From positions 426,882-490,881 of the forward strand of contig NW_005434665.1 in assembly GCF_000315625.1 (NCBI RefSeq): 64,000 nt of DNA, in the 5' to 3' direction. The position numbers and the translations under genes were made by a program. Below are positions 1-64,000 of the stretch, piece after piece. Within the stretch, counting starts at the first letter, position 1, and the number at the start of each line of letters is the position of its first letter. Under the pieces are notes generated by a model. It saw nothing but the letters and a program-made list of their open reading frames with translations, was not told the origin of the DNA and ran no database searches. This DNA comes from Guillardia theta CCMP2712 (lineage: Eukaryota > Protista > Cryptophyta).

Positions 1-2563
1 GAAAGAAATGAGAGAGAAAACCTGTTCGCATATTGTCAGCATAGAAGCAAGAGCTACTGAAAAATCGCACTTACATCTGCAGTATCCTTGATGAACTGAG
101 CAGCTATAAGGTATTCGGCAGCTGTCTGCCATGTAATGCCGAGACCGCAGATACCCAGGGCGAGACACAGCACGCTGGTAGGCAGACGTGCGATGAGTCT
201 TCGCAACATTTGCGAAGGCTTAATGCTGTTAAATTTCTTCCCTGCACTTTGCTGCCCAAGAAGCGGAGCTTTCTCTGCTGTCCCCTTCATCTCGTTTGAT
301 AATCAGACAGGTACAGCAATACTCGTGGGTCGCTTTCTCCTCGTTCAGAACCTGATCCCGTACTCGTTCTGCTCTCTGCTTCCTCTCTGTCTTCTCTTAC
401 TCCTTGTTCTCGAACTCTATCACGCGACGGGTTCTCGTCTGATCCTCTCCCTCTACCATCCTCTTCTCATGTACTTCTCTTCCTCTTCCTCTGCCGCTAC
501 CCCGGGCATCGAAGGCTGCGGCATCCAGGCATGACGCATCTCCTTTCAATGAGGCGGACCTGAACAGTCTCGCGTTCATTACTGCCTCATCAAAAAGATT
601 GAGGCGGGCTTGTAAAAACATGAGCGGGGATGAGGTTTCGATCGTGGCCCGTAGCATGGCGGGGCCCGCCAGAAGGCGTTGAGGAGGAGGAGGAGGAGAG
701 GGGGGGAGGGGAATATGCTGGAGACATTTGCGATGTATTCATGCTAGGATGAAAATGTAGGAGAGGCACTCGTTTCTTCCATCTTTGCTTCGTTTTCTGT
801 TCTTTTTCGCCCTGGTGTATGATTTGAATCAGGATCGTTGGTCGTTCGATAGATGATAATTCAAATGTACCCATTTTTGGAGGTCCTTTTTCAAGATGCA
901 TTGTCATCTTAGAAGGAATGTTGCCAAACATAATGTTTGATATGGTTCCTCAATTTTGAGCTGAATGCTTCACCATCTCTGATCATCTTTGGAATTTTCT
1001 GCAGCGTGGTCTGGACAAATCGCCCAAGCTCTTGGGGCAAACACGTAGCCTCCTCCTATAAAGATGGGAAGTGACAACAGAGACAAAGTAGATTTCTTGT
1101 CCAAGTCATCGTTACCTCTTCAAGTATGAGTCTCTTTCATGACATTGAACGTTCGAGCGGCTGACATGCTATCCAGATTTTGATCTTCTTCAACGGTTGC
1201 TACTCGACCTTGTGAAGACCTTGTGACTCGAACTGTTTGAAAGTGACCCTTGCTCAGATTCTTCCTGGTGACACTAGCACTGCTGATCTGGAAAGGAGTG
1301 GAGTTTCCATACCCTGCTGGGAGACTTCCATGGGTAAGTGAAACAGGTGCCACAGCCTTCAAAGATGGGTAATATTGAATGGCAGGAGATCATTCTTTTG
1401 TTTGTCTACATAGTGGTTGAGGTATCTTAGTTGTCTCAATACTATCGTTGACGGTTGTAACGTTTTGCTCCCTAGGCATGTAGACTTTTCATAGGTAAGT
1501 TTTGTCTGACATATTACTGGATCTCTCTCTGAATGTGTTGACAGGGTCAAAGGGGAACAAGACTGAGAATTGGCCAATGATACTCATGCTCATTGTAAGG
1601 AGACACGATGATACTTGTACATCCTTGCGTGAAGATGATCGCTTTCACTGCAGATCTTGTCCTGCTTCAGCGCGCTGGCAAATGTATTCTACATCAATTT
1701 TCAAACCTATGTGTAAGAGTTCTCATGACGGCATCATTTCAATCTTTTGCTGATCGATTTCTAGTCTTCGCTTGGACTTGATCTTCAACTCCATCTCATT
1801 CGCTTTCGTGGGATTGGAGATCATATTTGGAATATTTTCTATTGTGCGATTCGCAAAGTAGCTGGGCTCTGAGTGACAATATGCTGTATGTAGAAAGAAT
1901 TGAAATAAATGTGCGACTTGTTTTCATCTCATTTCTTGTCTTTCTGCATTTCAATCATACACGTCTTTGTCATCTCACTGCATAGCCATCACGGTTGATA
2001 CCTTCCTCACGTGTGTTCCCAATTTCAATCACTAACGCAATTCAATAGCCTTGTATCTTTCTGCAGCGAGGAGCCGTCTCTTGCATGAGAAAGCCTCGAA
2101 GGGAGCAGGAGGAACCGAACAGGAAGAAGCATGCCACTCGTGCCATCCCCTCCTACCAAACATTCACAACCGCAGGATATCTTCTCCCGTCTTCAGAGTC
2201 AATCCAACTCTTGGTCCTCTCACCCTGTCCGCTGGCAGAGCAACCATGATACACATCGAAATCTGCGATGTCCAAGACATGATCTTCCTCGTGACCGCTG
2301 TGCGGCTCCTCCAGAGGAAGTCGGAACAACAATAGTTGAGGCGTCGAGGTAGATCCGTACTTTCATGCCGCCATGAGGCGATGTATGGGAATCATTGAAC
2401 TACCACAGGAGCATACTTGAGAGCTAGTTCGGCTCTTGTCCCTGCTCCAGGGTCCTCCGCTTCCCTCCTGTCTCGTCTTCCTCCTCAGCCCTGCGTCGCG
2501 GGATTTGCATTGCGCGCAGCCACAAACCTTGCGTAAAGGCGGGAACTGGGTTTCATATTTCAT
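1..2563 (-). CDS. Hypothetical multi-exon protein (3' end probably outside the window; could be more than one gene)
   Basis: Minus-strand open segments flanked by GT/AG sites (e.g. MKYETQFPPLRKVCGCAQC, MISNPTKANEMELKIKSKRRLEIDQQ, NTFASALKQDKICSES, FLQARLNLFDEAVMNARLF). No family motif recognised. Confidence 0.3.
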
Positions 2564-2671
2564 TTGCTGACCAGGCGCAGTGGGGGCTCGTTGGGAAGAG
2601 GAGGGTAGGGACGTTCGAGCATAGGGATAGAGGAAGGCGAGAAGGAGAGGGGGCAGTGAAGACGAGCAAGG

Positions 2672-2795
2672 AAGGAGGAGGAGGAGGAGGAGGAGGAGGA
2701 GGAGGAGGAGGAGGAGGAGGAGGAGGAGGAGGAGAAGCAGGAGGAGGAGAAGCAGGAGGAGCAGGAGGAGGAGGAGCAGGAGCAGGAGGAGGAGG
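2672..2795. repeat. (GGA)n/(GCAGGA)n microsatellite
   Basis: Read directly from the sequence. Confidence 0.95.
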
Positions 2796-2903
2796 ATGGA
2801 AGTGGGGTGGAGGATGAAGGTCTGGTGGCATAGAAGGAGCAGGGGGGTTCTTTCATTTCTGACTCATTGTTTTGGATACGATCGTTCACGCTTGATATGC
2901 AGG

Positions 2904-4779
2904 ATGGAGCGCAAGACCGAGGACGACAGGAGTGACTCTAGCGATGAGGAGGAGACGGAGGAGTATTCCCAGCTCTGGTGAGAACGCCCGGTGTTCCCGT
3001 AAGTCCCTCATGCTGCCTCCAGGCAGAAAGTGGAGAAAGTGTTCGAGGAATTTCACTTGTCCCCCTTCGCCATGGCGGCAGCGAAGAAGTGGGTGAAGCT
3101 CATGGCAGACCCGAGCAAGACGAACTTGACGCGGATCCGAGACTGGCTACTCCTCAGGATCAACAACAAGCATCGCGCCCCTCCAGCTTCCAGGTGGCAG
3201 AAAGGCTGCCCCGACCTCGTTCCCGGCCTCCGTGCGCTTCCCTTTTGGGATCGAGGCATGCCTGAGATGGGATGGGTGCGAGAGATTGAGGATCACTTCG
3301 AGGACGTGAAAGAGGTCTGCCCTGATCTTTGCTCTCCTGCTCCCCTGCTCCCCTGCTCTCCTGCTCTCCTGCTCTCCTGCTCTCCTGCTCTCCTGCTCTC
3401 CTGCTCTCCTGCCCTCCTGCTCTCCTGCTCTCCTGTTCTTCGTCCTTCTGCTGTGCTTTCGCATCCTCGTCTTGCTCTTGTTTCTGATCTTGAGCGACAA
3501 AGGAGCTGTTGAATCTGAGGGGCAAGAAAGGCTTCCAGCCATTCCGGCAGGTTGACTGAGGCCAGTTGACCCTTTACTTCGCCTCACAATCCCGCAGCCC
3601 AAGTGGAGCACGAAACTCGCGTCGGATGACGTGCGATAGGAGCGATAGACCTTGAGCCCTGTTGACCCACTACCCTCAGGTTGGAGCAGTGAGCCATGAC
3701 AAGGGGGACTGGAATGTTTTCTACCTCTTCCTGCACAACGAGAAGTGATAGCGTCGCTCCTTGCCGCCTTTCCTCCCCATAAGCTGCCCGCTCAGATTCG
3801 AGGAAAACTGTGCAAAATGCCCTAAGACTGTGGAATTGATCGAGAGAATCGCTCCCAGGTGATGCTGTCCCGCTCAAATGCTCTGTGGGAGCCGGCGGTG
3901 AAAGTTTCACGTTGACAGACAGTACAAGCATGCCTTCTTCTCGGCTCTGAACCCTGGGACTCATGTCATAGCTCACACTGGGGTGAGAGCAATCAATTCT
4001 CAAGCTGCCATCTGATGCTTTCACCAGCCGACCAACAAGAAGCTCCGATGTCATCTCCCTGTCACGGGGGTCGAGGGTAGTCGGCTGCGAGTGGCTGATG
4101 AGGTAAGGCTTCACTGTCTTGAAGAAGTTATGATGTTGATGCGATGTTGCACGACAAACAGGTTCGCGAGCAAGAAGAAGGTGTTTGTTACGTCTTTGAC
4201 GACTCGTTCGAGCACGAGGCCTGGTGAGCTCTTCATGGACCACTTCCTTCCTCATCGTTCCACTCCAGGCATGATGGAACCTCAACGAGGATTGTACTCC
4301 ATTCGCTTCCCCTGCTGTCATCGTTTCCATGAAATTGTAATCCATTCAGGTTTTGATCTTCGACGTTTGGCATCCGGACTTCAGGTAAACCCCTCCCCTG
4401 TGATCGAAGTTGGACCTTATGGAGTCCAACAGCGACGAGGAGGTCAAGTTTCTGGGGTACCTGCAGAAGAGTCAGATGAAGTAGGACCCCTTGATGCTCG
4501 CCTGCTGGGCTGTGCCATGTGATTGAGATCTTTTGCTTCCCCACAGGGAGGAGCAGAGGATGAGCGCAGGTCAAGACAGTGAAGACAATTTCTACAGGTG
4601 GAGCATGCAGTGCATACATGTACCCGTGTTCTTGATCGTGCTCGCAGCCTCCTCAGGAAGACAAAAGATCTCCTGGTGGACGACAGGTCGTCGAAGTCCT
4701 CCCCTGCCGCTCCTCCCTCCCGCTGACCCTCTGCAGCTGGTGGATTGCCCCCGATGAAGCATCAGCTCATGGGAGGTGA
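2904..4779 (+). CDS. Aspartyl/asparaginyl beta-hydroxylase family 2OG-Fe(II) dioxygenase, multi-exon
   Basis: Spliced peptides GLRALPFWD, GDWNVFYLF, ENCAKCPKTVELI, PGTHVIAHTG|PTNKKLRCHLP, FDDSFEHEAW|HDG and LIFDVWHPD are the hallmark Asp_Arg_Hydrox motifs. Exact start and last exon are uncertain. Confidence 0.9.
3330..3435. repeat. (CTGCTCTC)n intronic minisatellite
   Basis: Read directly; lies in the intron after ...FEDVKE. Confidence 0.9.
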
Positions 4780-5852
4780 CGGGGAGCGCGCGGCCTTGAG
4801 AGCGTCTGACGCGATGATGTCTCAAGGAGAAAACATCGAGTCTACGTCGGGGGCCTCGGTTGGATGGACGTTAGCACCGCGGGAGGGGGGGGGGTGAGGG
4901 TACTTCCGAAGGTGAGCGTCTCATGCTGAGTTTGTCGTCGATTGATCCTTGGAGGACAGAAGGCAAGGCCCGAGACATCGATCTACGTGAGTGGGTTCGG
5001 TTTTCATAACATTTCAGAATAAAGTCGTTCCGCTCCTAGTGTACACGCAGTGAGCCAACGTATGCGGAGCTGCTAGTCTGCGAGAGGATGGGCATGCTCG
5101 AGCAAGTCATGGCGGGCTCATGTCTACGAGGCGGGCTCATGCCTCGTCTCTTCCATCTTCATAGGCCATGCTATGATGATGATGACTGCTACTCGTGTGA
5201 TGTGTGTGGATACCCTTCCCAGCCGACTGAGCACGCGATCAAGGGCGAAGTAACAAATGAGAGGTATGAGATTACCGCAGCTTCTCCTGCATAGTGAAGA
5301 CGTCTTTGCCTGGCAAAATCTTCCTTTCCTGAACCCAAAGCGTCAGCTGGACAAACACAGGAAGCACTCCATCATACTTTTCCGCTCTTCCTCCTTCGTT
5401 CCTTTCGGCCTCCAGGGCTTCGGTTCAATCATATTCACCGATCGTGTGGACGATGCAGCACCCATGTTTGGTACTTCCGCTTACCTTATCGTACTTGTGT
5501 TTATGTTTCCATATGACTTCCGTCTCGACATTCACGTCGTTTTCCCTCCTCTTCCTTCGATCCGCCCAGTCTCAAGTTTGCTGCTGTTTGCCTGCACCTT
5601 TCGTCAGGACATATTCCCTCCTTGCTGAGTCACGGAACCCCTACAGCTCGTCCCCCTCCCTCCCTCCTCACTTCATGGCTCATTGTTGCGCTCATGTTCC
5701 GATCCTCCTCTGCCTCCGTCTCATCGTTACCTCCTCCTCCATCCCCTTTCTCACTGCCCATTGCGCCCTAACTTTGACAAGCCCTCGTCCCCACTCACCG
5801 CTCTTGATTGAAGCCCTCATCCCCGCTCATTTCCTGCCATCAACTGCCGACG

Positions 5853-8548
5853 ATGGTGAGGCATGCCCCAAGGACGACCGATGAGTCGCTGGCTGAATAT
5901 GGCAGAGGATCAGACTTGACGGCGCTCTCCCTCCCTCCTCCCTCCCCCCTCCTCCGTCCTCCGTCCTCCATCCTCCGTCCTCCGTCCTCCGTCCTCCCTC
6001 CTCCGTGCTCCCTCCCTCCTCCGTCCTCCGTCCTCGGTCTTCCCTCCATCCTCCATCCTCCGTCCTCCTTCCTCCGTCCCTCCGTCCCTCCGTCCTTCCG
6101 TCCTCCGTCCTCCGTCCTCCGTCCTCCGTCCTCCGTCCTCCGTCCTCCCTCCGCCTCTCCCATCTCTCCTCACCTGCCATCACAGCGCGGTCTGACGGTA
6201 CCCTGACTCGATCTTCCAGGAATTCGAAAACTCCAAGTGGCAGATTTTTGCTGAGGGGGTGAGCATGTCGGTACCTCCTCCACTTCCTTCATGAGTGTCT
6301 TCATGCAGGAGAGTAGCTGGAGTGGCTTAGCAAGAGACATCAACGCCAAGGACAAAGTTGCCATCTATGTGGTGAGTGAAGCTATATCTGCTCTTACCTC
6401 CTACCCCTGCTGCACCCCTGCTCTACATTCTCCTGCTGGCGAGTGAAGGAGCGCGCTCTCAGGCATCTTCGGGAACGGGAGAGATCGTCAAGCTTGTCGA
6501 CCAGGGTGACGGAAGTGCTCAGATCGTGCAGAAAATCCCGACAGGAGGGGTCCCGAGCTCCCTGGCGTTCGACGAAGTTGGGTAGAGCATTACCTGTATT
6601 GCGCTGCATGTGAGGGATGGATGGCAGAGCTATCTTCGTGGGAGACATCGCCTTGAAGTGCATTTTGTCCCATCCTCCCGAAGACTCTGAGTTCCAAGTC
6701 AGCGAGGACTGTGCTTCCACTGCTGGACTGAAACGTGAACCAGGTCCTGGTGTCTGATTACGAGGGCCAGCAGTTCTTCGGGCCCAACAGCCTTTGTTTT
6801 GACAGGTCAGTGTCAAGGCACGTCCTGTAGCAGAAGCGCTGCTCAACCTGACTGCAGCAACGGAACGCTCTTCTTCACTGATAGCGGGCCCATGGGGGAC
6901 ACCAGCCTCTCCAACCCCAAGGTGCTGGGACAAGTGCTGTAGCCGCACGCTTATGCTCTTCTCCTCAGGGGAGCGTGTTCTGCGTTAGCTCGGAGGACCA
7001 GCTGCTGAAGCCTCTGGCGGTCAACTGCCTTGCCCACCCCTCCGGTCAGTGTCAGTCTCCGGTCGCGCCGGGCCCTGGACGGCCGGGCCCTGGACGGCGA
7101 CTGACGGGGAGGATGGAGCAGGGATCGCCGTTAGCCCCGACGGAAGCTGCGTCTACGTGGCTGAGACCATGGCGAACAGAATCCTGAGGTGGGGGGGGGG
7201 GAGGGAAGAGATGAGAGAGGGGAGGAAGGAGGAGGAGGAGGTGAGAGACGGGAGGAGGGAGGAGGAGGAGGTGAGAGACGGGAGGAGGGCGAGAGGATCT
7301 AAGTGACGGGATGAGCGGGAAAAACGAAATGGGAACGGGGGGAGGAGGCAGAGAGGAGCTGGTAATGGGAGGGGCGCAGGTTCATCCGAAGGCCGACGGG
7401 GGTCTACATGTGCAGCGTGTTCCACACGTTCAGCGGGGGGTTCGGGCCTACGAGCCTGGCGTGCGACTCGAAGTCGAACCTCTACGTCTGCAGGTGGGCG
7501 TCGTGATGGAGGAGGCAGGAGGGAGCAGGGAGAAGGGAGAAGGAGGGAGAAGGCAGGAGGCAAGAGGCAGGAGGGGTAAAGAGGAGGAGGGAGGGGGCAG
7601 GAGGCAGGAGGGGTAAAGAGGGGGCGGCAGGAGGCAGGAGGCAGGAGGGGTAAAGAGGAGGAGGCAGGAGGCAGGAGGCAGGAGGCAGGAGGGGTAGAGA
7701 GGAGGAGGAGGGGGCAGGAGGAGCTGCTGGTTGCTAGAAACTCTGAGGGAGTGACTGGCAGGTTCGATTGGGCCAGGGCTGTCACTTCAGAGCGAGATTC
7801 GCAGACGGTAGGAAAGAGCCTTCTTGCCCTGCTTATCCTCACCCTCTCTCCCTCCCTCTCCCTCTCCCTCTCCCTCTCCCCCTCTCCCCCTCTCCCTCTC
7901 TCTCCCCCCCCTCCCCCTCCCCCTCCGTCCCTTCCTCCTCTCCCTTCTCCCCCCCTCCCCAGCCTCCTCATACTTCTCTCTCCCACCACTCTCTGCGCCA
8001 CTTTTGTCCTCCTGCGTCTGCTCGTTCTCATCCCGCAAACCCCGCAGGTGGGAAAGATTGCGGTGCTGGATGAAGAAGGAAGTTTAGTGTCCGAGGTGAC
8101 CGAGCTTCTCTTATGNNNNNNNNNNNNNNNNNNNNNNNNNNNNNNNNNNNNNNNNNNNNNNNNNNNNNNNNNNNNNNNNNNNNNNNNNNNNNNNNNNNNN
8201 NNNNNNNNNNNNNNNTCTCCCTTCTCCCTCCACCCTCCCTCCCTCCTCCTCCTCCTCCTCCTCCTCCTCCTCCTCCTCCTCCTCCTCCTCCCCTCTCCCT
8301 CTCAAGTTCAGCTCGCCCTCTCTTCTCTCTCTCTCATCGCGGAAAGAACCGCTGACGGCAGCCTGTCCATCAGCTGAGAACGCCGGGCCCTGAGGTGACA
8401 GGAATCCTCCTAGTGGAAGAGAACGAGAGGTGAAGGAAGCGTTTGCTCCGCATGCTCCACTCGCTGACATGCTGGCGGCAGTGAATTCCTTTACATCACC
8501 GAGCAATCTACAGGCATGATATACCGTGTATCTGTGGAAGACATCTAA
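5853..8548 (+). CDS. SMP-30/gluconolactonase/strictosidine-synthase-like six-bladed beta-propeller protein
   Basis: Spliced: M|EFENSKWQIFAEG|...GGVPSSLAFDE...DYEGQQFFGPNSLCFD|NGTLFFTDSGPMG...GIAVSPDGSCVYVAETMANRILR|...GGFGPTSLACDSKSNLYVC...GKIAVLDEEG|LRTPGPEVTGI...FLYITEQSTGMIYRVSVEDI*. The first coding exon appears to be only ATG. Confidence 0.85.
5928..6153. repeat. (CCTCCGT)n intronic minisatellite
   Basis: Read directly; it generates the spurious RRTEDGG/PPSSVLR ORFs. Confidence 0.9.
7190..7960. repeat. Cluster of intronic purine and pyrimidine tracts ((GGAGGCA)n, (CCCTCT)n) around short propeller exons
   Basis: Read directly. Confidence 0.85.
8116..8215. other. Assembly gap (100 N) within an intron, next to a (CCT)n tract
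   Basis: Run of N. Confidence 1.
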
Positions 8549-8759
8549 ACGCAAACATCTCTCAACTTCTTCCGATCGTCTCGTCTCCCCCTCCTTCGAC
8601 TTTACCTTTTCCACCTTCTTTGCATCAGGGTCTCTACTTTCCCCTTGCATCTAGCCAGCACCATCCTATCTTCACCCGTCTTCACCTTCTTCTACTCCTG
8701 CATCCTTCACCGTCTCAGACTTCACCTCCTCCTCTCAGTCTCCTTCTCCTCCGCATCCT

Positions 8760-11700
8760 TCAATCCTTGACGAAGTACATCCGTCTCAGCAACTTATCCA
8801 TCGCACATCTTATCTCGTCGATGTCATCTTGGAAGAAAGAGTTCAAATCCCTCCCAGCTCCCAGCGAGTCTGCCATGGCGCAAACAAAGATCCCGCAAGA
8901 GCAGCTGTCCTGTTGCATGGGTATCTGCGACCAGCACATGCTCAGAGAGTCTTCCCTGGTCTCTTGAACCACCACCAGCACGTACCTGTTCGTTCCCCAC
9001 GTAGTTCTTCTTCCACAGCTCCCTGCTCCATCCCCGCGCGTCCCACTCGTGCTGAACAAACGCTGCCGCAAAGGCGTCAACTCGGCACTCGCATGCTGGC
9101 ATCCTTGCCTTCCATGACGCTCAGCCACAAGGCAGGAGTCAAGTTCATCGAGTCGTACAACCTGACGAGGTCGCGATCAGTTGCGAGTGAGTGAGGGAGG
9201 GAGTGAGTGAGGGAGGGAGTGAGGCAGTGAGGGAGGGAGGGAGGGAGGGAGTGAGTGAGTGAGTGAGGGAGGGAGGGAGGGAGGGAGGGAGGGAGGGGAG
9301 GGAGGGGGGGGGTTCGTCCCCGAGAGTTCCACCAACCTTATCGTCAGAGCCTCCAGGTCGACCACTATCATGCTCCAGTGCGTCCCTTCCGCTGCCTTCT
9401 TGTCAAACGTCACGTTGACGGGGATGACGACCCGTTGGTAGTGGCTCCACGTTGCAGGATCGAAGCAGCTCCTCAGCTCGCGGTGGATCTCAGTGTCTTT
9501 CTGCCATGATCGGGGCGTCAGCACATGCCATCCCACAGCAACTTGGTCGAGTTCTGCGCGTCTTGTCTCACAACAAGGACACGTTTGCACATCACGACAT
9601 CGAGACGATCGCCTCCCTGTCTCACCTCTCCTGCATTCCTGCCGAGCAGCAACTTGGTGAAGAAGTGCGTCGAAGCGAAGTATGTCCCCCTTCGTCCATC
9701 GCTCGTGGCGCTCGATTCCGGAGCAGCAGCCGTTGCTCCAGGTCTCTTCCCCTCCCGCAAGATCAGCAGCTGTAAGTAAGCATCGATGATCTGGTCCTTC
9801 AACCAGCGGCCAGGCAGCAGTCCCTTCAGGTCCTCCTCTCTCAACTCCACGGTCGTGATCTTGTTCTTCAGTCCCCCCTCCTGCAATGCTGCTACCAGCA
9901 TCCCCCTCGTATACTTCAGGCTCCCCACCCACTCCTGCAGGAACAGACAACTCGAAGAATCACCAGAGTCCCAGTCCATTCCTGCTCCCGCCGTCCAGTC
10001 CCTTCCTACCAACCCCATCCTGTCTATTCCCTCTGCCTCCCTACCCACAGCACCATCCGCATCCAGCAAGTCAGCCGTTCGCTTCCTCCCCTGAGATTCT
10101 TGAGCCCGTCCTGCAGCCTCCTCTTCCTCCTCCTCCTCCTCCTCCTCCTCCTCCTCCTCCTCTCGGTTCTCTCCCTTCTCCTTCGCTCCACCGTACGGGC
10201 AGGTTCGAGCATTGTGCCCCACGTACCCGCACTTGCTGCACCTGTTAAATCTCCTTCCTTCATACTGCTCCTCTTCTAGATCTGCCACTACCTGACTGCG
10301 CCTCTTTCGGATGCGGATCCGAGGTTCGCCAGGACGCGCCCGCGTACGTCGAGCCTGGTACTTGGGGTGGTGGTAGCCTCCTCTGCTGGGCACTGTAACA
10401 TCCTTCATGCTCGGAATGTACCCCAGAAGAGACTCAGGATCCTCCACTGCCTTGATCAGCGACTGACACAACCAGACTTCGTCGTAGAGCTGCTGGACCA
10501 ACTTCCCTCCCCCCCGCTCCCCGCGCTCCTCTCGCATCCGTTGGAACGCCGCAATGGCATGCGAGCAAGGCCTGGTGGTCAGCTGCCAGTGCGTGCAGGA
10601 GCAGAACTTGTCCGACAGGTTGACGTTGAAAGTCTCTGACGAGCCGTCGTCCATGGTGGATCGGATGCGAACTAACTTGGGGCAGGAAGCACTCCCGACC
10701 ACCTGCAGCCTGGGATAGATCCTCTCGTTCTCCCTGTACTCCTTGGCAATGTCGTCTGAGACGAAGATCGCCTCCTCCCCCGCCTCCATCTTGAGCAGGA
10801 TGTTGGAGTACAGCTCATGGATCCTCTGCAGCGAGCTCATCCAAACCTCCGCCATTGCCTGGAAGAAGTTGAGGGGGTGCGAGGTCTTGCCCATGGCGGC
10901 CCGGAGTCTCGGGTCCTGTCGCTCAGTGAAATGAATCTTTCGGATCCCATACGTCCTCACAGCCTTGATGGTGACCGAGCTCCCTTCCTCGTCTGTCACT
11001 GGGACCTTGGCCAACGCGTACGTGGCCTGGAAGCAGCCGTCCCGGTCAGACTTGTCACAGTACCGGGGGAGAGGAGGAAGAGGAGGAAGAGGAGGAAGAG
11101 GAGGAAGAGGAGGAGGTGGTGGTGGTGGTGGTGGTGCTGGAGGAGGAGGAGGGTCAGGACGTGGACAAGGACGTGGACAAGGAAGGGGAGAGGATTCGGA
11201 GCAGCGTACCCAATGGATGGGAGCTATGCTCTGGATGTACTTCACGGCACTACCGTTCTGCTGTGCGAGCAGGTCGAGAGCATCTTGAAAGTCCTTGACA
11301 GTCCTCGCGGCCTGCCGGGCCTCAACTGTCAGCCCAAGGAGCGGCCGGCAGCAGTATATCCACCTGAGCCCTTAGGACGAGCGCCTCCTGGGACGTGATG
11401 CCCGATTGGAGCAGCGGCTCCTTGCAGTCTACTCCAACAAACGCTTCACACTTCCCACACCACCCTCCTCACTCGGTTCACCTTCACAGTGCCTCCGCAA
11501 GCTGGACAGAAGATGGCGCCCGCAGTACACGACGTCAGCATGCGGCAGCGACTTCTCGACCCCTTCTAGAATGCCAGAGCCCCTGTCGGTCAGGATTGTC
11601 AGGCTCCCCGAGCTAGGGGCCAGCCAAGGGCCCAGCGTCGATCGTTTCAACTCCTCCCACATGAAGCACGCGTTCTCCGTGGTGCCGCCTTCTACAATCT

Positions 11701-13011
11701 CTTCCTCAGTCTTCCAGCTCGGAAACACGCCCACAGCTGCTGGAAGGATTGTTCCGTCGGGCAGATAGGCTTCTATCACCATGGCCCTTCCGGAGAACCA
11801 GCGGTGGCCGAAGGTACAGAAGTTCTAGGAGGTCGAGTCAGCGACCAGGGGCGAGAGGAAGGAGGAGCAAGCATCACAGTTACCTGACCGAGCAGCCGCA
11901 GCCCGCACTGCTGGACCAGGTGGAGTACCGTTCCGTTGGCGAAGAAAGTCCGTCGGAACACAACCTTGGAGTCATCGGGAACTTCGGGCAAGGGAGGCTC
12001 TGCGACAAACACGCTGCCTTTGTTGAGCTTGACGTACTCCGACATCCAGGATGGAAGCACCTTGAAAGAGTCCTTGTAGTCTTGCCACGAACCGAGCTCA
12101 ATCTGTTGGCGGGCGTCGTAGATCACGTCGAGGGTAGCGCTAATGTTGTACTCCGTTTCCAGCTTAGCTTGCAGCTCCTTGGCAGTCAGACGGTCACCTC
12201 GGCCGCTTCCTCCCACGTCGTCGGACTCCATGGTCTCCACCAGGGAGCGGAAGGACTTGTTCTGCAACAGGAAGGAGGTAGTGGCCTTGGCTCGCGACTC
12301 GCACACTGTCGCATCGTGGCACATGTTGCTCCTCTTCGCATCGATCCAGAAGAAGGAATCGGCGGGATCCATAGTCCGCTTCTTCCTGATCAGCAGGAAG
12401 TACTTACACTCTGGGGAGGTACACCTGATGTTGTATCCCCGCATGCCGTGCATGCCGGTCACGTGGCTGGCCACTTGCCTGTTGCCATGCTTCATATTGA
12501 TCTCCTTGATATAGGCGGTGCAGTCCGGCCTCCGTTTCCACTTGCGACCCTGAAAGAAGGCAGCGTGATCGAGCGTTTCTGTCGAACTCTCCTCCCGCTG
12601 CTGCGCTTCCTCGAGCGGGTTTCTCTGCTGCTCCGAGTATCTCCTCTGCAAGACCTCCGTGCCGGAAGGCGGGTCCTCGTCCAACACTAAAACGTCCGAA
12701 CTGTCATCATCATCCGTATCCTTTGCGATGCTTTGGTGGGTCTGACCTTCCAGTCCCGCTTGCTGACCCCTGTCAGCGTCGATGGTGGCTTGCATGTCTC
12801 TGCGACGGACATTCGACGGCACAATGGTCCGATACAAACGTGCGACGGGGTCACCTATCCCTTCCTCCGGCGAGTACTTCCAGCAGCACTGGGCATATCC
12901 ATGCTCGATCAACCCGATGATCGGCATCGTCGCTTCTATACACAACTCCTCGCGCAGGCGGGCGACCATCACATGTAGATGCGGCACCTCCTCCTGCTCA
13001 GCCGCCTCCAT
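8760..13011 (-). mobile_element. Mutator/MULE-derived gene: WRKY-GCM1-type Zn finger + MULE transposase + SWIM + CCHC knuckle + Ulp1 (peptidase C48) SUMO protease in one spliced reading frame
   Basis: CTSPECKYFL...HDATVC; TILTDRGSGILEGVEKSLPHADVVYCGRHL; SWIM CSCTHWQLTTRPCSHAIA; CSKCGYVGHNARTC; WLKDQIIDAYL, STHFFTKL, IPVNV...HWSMIVVD, IR|LYDS, |IPMQQDSCSCGIF. No TIR or TSD found by eye. Confidence 0.9.
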
Positions 13012-13349
13012 GGCAGATTTGAGGAGCCCTAAAAACTAACAGGAATATTATGAAGCTGCAGTACAACGAGCCAGTACCGCATAGTGTATTTATCCCCTAC
13101 TACCTCTAATCTTGTACCGCACTTATTTAATTACCCTCCAAAACAGTTACAAGCCGTTTCAAAACGTCTTCCTTCCAATCTCGATTCCCCACTAGATTTA
13201 CTCAAAGTTAAGTTAAAGATCAGTACGAGGACCAACAATCGTCCTGACCCCTGACTTGAGTAATAATTCAACGGAGAATCCCGAGTCACCGCCCTCCAAC
13301 CCACGGGCCTCGGAGCAAAAGATATTTTCCGGCCGGAGGTACATTTCTT

Positions 13350-14064
13350 TTATACCTTTATATATTTTATACTCACTTTTTTGGAGCTCATGTGCGCATG
13401 TGCCCCGGAAGGCCCATGACTCAAAATCTCGCCGATAGGGACCCCCTCATCTCCCTTTGACCACCCCCATGTTTTATAGGCTCGGAACATAGGCTCCGCA
13501 CGGAGCCTCCGGGCAATGGTGCTAAAAGCAATGCGCCGTGCCATCGGGCGATATTTCGGAAATGGCCGGTTCCTGCTCGACTGACAACCCCAGGGGTCGT
13601 CAAACTCGTAGGTTATTAGTGGGGTGGTAACTTCTTCGGGAGGCGGCCGAAACAGAACGTTTCGGTTGACCCCTGTAGTCACAAGCGGATGAATCCGAAA
13701 AAGGAGATATTCGATACCCAGGTACAGAAAACAGAAAATCGATTTTAAACATTTTCCTCCGGTACTATGAGTTTTACTCAAGTAATCCTGTTCTTGTCTT
13801 GGAATTATTTCAAATTATTCATGATAGTTTCAATTGTTCCAGCGAACAAACCTGACTTTTCTCCGAATACTGATGCTACAGTGACGTGATTTGCTGACGC
13901 ACCACAAGATATGATCATTATAATCCTCTACCGAGACTCCGAAGACACCTACCCCACCCATTCTGTCCTGATGTTTGCTGTACAGAGACCTCCTTCAAAT
14001 GGCGATAGATCTATGATATGGCAAATCATGTACTTCCTTCAATTATGAAATATCTGACCTCCAT
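13350..14064 (-). CDS. Possible small spliced ORF (MEIYRHLKEVSVQQTSGQNGWASVFGESQDYLSKTH...) upstream of the MULE gene
   Basis: Three GT-AG introns (14011-14058, 13876-13952, 13788-13851) keep frame with the 13350-13781 ORF. No homology recognised. Confidence 0.25.
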
Positions 14065-14159
14065 TGTTCTTTCAACGCTGTGTCCCCAATGAACGTCAGG
14101 AGGGGTACCAAACATGTTTGAAATCAAGGGCATCGGATGCTCCGATTGCCCTACCATGA

Positions 14160-14625
14160 AAAGTACCTACCTGCGGACCCTTTCCCCTTGTCTACCCGTA
14201 CTTATCAGTCTAAATACCCCACCCTAATCACCAAGATTCCACTACCACCCCGTACCTTTGAAAAATCACGATTTTTTTAACTTATCACCTCTCATTTGGA
14301 AGTTTGACGACTACCCCCACCCTCAACGACGCAAAAACACCCCTGTCCACCCCACCCTCGGAAAATCTTGGTACCGCACCCTCTCATGTCAGCGTATCGT
14401 GCTGTTTACCACACGAAATGACCACCCACCCCTTGACACCCACTTAGTATGATCGTGTGCTTCCAAGACACCCCCACCACCTCTTGTGTGATATCCATCT
14501 TTTGGACCCACCCCTCATCGTGATATCCACCATGTCTCTCAATATCCGTACCCTACCCGTTTCTATCCTCCCTATTGACTTCCATCTGTACCCCAACCCC
14601 TTCCTACCCTGCCCCCGTCCCCCCT
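14160..14625 (-). promoter_or_regulatory. (T/C)ACCC-rich block (GGGT-rich on minus strand) in a divergent intergenic region
   Basis: Dense TACCC/CACCC words; same class recurs upstream of other genes. Confidence 0.45.
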
Positions 14626-14813
14626 TCCCGCCCTGCGTGCACTCGCATACCTGTCCTTGCTCCTCCTCCTCCTCCTCCTCCTCCTCCTCCTCCTCCTCCT
14701 CCTCCTCCTCCTCCTGCTCCTGCTCCTGCGCCGCTGGACCTTCAATATCCCGTCTTCTCCATTCCAGCCTCGTATCTGTGCGGCGAGGTTCTCTCGGCGG
14801 GTATTTTGCGATC

Positions 14814-17693
14814 ATGTCTCCTGCAAAGAAGCAGCGAACGGAGCAAGCTGAGGAGCTGGCATCTTCTGAAGGATCGTATTCCTCTTCGCCCATGTACGAA
14901 GATGAGGGAGAGGAGTCTTTTCCGATGGCGGCAGAGAGTGGGGAGCGAGTGCCGTTTTTCCACCGGTCACCCTCATCTCCGGAACAACAGGCTGCCTCAC
15001 AATCTCCTGTGGAATGGGAATCGCACAAAAGAGATGTTGCGTTTGATCAGGCGACTAAAGTAGAGGACGTGGGAACAGCTCACGTCAGTGACTTTGCAAG
15101 CGATGATCCTAGTGTGAAGGACCAGCAGTTTCCGCTCCTCCGCAATTGTTTTGACTCGTTTGATGAGTTTGACTTCAGTTTTAGTGATGATCTCGAGAGA
15201 ATGCTGGCGTTTGCTCTTGGCACGCATTCGAGAGCAGGAAACAACTCTTTTGTACGACTTCTTAACAGCAATGTGCTGCAAATGATTCTATGCTGCGAGC
15301 TCACGATTGGTCCAACAAGATATTACAAAACTCTCAGGAGTGCTTTGTCGTGTGGGTCAGCGAAGTGCGCAGCTTTGGTCAAAATCTATGTTGATCCCGG
15401 TCTGCACATGCTGGAGGCGGAGGCAGAGGTCAAAGAGCCAACTCGTCTCATCATTCGGAGTCTGGCGCCACCTGAAGCGTCAGGAGAGAAAACAGTGTTC
15501 TCTAGCTTGCAGGGTCGGCCGCTTCTGCGAGTGTCATGTTCCGATGCTAAGGTGCACGTCAGCGATGTAGACTTTATCTTCAGACACGATGGACCTTCTA
15601 CCACGGACTTGAAGCAGAGGTGTATTTGGGTTACAGAGGGCAAGCTGTTGCTACAGCGCTGTGGCATCACCTCGGATACTGGGATTGGAATCTGTGTTCT
15701 GAGGAGTGGCGTGGTTCGAGTTGATCAATGCGAGATTTCAAACTGTGGGTTTGTTGGTATCGCATCCGCGCAGGGGGGGGTTGCAGAAATCGTGAACAGG
15801 TGTAAGATTTCGGGCAACAGACATTTTGGTGTCCTTGCAACCGACTCAGGATCTTCGTCGATGATACAAGATAGTGAATTCACTGGCAATGGTACTTATG
15901 GTATCGGTGTTGGGGCAGGGGGGCAGCTCAAGGCTTTGAACTGTGAGATTTCGAACAATCAAGTTGGAATAATTTCGAAAGGCTTCGGTTCGCATGTAAG
16001 CCTTCGTGATTGCAAGATAAACAGGAATAGTAGAATCGGTGTCGGCGTCAGGGAAGGTGCATCAGCCATGGTGCAAGGCTGCCAAATGCAAAGGAATCTG
16101 TATGGTGCTTGTGTTTCGAACTACGAGTCAATCATTTCATTGCACAAGAGTGATTTGAGCGAGAACCTTACTCATGGACTTGGTGCAAGCGATGGTGGGA
16201 CTGCGGAAGCATTCTTTTGCACGATGCAGGGCAACCAAGTTGGTGTGGTTTCAAAGGGTCAGGGCTCAACAGTTCTGCTTAATTCATCCAAAGCAAACAA
16301 AAATCTTCGGATTGGTGTTGGCATTCGTGAAGCTGGCAAGGCAAAGTGTGTCCAGTGTGAGATGGTTGAGAACCAGTATGGGGTCTGTGCATTGAATTAT
16401 GGCGCATCAGTGTCCTTATTGAAATGTGTAGCAAGCCAGAATGAGCGCTATGGTCTGTCATCCAGTGATGGGGGGTTTGTCCAAGCAACAGATTGCCTCT
16501 TCGAGAACAATTTACAACTTGGTATTGGTGCATGGCATTCGGAGTCGCGGGTAGTTCTGGTCAGGTGTACAGCAAGAAGGAATGGTCGCACCGGACTTGC
16601 ATCAAGAGTCGGAAGTAACGTTGTAGCAACAGATTGTGCTTTCAATTCGAATCAACAATTTGGGGTGTATGTGTCTGGGGAAAGCTCTGTAATCACTTTG
16701 AAGAATTGTGCAGCAAACTCAAACGGACTGTATGGAGTCGGTTGTAGTGAGGGCGGTCTTGCACAGGCAGCAGATACGGTGCTGGACAAGAATCAGCAGG
16801 CAGGTGTGGTGGCGAAGGATGCCGGGTCTGCCGTAGCCCTAAGAAATTGCAATGCCAGCTCAAATGGTCGCATTGGTGTTGCTGCGATAGTTGGAGGGCA
16901 TGTCGAAGCCGTTGGTTGCACTTTAAAACACAACGAAAGGGTTGGTATTGGGGCTTGGCATGCAGGCTCAAAGGTCACTCTATTGAAGAGCGAGGCTTCT
17001 GAGAACGGAGCAACAGGAATCAGTGCGATCGATGGTGGTGTGTTGCGTGCTGTGGAATGCAGCGTCATTGCGAACAGGAGAGTTGGGGTGGTTGCAAGGG
17101 ATGGAAATTCAGTGATTTCGATGCACAAATGCATTTCGAACAGGAATGGTCGGATAGGTGCAGGTGCGAGAGGGCAGGGAAGTATCGAAGCTGTCGAATG
17201 CTTTCTCAGCGACAACGTCCAATCCGGCGTGGTTGCTCAAGACGAGGGATCAAAAGTAGCGCTGGTACAATGTTCTTTGGAAGGGAATGGCAGCTTTGGC
17301 ATTTCAGTTCGCTCTGGTGGACTTGCTGAGATGGTGAGCTGCATGATTCGAAACAACATGTGTGCAGGAGCGTACGCTTGCCATGTTAACTCACGTGTTG
17401 CAATGTGGTGGTGCAACACTCTCGACAACGGTCCTACCGTACTGAACTCCCGGGATGGCTGTGTGGTCAAGATTTTTGATTCTCCGTTACAAGGCAGCTA
17501 CAAGGTGATTCAAGATACCCCATGCGACATGGAAGGTGCTGCGTCTCTGGGATGTCAAAGCAGCGTGGTCGACCTCGCGTACCCTGAGTTTGTCCATTCT
17601 TACCAGATCTCCGGCAAGTCTCATTCCAAGTTGATATATGACGCGTTCTTCCGAATACTGCAAGAGAATTTTCAACGCGTGGGTGTCAAGTAG
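14814..17693 (+). CDS. Intronless right-handed parallel beta-helix (pectin-lyase-like) repeat protein with an N-terminal F-box-like segment (FBXO11-like architecture)
   Basis: 959-aa open frame from MSPAKKQR. Contains long C-x4-N-x3-G repeats with about 23/46-aa period and the helical segment LERMLAFALGTHSRAGNNSFVRLLNSNVLQMIL. Confidence 0.85.
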   Translation: MSPAKKQRTEQAEELASSEGSYSSSPMYEDEGEESFPMAAESGERVPFFHRSPSSPEQQAASQSPVEWESHKRDVAFDQATKVEDVGTAHVSDFASDDPSVKDQQFPLLRNCFDSFDEFDFSFSDDLERMLAFALGTHSRAGNNSFVRLLNSNVLQMILCCELTIGPTRYYKTLRSALSCGSAKCAALVKIYVDPGLHMLEAEAEVKEPTRLIIRSLAPPEASGEKTVFSSLQGRPLLRVSCSDAKVHVSDVDFIFRHDGPSTTDLKQRCIWVTEGKLLLQRCGITSDTGIGICVLRSGVVRVDQCEISNCGFVGIASAQGGVAEIVNRCKISGNRHFGVLATDSGSSSMIQDSEFTGNGTYGIGVGAGGQLKALNCEISNNQVGIISKGFGSHVSLRDCKINRNSRIGVGVREGASAMVQGCQMQRNLYGACVSNYESIISLHKSDLSENLTHGLGASDGGTAEAFFCTMQGNQVGVVSKGQGSTVLLNSSKANKNLRIGVGIREAGKAKCVQCEMVENQYGVCALNYGASVSLLKCVASQNERYGLSSSDGGFVQATDCLFENNLQLGIGAWHSESRVVLVRCTARRNGRTGLASRVGSNVVATDCAFNSNQQFGVYVSGESSVITLKNCAANSNGLYGVGCSEGGLAQAADTVLDKNQQAGVVAKDAGSAVALRNCNASSNGRIGVAAIVGGHVEAVGCTLKHNERVGIGAWHAGSKVTLLKSEASENGATGISAIDGGVLRAVECSVIANRRVGVVARDGNSVISMHKCISNRNGRIGAGARGQGSIEAVECFLSDNVQSGVVAQDEGSKVALVQCSLEGNGSFGISVRSGGLAEMVSCMIRNNMCAGAYACHVNSRVAMWWCNTLDNGPTVLNSRDGCVVKIFDSPLQGSYKVIQDTPCDMEGAASLGCQSSVVDLAYPEFVHSYQISGKSHSKLIYDAFFRILQENFQRVGVK

Positions 17694-17799
17694 TTAAGAT
17701 AGTTGAGAATTAATTCTTCATAAATTCTTTCTGGAGCTTCACGATTGGCAACCCTTCAATGAACTACGCTTTATCAGTTGCTTAATGGCTGCATGTCAT

Positions 17800-18125
17800 T
17801 GCTCGGCCTGAGGCGGCGGCGCTTCAAGTCTCTCAGAGTCTGGCCGCCCAGTGAGGCCGCACGCGGCCGACGACACGGCGGCGGGCCGCTGCCGGCCGGG
17901 CCGGCGGGCCGGCGCGCAGCCCGGATCATAGGCAGTGGGCCGCTTTTACTCTCCATAGAACTTGTGACTTGGCATCAAGCCCCGGGCCGCTCGGACAGCC
18001 GCTCAGGGCCGGGCCGCACTGTAGTCGGACCAACCGGCCGTTTACTCAACCGGCAGTACTCCCAAGTTGCCAGTGACGGTCAGAGTGACGGTCCCGGGCC
18101 GGCGCGGATGTTCGCACCGGTCGAA
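17800..18125. repeat. GC-rich intergenic island (CGGCCG/GGGCCCGG/AGTGAC words)
   Basis: Abrupt composition shift; vocabulary shared with other islands in the window. Confidence 0.6.
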
Positions 18126-18134
18126 TCTCACAAA

Positions 18135-18485
18135 TGGTGGGGTAGTTTCGGGCCTAGAAGGTGGGGTGATCGCCACCATTTACGAGAGTAGGGTGAATAA
18201 ATGATCATATGGGGGGTAGTGGGGAAGGAGGGGGTACATAACGGGTACAAGCGGGGATGAGGTCAAAGTCCGATGACTCCTGAGGAACTGCGAAGAGGCA
18301 GTGCGAAGAGCCATTCTGACGAGGGGAACCAAGGGGGTAGGGGTACAAAAGATGGGGTATTTCTTGCAATAACCCGTATTTATGAGGTCCAATATCTCTA
18401 ATAAGTGACGGGTATTATGCATAAAGAGTGGGTGATGGTTGTAAGGTTGCTGTTCCGGGTAGGGTAGGGTTTGAGGGTATAAAAA
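18135..18485 (+). promoter_or_regulatory. GGGT(A/G)-rich block ending in TATAAAA (18478-18484)
   Basis: Read directly; lies just before a putative non-coding exon (donor GTGAGC at 18523). Confidence 0.55.
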
Positions 18486-18773
18486 GAACAGCCAACAGGC
18501 AAAGCTCAACGCGGCCCGACCGGTGAGCATGGACGCTGCAGGATGTGTTGATGCATGGAGACGTACTTTGGGGTTGAGAAGAACAAAGCAACATCATTGA
18601 ATGATCTTGATATGCTCTATGTTATTGCGGCTCATAGATTTTAGAGTTGATGGAGGTGAACTTCACTGTGTTTTATGCATATGTCATGGTTCAGTGTTGT
18701 TTGATTTCAGTGTTGTTTGAAATCTACGTTGTCCATCACTGTAAGATAGCATTACTGACATTTTCCTGCAGAA

Positions 18774-18875
18774 ATGTTCTCCCAGACCAAGCAGCAGACC
18801 TCCCAGCTCTGGATGTGGCGCATGGAGTACCTCCACCACGAGCAGCGTCCCCTCTACTTCGGTGAATGGTTCTAA
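18774..18875 (+). CDS. 33-aa micro-protein MFSQTKQQTSQLWMWRMEYLHHEQRPLYFGEWF
   Basis: ATG sits 2 nt after a CTGAC...CAG acceptor. Codons are nearly all C/G-ending within AT-rich flanks. Upstream TATA-like element. Confidence 0.65.
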   Translation: MFSQTKQQTSQLWMWRMEYLHHEQRPLYFGEWF

Positions 18876-19001
18876 GCAGTGACAGTTGTCTTTCTGCAAT
18901 TGTAGCTATCTCTCATTTTATTCGTTAAAAATGAATAACATTCACTGAGAAATGCATGATGTGAAGTGATGTGCAAAAACTAATGTATACCTCTGTGTTC
19001 A

Positions 19002-20690
19002 CTATTTGCATTTATCTGTTAAACTGGCTGGATACATGCCATCCGCTCCAGAACACAAGTGCAGACTCACTCTTACGAAGGTGTATGCAACGATATAGTT
19101 GTCTGGTACAGTTCTTTCTTTACTCCCAGTAGTTGACACCGCCGCATCTATCATAGAGGCATGCTTGCTCTGGGTCTGACGCATTAGAAATCATCCTCTC
19201 AGCAAAGGGCTTCAGTTCGCCATCATCCTTCCAAACCTGGCAAAAGACAGCGTCACAAGGAACATGCTGTTGGACAGGCATTTGCTCACCTTCGGGTAGT
19301 TATGGGATGCATCGGGAACCCACGACTTGTAGTTGTGAGGGGCAAACCTGCAGGCGTGTCAAGTGAAGCATGCGCACCCGGGAGCCAAACCCTGAAGTAG
19401 CTGCTTCCGAGTACCCACAGACAGCCTGCCATACTCCCATCACTATAGCGTTTCGATGCAGCTGATGGTGAACCGGTCCAGCGGAGGCAAACTGGGGGTC
19501 GTCAGGGTCCATTCCTGGCCTCCACAGGCCCGTGGGTTGCACATAGCTGGTACCATGAGCATGGAGAAGGAAGCGAGAGGAGAGCAGAGAAACAGAGGAG
19601 GACAGGAGGAGGGAGGAACAGGAGGAGGGAGTAGATGCAAGACAAGAAAATTAGTGGGGGAAACGAACCGAACAAGTGCTGCTCACGGTACGGCCGTTCC
19701 TGGGATGGGGGCCATTGCCCGGTAGGTTCCGTTCTTTCTCCTCTCCTCCTCATGAATCGCCTGGAAAAGACATCAGACGAGGGCGAGGTGGTTGCGCACT
19801 TGCCCATTGAGGTTTCTCGGTTTCTTGCAGCAAACGGTCCAACAAAGCACTATGAGTCGCTTGCTTGCTCGGGCCCCTCACCACTACGCTCTCCAGGTAC
19901 TCCTTGCTGATCCCTGTCAACGACAGCGCAGTCAAACATTGCAGGTCAAAGGAGGGTCAAGAGGAGGCCCAACCGAAGTTGGTCATGGTCTGTGAATAAT
20001 TGGTACTTTCGCCGGTCATGCTCCTGTTTAATGCCAGGCTCTGGAGGGCCTCTTGAAGCTCTTTCTTTTCTTCTTCTTCAGCCTTGGACTTAGTCGTATT
20101 GATGAACTCATCAGAATCACTGGAGTCCCAGCTGAAAGTGTCTTGCTTCTCCTTTGCTGGTTCCACAAAGTTCTCTTCGTCGCTACGTTCGTATTCTCCC
20201 TCCTTCCATTCGTGCAACATCCACTTTTCACTCTTGTAGACGTCACTTCCGGCCCCGCGTAATGTCAACGCCCTCGTTACATGAAACGATCTCAAGTGTA
20301 TGCTGAAAGCATCATTCACAAAGATGGCAGAAAGCGACGCTGTGGTAAGAATCAGCGATCGTTTCAGAGCTGCGAGCCTTGCTTACCATAAAATATCAGT
20401 CGACACACTCCAAGGTTCGTCATTGACTTATGTGATTTCTTCAACATTGGTTTGGTTGACCCGAATTTCTTTCACCTAATCCAGCATGCAAGGAAAGAAC
20501 TTCCACTGTCGAACAGGATATCCGGAAACCAACGAGCCTCAAACTAGATCAAGGAGGATGAGAACCCTTTACCTCCTTCGAGCGCACGTTCGAACCTGCT
20601 GTCCTCAGCAACCGTTTGCTTAGCCCTCCGTCCTCTCGCTCTCCATCGCGCTCTTCACCTCAGCTCCGCACACAACCACAACATACGCGG
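19002..20690 (-). CDS. Hypothetical multi-exon protein with an acidic central region
   Basis: Protein-like exons bounded by splice sites: SDVYKSEKWMLHEWKEGEYE..., GISKEYLESVVVRGPSKQATHSALLDRLL, QPTGLWRPGMDPDDPQF. Ends are approximate. Confidence 0.45.
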
Positions 20691-20754
20691 CAGCGATGCA
20701 CCTTCCGGGCTGGAAATGCAACTGAGGGGGGCCTGGTCGAACTTGGGAGACAAG

Positions 20755-20920
20755 CCTGGGTGACGGGCCCGGGGACCGGGCCCCACTGTAGTCCGGGCGG
20801 GCCACCGGGTCGGCAACCCGCGAGGCGGCCTGCAATAATAACTCTCACTGTCAAGTTGCTGGGGTCCGCCTCTATCGCGCAGAATCATTTCGTGCCAATA
20901 GCCAACCGGCCCCGGCGCGA
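20755..20920. repeat. GC-rich intergenic island
   Basis: GGGCCCGGGG, CCGGGCCCC, CACTGT words. Confidence 0.5.
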
Positions 20921-21134
20921 GAGATGATTTCTTTGCTGCCAGCCTGAGTGAATCCATAGAACACTGTGACACCGTATGCCACCGGTGGCAAAATCAAAGA
21001 AATTTGTGCTGGGCAGGAGTTGAAAAGGGCAGCCTGGACAGTCACGATGCCAGCCATGATCACTGAACTTGATTTATGTGGTCATTCGTAAGTTTCTATT
21101 CGCCGTCTGCTAGGCCTGGTGCCCAGCTACAGCG

Positions 21135-24100
21135 TTAAGCTAGCGGATCTGTCGGCTTCCCTGTCGACTCGTCGATCCATGCTTCCCCGTTCCACACGAT
21201 GCGCTTGCCGTCCTTGACCCTGTACGTCCCAGGGGAGAACCTGATCCCGGTATGCCAGTTGACACCGGCCTAGCATACTTCATCTCAGCCAAGAAGAAGA
21301 AGAGGCAACAAAGGGCAGGAAGGAGACAGGAAACGAAGCAAAGGAGGAGGAAACTTGAAGATTGGCGCAGAGGAGGAGCAGACGAGATGAGAGGAGTGAT
21401 GAGGGTGTGGGGTACGCTGGAAGCAACAAGGGATACCTGCGTGCCAGACTCGAACTTGAACTGCTCAGTCAGTTCCATCACCTACAAATAGGAGGTGAGG
21501 CATGAAGGCAAAAGGGAGGGAGTTCAACCTCCCCAAAGTGAGCGTTCCTCTTCTGCTGGTTGGCCCACCCCGACAGCTCGTGGGTCCAATGCACCAGGAA
21601 GTGGAACGGCAGGACGGCGAACTTGAACTGCTTGTAGAAGAGGCTGAGCACGTGCTGGGGCAGGAATCAGACGCGAGAATCGCACTGCAAAACGTCACCT
21701 GGGCCTTGTCGTTGCCGTAGTGGATGAATCTCTCGTCGAAGAACGGCATCTGCCATGAGCAAGCGAGCTCAGCTCCCCGCACTGATTCAGCAAGCTCTCT
21801 CAGAGGTACCGAGGAAGTAGCCCCTAGCAGGTAAGGCTCGCACGGCCAGCGGTAGTCTGCGAGATAGGACTGGGTGGCATTGTACCAGGCATCGTAGTTG
21901 AGGCAGCTGCACCAGTTTCCATAACTACGTGACTGCTCAATCCTCCTCCTCACCTGAACGCTGGCCAGAACTCATCCTTTCCTGAAAGAATTGGCTTTAT
22001 CTTGGCAGCTCGTAGCAGCGTCATCAGATCGTCCTTGTCCACAGGAAACTGAGTCTCCTGCTCCCCGGCGTCAACAAAAGTGAAGAGGTCGCGAGGAAGC
22101 GGCAATCTGCATGCCACACCGTAGAGGCTGCTGCCCCAACACCCTGGAAGGCAGGGATCGTGAAGACATGGTTCTTGGACATCACCCGAAGGACGTTGAT
22201 CTTGCATGCTATCAACTGCTGGCGGCGAGGACAGGAGATGAAACCTGAGATTGCAGCGACTTGTAGAATCCCGGGTCAGGGATAAGGTCGATGTCGAGGA
22301 GGAAAACAAAAGTAGACTGCAACAGTCCAGTCACGGCAAGAAGGGATAGGGGTCCAACCCCTCTGACAAACCTTGACAGTTTCCAAGGCCAAGTTTCTGA
22401 GAATATTTGCCGGGTACGTGGTGGCATCCCTTGCCTTGAAGCAAGGAGAGTCAGTGAGGGAACCAAATGCAGGGAGCAAAGATCACATTGGCCAATATCA
22501 AGTGATAGTTCTTCCTTCCCTCGACGTCAAGAGCCTTCACAAATCGATCGACAAGCTCCTTCTCTTCCAGCTTGTTCCGAATATAGATACAGGCAACCTG
22601 TAGACCAGTCATTGCTTCCCAATCGGAGCATCATCATCGACCATCGGCCCTGCCCATCGCCTGAAGTAACTTTGCAGACGATCTTACAGAAACATCAGAG
22701 AACAGACGAGAGAACTGAAATGACGATACCAAGTCGATCCACGGTGAGATGGGTGCTGATGGAGATATCGTCTCCTGACATTATCCCTCCTCCAGTCCTC
22801 ACGTCCATCTCCCCAATGAACTGCTCCCGTGGAACCCGAGACATCTGCGGGGCCGAGGCGTCACTTGATAGCTTCGTAGGTAGCTACTGCTAGACCTTGC
22901 TGATCGCAGCTTCGTCGGGTCGCTTTCCTACTTGTCGCATTTTCCCTCCTGACTCTGCAGGTGCAGGTCAGCACCCACTCGATGAGACAACATGAAGCCG
23001 ACCTGAGGCCCCTCCCTGCATCTGGTTTCCAACAGCATTATCCTGGCCAATCACCCGGAGATCGGAGGAGGAGGACGAGGAGGACGAGGAGGATAAAGAA
23101 GAGGGAGAGAGGGAGGATGGAGAGAGGGAGGATGGAGAGAGGGAGGATGGGGAGAGGGAGGACGGCGAGAATGAAGAATATGGTGACATCTTGTTTGATG
23201 ATTCTTGCCCTCCAATTGAATTTCCAGCAAGGCTAATGGAAGGAAGCAGCCCTGGTTGCTGCAAATTTTCCTTACGAAGTTCTTCTTGCTTAGCCTGCAC
23301 TGCTTGTGCACCGGAGCTTGAAATCGAGCTTCCCATCCCCTTGTAGCGATCAAGACCCCAAGCTGGTGGAACTCATCACTCGTTTGCTCAGTCCCATTGA
23401 GTTTCCTCACCAGCAGCATCCGGACTACCACTCGCTTTTGCCGGCACATTGAAGATCTCCTGCAGTGGTTAGTGAGCTTGTTCGAACACCTATCTGATGT
23501 AAGATAGCTTTCATGTAACACGTACCTTCTTCTCTACTGCAGCATCCTTAGCAGGAATAGGGTTCCACTCAATCGGCCATGGATCATTATTCCACACAAA
23601 TCTCTTCACCTCTACGATAAACAGCTTAAGCAAGTGTCTTAAGAATAGTGAATTTTTCTTACCTCTACCTTGATACATCAAACGTCTGGCAACATCCTGA
23701 TTGAAAGAGAAGAAAACAGCTTCTGCCGAAGCTCGATGTACGAATTTCTGGACATTCACTTTACCATCATGCCACCACACCTCCCAGTCTTCCGCTGCCG
23801 CTGCCGCTGGCAACGCAACTTTGTCTTTGAGCAGGTTCTCCAGCTTGTCCGGGTCCAGGGTGAGTTGCTTCTCAAGAGGCTTGAGATTGGCAGCTTGCAC
23901 ACGCTTCAGGTCCTGCTCGAAGTGAAAGTATTCCTGCGTAGGCCTCTGCGAGATCAGCCTTGTCGTGTTCCCCAGCAGTCTCATGTTGAGATTCGGAGCT
24001 GAAAGGATCTGGTTGTGCCGGAACGCTATCGCCGAGTCATCGATCTTCCTGTCGGCAGCTGCTGAAGAGCCTTCAGCCGACGATTTCGATTGAAGCGGTG

Positions 24101-24407
24101 CCCCCTCTCCGTACAGGTAATCGTTTCCCCTGATCGAAGGAGCTCGAGCAGCCATGCTCGCGACTGAAGGATAGTTTCTCGCAGGTTGCTGAGCAGCAGG
24201 ATCCTTTTTGGAAGCCTTCTGAGCCACAGCTCCTTCCACCTTCATGACTTCCGAATTCAGAATGGACCGCCTGATCTCCTCCTCTGTTTGAATGAGGTTT
24301 GCACGTTTGCTTTGCAGGTTATGTAACTCGTTCGAATAATACAGCAGTGATATCAGTGTCAGCAGCTCCATCACCGCAACCACCACAACCCCGCTCCGCA
24401 CGTTCAT
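21135..24407 (-). CDS. Type II membrane glycosyltransferase family 49 (LARGE/B4GAT1-like glucuronyltransferase domain)
   Basis: N-terminal TM (GVVVVAVMELLTLISLLYY); YPANILRNLAL, FVFLLDIDLIP (DxD), VFTIPAF, CEPYLL, FFDERFIHYGNDKAQ, FAVLPFHFLVHWTH. Linkage of the N-terminal exon to the GT domain is inferred. Confidence 0.85.
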
Positions 24408-24609
24408 GGTTGCGCGTTTTCGCAATCCTTCAACTACTATAGAGCATGTTTCATCTTCCGCATCCGGTTTGATTCCACCTTTGTTCCGATCGAGCTATCC
24501 GTCATGCTCTTGTACAGTTTGGATCAGGGTCCATGACAGCAGTAAGAAATAATGATTCCTTGCTACTAAAAATGTTTGTTGGTCACCTAATCTTCTTGTA
24601 TACAACTAC

Positions 24610-24679
24610 CTTCCTCCTCCTCTCCTCTCCTCTCCTCCTCTCCTCTCCTCTCCTCTCCTCTCCTCTCCTCTCCTCTCCT
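24610..24679. repeat. (CTCCT)n microsatellite
   Basis: Read directly. Confidence 0.9.
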
Positions 24680-24754
24680 TTGAACTTTCTCATTCCCTCA
24701 TGACTTTCCCCATGCGAACACTCGCCACGCAAATCTTTCCGCAAACAGTTCACG

Positions 24755-24960
24755 ACCACCCCACCCACACTCTCCCCATGAAATACCCCAATGAGTACCG
24801 AAAACCACCCACCCCATTCACCCAATACACATTAAACATTACCCCTAGAATTCTGCACCCTCCCCAATACTTCCGCTACCCCCTACTTGACTGTTATTAT
24901 TGGGACTTTCAAGGGTACATTGACCACCCTACCAATCTATTCACATCCAACCACCCAAGG
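24755..24960 (-). promoter_or_regulatory. (T/C)ACCC-rich block between the divergent GT49 and TRIP4 genes
   Basis: Dense ACCC words. Confidence 0.45.
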
Positions 24961-25094
24961 TGAATGGTTGTTTAATGCGACCGACAATATTTTATTGTCA
25001 GAGTCCCAGAGATTTATAGAAACTTTACTGCACCCTCACAGTGCTGCCTATCCGATTTTGCTGTCCGATTTTGTGGTTTCAGTGGAAGGCGGCC

Positions 25095-27854
25095 ATGGAA
25101 GAATGGGCGCGAAGAAGGATGGAGGAGATGGGGGGACCGGAGGCGGCAGAAGTCTGCGACTTCATCCTTAGCCTTGAGGTCAGTTGATCCTCCATCACAT
25201 CTAACCGAGCTCCACTTGTCTTCTCGACCTGACATGCGAAGAGTTTGTTTGACGCATGCTTTGGCTTGTACATTGCTCCCCACTAGAGGTTGGTTCGCAT
25301 GGTTCAGAGCTGTTTGTGTCCTCTTTCTGTTGTTCCGACTGCTATTCATTGTCATTCCACCGCTAGCTGCATCTTGATCCATCCCGATAATCAAATCAGA
25401 TCCCATCTCATCCCTTCGAGAATCCCTTGGTTATCATCCTAACCTTGACTCGCGGCAGGATGAAAACATTTTGAGAGAGACCGTTCATGCCATCTTCCAC
25501 TCAGCTAAAGATGCGGATCTCTTCTTGTCAGAGCTGGCGAAGAAGCGATCTGAAAGCAAGGCAGGACCTGCTGCATCCGCTGAGGAGAGGAATACGCAAC
25601 GAGATGCAGGGGACGATCAGAAGCAGCGGGCTTCATCCGGACGAACGACCAGGAACGATGGCTCTGACTGGTTCGCTAAAGCCGGACAAAAAGCTGCAGA
25701 CGAGGAAAGCGCAAGAGCAAGATTGCAGAGGAATTTGAATCGGTCATGCTCCCCTGAGCCAAAGACAGAGGAGGCATCGAAGAATCCTGTGGAATTGGAA
25801 AGCACGAATATGAAAGCCTACCAGAAAGGCGAAGATGAAAACGAATTTGCAGGGCTGGCAGTTGAAAAGAAGTCAAAGAAGAAGAACAAGAATGCTGTCG
25901 GAAATGGTCAAGCTTTTAGTGAATCAAGCAGCTCCGGAAATAAGGATAGTGCCCCATCAAAGCCGAAGCTCAGCCGGTAACATGGTTGCAACATTTCCGG
26001 TAGACTGAATCCTTTCGTTTGTAGCGCCGCACGAGCAGAAATGTTGTCGTCTATCTCAGGTGAAGCTTTCTTAGTTCCTGGACGGCATCCTTGCAAATGG
26101 GTGGGGAATGGCGACGAATACAAACTAGTTGGAAACTGCATGGATTGTGGAAAGATTCTTTCAAACCAGGTAGGTGACTTTACCTCGTACTTCAGATTTG
26201 CTGAAACTCAGAGTCCAACAGGAGGGAAAAGGTCCCTGCCTAGTCTGTGGGTCTGAACAAGTGTACATTGCTGATGGCGACTGCATGCTGGATGGGACCC
26301 CCGTGAATCAGACTCTTCTCGCAAAGCGCCGAAGGGGAGCAGGAAATGAGAATGAGATAGACGAACTTGATTTGCAGGTGGGTTTAGCTAATCCGAATCT
26401 TGTGGTATTCTGCTCTGATCTTGTTTTTTTGCAAAAACTGATTCTGCTTTGTATGCCTTGTCCGTTTTGTTTGTTTGTCCTTTCCAAGGTGCTTAGTTCA
26501 TTAAAACCTTTTTTACAGTTGCGTGAGAGAAATGAAGGAGAAGCGGAAGCATTCCTGAGTGCACTGGACCTCCGTGATCGTTTGATAGATTTTGAGCAGA
26601 ACAGAGCTGCACGTACCACAGTAATCGACGACCAGGCTGATTTCTTCGATAGCTCTTCGCACTGGCTAACCAAGGATCAGCGTGAAAGCGCAATGAGGGC
26701 AGAAAAAGCCTTCATGGATCGTCTCAACAAGGGGAGAAATTCAGATCCTGTCATGTTTTCGATAGATTTTGCAGGACGTAAGATTGTCGAAGGAGACATT
26801 CAGCACGAGGCAATGGACGCCGACGTCACTTCAGGTCCTGCTCGCATCGACTCGGAATCGCAGGGAGTTCAGGCTGCCAGCACTCCATTGGCTTCTCTGT
26901 CTCATGCTGGAGCAGCCCCGAAGGGCCCGAAGATCGATCTGATGGGTCCGACGTTGCAGCAGGACATGTACTTGGGGGCTCAGTACAGTCGGCCACAGGG
27001 CCCGGTGTCCCTCAAGAATGACAATCTCTATGGAAGGTCTCGGGAGATCTACGAGCTGCTGACAGAAATTTTCAAGCCTTCCAGCAAAGACAAGATGAAG
27101 GTGGAAGAGTCGTCTTCAAGGAGCGGGAATATCTTGCAGCATGAAAGGGACGATCCAGCCGCTCTGATGAGCATGGACGTGCCTGAATCGATCAGGGAGA
27201 TGGAGAACTACTGTGATGACCCGAATCAATCAGACGACACGCGCAGCGAGTATGAGGAGGCATCCAACTACACGGGCCTCGGTGACATCGTCACGGACCA
27301 CTCGGACGACCAAGGCGTCTGCCTTTCAATGCACCAACCATGGGCTTCTTTGGTAGTTCACGGGATCAAGAAGGTGGAAGGACGAGGATGGTCGACCTCT
27401 CACCGGGGGCGCCTGTGGATCGCAGCTACCAAGCGGAGACCGTTGCAGAGCGAGGTTGACGCTGTTCTTCAGCAGTACGAGGAGCTGCGTCAGCTGCAAG
27501 GGTTCCGCGAGCCCGAGATGCTGCTCCCCGAGCACTACCCAACTTCCGTCCTGCTTGGATGTGTGGATGTTGTGGACTGTGTCTCCCGAGAGTCGTTCCC
27601 TCCTGATGCAGACGAAGAGAAGACAGAGTGTGCCTATGGTTTCATCCTGGACAAACCTTGCCGGCTGTCCATCACACCTAAGGTAAACCAACGAAGGATG
27701 TGATGTTCGGTGTGACGTTCATGTCAGATTCTTGGCCAACCAAAGATCTGGCCGCTAGAGACGCAAGTGCTTGCTCGAGCGCAGAAGCAGCTGAGGTAGG
27801 CAGTGACCTCCACATGGTTTCAGGACTGACTCGTTCACGCTTGTAGGTATGTAG
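25095..27854 (+). CDS. TRIP4: Activating signal cointegrator 1 (TRIP4/ASC-1/Rqt4-like): C2HC5-type Zn finger + ASCH domain
   Basis: MEEWARRRMEEMGG...; GRHPC...NCMDCGKI..Q|EGKGPCLVCG; RTTVIDDQADFF; CLSMHQPWASLVVHGIKKVEGRGWSTSHRGRLWIAA; PEHYPTSVLLGCV; GQPKIWPL. Confidence 0.93.
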
Positions 27855-28107
27855 TTCCTGTGCGATAGCAAGAACCGGCTTAGCGACGATCGCTGTAATT
27901 TCAGAAGGGTGCATAGAACAAGAAACATCTCAAACAAACATTCAAATCAACCATGCTACCAAGAGGAGATGGGAATTGGAGCTTTCGAGCATGCAAACAA
28001 AACATTACAGCTTTGCAGTGATTGTATTGAAAAATGTTGTTAGTACTCTTGTCCAAAGTACTAGGACTCGTTGATGAAGCTTGTCTTGGGCGTTGCAAGA
28101 GACCTGT

Positions 28108-28726
28108 TCAAGGAATGTCTGTCTCTTGAAACTTGCCAAGAGCAACGACAGGCTCTGGCAAGCTAGAATCTAACTGAATAAATGAGGCCATCCTTGAAGT
28201 TGGTGTCCGCTCTGGAAAACCTTCCAAGATTTCCAACTCCTCAGATAGCGGCTTGGGATAAGCATTGTATGTATCGGGTGAGAGAATGACATGGCACGTA
28301 AGAAGATCGCCCAGTTGCACTTTGTGCTTGACGGCAGCTTCATACAAAGTTTGTCCATGAAAAGCAGCGACTCTGTATCGTTCACCTGAAAAGGCAATCA
28401 GAATTGAACGAAAAGGAGCAGGGACGCCGAGCAAAAACGCGGGCTAGCATACCGAGGTTGTTGCTGAAGGTGATATGGACAAGTCTGTCGCGCGCGTGTG
28501 GGACTGGAGACAGCGTCTTGACCTTTCCGCTCATGCTCATTGCACGGCACTGCGTTCCTACTTCATTGCGAGGGACGGTAGGATAGGCTTGATGCCTGGA
28601 GGCGTTATGGGAGAGGGTATACGACAAGCTCCTTGAGAGGATGCTCGAAGTGAGAGGAGCCGGCGAGGATCTTGACATTGATGCCATAGAGCAGCGCGCA
28701 GCCGCAGAGGAGAAGCGGCGCAGCAT
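28108..28726 (-). CDS. Mitochondrial adrenodoxin-fold protein lacking three of four cluster cysteines (candidate complex I bridge ferredoxin)
   Basis: Arg/Ser-rich presequence MLRRFSSAAAR; intron 28386-28452; VHITF..NLG|ERYRVAAFHGQTLYEAA...TCHVIL...EELEIL...TPTSRMASFI. Confidence 0.75.
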
Positions 28727-29034
28727 TGTTCCTATAAGTGGATATAAAGATTGTACTGACAAAGTGCTTGTGGGGGTATTTGTAATATGAATCAGAGTGG
28801 CGACGTATATTCGTACTGTGGAGAACAGTTTTAAACTCTGGTTATCTTGTACTGAAAATGTGTACCGTAAATAAAATCTCTCGAAGAAATGCGATCTGTG
28901 GAGCATTTATAATGTTTATACTAAGAAGTAAAAGTTTTAAAAAGGCAGGTACAGATTTTTACGTAGTTAAGTTTTATAATAGGAAAGGGTTTTAAAAGAT
29001 GTTCCCCCGTACCGGTCGCTTCCACCACAACAAG

Positions 29035-29225
29035 AAGGGTAGAGGTTAGAATCAAAGTACCGGTCGTGTTGAGGGTTGAAGCCGGGGATCTTTCCAGTGG
29101 GGTAGAGACACACAGGAATGAAAATCCTGGGGTGGGGGGTGGGACGGACAGTATTTAGATGGGGTGAATCAATCGATTTCAAGGGGTAGGGGTGGGTGGA
29201 TTATTTATAGGGGATAGGGAGGGGT
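29035..29225 (+). promoter_or_regulatory. GGGT-rich block upstream of SMC4
   Basis: GGGGTAGGGGTGGGTGG and similar words. Confidence 0.5.
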
Positions 29226-29269
29226 TCTTTTTTTGAATTTCGAATCTAAGCAACGGGAGGTTCACCGCC

Positions 29270-32200
29270 ATGGCTGTGAAGAGCGAGGGAGAGGGGGGAG
29301 GAGACGCCATGAGGGCAGAGAACGCAGGAAGTTCTACTTCTAAGAGACTGATCATCACTCATATGACTCTTGAGAACTTCAAGAGCTATGCTGGAATCCA
29401 GGAGATTGGTCCTTTCCACAAGGTGTGGATATGTTATGTCCTGGTTTGTGCGTCTCGATGCTAACCTTCTCCTCGTCATTCAGAAATTCTCTTCTGTTGT
29501 TGGACCAAATGGAAGTGGAAAGAGCAATGTCATCGACGCCATGTTGTTTGTCTTCGGCAAGAGGGCTAAGCAGCTTCGATTGAACAAGGTATGGATCATA
29601 AATATTCTGGTCGCATATAATTCTATGTTCCTTGTTGCAGGTTTCGGAGCTCATCCATAAGTCAGAGAGTCACATGAACCTTCAGAGCTGCAAGGTCTCC
29701 GTCCACTTTGTTGAGATCAAGAACGAAGACAATGGAACGGACGAGTTTGACATCATCCCTGGCAGCGAACTAGAAGTCTCTCGTGCGGCCTTCTCGGACA
29801 ATTCGAACAAATACTACATCAATGGCCGTTCGAGCAACTACAAGGAGGTTACAAGCCTCCTCAAAGAGAAGGGAATCGATCTGGATCACAACAGGTTCTT
29901 GATCTTGCAAGGAGAGGTGGAACAGATATCTCTCATGCCCCCAAAAGCTCGCAATGAGCATGAGACCGGAATGCTCGAGTACCTGGAGGACATCATCGGT
30001 TCAAACAGGCTGATTGAGGCGATTGAGTCAGCTGCAAAGGAGGTTGATGTCTTGAATGAGGAGAGGGGGCAGAAAGTGAACAAGTTGAAGATTGTCCAGA
30101 AGGATAGAGACAACTTGGGAAGTGCGAAGGAGGAGGCTGAAGAGTATCTTAACCAACAGAAGAAATTGATCTCCAAGAAAGCCGTTCTGTACCAAATCCA
30201 CTTGCAAGAGGCCCATGAGCAGCAGGTAAAGGAGCAGGAGAAGAAGACAAAGCTTGAAGAGAAGATTGCAGCTGAGAAGGACAAGTTGGAAGAATCACAG
30301 AAGCGCGTTGAGGAGATGACCACCGAGTACAATAAGGAGAAGGAGGGTTATGAGCAATTAGAGGCTGAGCTCCGACAAAGCAAAGAGGAATTTTCTGTTT
30401 TCGAAAGGAAGGATGTCAAGTACAAAGAGGACATCAAGCACTTGAAAGCCAAAGAGAAGAAGTTGAGAGAGACTGCAGTGAAGGAGAAAGAAAAGGCTGA
30501 AAAGGCAAAAGAGTCCATTTCAAAGCAAGAGAAATCCATTGTTGAGGCTGAAAAGACTGTTCAGAGAATGGAGTCTTTGATTCCTGGCGAGCAAGAGATC
30601 TTGGACGGCTTGTACGAAGCTACCAAGGAAGAGACCGAAGCTCTTCGTGCTCAGCTTGCCAAGGCTCAGGAGGAGCTGACTCCCTGGATGCAAATGACAA
30701 ATGAGGCGCAGAGCTCCGTGGACATTGTTAGAGCCGAGATTGAGCTTCTTGAAAGCAAAGAGAAGAAAGCCAAGCAGGCCCTGATGGAGGCTGAGCAGCG
30801 CCTCAAGGAGGCTGAGCCCAAACGCAAGGAGAAGCAGAATAACCTCAAGTCCAAGCAAGCAGCCATCTCCAAGACCAAGAAATCGATCGAAGAAGCTCAG
30901 GAGGAACTTGGCTCTCTGGAAGAGCGCGAGAAATCCCTCAGGGAGTCTGTTCGCTCTGCTCGCACTAAGCTTGAAGATTCGAAATCTGCCCAGAAAGCCT
31001 CTTCGTCTCAGAGTACCGTCCTCAAGGTCCTCATGGAAGCCAAGAAGTCTGGAAAGATTGCCGGCATTTACGGCAGACTGGGAGACCTCGGATCCATTGA
31101 CGCGAAGTATGATGTTGCTATCTCGACGGCCTGCGGTGCTTTGAATCACATCCTCGTCGAGAACACTGCTGTCGCGCAGAGATGCTGCGACCTGTTGAGG
31201 TCAACTGGCGCTGGAGTATCCACTTTCATCATGCTCGACAAGCAGAACCACCTGGCCGACAAGATGAGGAAGAACGCTGATGCCTTTCCTGCAGCAAGGC
31301 TCTTCGATCTGGTGCAGCCTCGTGAGGAGAAGTTTCTGCCCGCCTTCTACTTTGCCCTCCGTGACACGCTGGTAGCCTCTGATCTGGATGAGGCTATGCA
31401 GATCGCCTACCAGGGAAAGAGCTCCACTGGAGGAGCCAAGTTCCGTGTGGTGACGCTGGAAGGAGCTTTGATCGACACTTCGGGAACTATGTCCGGAGGA
31501 GGAGCCAAGGTTGCAAAGGGAGGCATGTCGTCGGTCCAGAGCGATCCTGATGCTCTCTCCGCCAAAGAGATTGAAAGCCTCGAGAAGAAGCTGGCAAAGG
31601 AGAGCGACGAACTGACCAGCTTGAGGACTCGCCAGCAGCTGCTCGAGAAGAGCCTTGAGACCATGAACAAGGAGTTGAGGCAGTTACAGGCCGACGTGGA
31701 GAAACTCGAGCTGGAACTCTCTGAGCTGTCAAAGGAGGAGGCCGAGACCAAGGCCAACATGGAGGTCTACAAGGCCGAGGCCAAGTCCAACCCTGAAGAT
31801 GCAAAGAAGGTCAAGGAACTGAGCAAGGCGCTGTCTCAGAACGAGGACGCCCTGCAGAAGGCGAAGAAGAAGTCGGACGCTGCAGAGGAGAAGTGCAAGG
31901 CGATCCAGGATGAGATCATGAATGCCGGAGGCGAGAAGTTGAAGATGCAGAAGAAGAAGGTGGAAGGCATGACTGCGGCCCTCGAAGAAGCGAACTCGTC
32001 CATTAACAAGGGAAAGGTTTCCTTGAAGTCGCTGGCCAAGACCATCGAGAAGTCCGAGGCTGCTGCCAAGTCTGCAGAGGAAGATGCTGACGCGGCTGTG
32101 GAGGAGCTGAAGGCGCTCAAGGAGGAGTACAAGGGCATTGAGGAGGCAGCGATGAAAGTGATGGAGGTCTACCAGAAGACTCAGGAGATGCTGGACCAGA

Positions 32201-33204
32201 AGAAGGAGCACATGACTGGGATCGAGAAAGACTACGATAAGGTCAAGTCTGCTTTGGCAAAGCTTCGGGCTGCTCAAGTCGACATCGAGAATGAGCTTCA
32301 GGACGCTGAGAAGGCTCTCAAGGAAGTGTCGGAGAGGTCAAAGCACTGGACTTCCAAGCTGGAGGCCTTGCGTGAGGAGTATGAGCAAGAGTTTGAGGAG
32401 ATGGAGGAGGCGAAGGCATCGAACGTGGAGGAGATGGAGGAGGACGAGGAGAAGGACGTGAGCGAAGACGCGAAGAAGGTCTGGGATTTGACCGCTGAGT
32501 CACTTGCCAAGTTCAACATGAAGAATCTCAAGTATGAGATCACGACCATCGAGGAAGTTCTTCAGCGCATGAACCCTAACATGGGGGCCATTGCAGAATG
32601 GCGCAAGAAAGACGCAGAGTTCAAGGAGCGGCAGGCGGAGCTTGATGCTGTGACGGAGAAGAGAGACGCGATGCGAGGGACGCATGACAACCTGAGGAAG
32701 CAGAGGCTGGACGAGTTCATGACGGGCTTCAGTATCATCTCCATGCGACTCAAGGAGATGTACCAAATGATCACGCTGGGTGGCGATGCCGAGCTCGAGC
32801 TTGTGGACTCCCTCGATCCTTTCTCGGAGGGCATCGTCTTCAGCGTCAGGCCTCCCAAGAAGTCCTGGAAGAACATCTCCAACCTCTCCGGAGGCGAGAA
32901 GACGCTCTCCTCGCTCTCTCTGGTCTTTGCCCTGCATCACTACAAGCCAACCCCGCTGTACGTCATGGATGAGATCGACGCGGCTCTCGACTTCAAGAAC
33001 GTCAGCATCGTTGCCAACTACATCAAGGAACGGACACAAGACGCCCAGTTCATTATCATCTCTCTTCGCAACAACATGTTCGAGCTGGCGGACAGGTTGG
33101 TCGGCATCTACAAGACTCATCACTGCACCAAGAGCGTCACCATCAACCCTTCCCTGCTTGCTGCTCATCTGCCCCCTGTCGCCACCGTCGGCGGGAATGA
33201 GTAA
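29270..33204 (+). CDS. SMC4: Condensin subunit SMC4
   Basis: LENFKSYAG..IGPFHK|FSSVVGPNGSGKSNVIDAMLFVFGKRA; IDLDHNRFLILQGEVEQI; hinge GRLGDLGSID; signature LSGGEKTLSSL; Walker B YVMDEIDAALD. Two short 5' introns. Confidence 0.98.
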
Positions 33205-33312
33205 CTTGTCAATCAGGGACTTCACTAACTTAAAGTAAACCCTTTGTAACGTTACACGTCTCCTGCTCTTCACCCCCTCAGCGACTCGTCGCCTGTCTAA
33301 GAGGTTCTCCTT

Positions 33313-33561
33313 CTAAGACTCCTCTTCAGGATTCGTCGATTCGCGATCGCGATCGTCCCCGTGCACGATGCTGTCGAAGATTTCCTTGTGGTACCACAGC
33401 CTTGCCCATATGCCACACGTTCCGATGATCATGAGAAGAAGCAAAACGAAGAAAACCTGCCTATCATCAGCGTCTTGCTTGTTCGCTTCCATCCTCCTTC
33501 GCCTCATCAACATCATCATCATCACCACCACCACCACCACCACCATCACCATCATCATTAA

Positions 33562-33623
<62 letters not shown>

Positions 33624-33928
33624 CCATCATCACCATCACCATCACCATCCCCACCATCACCATCACCACCACCATCACCATCACCATCACCATCACCATC
33701 ATCCCACAATCAACGTCACCATCTTCATTGTTCACAGCACCATCCACCATCTATCACCGTGGCCAAAGTCGCGCAGCTTCCTCCGTCTCCGTTGCATATT
33801 CCGCAGCTATCGCGGTATCCGTTGTTGGCGCACTTGGCAGAGGGAAGTACGTCGATGCCCGGGGGCCTCTGGGAGGTGGAGGAAGCAACGAGCGCAAGGA
33901 GGCTCAACCAGTACAAGGGTGACCCCAT
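33313..33928 (-). CDS. Small (about 104 aa) type I membrane protein with a single DxCGxCxGDGxSC motif
   Basis: Signal peptide MGSPLYWLSLLALVASS; CANNGYRDSCGICNGDGGSC; intron 33457-33757; TM VFFVLLLLMIIGTCGIWA; acidic tail. Confidence 0.7.
33503..33703. repeat. (CAT)n/(CACCAT)n intronic microsatellite
   Basis: Read directly. Confidence 0.95.
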
Positions 33929-34575
33929 GATGGCATGCACAGCCCGAGCTGATGGGGATCTGAAGACATCGCACTGCTGCTCACGAGGGAGCATCAGCAG
34001 TGATGTTGAATGCTCGCCATGCTCATCGTGCGACCTGTCGCCTCTGCCCTCCCTGCGACAAGCACAAACTCAGTGAGAGCAGGAGATGAGGGTAAGGCAA
34101 TAGAGTCGTTCAACCCTTCCTCTCACCCTCCTCCAGCCCACCCCGCTCCCAAAACTCCTGCTCCTCTTTCACCTCTTTCTCCTGCTCCTCCCCCTGCTCC
34201 TGCTCTCTGTAGCTTCAGCCCTGCCCCGCGTTCAAGCCCCACTCGCTCAACAGTTCCTGTTCCATTTCTTCCTCCCTCCTCTTCCGCTGACCCTGCTCTT
34301 CGACCCTGTCCTGTCATGCAGTACCCTGAACCATCTTGCTCTTCCTATTCCTTCCCCCCCACCTCTCTTCTCCTCCCTCCCTCTTCTCCTCCCTCCCTCC
34401 CTCCTCCCTCCGATTTTCTGCTGTTCACCGTCTACACCAGACTGGCTGGAGTAGGGGTATTGCTTTGACCCCTACCCCCATTCTCATATATGATCAGATA
34501 TCAAAGTACCCCTACAATTAAACCCCCCACAAAATAAATTCCCTGTCGAGGTTTCGCACCTAGCAATACGCTGTA

Positions 34576-35403
34576 ATGGCCGCCTGTCGGGGAGCCCTAT
34601 GGCTGCTTGTGATGGCGGCGATGCTAAACGGCAGCGCCTCCTTCTCCACCAGCGTCATGCAACTGAACAGGAAGCAGCAGAGAAGCGCTGCTTGCAGGAT
34701 GGAGATGCTCGCAAAGGACGAGGGACTGGACGCCAAGCACCTTGCTGTGTCTGGTTTGCTGGCACTGGGGATAACGCTTGGTGGGAATTTTCCTTCCGTA
34801 GCAGCGAGTTTGCCAGATTTGACCAGCACGCCCTTGTCTGCAGCAAAAGTCTCGATCGTGCTGGAAGGAACCCCGAGGGTGGTTGACGGAGATACCTTGG
34901 TGTTCCAGACTGGGACTGGCCAGAAAGACCGAGTGAGATTGCTCGGCATCGATGCGCCAGAATCTCGTCAGATGTGCAAGGATGAGAAGGGGTTCCCGTA
35001 TGCCTGCGGCCTTCAGTCGAAGACCTACCTGCAGGACCTGATCAAGAACGACCTCGTCAAGTGCGTCGCCGAGAAGCGCGACATGTACTCAAGGGTGCTT
35101 GGAATCTGTTTTGACGAGAAGACCGGGGTGCAGATCAACGAGAACCTCGTCGAACAAGGTGAGGCTCTTGCCTATCAGCAGTACTCGAAAGTGTACGTGA
35201 AAAATGAAGAGCACGCCAAGTCTGGGAAGCGCGGAGTATGGAAAGGTTCGTTTCAAGAGCCTTGGCAGTACAGGAAAGACAAGCGTAGCAAGCAGGGTGG
35301 TGCATCAAGCAAGGCTGTAGGAAACGAGGTGTCGAAAGTTTCTCTGTCGAACAACAAACCTGTGAGCTCAGCCGACGACTTCGAAACTGACTTTGAGGAG
35401 TAA
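34576..35403 (+). CDS. Staphylococcal nuclease (thermonuclease/SNase) family protein with predicted complex-plastid presequence; intronless
   Basis: VVDGDTL, VRLLGIDAPES, DMYSRVLG, NENLVEQGEA, AKSGKRGVW, EPWQYR; N-terminal signal peptide ending SAS-F. Confidence 0.9.
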   Translation: MAACRGALWLLVMAAMLNGSASFSTSVMQLNRKQQRSAACRMEMLAKDEGLDAKHLAVSGLLALGITLGGNFPSVAASLPDLTSTPLSAAKVSIVLEGTPRVVDGDTLVFQTGTGQKDRVRLLGIDAPESRQMCKDEKGFPYACGLQSKTYLQDLIKNDLVKCVAEKRDMYSRVLGICFDEKTGVQINENLVEQGEALAYQQYSKVYVKNEEHAKSGKRGVWKGSFQEPWQYRKDKRSKQGGASSKAVGNEVSKVSLSNNKPVSSADDFETDFEE

Positions 35404-35603
35404 GATCAGGAATGGTTCTGTAAACACATCCACTGTGGAATTTCTCTGACAATAAAACATTCCGTCGGATTTTCAATTTCACCCAGAAATTCCATTTAAT
35501 AACATCCAAAAGACTCGACAAGTAACATCATGCGATCCGTGACTAGTATGTCGGACCGAAGTCTGTCAAATGTGAGATAACGGAAACTACTTAACCCTTC
35601 CGC

Positions 35604-36809
35604 TCAGTGGTCGACTGATTTGTTCCACTTCGGATGGATGGTTCCCAAGAGTTTGTCCCAGTGCGTAAAGTACAAGCTGAAGTGATAACCAGGGTGCTGA
35701 TGATGGATGTCGTGATGATACACGTCGTTCAAAAGCTTTCTCAAGTCTCCCGACATCCCAGTTGCTGCCCAGAGCAATTGGCTCACGTGCGGAACGTAGG
35801 GGAAAATCTCGTAGCCGCAATGGCCTCCGATGTGAATGGCGATCATCCAAAGCTCGTAGATCCTGTGCAGCTGAATGGGAATGGGAAAGATGAATATTTC
35901 AACCACCGCATTCACAAACATGATGACTGCTTCCAACCTGGGAGGGAAAACATGTCAACATGTCCATCATTGCTCAAGAGTTGATATTCTATGATTGAGA
36001 AACAAAACTGCGGCAATGCGATATCAAACAGGTGTTACAAATTACACAGTTCGCCGCACAATACAACATTTCTCGGGCGGGCAGGAAATTGAAAATCGCA
36101 CGCACAGCTGTAAAAAGAGCTGAAAAAGATCTGGAAGCAAACCAAGAGAAGGAGGTATACAGGACAGACAGCAATGCAACACGAGATATTCTCATCCAAA
36201 ACATGCTAGTGAGTAAGTCAGCACTTACCAATGAAAACTGTAGCCAGAGAACGCGCTAGGATCCTTGGATTGATGGTGGATGTAATGAACATGCTTCATG
36301 AAGTACGGATAGTGAAGTAGCCGATGAAAGAAGTAAAACCAGGTATCATGAAAAACATCCAAGAGAAATATCATCAAGATAGAATGGAACACGTTGAATG
36401 GGGATTGAAAGTATTCCGATAGATCATCGTTCTTAAGTACCCCGTACCCTTTGTTATGCAGCATCTGTGCTAAGTACAACATGAACGCGCGGATGCTGAC
36501 CGGTATCACGCTTTGGATCGCATCTCTCACTGTGTCGGCATCGTTCTGCTTCTTACCCCCTCTCACGCTCCTCACCGGAAAGATCCTCGGCACACCAAAG
36601 TGCAAAAGACATGAGATTCCATAGTACACCAAGAAAGTAGCCGCAAAGATGCTTACGAACCCAGAGTCCAACAGGTAGAGCGATTCTGACGGCTTCCAGG
36701 AGCCTCCATACACTCCATGGCTTCCTTGCTCTATCAGGATGCTGCTGTCCGGCTCATGGCTCTGCATGTGCGCGCCCTCGTGGCTCAGGTTGGCGCCGTG
36801 CTCAACCAT
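35604..36809 (-). CDS. Fatty acid hydroxylase/sterol desaturase family protein (ERG3/lathosterol oxidase-like)
   Basis: His boxes FHRLLH, HYIHH, HHDIHH; SAFSGYSFH|WLEA; YFTHWDKLLGT; one intron of about 290 nt. Confidence 0.9.
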
Positions 36810-37090
36810 CGTGGCAGTCAGAATCCTTTACAGGGGCCGACCGTTACATGTTTATAAGTGAGGCCGTTACTGACGTACCCGTTACTCGACGTTGCGTTTG
36901 TCAGCAAATTTGGCGGGTGTTGAACTGAAAAGTGAAAATACACCTGAAAATTTGAATTATCGCTTCAAACTTGTTTAACGCTCTCTGGCTCATACCCGGC
37001 ATGCTCAGCAGTGAAAGGAGCAAGTTCCTATGGCCGGACTTCGACGCAGGCCATGCAGGCGCTGCTTCTTCCACTCCTCCTCATACATCC

Positions 37091-38001
37091 ATGTTCAGCA
37101 TGAAGCCCAGACAGCCGAAACCCGCCCCTGCTCGTGCATCCGAGGTGCCGTTGACGTCAAACCCAAATGTGCAGGCCAAGGAGTCGGTCAAACCAGCATC
37201 GATCCCGCCGATGGCAAATGAGGTACTGAGGCGACCTCTTCCTTGGGACCTTCAGTTCCTGACAAGTTGCATGCGCCAGGCCAAGAGGCAACCAACACAG
37301 ATCAAGACCGAACCCGTCAGACCCAGGAATGACAAAAATGACAAGCCAAAGACTCGCCCCTCGTTGTCTGAGCAGGTTGTGAAAGTTCAGTGTCTCGTGC
37401 TCACGCTCATGCTCTGCAAAGCTTGCAAGGGTTTCCATGAAGACGGACATCATCACGTCTTGCCTGAAGCAATCAATACTAAAAGACGGAGGCAGCACTG
37501 AAACCCCGAAACTGCTTGTTTACTGTAATTGCTTCCAAGTAGGCAGCTCATCCAGTCAGGTGATCAGACCTGCGTTGGGAAGAGACTCGATCTAACTTGT
37601 CGAAAGTTCTCATCCCCAGTCCAATTCTTCAGTGACAAGTGTAAATATGCTTTCCATCATCCAAAGAAGGAACGGATAGACATGGAGATGTTCTACAAGG
37701 ACATGGTGCAATACAGCTGCGATGACAAGAAGCGTTCGTTCGTCTTCAAGATCAGACGTCAGCTCGGTAAAGAATATATGTGATGCTCAATCACCCGAAG
37801 CTAACGCGCATCCCTTTCAGAACACTTTCCGTTTGAGTACGAACCAAATCGCCCTGACCACTTCCTTTCCATCACCTTCTCCAGACAAGACTACATTTCG
37901 TGAGAGCTCATTCCCTCTGAACCTTTGACATGCAATGATTATTGCGTTGTTTTTGCAGATTCAAAAGCAGAATCTTCCCCATCGTGGGCCAAGGACGATG
38001 A
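37091..38001 (+). CDS. Hypothetical multi-exon protein
   Basis: Exons MFSMKPRQPKPA..., QFFSDKCKYAFHHPKKERIDMEMFYKDM, RSFVFKIRRQL|EHFPFEYEPNRPDHFLSITF, FKSRIFPIVGQGR*. Confidence 0.5.
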
Positions 38002-38099
38002 TAGTACAAACATCCACGATTTTTGTTGTCAACCGCAATCTTCCCTCAAAGTTTTTCGAATCTCATCACCTAGCTGTACAAAGAATATTTGCATCCTAT

Positions 38100-39393
38100 T
38101 TTACGACGATCTCCATGTCCTCTCAGGACGTCGAGGCATCTTTAGACCTGAATGAAGCAAATCAAACCAAAAGTCTCCAACGCAGACCAACTCAAGAGGT
38201 CACGTTGGGGTTGTGAAAGAAGAGTCATCCAGAGTGAAGTCATCAAGAAGTATGCTCTCTGCTGTGTTGAGTCAGGATTGTATCTAGTGAGAATGCAAGA
38301 AACAATGCGCTGTACCCGATATCTCTTCATCCCAGTTGGGCGGCCTTTACATCATCAAGTCACTACCTTCCCAGGATGCAAGAAAAGATACTCACAGCGG
38401 AGATCTTGGAGATAATCCGCTCCGCGGTCCTCCCGTTGCAAACCCACTGGGTGCTTCACTGCGAACTGAAGCCTGCCACTTCTTGTCAGGATATCGCTAG
38501 GTGGAGGAGTGCCCATACTGGTGATCGCAACATATCTCGCCCCCTGTGAGGAACGGCATTCAGGGCATTCCAATTTCCAGCATGCCAGGGGATACCTTCG
38601 GATAGATTCGATCCCCACTGAGTTCAGCAGGTGGTCTTGCGTTATGTTGGCATTGCTGGTGCTGTCGGAGTCGTGCAGAAGTGCGGTTGGTGGCACCGTG
38701 CTTCCACCGGCAAGGCCGCCTTCTGCAAGGTAGAGAACCGTCACGCAAGCAGGAGGAAGCGAGCAATCAATGTCAGGGTACCAGGTGTGCAAGGCGAGCT
38801 CTTACACTCCTCATCAAGCTGCTGTCAAGAGCGGTTCAGGACATGACCCGCACACCAGGTCAAAAACGTGTATCAAGACACACCTTGCTCTCGTTGGCTG
38901 TAAGGTTGAGAGCTGGCGCCTCCTCCAAGAAAGATTCGGGTGGGATGCGCTCCCTTGATCTCACTCCTAAGGGCGCAAGACGATAATCCGTCTGATCATT
39001 CCTGCCATGTGACTGGATCGGCCTGATGAATTCTGATACCTCTGTTGGCAAGGCCTGTGGAAACGATGTGAGGAGCTTCTTTGGCACTCGATGGATATCG
39101 GTCGTGTGACCTCAGCTACATCATTCCTAGATGAAACTGCGTTGATTCGCCTACTTGCTGTTGGAACGTGTACTGATGAAGGGGCTCGGTTGCTCTTTTT
39201 GCAGTTCACACCAATGTGCCTGCATCAGCGACTGCTCGTGAGCGGCGCACAGCCAAGGAGGGGTGTGGAGGGAGCAGTCAAACGACAAGCTTACCAATCG
39301 GAGAGGACCAGTCCCGCCAGAATGAGAATGAGGCACTCGGAACGAGCCATCCAGCTCCGGTGCTCGATCCTGAGCCAAGAGCGTGGGGTCCAA
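38100..39393 (-). CDS. Hypothetical multi-exon protein
   Basis: Open segments such as WYPDIDCSLPPACVTVLYL...YPLACWKLECPECRSS with flanking splice sites. No family recognised; ends are approximate. Confidence 0.35.
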
Positions 39394-39614
39394 AGACGGA
39401 GATGGAGACGATCACAGGGGAAGAGGCTGGAGCTCAACCTGTCGAGATCTCATCTGGTCCTCGCTGAGGCTGCTTCCTCACTCCTCAACGTGCTCGCCCC
39501 CCTCCCTCATCCTCCTTCCCTTCCTTCCATCCTCGATCCCACATGGACCATCGAGTTGCGCCGAGTTGGGTTGCGGGCCAACCCCTTCCACAATGAAAGA
39601 AGGAAAAGAACCTA

Positions 39615-39830
39615 CCGGGGCCGTACTACAGGCCCCCCGGGCCGTCACTGACCCGGAGTCACTGAGTCAGTCACATGATCCGATCAGTCACTAGCCGCGC
39701 AGCGGCCGGGTCACCGGTACTGACAGTGAGTGACACCGCTTCAAGGCTTGGGCCCGGCGGCCGCACTGACTCAGTGACCCGGCGACTCAGTCTCGCCGTG
39801 ACCGGCGGTCACCGTTGAGACTCGGAAAAA
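39615..39830. repeat. GC-rich intergenic island with TGA(C/G)TCA pseudo-palindromes
   Basis: ACTGAGTCAGT at 39661-39671, CACTGACTCAGTG at 39764-39776, and many GTCAC/GTGAC words. Confidence 0.65.
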
Positions 39831-40147
39831 GGGATGAAAAGATTCAAGAGGGTAAGATTTTGAAATTTGACATACGTAGTAGTACACGCCTCTGAGAGCC
39901 GCGTCAGACGACTGGCCCGCGAGAAACTTGAAGGCTTCGAAAGAAAGAAAGGGGGGGAGGAATGGGCAGCACTACGCTGACAGCGAACTTGTGGCGACAT
40001 GACAGGGGGCGTGAGGCACCTGGTTGCGGGGCCTCTAGAGCAACTCATCGTGCAGCCTGTCGGTGACAAGAAGTGAGAGGAACAGAGGAGGAGGAGGAGG
40101 AGGAGGAGGAGGAGGAGGAGGAGGAGGAGGAGGAGGAGGAGTCGGCA

Positions 40148-43100
40148 TCACCTCTGTATCGCATCCACGAACTTCTTTGGGGTGAGCATGTCGGTCCCTC
40201 CTATCAGGATCATCCTGCCGAGGCTCTACCAGCAGCTTCAGCGGCCCGCAGAACTTTGCGGTCAAGTCGAGCTCAACGACCTGAGAGACATGATACGCCG
40301 CTCGCATTTCTGAGTAGGTAACTCCTCCCACCACGAACACGATCAGAGGCGATCTGATCGCCTGCTGCTTCCCCTCCTCCTCCTTCTCCTCCTTCATGTC
40401 TGTTCAGCTAGCCGTCAGGTCTTCCTCCCTCTCGCCTCCCACCCCCGCGTTGGAAACTTTACATGTCCTCGGTCGACTTCTGGTCGACATTCCTAAGGTG
40501 ATAGCGTCTAGTTCCGAGCTTGTGTTCTTCGGGCGATCTTGTCCTGGGGTACATCAGTCTCTCTGCTTCAGCCGTCCCACCCCTGCCTCTGCAACCTCCC
40601 TCCCTCCCTCCCTCCCTCCCTCCCCTCCTTCTCTGCCTCCTCCTTCACGCTACCTGTCGATACAGCATCTGCATCCTCGGGGTTTACAGTAGGGAACGAC
40701 TGTATCGGTAGTTTGCTGTCCGTCAACAGCTCGAGCAACTCCTGCAGAGGAGGACGATATCGTGAGATGTTGTAGGAGACGTCTCCGGTCTTCTCCTTGG
40801 AGCCCCACTTGAGAAACTTCCTCCTGCACTCTACAGTGAGCAGGGAGAGGAGTGAGAGGAGCAGGCCGGACATGGAGGATCTGCTGGAAGCCGGTGTGGA
40901 GATTTGAATCAGCGAGTCGAGGTTGGCGATCAACTGCTCAACAAGTTCAGGGGAGGAGAGGGGAGACGAAGGACGGCAGGAGGGGGGGGGGGCAGAGGGG
41001 ACACGAAGGAGGGCAGAAGGGGGAGAGGAAGGAGGGCAGAAGAGGGGGAGGGGGAAGGGGGAAAAGGGAAGGAGAGGAGAGGAGCAGCTAGTGATGGGGT
41101 TACATGTGCATAATGCTGCGCTTCAGCCATGCCCAGCAACTGATCGATGAGGGTCTCGCCCTGGTTGTCTTGCTGCTGCGGATTTCTCTCCTGCCCTTCA
41201 AGTCAGCAGCCTGGAGGCTCATGGTTCTTGTCGACCATCGTCAGGAAGTAGATGAGGATAAGCCTCAGCTTGTCTGAGATCTGCCAAACTCTGACAAGCA
41301 GCACGGCGGTCTGAGGAAGAGCCTCGTACCTCGATCGTCTTGTCCACCAGCAGGGTAGACAGCCCCGTGGTGACCGAATTCCTCTTGACAGCCTGAGGCA
41401 CAAAGAGGATGTGAGAGGAATTTTCAGCTCCAACTGGCGGGAGAGGACCTTCCCCTCCGCGTCCTGATGGCAGGACATGTTCTGTTCCCACGTGGCGATG
41501 TCCTCTAGCTTGAGATCGTTGAACCTGCTCCTTCCTCATCAGCGGTGTGCGGCGTTCTCCCTTCCCTCCCACTTCGACATGCACTTCCTGACTACATCCA
41601 TGTGCAACGAGTACTTCCCCACGAGCTCCTGCAGGAGACGGTCAGCGCTCCTCCTCCTCCTCACGAGGCTCGTTCCTTGTACTGCGGCATCGCCTGGATG
41701 GCTTCTGCCATCTCCTTCAGCTCGCGCACTCCTCCCCTCACCATCCCCACGGCCTGTGGCCAACACGTCACAAGGAGCAGCAGGGGAGCCTCGCTCCTCG
41801 CCTTGTTCTCTGAAGCGAACCTGTTGAACTCGTTGAGCACAAACTCGATCGTGTCAGCGATGTGCATGTGCTTGATACGCGGCCAGAGCGGGTCCGTGTC
41901 GTTGAGCAACACCTCCTTCTCCACCTGCTGCCCACCAGCCCCCGAGAAGGAATACTTGTATTTGTCCCCCTGTATCTCCAGGAGGTCTTGCGCCATGGCC
42001 TGATGCTGCAAGTCAGGAGGGAGGGGAAGGGGGGCAAGGGGAGGCAGCCTGGTAGGTGAACTCGTGGAGGAGAGGAGAGAGTAGGTCGCCGCATCGGTCA
42101 ACGATGAGGAACTGCGTCATTGTGAGTCAGCCCCTCCTCCAGCTCCGTCTCAGCATCAACAGTCGTCTTCTCCGTCGCCGAGTTGAACCAGAGGCCGATG
42201 TTGGATGACTCTGCCTGTTTCTCCAGGCGGTCCTGACGTTGCAGGGGTCACCCCCGTGCCGCTCTTGCAGAGCAGGTGGGTTACCAGCTGGAGTTCAAGA
42301 GCTCGAGCGATGACCTCCGAGACATCCGAGTGTGGGGGGGTCGTCGCGCGGTACCTCACGATAGGCCGAACCCCTAGCGAGACGCTGCGATAGGGGTCAA
42401 CGGGCCACGGAGCCTACACTCACGACTCACCACAGGGTTGCCAGTCGATTCGCTATCATCATCTGCATGCTTGACTGCCCGATCAAGTCAAACGCTTGCT
42501 AGGGCAGGACTCCGCTCACCCTCTCCTCCTGCTTCGCCTTCCCGAACATGACGTGGAAGGCCTGAGGCAGATCGAGAGAGAAGACCTGCGAGCAAGAGCG
42601 GTTCAGGCTGACGAGGGAGGACGGCGAGGTCAACTCGACCTGCGACTCCATCGCAAGATATTCCGTGTTGAGCACCTTGAATGTCTTGAGACGATCCAGT
42701 AATAGCTTGCACTGCCGATATGTATTCACACAACGAGCTGATTCGGCAAACTACCCTTCACACTTGTTTGATGGGGAATAAAGTCTCATCCGTGGGCTGC
42801 GAGGTAAAATACACATGCGCCGCTGCATACCTACAGCATCAACTCAGCAGCAAGATTGTTAAAAAACAGCCTTCTTCCTGGAACTACACACTTAAAACTT
42901 TTCCTCCCGACAAGACAGATACATTCGCCTTCCCATTTTCCATGAGACTCACTTTGGCGGTTTTCCTTCTTGGAAATCAGAGCACAATCTTTTCACGGAG
43001 CTCCACTGGAGTAGTCAGAATCACTGGGGTCTTGTTAGAAGCAGCCTCCTCGAGTTACCGAAGGCGTCAGGAAGTAGATGGCATGCATATTCGGCATTGG

Positions 43101-43505
43101 TTGCCGGTCGAGCTCGACATTTTCGATGAGCGAAATTCCTTCCTCGGTCATTTCAGACAGCCTGCTTCAAGTTTGAAATTCATAGATAGCCGTAGCGAAA
43201 ACTCAACCTGCAAGCAGTGCTGACAACCCGCACTGAGTTGCCGTCGACGACCAAGACCTTCCAGTCTTGATCGGCGCAAGTCTGCGGATCAAAGCATGAG
43301 ATCAAGGATGAGAGTGAGGCTTCATTCACTTGCACTTCGACTTCACGTTACCTCAACTCAGAATTCTTGCCCATCCCACCCCACCCCACTGCCTCCTGCT
43401 CCTGCTCCTCCTCCTGCTCCTGCTCCTGCTCCTCCTGCTGCTCCTCCTCCTGCTGCTCCTGCTCCTCCTCATCCTGCTCCTGCTCCTGCTGCTCCTCCTG
43501 CTGCT

Positions 43506-43565
<60 letters not shown>

Positions 43566-43695
43566 CCTCCTGCTCCTGCTCCTGCTCCTCATCCTCATCC
43601 TGATCCTGCTCCTGCTCCTCCTCCTCCTCCTCCTCCCTCACCGTCTTTGCCATAGTGATCAACCGATCAGCCGTGAGGCTGCGGAGATCCGCCAT
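40148..43695 (-). CDS. SEC1: Sec1/Munc18 family SNARE regulator (exocytic Sec1 type), many introns
   Basis: WKVLVVD, QPMPNMHAIYFLTP, YAAAHVYFT, FLIVDRCGDLLSPLLHEFTYQ|AMAQDLL, KEVLLNDTDPLW..IKHMHIA, KYSLHMD, DKLRLILIY, YNISRYRP, LIVFVVGGVTYSEMRAAY, ILIGGT.MLTP. Confidence 0.95.
43390..43640. repeat. (CTCCTG)n/(CCT)n intronic repeat in the first Sec1 intron
   Basis: Read directly. Confidence 0.95.
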
Positions 43696-43825
43696 GGACG
43701 ATAACCTGTAAAAGCTAAAACAAAAAGCCTAACTAAAACAAACTTGGAAAGAAAATATTTTAGATGACTCGATTTTTGAAATATCGATGAGCTAATTTTA
43801 AAGGAAACTCATAAGCCGGGCGGCC

Positions 43826-45936
43826 ATGTCAGACCGATCGATGGCGATGGCTCGTCTCCTGCCGCTGCTGCTGCTGCTCCAGCTGGCATGCCCGTGCCTC
43901 GCCTTCCTCCTCTCCTCTCCTACGAGACTCCCTCACTTGTCTCCTGCTGCTTCATCCTCGCGACTCGTGCGGTATGGGAGGAAGGAAAGGGGCCTTGCTT
44001 TGCGCCCGGCCTTGACAGTTTGCGCCTCAAGCGACGGGCTCTTATCATGGGCGAGCGAGAATGGCGCGAAGTTGACATGCGCTGTGGGGCCTGGTGGTAT
44101 GACCCTGACGCAGGACGTGAAATCTAACTCGGTCGTCTGCTCCATCCCATCGAAGCTCTTCCTTTCGAGAAGCACTACCAGGGCAGCTTTCGGCAGCATG
44201 GCGGACAAACTTGACGTGAGAACTGCCATGGCGCTTCAGATTCTCTACGAAAAGTCCAAGAAGGAAGAAAGCTTCTGGTGTGAATGGCTGAAAGTTTTGC
44301 CGGACAGAGAGAATCTCGGCACTCCCTGCCTGTGGCCTGAAGACGACCAGAACCTCCTCAAGGGCACCAGCGTGTTCGAAGAGGTGGAGGCGAGCAAGAG
44401 CTTGTACTCAAAGGCCTTCGAGTCTCTCTCCTCCTCTGGTTGGGACTCCAAGATCCCCACTGAATTCTTCAACCTCGAGAGCTTCGAGTGGGCCATGGAG
44501 GTCGTTCGTTCCCGCTCCGTCGCCTTCCCCAAGTTTGACGACGGTCTGGTCCTGGCTCCTGTCGCTGACTTCTCCTTGGCGGGGAAGCTCGGAAGGGATA
44601 CAATCTCTTGCGGGTATGAGGGCTTGTTCAGGGAGCCGAGGGTGACCGTCCAGTCTGTGGCGGGTGGAAAGAGCGGGTCGCCAATAGCGGTGAACTTCAT
44701 GGGGAAGAGTCCTTCCTCGATGCTCTTGGATCACGGCGTCGCCAACCCGAACAAGGAGGAGGGAGAGTTCAAAGTGTCTTTTGCAGTGTCCTCGCTCGAT
44801 CGATTCTTTGACGACAAGGCGGATATCCTTGAGCAGGAGGGCCTGACGACAGAGATGGTAGGTTGAGAGCTGGAATGCGGGTGAAAGAGAAGCAAAGAGA
44901 TCTGGAGCTCGAGAAGAAGGAGCGGAGGATATCGGGGGAGGGGATGGATGGAAGGGAGAGAGCGAGACTTAAGTTTCTGACGCTCTTCTATGCAGACGTT
45001 CACACTGAAGGCTGATGGAACTCTGGATGAATACCTCCTCCCGTTCATGCGATTAGTGTGCATTCAGAGCTTCGATGCGTTCTTGCTGGAGTCTGTATTC
45101 CGTCAGGTCCCGCAGCCTTGCGCTTCCCCTGCTGTCTGAACTACTTTCGTCTGCAGGAGGTCTGGGGCTTCGTCAACCTGCCAGTAACTACATACGACGG
45201 GCCTTGCGGTACCTGACAGGCTGATTGCAAGGTCAGTAAGGACAATGAGAAGCTGATGTTGGAAACTTTGATCGCGACGGTGAGCCGCTTTCATACTTGC
45301 CCGACCTGACGTCCTGCCGCAAGTTCGAGGGCGCTCTTGACGACATCGGCTCCTCGGGTCGTGGACTTGACCTGTACTGAGTCTTGCAGCCTCCCTGACC
45401 CCTGTGCTCAGAATCAGAGGATATGTCCATCGTCAGGGATGCATCGTCGACTTACCGACAGGTCCAGGTCTGTCATGAGACAGTCTGGCTGTTCCACGCA
45501 CGTCATGATGCCGCGGATGTCACAGGCTGCCTACGTTAGGATCGGAGAGAGGAGCGCGCTGAAGAAGACGATCTACCTGCTCGAACAGGTGGACGCTTGC
45601 TGGACTCTGCAGATCTCGAAGTGCTTTCCAAACGTGTAGCTGAGAGGTTGAGCAGGAGATGGAAGAAATGGATTCAAAGGAGTACTACCAGGAGAGACGT
45701 GAGTCGACCTCCTTGACGCTGGCTGGAACTGAAGTAGGTTTCTACGCAGGTTTGAAGTCTTTGAATCTCGACAGGTAAGAGGAGGAGGAGGAGGAGGAGG
45801 AGGAGGAGGAGGAGGAGGAGGAGGAGGAGGAAAAGAGTTTGTGACAAGTTTGGGTGTCAGGCCGGTAGACGAGTCCGAGATCGTCGATCCCAATGTGGAG
45901 TTCGGCCGCGAGAGGGATGCTCCATGGATGAGATGA
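43826..45936 (+). CDS. Plastid-targeted Rubisco large-subunit N-methyltransferase (LSMT)-like SET-domain protein
   Basis: Signal peptide ...PCLA-F; FEWAMEVVRSRS, LVLAPVADF, DRFFDDKADILE, DAFLLESVFR|QEVWG, AAYVRIGER, KEYYQER|RLKSLNL. Confidence 0.88.
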
Positions 45937-46039
45937 ATATGCACACTCAGCCGAAGCTAGAGAAGTTAGTGAAAAAATATTGTTCTCAATCCGATAACCG
46001 TAGCGATGAGCGACATGTAACGCCGATTCTGATATCACT

Positions 46040-46690
46040 CAGAGTCACGGTACAGTGCATGTCACGACTGAGTCACTGAGTATGGTAGCTGGCCGCCCGC
46101 CGCGCCGGGGGCCAGCGGGCCGCCAACCGTGAACTGGGCCCACTGCCGTGGCCTAGGCTCGGGCCCGGCGCGGCGTGGCACTGCCGTGCCGCCGGAGGCT
46201 GCCAGGCTGAGGCGGCCATTGACGCCAGTTGCACGGCCCGGCGGTACGCACGGTTCGACGGTCGCCCCCTGAGAAGCCCCGGCCGCTGTGCCGCCACCGT
46301 GAGCCCCCGCGGCCCGGCCCGGTGCCGACCGTACTTGCATCTGTGCCGTTGACAACCGTGAACAGGCGGCAGAGCCGCGCCGCGGCTGCCACCCTGACGT
46401 TTCAGTGGTGACTCAAACGGTTAAGCATGTGACTGACCCGGTACCGCGGCTGTGTAATGCCGGGGCCCGGTACTACCGTAACATGAACTCACGGCCTGTC
46501 GGAGCCTGCGATCACTGGCAGCCTGAGTCCGAGACCGTCGGACCGTATGAACTCAGATTCAAGGGCAAGACTCACTGAGTCAGCCTCTGGCAGTGATCGG
46601 CCTGTCCCGGCGTCACGGTAGTTCCACACGGCGGCCCGGGTGCCAGTCCCGGCGACCGGGGCCCGGCCATCCGTCACCGGGTCCTGTTGG
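46040..46690. repeat. Largest GC-rich intergenic island
   Basis: GACTGAGTCACTGAGT, TGACTCA, CACTGAGTCAG, and many GGCCCGG/CACGG words. Confidence 0.65.
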
Positions 46691-46742
46691 ACACTTTTCA
46701 CTTTTGACAATTTTTTTCCAGCCCATCTATTTCGGGTCGGGC

Positions 46743-48257
46743 ATGGCGGAAGAGGAGGCGCGTGTCGCGGCTTCAAACAGCCGAGGAGGAGGAGGAGGAG
46801 GAGGAGGAGGAGGAAGAGGCAGAAGAGCTGCAGCAGGAGCCCTGGTCATGATGCTGAGCTGCTTGGTCGTCTTACTCGTCTTCCCATCCATGGATGGGCG
46901 AGGCGAGTCGAGTGACCAGAGGTCTTCGACGCTGCAGGTCCAAGGCAGGGGACTCCCTGTCATCGAACCCCTGCAGGACTACAGCTCGGGCTACAAGGTG
47001 AAGTCAGGCTGACCTGAGCAGCTTCCTATCGAGCTTGTTCTTCAAGATCGCTCACCTGCCCTTCCAGGCTGTCCCTTACTTGAAGCCTCTCGGCATGGTC
47101 TTTGAGCAGGCCCCTGTGTTGAGGAGGGTGAGGCCACAAGGTGCTTTCATGGTGCCCATGGAGGAGACGAACAGGCGTCCATATGTCGTCCAACCACTCG
47201 CTCAGCGTCAGGTAACTTCTGAACCGAAGGCGCTTGAGATGTTCCTGAAGCGTCTCTGTCCGCCAGCAGGTTGGGTCGTTCCGGGCAGCCCCTCCTCTCG
47301 ACGGTGATGACACTTGGCGCTTCCCGCCCCTGCCGTCGAGCTGACTGATTGACATCAGACGGCCTGCGCCAGAAGGAGATCAGCGACATCCTTGCAATCA
47401 TTCGTACGTTTGCCCTTCCAAGTGACAGCTCCTGACCATGTACACTTGTAGGGGACAGCGCTGAATTGAGATCTGATTTCGAGAGGTCCTCTTTTGTGGG
47501 GAGCAAGGAGTTGTCGTTTCTGAGAGCAATGGTCCAGTGCAAGAGGCACATCTGTGAGCGGAGAATTGCCAGGCGAGGAAGCAACGGAACAGCAAGTCCC
47601 TTCGCCGAGCTCTGGTACCCTTGTATGCTGTGCTGACAATCTTCTGAGGGTGTGTCAAGACGGTGCAGAGTCAAGGGCTGGAGGGGAGATGGCACCGAGA
47701 AGAAAGTGGGCGGAAGAGAACCATGATTGGGCTACGGCAAGGTTGATTGCTACATACGACTGCTGGTTGTCAAACTCACTTTCCTCGTTTCTCCAGGTTT
47801 GCTGGCAGGAAGTATTACGGCAAGGACAAGAAAACTGTGCGAACTGGGTGAAGTTGTGAGATTGGGACCTTACGTTGTGTAGGACGGGATGCCCGACATC
47901 TCCAACATGTTTGGCATGAGTCAATCAGCAACGAGGGCTGCTGAAGGCGCTTCGGTTGCGCAGAAAGTTGAAAATGTTCTCCTCACCACCGCGGGGTAAT
48001 TTCGTGCGTTCCAGGCTGCTCAGATCGTCGCAGAGCAAGCTCCAGCATCGGCTCCCTCTCAAGGAGATGAGGTAGAAAGCGGAGCAGGTGAAGAGGAGAA
48101 CGATGAAGAGGAACGGGAGCTCGAGGCAAGGAAGAACACGGTCGGTCATCTTTTGCCGCGCGATCAGAGCTTCTGACTCGTGTGGCAGCTTGTGGACAGT
48201 GCTATCGAGAAGGCGCTGATCGAGAGGATGCGTAGATCGAACTATCTATCACATTGA
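46743..48257 (+). CDS. Hypothetical type II membrane protein, multi-exon
   Basis: MAEEEARV..., TM ALVMMLSCLVVLLVF, then spliced exons ending LVDSAIEKALIERMRRSNYLSH*. Confidence 0.55.
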
Positions 48258-48422
48258 AACATGTCTTTATCTGTGAACCAACTTTGCATACTCATCACAC
48301 CCCCGAGTTCCGTCAGCTCGAACATCCTTATGACTGAATCAAGTCACAACTACTTCTTTCCAACATAGATCAAAACATACATTCCAAAGAAAACAAAACT
48401 AGGGAGTGAGGGCCCCACCACC

Positions 48423-49891
48423 TCAGAACCGGGACATGAACACATCGTACCCTTGGTCAAAAAACGGCATCTGCATCCCTGAAAACCTGCGCACGACAGT
48501 GAGGGAGGGAAGGCCGAGGAGTTTTGATCTCTTACTGTTGCATCGGACCAGAGCTCATGCTTGACCTCACTGACGGGTTCCCGCCGAACATCCTGAACGG
48601 GCAGACGTCAGGGAGGAGATGGTGGAGGAAGCGGCGCTTGCCTTGGGGTCATGCTGCCTTGGACCATCGCCTCGTACTGGGAGATACAGTGCTGCCTGCA
48701 ATGCCATCTCGTCACCCACAACATTGACACGACTTGTCAAAAGTGACTTCCTTACCCGGTCATCAGGTCGTTTGCGGGTGTCAAAACCGCTCTCACAAGG
48801 CTGACGACGTTCTGCAAGGCTCCGTCCCTCGCTGCGATCGGGCCCTCGTAGTCGGCAAGTACGTGCAGCTCGCCCTCGGAGTTCGCACCCTTGGCGTCGC
48901 CGTCTCTATCCTCCTTCATGCTTCCTCGCCCTCGCAAGGCAAGGTGACACCCTGTCTCGTGCATGAGCTGCTTGAGCATCGACCCCCTCGTTCCGAGCAG
49001 CTTCCCCCTGCTACAGCCCATCGGAGTCTTCTGCGGAATGAAAATCTTGATGCTCGTGCGGCACAAGGACCCAAACTCTCGGTTGTGTACGACCTGCGTG
49101 TTGAACATTGGGGGGCTTCCGGGGCCCATCCCTCCTGCGGAGTAGTCGTTGTACCCTGACGACATCGAGCTGCCCTTCATCTGCGGCTCATGGAGCGCCA
49201 TCCCCATGCTCCCCGACATCCCTATGCTCCCCGACATCCCCATGCTTGGCGGCTGGACGATCTCGCCATGGATGATCTTCTTGACCAGCAGCAGCACCTT
49301 GGAGAAGGTCGCGGCCATCCGTTCCCTCGGACCCTCATACTGTATCCACACATGGAAGTCCTCTAGCACGTGCGCGTGTTGCGGATCTTCGGCCAGGCTC
49401 TCCCAAGTCTGCCCATCCCTCAGCTTCAGGCTGTTCTTGCCCTTCAACTGGATCTTACAGCCGGACTCCTGCTGCAACCATCGGATCGTCTGGCCAGAAG
49501 GCCCCAGGAGCCTCCCCCTACTCGTCCCTCCCCGGACATCTCCATGGAAGGTTGTGCCGTAGCATTCCTCCGGGACAAACACCTTGAGGATGGCTCTGAC
49601 ATCCCCTGCACTGATCTCCTCCTCTGATTCCAGCACTGAGCTTATCCCTTCCCCCTCATGTGCGGTCCATGGCGGCACCTCGGGGGAAGCGTCCAGGTGT
49701 TGTCTGACGCGGTCAATCTCGTCGAGGAGCAGGCGCTCGCTATGAGGAAGACGCTCTGCTTCGTTCTTGGATCTGTGCCTCTCAAGCTCATACTCGAGCT
49801 CCTCCAGGTATTTCTTGGTGTCCATATCCAGATGCTTGTTCACTGAAGCATCATCCTGGATGCTCGTTCTAGGACGTTTTCCTCCTATCAT
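48423..49891 (-). CDS. RNA-binding protein with two STAR/SF1-type maxi-KH domains
   Basis: KVFVP...GRLLGPSGQTIRWLQQESGCKIQLKGKNS...EDFHVWI and KIFIP...GKLLGTRGSMLKQLMHETGCHLALRGRGS...ELHVL. Confidence 0.88.
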
Positions 49892-50169
49892 CTTGCAGGC
49901 TGTTGTCGTCCTACTCTTGTTCGGTCATGTGCCCGCGTCCTTGTCTCCGAGTTCGAACGAGGTGCACAACCTTGCTTTTCAACCCACTGGAGGTGCCAGG
50001 GTTTCCAACTTCTCGCGTCCAATTGTCTCGTCCCTTCTCCTTCCTCTTTCTGTCCCCTCCTTCCTCCCTCCCTTCCTCTGTGTCCTCCCTTCCTCTGTGT
50101 CTCCTCCTCCCTTCCTCTCTTCCTCGTCGTCCCCGTCCTCTGCTCGCTTCAACCACTCCCTCTTGCCAA

Positions 50170-50400
50170 ATCCCCTCCAATACCAGGCACCACACCCTTG
50201 AATCTGTCACCACCCCTACCACCCAGAATATCCACCCCCGTAATTTACTATCCACCCTCCATATGAGTGTAATAATCATTAATAAGGGAGGTTGTGTGCC
50301 TCTCTCTGTTTGAACCTACCCCCCACAGATTCACACTTGTACCCAACCTTTTCCTTCCTTCCACCCCCTCAAAATCACCCCCACCCCACCCCTTAGACGG
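50170..50400 (-). promoter_or_regulatory. (T/C)ACCC-rich block upstream of the minus-strand KH gene
   Basis: CACCCCTACCACCC, TACCCCC, CACCCCCACCCCACCCC. Confidence 0.5.
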
Positions 50401-50591
50401 AACGCTACAACAAGCAGGAAGGAATGCGAGGAATAGGAACAAGCATGAAGGGCGAAAATGAGCGAAGAAGCAGGGCTGCGATGAGAGCAGGTGGCGAGAC
50501 GACATGTTCCCGCGGCGCATACATGACCATTCCTTTAATCCTCAATAAATGCAAACGTTCCTTCCTCCGTCTTCGACACCACCGACCAGTC

Positions 50592-52923
50592 TTAACTTAG
50601 CTTGCCCAGTTGAATCTTTTTCGCAATCTTCTGGCCTGCGCAACGAAGAGGCTCAGAGGAGGAAGCAGCGAGATGATGATGTACCCGTGTAGATGGTGGA
50701 GTCAATGATACCCATGACAGTGAACACTCCTCCAATGATGGCGCAGAGCCCCTAGCAAACACGATCACACAACTACCATCACTGCCGAGTTCCTCTAGCG
50801 CTCACAGTGAGGAAATGCAGGAAGGAGTTGTTGCGTTCAGCCAGAGTAGCCTGACGAGGATAGAAAGATCAATGATGGGGAACAGACACCTCGAGAATCT
50901 TCACCTTGATGGGAGAAAGATCGTAGAAGAAGAAGACTCCAGGCAATCCTCTGTGTGAAACATCAGTGCTGCAGCATATGCTCCCTGCCTGCTGCTTGCT
51001 CAGTCACCTGGTGAATCCCTCTAGCTGTCTCGTGTTCTCAGTGGTGGAGAACTGATTCGTAGACAAGATCTGCATGCAAGTCAGTACTGGCATCCTACTC
51101 GGCAGAAGGCAGTTCACCGTCCCGTTCCTGTACTGGTACTGGGTAGGGACAACCTATCGTAACCGCGTTACCAACGACTTGGAGGTAGACCATGGATTCG
51201 ACCCCACCTTGACGAAGTACTGGTACATGGCCGATCTGAACTCACAGATTCTTGAAGAAGCAATGTCTTACACGGCAGTCGACCCCACTCGAATCACGGT
51301 ACCTGACAACACCATCCAACGGGTTGACGCGGCCGGGGTACTGCGGGGGGACGTCAGACCAGCTGCTGAGCGACCTGGAGGCTCTGACCTTTCTTCCGAA
51401 GGAGAGATGGTTGATTGCATGGCTGACGTTGTAGTCGGTTTTCCTGAGAACCAGCAGATCTTGAAAGTGTACCCCAACCTGCTCGATGAAGTTGAGAGGA
51501 TGGTGAGGGAGGAAAGAGGAGATGGGATGGGAGGGAAGGGGATGGGAGAAGATGAAAGAAGGGACCAAAGCTACCTGGGAAAAGCTCTTCCCGGGAGAGA
51601 AGTGAAAATTTCCAGCAACTTTGTTGACCTGCTCCCTTGTCAACCCTTCGAACTCTTTTGAGCAACTTTTTCAAGTCACGAGCAGCGGATTGGAACTTGC
51701 CTGCAATGTTCCCACAACCCGACAACCTTCGTGCCTCTCTTCCTGCATCTTCAGGAGGAAACCCTCAGTCTTGCACTGCAGAGAGGGTCAGCATATCCGA
51801 CAGACCCATAGGAGCAGCACGACTACCTGAACAATTCCGTCCGAGTTCACGAAAGCCCATCCTCTCCTTCGATAGGCCTCGCGCACCTGAAGGGAAGGCT
51901 CTTGAGCAAGAGGAAGGCAAGGCAACACGAGGTTGTTCACCGAGTCGCAAGTGTTACAGCATTCGTCGGGTGACTCTTCTGCTCCGTAACATGATCCGCA
52001 CTCTCCTCCTGTGAGCGGGGCGTCAAATCCTGCATGTGCTCGAAGAGTCGTAAAGTCACCGGAACCGTCTTCCTTTCCTTGGGTCACTGCATGTATTTCA
52101 TTCACAAAGATGTCCATCTCAGTGGTTGTTTGGAGGTGCAGAGTTGTGAAAGGCTCACATGCTTTCACTGCGGTCCGGTTGCTATGAATGTCCAGTTCAC
52201 GCTCCATCTCCGCAACATTCTGTGAAGTTGAAACTTGTTACATTCAGACAAGCACGCGAAAGCAGAAGGATCACATTTCCATCTACATCAAGTCTCTGCT
52301 TGTAAACCTCATGATGTACGTCTATATGCTGAAAGGAATGTTCGAGTCAGCACCACAGCATCAACAACTGTCCCCATCAAACCTGTTCACCACTGATATC
52401 CATCGTGTCTAAACTAATTATTGTACATGGCATGGCATGAAATCTGAATTCAGGGATCAGCTCTGCGTCACCAAGACATCCTCCCGCACGTAATATTAAA
52501 GTTAATCTGCAGCTTCTCCCCGCGCGAGGTGTCGACCCTGTGGGCCAGTTAGGTCTCCATGGTACGATGAGGGTGCCACGTACGATAGCTCGTGATCCGT
52601 TTGAATGGTCAAGTATAGATTAATTTCGCCCAAGATCAACACAAACATAATAAGAAATCTTTGGAGAGAGAAAAACAAAAAGTTGCATTAGAGCGAAATT
52701 CACAAGGTGAAATTCATACCCCAAAATCGATACCACTGCTCCAGCTAACGTCCGGACCTAGAATGAAAGATGAGGCAGATCATTTGACTCTCATTGATCT
52801 TTCTCACCTGGAAATCCTGGATTGTCTTTGGATAAATATCGAATTCTCGCAATCTGGGCCAACATAAGGTGGGTCGACCAACAGACAAGAATCCAACAAC
52901 CTGCTGAAAACTCGAAAGTCCAT
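50592..52923 (-). CDS. ERGIC3: ER-Golgi intermediate compartment protein 3 (Erv46)
   Basis: LREFDIYPK, VDTSRGEKLQINFNIT, CGSCYGAE..CCNTC|VREAYRRRGWA, VNKVAGNFHFSPG, SHAINHLSFG, NPLDG, YQYFVK|VVPT, LPGVFFFYDLSPIK, LCAIIGGVFTV, KKIQLGKLS*. Confidence 0.95.
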
Positions 52924-53249
52924 CTTGACACACCCAATCAACTCCTTGCTCCTCAAATTTCCTGCACATAAAGCCAATCAGAAGGGTAGCCAGCCACCCT
53001 GAGTCGGGTGCCTCTTTGAAATTCCATCACATCCCCCTCATCTCAACCACTATCAATCCCTTTAAGAGCAAGATACTCTTCTTCCTCTACCATCAGACGC
53101 TTTGAAACAGCATGTTCCGCAATTTTCGCTCCTCACTTCTCTTCCCCCATCAATCATTTCCTTCCCCGCCATGTTGATATTTCACGCGCTCCTCACGACA
53201 TTCCAAGGGTTCCACGTAATCCAACCCCCCTCAGCCCCTCATCAGTTGT

Positions 53250-53712
53250 TAGCGGGCCCGGCCCGGCGGCCCGGCCCGGCCGCCGGCGGCTGGGCGCACT
53301 CTGCCAGCCGCAGACGCCTGTCGGGCTCGCGGCCGCCTGTCCGACGTTAGTACCTGGCCGCTGAGGCCGCTGAGGCCACCGTCCGATACGGACAGTGAGA
53401 CGGTCTGAAGCCTCCGCGCCGGCGGGCCCGATAGCAGTCACACGCCGCGACGGGCAGTGGGCCCCGGGGCCCGGCCAGCCTGAGTGCCGGCCCGGCCGGG
53501 CGCACTGCACCGTCGGCGGGTGCCACACTGTGACAGTGACCGGCTACTCTCTTTAACTCTCCTGATTACGGTCCTCGTACTGAATGGCGGTCCGATGCAA
53601 TGATGCGGCATGAGAGCCTCGGCGACACTGTGTACGGTCCGATCCGATCGGACTCCGAGGCTCGCGAGTCGGGCCTGCGGCCCCGGGCCCGGCGCCGTGC
53701 TCAGTCAGTCAC
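53250..53712. repeat. GC-rich intergenic island
   Basis: Repeated GGCCCGGCC, CACTGTGACAGTGAC, CTCAGTCAGTCAC. Confidence 0.65.
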
Positions 53713-53781
53713 GCAAGTTTAGAGTAGTAGTACGGTAGTGTTTGTGATAATGATGAGTAAAAAAATCAGCCCATACAAAAG

Positions 53782-55254
53782 ATGCGGGGCGCGATGCGAG
53801 TGTTTGTGTCAGGCGATGGTGGAGTTGACGACTTGGCTGCCTTGACCATGACCGTGGCGGCGATGATGGCAGGGAGCATCGAGATCGTTGGAGTGGCTGT
53901 GACAGGAGGAAACTGCTTTCTTGATGCTGGTGTACAAGCTTCCAGAAAGATCCTTGACCTTGCAGGGTTGGATGGCAAGGTCCAAGTATCGACCTGCGAT
54001 GCGGAGGGAGTGAATCCCTTCCCCCGTTCTTGGAGGAGCGCTTCCTATGGCATCTGTCATATCCCCAGGCTCTTGAGGGATGGACGGCCACGCACTGAAG
54101 TATGTTGTTATCGTGTCCCTTGTGAAGTGGCTCACTCTATGCTAGTTACTACAAACTCCAGCCCACATCCACCTGGCTGAATGCTGCATGAAAAGCAATA
54201 CGCCTATAACCGTCCTAGAAACAGGGCCCTTGACGTGCATGGCAAGGGCCCTTCATGCCTTCCCTGAACTGGCAAAGCCGGACAGAATCAGCCAGGTAAA
54301 GCCAGGACCGATCTGCTCAACTCAGATTCTCCTTCAGCTAGTTTGGATGGGCGGAGCTATTGACGTTGAAGGGAATGTACACAGAGAGGGGTAAGGCGTT
54401 CTCTAGTGCTTCAGCCTTGCCTGATGAGATCCGATGGCCGGGATAGAACGGACGGCTCAGCGGAGTGGAACGTGTATTGGGATCCGCTATCAGCGAAGAA
54501 AGTGATCGATGCAGGTAAGGGTGGGCGCATGGGATCATTGTTGATGATTATTTAAGGACCAAAACTTCGTATTTGTCCGCTCGATGTTTGCAATCAAGCT
54601 CCCATCACAACCAAGTTCCTGGTTGACTTGTACGGGGTTGCGGTGCAGCCCTCGGGTGCACTGAAAGTTGCGCAGGTCTATGCGGACCAAGCCTTTCGCC
54701 CCTGAGCGGGTACACTTTGCTGACATCACCGGTCAAATTTTTGCTCCTTCGATGAGATCCTTTGAATGGTACGATGTTGCACGTTGGTGCAAGCAAGGCC
54801 AACATTTGAGGCAGGGGAGACGAGAAATCGTCCAGCAAGCCTTCGCTCTTTGCTTGGGATGTACTGGCTGCCAGCTATGCACTGTACCTGCTTGGAGGAC
54901 TTGTGGGTCTGCCAGTTGACTTTCTCAATCCTTGGCAGATGGCCGGACTTGTTCGCTTGTGAGGAAATGAATCTCGATGTGGTAGGTTGACCACCAGGCT
55001 CATTGTCCTAAGCCAATGTGTACTTCGACGAAGCTGAATGGTTTTGGATTTTTCAGTCCTTGGAAGGGCCAAGTGAAGGGAGGCTGTTTAGGTCATCGCA
55101 GGCAACGCAGGTGGTGAACGTGATTGCTCTTTTGTTACCAGTCACCGGCCGATGGCAGAGACAGAGCTGTACGGTACTCAAGACTGTCAACAACGAGGAG
55201 TGGAAATCAAGATATTTCTCGCTTTTGTCTGATACCCCCCCGGAACACAGATGA
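53782..55254 (+). CDS. Inosine-uridine preferring nucleoside hydrolase family protein (resembles the purine-specific IAG type)
   Basis: DGGVDD, LETGPLTC, WMGGAIDVEGNV, DGSAEWNVYWDPLSA, WDVLAASY. Confidence 0.88.
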
Positions 55255-56213
55255 CAGGATTTTCGAAATGATAACTGGGGTTGACTGATATCAATAAGAC
55301 GAACCAATAAGACGAATTTGTCACCGGCTGTACTGATGAGGGGAGAGCCAGGGTGCAACAGAAAAGACTCTGAGAGGTGAAGGCACAGCAGCAAGGAGAG
55401 TCACTCGCTCGGAGGGACTCGGGATGACTCACCGTGCCGGGGGAGACCGGTATCACAGACGGTCATGCTGAGAAGAGGAGAAGCCTCCCCGGGAAAGAAG
55501 TTGGGAGGACTCCCCGGCCGGGTCCGATCGGCCCACAGTGGGTCGGCGGCCTTCAACGGTTTCGTTTAGCTACACTTGAATCTGATGTCGGCGCGACTGA
55601 GATAGGTCATGGGTCACCAGAAGCCTTACCGTGGCATTTAGACTGAGAATCTCAGCATTTTGAAGCATTAGCTCTCCTGTTTTTCCCTGTGCCATTGCCA
55701 ACATTTCACCGTGCGGCAGCTCTGTAGGGTCGGAATGCAAACCACTGTCAGGTATCAGCTGCCAACTTCACACTGCTAAAATGAACCCACATGCAGGGAG
55801 GTCAATATCCTCACTTGTTATGCTCAAAACAACAGCTGCCATTAATTTATCGTTTCACTGTTGAACACGACAGGGCACAAAAGCGCCATTTTTGCAGTGA
55901 AAGTTGAGATTAGATTTTCGAAAAGAGCTGCAACATGAAAGGAAGAGTAAATTCAATTGAAGTTCAAATCAACCTGTACCAAAACCACTTGCAATCATGT
56001 TTTTGTGTTTGCTTTCCATCGTAACTGACCAAACGTAAGCTTCTATGAAGTGATCAAATAATTTTCGTTTTCCTATCGTTAGCTTGCAAATTCACAGCGC
56101 TACACAAGGGATAAAATCAACCATAAAAAATTTCTATCATGATATGGAATGCAGTTTGCTATTGGAATTTACTGGTACCAACCCAAACTCAACAGCACAA
56201 TTTCTGTTTGGAA

Positions 56214-56544
56214 TCAGTAGTCTGTGACACGATTTGAGGCGTTGCCTCTCATCACATATTGTTGTTCCCTAATCTGGCGCTCAAGAGGCCAAATTTGAGG
56301 AGCAACATAGGCAATCCCCAAGCCTAAAAACCTTTGTCAGGACAAGAAAGGTATCAAATTTTGCGTCCCCTCCAACCACATATCTGCATCAGAAAGACTT
56401 ACCGACAACGCCCAAGACAATACTGTAGACAGCAATGGGCTCATGTTCCATGGCGCTCTTCATGCCTCCCATGAAGCCTCCGTTCGCTACGCTCGCTATG
56501 CGCGCTACGTTCGCCACTCGCTGCAGTTGCCTGCTGCTTACCAT
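56214..56544 (-). CDS. 83-aa single-TM protein resembling complex I subunit NDUFA3/B9 (fungal 9.5-kDa subunit)
   Basis: Intron 56324-56402 joins ...MKSAMEHEPIAVYSIVLGVVG|LGIAYVAPQIWPLERQ..., matching the EP-x3-S-x3-G TM pattern of B9. Not in the ORF track. Confidence 0.6.
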
Positions 56545-56714
56545 GCCGAGGAGCGGACAGCGCTGTTGTGGGATGAGGGGCCAAAAAGCAACCGGGACAG
56601 AGATGGGATGTGGGTTTGAAACTTTGTCGTTACGTATCCAACCGTAGCACCGTTACAGTAACGGTGAAGTCCTCCGTTGAGGCGGACTCGAAGTGATCAG
56701 CCACGTGGACAAGA

Positions 56715-57150
56715 ATAGGGTAGGTGGGAAACGGGTTCCATGAGGGGGTACAGAACACACTTGGACGGTACCAGGTTTGAAGGTACCCCCAGCAATCACC
56801 GGTTGTTCATTGTTTGATTGTCCACCCTACCCACTATTTTTACATCATTGAAAGGGATAAGGACCCCTGTATTTCCGTGTGAAACCTGTACCCTACCCTG
56901 TGGCTTTCTGTCGAGGGGTCGTACATGCCTCTTGGTCGAAAGGAGGGAGGTTGAAGAGGCACGTCTCTTCGACTAATGGGAGGGGTGGGGTAGGCTGGAA
57001 GGCTAAGACAGTAGCTCAGAAGGAAGGGTTGGGTTATTACATTGGAGAGGATATTGATAAAAGTGAAGGTAGTGCTGTGTATGAGAATCATCATCCCACG
57101 GTGTCTTTTTTTTCAAGCAAGTGGGTGGGGTAGTGGCAGAGGGTATGTAA
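56715..57150 (+). promoter_or_regulatory. GGGT-rich block upstream of the 56-aa gene
   Basis: GGGGTGGGGTAGG, GTGGGTGGGGTAG; followed by a short non-coding exon (donor GTGAGA at 57187). Confidence 0.5.
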
Positions 57151-57308
57151 AGGGCCAGGGGACCACTCCGCAGCACACCAGAGACGGTGAGAGCAGCTGC
57201 CATGGATCTTGATAGCTTCTTCCTCCCCTTTGTCTCGCGCTTCCCCTCCCTCCTTGTGAAGATGAATGATATATGATGTCTTTGTATCGTTCTGACTGAT
57301 GCATCCAG

Positions 57309-57479
57309 ATGATCTGCAAGCTCTTTGACCTCGAGGACTACGCCGGTACCTACCGCGAGACCCGCAACGCCTACCTCAAGGCCGCCAACCAGCTCAAGCT
57401 CGCCACTGGCCCCTACAAGGCTGCCCGCGATGCCTACGTCGCTGCCACCGCCACCTACACCAAGTCCCTCTACGAGTAA
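57309..57479 (+). CDS. 56-aa Ala/Tyr-rich helical protein, candidate cryptophyte ejectisome ribbon protein (ejectisin/Tri type)
   Basis: MICKLFDLEDYAGTYRETRNAYLKAANQLKLATGPYKAARDAYVAATATYTKSLYE*. Extreme C/G-ending codon bias; ATG directly after a CTGAC...CAG acceptor; Tyr/Leu heptad. The family call is from memory only. Confidence 0.75.
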   Translation: MICKLFDLEDYAGTYRETRNAYLKAANQLKLATGPYKAARDAYVAATATYTKSLYE

Positions 57480-57964
57480 ATTATCCGCTTGGGCATCCAG
57501 TGAAGCTTCCAGTGCAGTCGGAACACCCAGCAAGGGACTCGCAGCCAGCTCGGCTAAGTCTGGATGAGTTCATTCATGCCAAGAGGTGCCTTGCTCATCC
57601 GAGCATCGAGGAGTCGAGATCTCAATTACGCTCCTTCAGATCCCTCCAAACTTCAGATTGTGACACCAAATAGTGATACTTGTCAGTCTCTCAAATGCCT
57701 TTGCTTGATACTGTCATTCTTTCAACTGCCGTTGCTGGCACGTATTTGACCGACCGAAAAATACTCACAAGAACAACGGTGTATGGTTCCTTGCACAAAA
57801 GATGCCTTGTTCGGACGGGCACTCACCGCAGTGCTTGTCTAGCAAATCATTCATTTCCAATGTCTTCTCGGAGAACCAAGGGAGTTTAGCAAGTGAAATT
57901 GTTAAAGTTTGGGTTCAAATTGAAAGAAGCGTGGAGATGTACTTGCTCATAAAGGTGTCGCATT

Positions 57965-58235
57965 GACCACCGTACGGTCGGTGTCGTTCACAGTTCATTG
58001 TTGTCAGCCGCTTGAGACGGTCACAGTCTGTGCGGGTGCCGTCCGACTCAATTATTGTCCGATCGCAGCTTCTGAGTCCGAACAAAAGTCCGGCTGCGGC
58101 CGGTCTTCTGTGCGCGGCCGGAAGATCTGACTCTAAAGAATCTGTGCCATGGGACTGCGGCCCACACAGAGACTCAGGTCCATTCGTTCAAAGGCTTGAA
58201 TGACAGGCAAGCTGCGGTCATCAGTGCGGTGTCGG
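57965..58235. repeat. GC-rich intergenic island (weaker)
   Basis: CCGTACGG, CGGCCG, GACTCA, GTCACAGT words. Confidence 0.45.
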
Positions 58236-58736
58236 GGGGGTTGCTCGGACTGACCCCCATGGCCCTCTGGTCCTCAAGTTGGGGGTCAGCAGTCGGCAGG
58301 ATGAGGGTTGGTTCTCACTGACGGTCTTTTCTCCTCTCTCTGTATGGCCTGTGCGACAGTGTCAGGGTCCAGTCCCTTCTTGATTTAATATTGTCTATCT
58401 TCTGCCCTTTCTGTTGGTCATTGATCAGTTCTGAGGCGGGGTTTATTCTCCTAGGCATCGTCCCCAGCTAGTCGCCTACAAACTGGGTATGCTGAGCATG
58501 AGCCTTGGGCGGGAGGAGCAGGAAGACGAGACAAGGAGCACATGCAGACAGAGAGACAGAGAGACGAGAGAGATGAGACGATCAGTGTGGAGCAATCGAT
58601 GGCCAACAATAGCAGCCATTGAACTTTTAATTCATGTCACGATGAAATTTGCATCTGTTTGTGGACCATATCTCACTGCCTATTGCTGATTTCTGATAAA
58701 CGAAAATCTTTTATTTGTCATTGCTTTATCTAGGAG

Positions 58737-61419
58737 ATGTTGATTCTGAAATCGTTGAATCAACAAAAGTATTCGGATCTCCCTTTGGATGAAAGGTTGG
58801 TCTTACAATTTTGTATGATGCCACCGGTGATACTCGATCAAAGCAAAAATGTGCTTTTTGGACGATGCGAAAGTTGTCAAGTAACCCTACTCTTGTTGGC
58901 TTGAAATGCTTGCACTAAGCCCAACATTAGGTGGTGTCGCATAACAGCTTCATGTCAAAAATCCATGCTCGACTTGTTACTCAGACAAATAATGACCAGG
59001 TTGTTTCTTTGATGGGATGGTCGATTGTGTTTGATCCTACGTTGATGAAAACAGCTCGAAGTGACTTTGCATGACTTGAGTACCAACGGAACGTATGTCA
59101 ACGACGATAAGATTGGAAGGGGCAACCACGTGAAGCTCAAGGTCCTCTCTTGTTCGTAAGTCCTGCAAGGTTTTCACGCCAATGCAGGTGGGCGACTGTA
59201 TCTCTGTTGGCAAACCTCCACGGAGGCAACAAGATGGCGTCTTGGTGGACTGGTGGGCTTGGTATGGAGACAACGAGGCATGTCCAGGGAAGCGCTTCTT
59301 TCTCCGGATGAAAGACCCAGCATTTCATGCCATCGACAAGATGACCTACTCCATCGGGCGGGCTGAATCCTCCGACCTTGCCTTGACCATGCCCCAAGTC
59401 AGCAGCCTCCACTGCAAGATCACCTTCACCCCCAAGAGCAGGGAAGATGGCGTTTTCGGCGGCATGGACGATGACAGGGAGTACGAGGTCAAGCTCGAGC
59501 ACCTCTCTCGCACCAACCCCACCTATGTCAACGACAAGGTCGTGGAGAGTTTCTGCATCCTCCAGCACCTCGACGTCATTCACGTTGCCCTCAAGACCCG
59601 AGACCCTATCCTGTTCATCGATAAGAGAAGTCAGGTGTTGTTGCCTTTGATGCAATGATCGAGTCGGTTTATTTGTCCGCAAGTCTTTTGTTTCTTACAG
59701 GCTGGACGAGATTCAAGAGTCTGCTAGCCTCCGCACGGTTGAGAATGTGTCTAGTCAGCAAGCTGAGGAGCTACCTTCGTCGCAGGCCGAATATGCTGGT
59801 GAGGGATCAGGAATTGTTGTTGCCGCCCTCTGAGAAGCACTTTGTAGGGTTGAGGGACAAATACTTTAGTCTGGGGTCGATCGACATAAACCGGGGCTCT
59901 GGGATAGAGGTATAAAGGGGGGAAACAGACGGGCTGACATGTGATGGGAAGTGAAGGTGCGCCGAGTCAAACGGAAATCAGATCAGCAGATCTTTGTTTG
60001 CAAGAAGTTCGTGGGGCTGCCGAGGAGATCCAAGAACTCTGAAGCAAAACACAAGAAGGAGATTGACCTGCTCATGTCGATTAAGCATCCGAATGTACAG
60101 GACTTGTCTCATTGTTCTGTCTTCCCCAGTAGATCATACTTGAATGTGTCAGATTGTCAAGTTGGAAGATGTCTGCGTCGCCCGTTCGTCCGTCTGCCTC
60201 ATCATGGAGCAAGTGATGTTTTCTCGCCTCATCATCTCGATGAAGCATGAGGCTCAGACTCTCCCACAGCTTGCAGGCGATCTCTTCAAGTACTTGCTGA
60301 AAGTGATGAGCACCTCCAAGTCCGTGAAAAACGGCATCGAGGAAGACCTGGTCCTCGTTTCCTTCTCGTCCTTTGGCTCTGTTGAACTTCTCCCGCAGGC
60401 CAAGAAATGGATCAGCCAAGTCCTTGACGCCTTAGACTACCTCCATGACAAGAAAGTGAGTCATCCTCGGAATCCTCTTGCCGCTGATTCCATTCCATGA
60501 TGGCCCCGCTCTCAGATCGTCCATCGCGACATCAAGGCTGAGAACATCCTCCTCACTGAAATGACGCCCGAAGCGACAGCCAAGGTTCTTGGCCGCGCCC
60601 TCCCTCTTTCGAGCTTCTGATGGCTGACTCGCAGCTCTGTGACTTCGGAGAATCCAAGTTAATTCCGAGTGGGTGAGAACCTGAGGCGGGCAGCCGCGTT
60701 GTTGTGGATGACGAGGGCTGCAGACGGAGCTCGACTCGTCAGATAGGAACACATGGCTTCATGGCGCCCGAGATCTGCGAGAAGGACGGTGAGGAGACAG
60801 TCTTTCGATCCCTTCCTCCTCCTCTGACCTCGGTGTGACAGGCAAGCCGTATGACTTCAAGGTCGACTTGTGGTCGCTGGGGATCACCTTGTATCAAGTG
60901 CTTAGCGGCTGGAATGTCGATGACATTGGTGAGGGAGGAGGAGGAAGGAGTGTGGTGGGGAACCAATTTTCCAAGCTCACATGCTGGCAGAAGCGACAGG
61001 TGTCGGGACTCTCTCCTGCTCGGAAGCAGATGAAGATCAGAGCCATGAAGATATCGACAGAGCGTTCCCAGGAGAAGTGAGCCGCCTCTGCCCTGCCCTG
61101 CCCTGCCCTGCCCTGCCCTGCCCTGCCCTGCCCTGCCCTGCCCTGCCCTGCCCTGCTCCCTCACACAGCGAGCAGGAATGGGAAAACCGCAGCAGGGAAG
61201 TGAAGGACTTGATCACATGCCTCCTCAAGCGAAACCCGGAGGACCGACCGACCATCAAGGTGACGTGTCATGTCCCCGGTCAGCGGCGGGCTGATTCTTG
61301 GACTACAGGAAGCGAAGCGACATAAGTGGTTCCTCCCCGGCGCTGAAGGGCTTGCGGATGAAGAAGCAGCCGCTGCCATGCACACCAGATCGAAGAAGCG
61401 AGCGAGAGCTTCGAGATAG
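58737..61419 (+). CDS. Ser/Thr kinase (CAMK/Chk2-like) with two N-terminal FHA domains
   Basis: FHA1: FGRCE...SKIHA...DLSTNGTYVN. FHA2: IGRAE...SSLHC...LSRTNPTYVN. Kinase: VCKK, KEIDLL..IKHPN|IVKL, HRDIKAENILL, CDFG, GTHGFMAPE, DLWSLGI. Confidence 0.9.
61088..61156. repeat. (GCCCT)n intronic microsatellite
   Basis: Read directly. Confidence 0.95.
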
Positions 61420-61554
61420 CAAGAGAGGATGAAGGCCTCGGAAAGGGGAAGAGGAAGTGAATTTAGTACTTACAACATGAGTCGTTAAGAGTATATAGAA
61501 GGGATTCAACGAGCATAAAGATGACTCTGGCGAATCATCGTAGCACTGGCAACG

Positions 61555-61660
61555 GCACTGGGCTCCGCTGCAACAGAACCAGCCCGCAGCCCGGGGCCCG
61601 GGCTGGGCCCCGGCGCCGCGCGGCGCCGCGCGGTCCAGCTCAGTAGTACTACGGAACTTG
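61555..61660. repeat. Short GC-rich intergenic island
   Basis: CAGCCCGGGGCCCGGGCTG near-palindrome; tandem GGCGCCGCGC. Confidence 0.5.
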
Positions 61661-62088
61661 ACTTTCAGTAAAGTTTTAAAGTTAGAGTGAAGGCTTGATT
61701 GCGACGACAGTTACATGCTAACCGTGAGCAGTTACACACTTTGAGGCTTGTCAAGTACCATGGCGGGGGCGATAGCCGATTTCGATCATGATCGACAGGT
61801 GAAGGAGGAGGAGGAGGAGGAGGGTGAGAAGAAGGAGAAGAGATATGTTGGCAGAAAGAACGAGGAGTTGAGTGACCGTACCAAGAGCGTCAGAGCAGGA
61901 CTGAGAAGAGGAGGGGAAAGTTGAGAGCGAAATGACGAGATTGAGAGAGAAAATAAAGGAGACCAGTAAGAACAAGAGATGGATGTTGCTGGTGATTCAT
62001 CACGCCTGTGAGCGTTGGATCTTGGCGAAGTGGCGGAGGTGGAGGTAGGGGAAGGGGAGGAGGAAGCAGGAGCAGCAAGGGAGACCAG

Positions 62089-63755
62089 ATGCCATGGCTC
62101 TCACGCTCAAGGCAGATGCTCAAGAGCGAAGACAAGCAGGCGTTTGGGATCGGAATAACCTTCATGCGGGTCGAGGACCCGGCGGGGAAAGGGTCCAAGG
62201 TAATCGTCAATCAGCTCATCAAGCATGGCTCAGCCGAGATCGACGGGTCGCTGAAGGAGGGAGACGTCATCACACACGTCAACGGCGTCTCCCTGGTGCC
62301 TCCCCCGCTGGTTGTCGACCGATGGAGGCTGACGAGTTTGACTGCAGGTCGGGCTGGACGACGAGGAGGTCAGGAGATGCATCCGTGGCGCTAGCGGCAG
62401 CAGCGTGCAAATCCGTTACCAGAGGAACTCAAACAGCAAGGAGGTTTGCCTTGAAAGAGGGAACGCCGGGTACTGGGGGCTGAGGGAGGAGCTTGAGGGG
62501 CTGAGAGCCTCCGCTGCTGGCCTTGAGCTCGAGAAGCGAGCGATGCAGCAGAGCATGATTGAGCTGCAGCGGCGGCTGGAGCAGGAGAAGGTGAGCAGGG
62601 TGGAGGCGGAGGAGAAGCTACAGTCGCTGGACTTCGAGGTGAAGAACTTGAAGAGGTCGAGCAAGGAACAGGCAGACGAGCTGGGCAAGTGGAGGGCGGA
62701 GGCATCGGAGATGAGGGAGAAGGTGACGAGGTTGAGCTCGGAGCTCAAGGCGGAGGTGTACGAGAAGAATGCGGCGGAGGAGAGGGAAAACCTGATGCAG
62801 AAGAAGTTCCTGGAGGAGCTGCACGAGAGGAAGAGGATGGAGAGTGACTACGAGGTCCTGATCGAGGGCCTCCGGTCGCAGTCGACCTTCCTGAAGAGGA
62901 GGGTGGAACAGGAGGAGGAGCAGATCCGATCGCTGGCAGCGGGGAGCGAGGAGGCGCAGGAGGGCTTGAGGAGTCAGCAGCGGCACATGGAGAGGATGGA
63001 GCTTGTGATCGCGAAGCTCGAGACAAACTTGGAGGACGCGCGCAGGTCGCTGAGCAGGAGCGAAGCCAGGCACGAGGTGGCGCAGGAGAGGATAAGAAAG
63101 TTGGATGTAAGAGACTTGTGCTCCTTCATTGCATCCTCTCCTCCCTCCTCTGCTGCTCCCTCCTTGCCTCCTCCTCTGCTCCTCTGCTCCCTCCTCTGCT
63201 CCCTCCTCTGCTGCTCTGCTGCTCTGCTCCTCCCTCCTCTGCTCCTCTGCTCCTCTGCTCCTCTGCTCCTGTCCCCCTCCTCTCTATATCTTCTTCTATC
63301 CCCCTCCCCTCCTGATGCTGATTCCTCCTGCTCTCGCATGCTCTCCAGTGCTTCCTCCCCTTATCCCGATGCAGGCCGAGGTCAACCGGCTCGAAGCTCA
63401 GGCTGCTCGCGTGCACGACGAGCTCGCCGCTCACATGCGAGCTGAAGGAGAGCTGGAGAGAGAGAAGACGCTCGTGCGAGCGCAGCTGGAGGCTGAGCGG
63501 GGGAGGATGGAGGCGATGAGCTCGATGGCATGGAAACAGGCAGATCGACTTGCGCAGCTCGAGGAGGACACGATGGTGAAGATGCTGCGACTGGAGCTGC
63601 AGCAGAAGGATGGGAGGATCCTTGTGCTGGAGGAGGAGCTGGAGGAGGTGAACAAGAGGCTGGAGAGGCAGCAGAGCTCGAGCAAGGCTGCGAGGGAGCA
63701 GCTGGCGTGTGCGGAGGAGGAGAAGGAGGTGAGGAGGAAGAGGAAGGAGTTCTGA
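62089..63755 (+). CDS. PDZ domain + long coiled-coil protein
   Basis: FGIGITF...VIVNQLIKHGSAEIDGSLKEGDVITHVNGVSL|VGL...IRGASGSSVQI, followed by E/K/R/L heptad-rich exons. Confidence 0.85.
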
Positions 63756-64000
63756 TGCCTGAGGAGGAGTTTGACTGACAGGCAATGAGGGCTGAAATCA
63801 TTCTGGTGAAAGAGCACGCACAGTTACAGCAGAGGAACAGCCTGCAAGCTCAGCACCAGGTTGGATGATCAGGGGGAGAGGAGGAGGAGGGAGGAGGGAG
63901 GAGGGAGGAGGGAGGAGGGAGGAGGGAGGAGGGAGGAGGGAGGAGGAGACGGGGTGGGGGGAGACGGGGGAAATGGGGGAGGGAAGGTCGAAGTAGGCCA

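Follow-up and report, generated by a model that had tools for sequence, protein, structure and literature searches.

Which protein is encoded by the short open reading frame at 57309-57479 of the window, that is, of the whole 64,000-nucleotide stretch of Guillardia theta CCMP2712 DNA under analysis (scaffold C9:426882-490881), and is this protein a subunit of the ejectisome ribbon? A reading of the sequence alone had described a complete, unannotated frame with almost only C/G-ending codons, and had proposed its product as a candidate Tri/ejectisin subunit of the ejectisome. The frame is indeed complete from ATG to TAA and specifies 56 amino acids (computed values, 6318 Da and pI 8.8). Of the 56 codons, 50 have C (40) or G (10) at the third position, giving a GC3 of 0.89 as compared with 53% GC in the window. 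The coding region and the frame opposite to it are as follows:

57309 to 57479, forward strand: tri3-2 coding sequence, type A isoform, single exon of 56 codons plus TAA, defined by the open reading frame, homology and paralogues
57003 to 57533, reverse strand: antisense open reading frame of 176 amino acids, produced by the C/G-ending codons of the forward strand and not a gene

The gene is not unannotated, as the public model GUITHDRAFT_102091 (XP_005839169.1, 74 amino acids) covers it.

The window product is identical at 55 of 56 positions (BLASTP, E 2e-39) to AEH05926.1 (UniRef100_H9LQ53, P0175), the GenBank record of which is named "trichocyst-like protein 3-2 [Pyrenomonas helgolandii]", and the two sequences fall in or beside one 90%-identity cluster. 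According to PMC3982174, tri1, tri2, tri3-1 and tri3-2 are the genes for the major proteins of the coiled ribbon in P. helgolandii ejectisomes (work cited there as Yamagishi, Kai and Kawai, 2012), G. theta has four tri3-2 genes, and tri3-2 is present in Goniomonas and in the katablepharid Roombia. The proposed resemblance to Tri subunits is thus borne out by comparison of the sequences, and the role as a ribbon protein is taken from PMC3982174. Because of this identity and of what PMC3982174 says about tri3-2, the locus is a copy of a known gene rather than a novel one. It very probably belongs to the nuclear tri3-2 copies, which number at least 21, and encodes a 6.3-kDa, Tyr/Ala-rich protein published as a major constituent of the ribbon. 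Residence of the G. theta protein itself in the ribbon is presumed by analogy with the P. helgolandii literature, as represented in PMC3982174; no proteomic data were found for G. theta.

The name tri3-2 surfaced when large 90%-identity clusters were opened. Word-based protein searches gave about 400 relatives, all of which are cryptophyte or metagenomic, and no named relative is found among the best 120 rows of two such searches. Members of the family occur in Guillardia, Hanusia, Baffinella, Pyrenomonas/Rhodomonas, Proteomonas, Cryptomonas paramecium and Roombia, and in Hanusia, Proteomonas, Cryptomonas paramecium, Rhodomonas and Baffinella some are transcript-derived. The member from the katablepharid Roombia truncata (JP448850.1) agrees with PMC3982174. 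The window protein shares with Tri3-2 a high identity over the whole length, a size of about 56 amino acids, the lack of a signal peptide and occurrence in ejectisome-bearing cryptists. General resources are silent: a Pfam scan of the window protein and 19 relatives gave only sub-threshold noise, a PDB sequence search with the window protein gave nothing meaningful, and an ESM Atlas search with it gave no usable match. Neither two short peptide motifs of the protein nor the name "trichocyst-like protein" retrieved any paper in a full-text literature search. The 90% clusters of P0042, P0095, P0101 and P0046 also include unrelated bacterial proteins, such as a 600-residue ABC transporter and a 951-residue xylanase, and several JGI members of the family bear the label "ABC-type transporter lipoprotein component MlaA". 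These long bacterial cluster members and MlaA labels look like artefacts of clustering and annotation.

A six-frame search of the G. theta genome (87.1 Mb, 669 contigs) yields at least 21 intact copies of 56 codons and five weaker matches, namely divergent exons and one broken copy. This count disagrees with the four genes given in PMC3982174. The intact copies fall into two isoforms. Type A (MI[CQ]KLF...), to which the window gene belongs, has five copies, three on C9 and one each on C45 and C55, while type B (MF[AS]LLF...ATTYRATRD...ANE...) has sixteen, some of them in head-to-head pairs on C56 and C30. Type B, which is found in G. theta, Baffinella and Proteomonas, has the same length as type A and is identical to it at 49 of 56 residues (87%); the differences lie at residues 2-4, 13, 17, 20 and 28, whereas residues 29-56 are identical. 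Over the family, invariance sets in at F6, before which residues 1-5 differ both among isoforms and among genera. Since both isoforms are conserved across genera, they are old and probably neither redundant nor interchangeable. Baffinella copies of both isoforms are named "trichocyst-like protein 3-2", and assignment of type B to Tri2 or Tri3-1 is ruled out by this naming of its Baffinella copy together with its 87% identity to type A.

Within type B, two copies differ by up to 13 synonymous codons versus at most one non-synonymous codon. The coding sequences of different copies are 92-100% identical, while their 200-nt flanks are about 50% identical, the level of shuffled controls, so that similarity ends at the borders of the coding sequence. 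The window coding sequence is the same, base for base, as that of the copy at C9:266804-266971, and the introns and 200-nt flanks of these two copies again show about 50% identity, the level of shuffled controls. The excess of synonymous changes and the restriction of identity to the coding sequence point to a very strong constraint on the protein; as judged from this comparison of copies, tri3-2 is under very strong purifying selection. The coding sequences, and seemingly these only, may also have been homogenised between copies. Diverged Tri3-2-like exons (for example ...ARDQYLKAANEVKMDTGPFKAAKDAYVAA...), some of them apparently interrupted by introns, are located at C395:6868-6984, C77:324251-324364, C203:29426-29509 and C101:43530-43616, and a broken tri3-2 copy with an in-frame TAG lies at C12:330232-330315. 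By these matches, the Tri3-2 family of G. theta extends beyond the 21 intact copies.

Upstream of the window coding sequence, the following elements are placed:

56978 to 56993, forward strand: another copy of the G-rich motif below (GGAGGGGTGGGGTAGG), from the same motif comparison
57121 to 57133, forward strand: G-rich upstream motif (GTGGGTGGGGTAG); G-rich words are enriched upstream of the paralogues
57144 to 57151, forward strand: TATA-like box (TATGTAAA), with the splice donor about 36 nt further on; paralogues have TATAAAA or TATATA in the corresponding position
57152 to 57186, forward strand: region with a short non-coding first exon, located after the TATA-like box and before the donor, without a frame-opening ATG
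57187 to 57308, forward strand: putative 5'-UTR intron, GT...AG, 122 nt, ending directly at the ATG, deduced from the sequence and the paralogues
57202 to 57255, forward strand: N-terminal extension of GUITHDRAFT_102091 (MDLDSFFLPFVSRFPSLL), starting at the ATG at 57202 and lying inside the intron

The intron had already been proposed by the sequence-only reading, and its position in the paralogues supports it. In the window sequence its borders are a GT donor at 57187-57188 and an AG acceptor at 57307-57308. Most paralogues likewise have a TATA-like box followed at about 30-45 nt by a GT donor, and then an intron that cannot be aligned and whose AG lies 0-3 nt from the ATG; identity among the paralogue introns is no higher than in shuffled controls. 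Six paralogues are intronless, and their TATA box lies about 35-45 nt before the ATG. A transcript-derived peptide of Hanusia phi (P0004) reads a stretch similar to exon 1 of the window gene (KGQ...TRDG) and reaches the ATG after 9 codons, versus about 40 in the unspliced window sequence, a layout consistent with splicing at the window intron. The window gene has no in-frame coding exon upstream of the 56-residue frame. A signal peptide encoded by exon 1 is ruled out, as this exon has no ATG and, because of the spacing of TATA box, donor and ATG across the paralogues, no room for one. The 74-residue public model consists of the 56 residues plus 18 residues read from the intron. This extension is shared by no paralogue or orthologue compared, and since it lies inside the intron it is probably spurious. 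N-terminal extensions in other predicted proteins of the family all differ from one another.

The words GGGGTAG, GGTAGG and GGGTGGG occur in 9-14 of 20 upstream regions of the paralogues as compared with 0-1 of the downstream regions. Another motif, CCGGAAATAGA, is found upstream of 8-9 tri3-2 copies; it is absent upstream of the window copy, and the sole site in the window (with one mismatch) lies on the opposite strand at a distance of 10 kb. CCGGAAATAGA followed by a TATA-like box within 10-40 nt gives 13 overlapping matches in the genome (about 11 distinct sites), compared with none for the reversed control. Four of these sites (six matches) are upstream of tri3-2 copies, and the others are at C27:156340, C31:212827, C80:359346, C81:33175, C95:183047, C170:9565 and C203:30242. 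These seven sites away from tri3-2 may mark other co-regulated genes, perhaps of the ejectisome.

The protein has the Tyr/Leu heptad that was noticed from the sequence, exactly at Y15, Y22, L29, Y36, Y43 and Y50. The register also takes in M1 and L8 and stays in phase across G34-P35, and five of the seven Tyr residues share a single residue class modulo 7 (permutation p ~0.002). The heptad position "d" is formed by K4, Y11, T18, A25, A32, A39, A46 and S53, including small residues, mostly Ala. As for the 21-residue internal duplication claimed together with the heptad, a repeat is present, although it is weak: in the cited stretch 5 of 11 residues agree, and over the full offset 5 of 21. From an alignment of 19 sequences, AlphaFold predicts helices at residues 8-33 and 37-55 and a break at T33-G34-P35, with moderate confidence for the monomer (mean pLDDT 71.5, pTM 0.36); the helical hairpin suggested earlier fits these two predicted helices broken at Gly-Pro. 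A Foldseek search of the model against the PDB gave no match at E <= 0.001. In the assembly that we propose, the two helices would pack via the ladder of Tyr/Leu at the "a" positions and the stripe of small residues, mostly Ala, at the "d" positions, and many such hairpins would polymerise side by side into a tape. The tape would be stored wound up under strain and would unroll at discharge, and the high copy number and the C-ending codons might serve bulk synthesis.

Could the frame be open by chance, as part of a non-coding repeat or a mobile-element remnant? It is multi-copy, with head-to-head pairs on C56 and C30, and the antisense frame is also open, as might be expected of such an element. 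However, similarity between the copies stops exactly at the borders of the coding sequence, substitutions are nearly all synonymous in the forward frame, and the 56-residue product is present in the transcriptomes of several genera; a non-coding origin is refuted by these observations, and its probability is negligible. The antisense frame is ruled out as a gene by the substitution pattern of the paralogues, which fits the forward frame. For a protein-coding family, residence in another cryptophyte structure such as the periplast might be considered, the family being an abundant small structural protein there and its presence in trichocysts a contamination. Tri3-2 has no signal peptide, which is in keeping with this and counts against a place in the ribbon, since ribbons form inside a vesicle. 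On the other hand, the named GenBank record stems from ribbon protein work, as cited in PMC3982174, and the family also occurs in Roombia, an ejectisome-bearing katablepharid, so that residence elsewhere is very improbable as compared with a role of Tri3-2 in the ejectisome ribbon.

A ribbon role of Tri3-2 raises the question of whether the ribbon is a true homologue of the bacterial R-body, acquired by gene transfer, with Tri3-2 as a very diverged member of the RebB family. Both the ejectisome ribbon and the R-body are coiled, insoluble ribbons made of small subunits, and the four cryptomonad trichocyst proteins are similar to Reb proteins according to PMC3583457 (citing Yamagishi et al., 2012). 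For Tri3-2, however, the kinship with R-bodies implied by the sequence-only reading finds no detectable RebB similarity in Pfam, BLASTP or hhalign. The PF11747 profile matches neither the window protein (E <= 10) nor 19 family members (E <= 1), BLASTP aligns nothing to RebB of Caedibacter (plasmid pKAP298) at E <= 100, and hhalign of the Tri3-2 family against RebA/B/D gives a probability of 0.05% and an E of 0.8, with a shallow Reb profile of three sequences. The composition is also unlike, RebB being rich in Gln, Thr and Ser and lacking the Tyr heptad. Genome searches with PF11747 and Caedibacter RebB gave no candidates, and the known tri genes equally escaped them; as PF11747 and RebB detected no tri gene, these searches are uninformative about tri genes. 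Because of the shallow Reb profile and the silence of the genome searches, similarity between Tri3-2 and RebB is, at the level of sequence, not detected rather than disproved. Membership of Tri3-2 in the RebB family is considered unlikely, and Tri3-2 is not filed there; by analogy, the Tri3-2 ribbon may still work in an R-body-like mode.

Outside the window, homologues of Tri3-2 are encoded by metagenome contigs of 23-68 kb that are compact, intronless and about 39% in GC, and are giant-virus-like. They encode a dUTPase, a protein kinase, a synaptobrevin/longin protein, an Arf/Ras GTPase, a UL92-like protein and a tyrosinase; in the parts covered, no hallmark gene for capsid or polymerase is seen. 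The carriers are L022:10001-10366 (ENA ERZ6864591 c_000000573708), L034:10001-10378 and L036:10001-10366. The gene order, 1178 amino acids, 217, (371), Tri3-2-like, (178), 582-584, UL92-like, kinase, synaptobrevin, tyrosinase, is largely common to L022, L036 and a third contig, and the neighbours differ in L034. The Tri3-2-like proteins on these contigs have 121-136 residues and consist of a signal peptide, a Tri3-2 core, and RRRL with a conserved tail. The canonical signal peptide ends just before F6, and the 51-residue core is 100% identical in protein to type B Tri3-2. Compared with one G. theta copy, the core differs by 19 synonymous codons and by no non-synonymous one, and its GC3 is 0.78 within a contig of 39% GC. 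As a host-like GC3 is thus kept in a low-GC contig, the sequence suggests that the core was captured from a cryptist host.

On L027 (IMGVR_UViG_3300032084_000921, 32% GC), three adjacent open reading frames on the same strand at 4489-8764, of 1164, 107 and 144 amino acids, carry end motifs of Tri3-2 (LFDLEDYATTYR... and ...YTKSLYE) flanking unrelated inserts. In the 107-residue product a Cys-rich insert lies between MLFDLEDYATTYR and SSYTKSLYE, that of 144 residues has MLLFDLEDY and an internal ATRDAFFKALNQ stretch, and that of 1164 residues has a C-terminal TYTKSLYE; eight open reading frames of this contig gave no matches in PHROGs and Pfam. L025:45-656 and L026:371-874 encode proteins of about 170-200 residues with an MKK-type signal peptide, a near-identical first half of Tri3-2 and a second, diverged Tri3-2-like domain. 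Both lie on short contigs in AT-rich DNA (GC3 0.25), and one neighbour has a VWA domain. It is conceivable, if rather doubtful, that the Tri3-2 core is a portable self-assembly module captured by cryptist viruses and, as a separate matter, that Tri3-2 is a cryptist invention unrelated to RebB. If so, the viruses might build ribbon-like structures of their own, or might load proteins into the host ejectisome ribbon or interfere with it, and with an origin of Tri3-2 apart from RebB the ribbon would combine components that differ in origin.

Because the locus re-discovers a published ribbon gene, nothing changes in the field. What is gained is a corrected model of GUITHDRAFT_102091 with 56 instead of 74 amino acids, a tri3-2 copy number in G. 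theta of at least 21 as compared with the four reported, two isoforms that cross genera, and shared promoter motifs that might aid in finding other ejectisome genes. The absence of detectable RebB similarity in Tri3-2 bears on the view that ejectisomes came from R-bodies. The viral homologues with signal peptides, which lie outside the window, are the sole part that might surprise a specialist.

Ejectisins are polypeptides of about 6 kDa, and the window protein comes near this mass both at full length (6318 Da) and from F6 on (5729 Da). The title of Ammermann et al. (2013, Protoplasma 250:551; cited in PMC9184458) presents ejectisins as "tiny polypeptides" and a major component of ejectisomes, and it is by mass and by this title that they are compared with Tri3-2 here. 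The closest known system is Tri3-2 of P. helgolandii (AEH05926.1), which likewise has 56 amino acids, is of type A and is devoid of a signal peptide, the single difference being C3 versus A3; the window copy is set apart by its putative 5'-UTR intron and a mis-started public model, and AEH05926.1 comes from another genus. RebA, RebB and RebD of Caedibacter taeniospiralis are, like Tri3-2, small subunits of an insoluble coiled ribbon that can unroll, but unlike Tri3-2 they have 81-114 amino acids, are rich in Gln and Thr and are devoid of the Tyr heptad.
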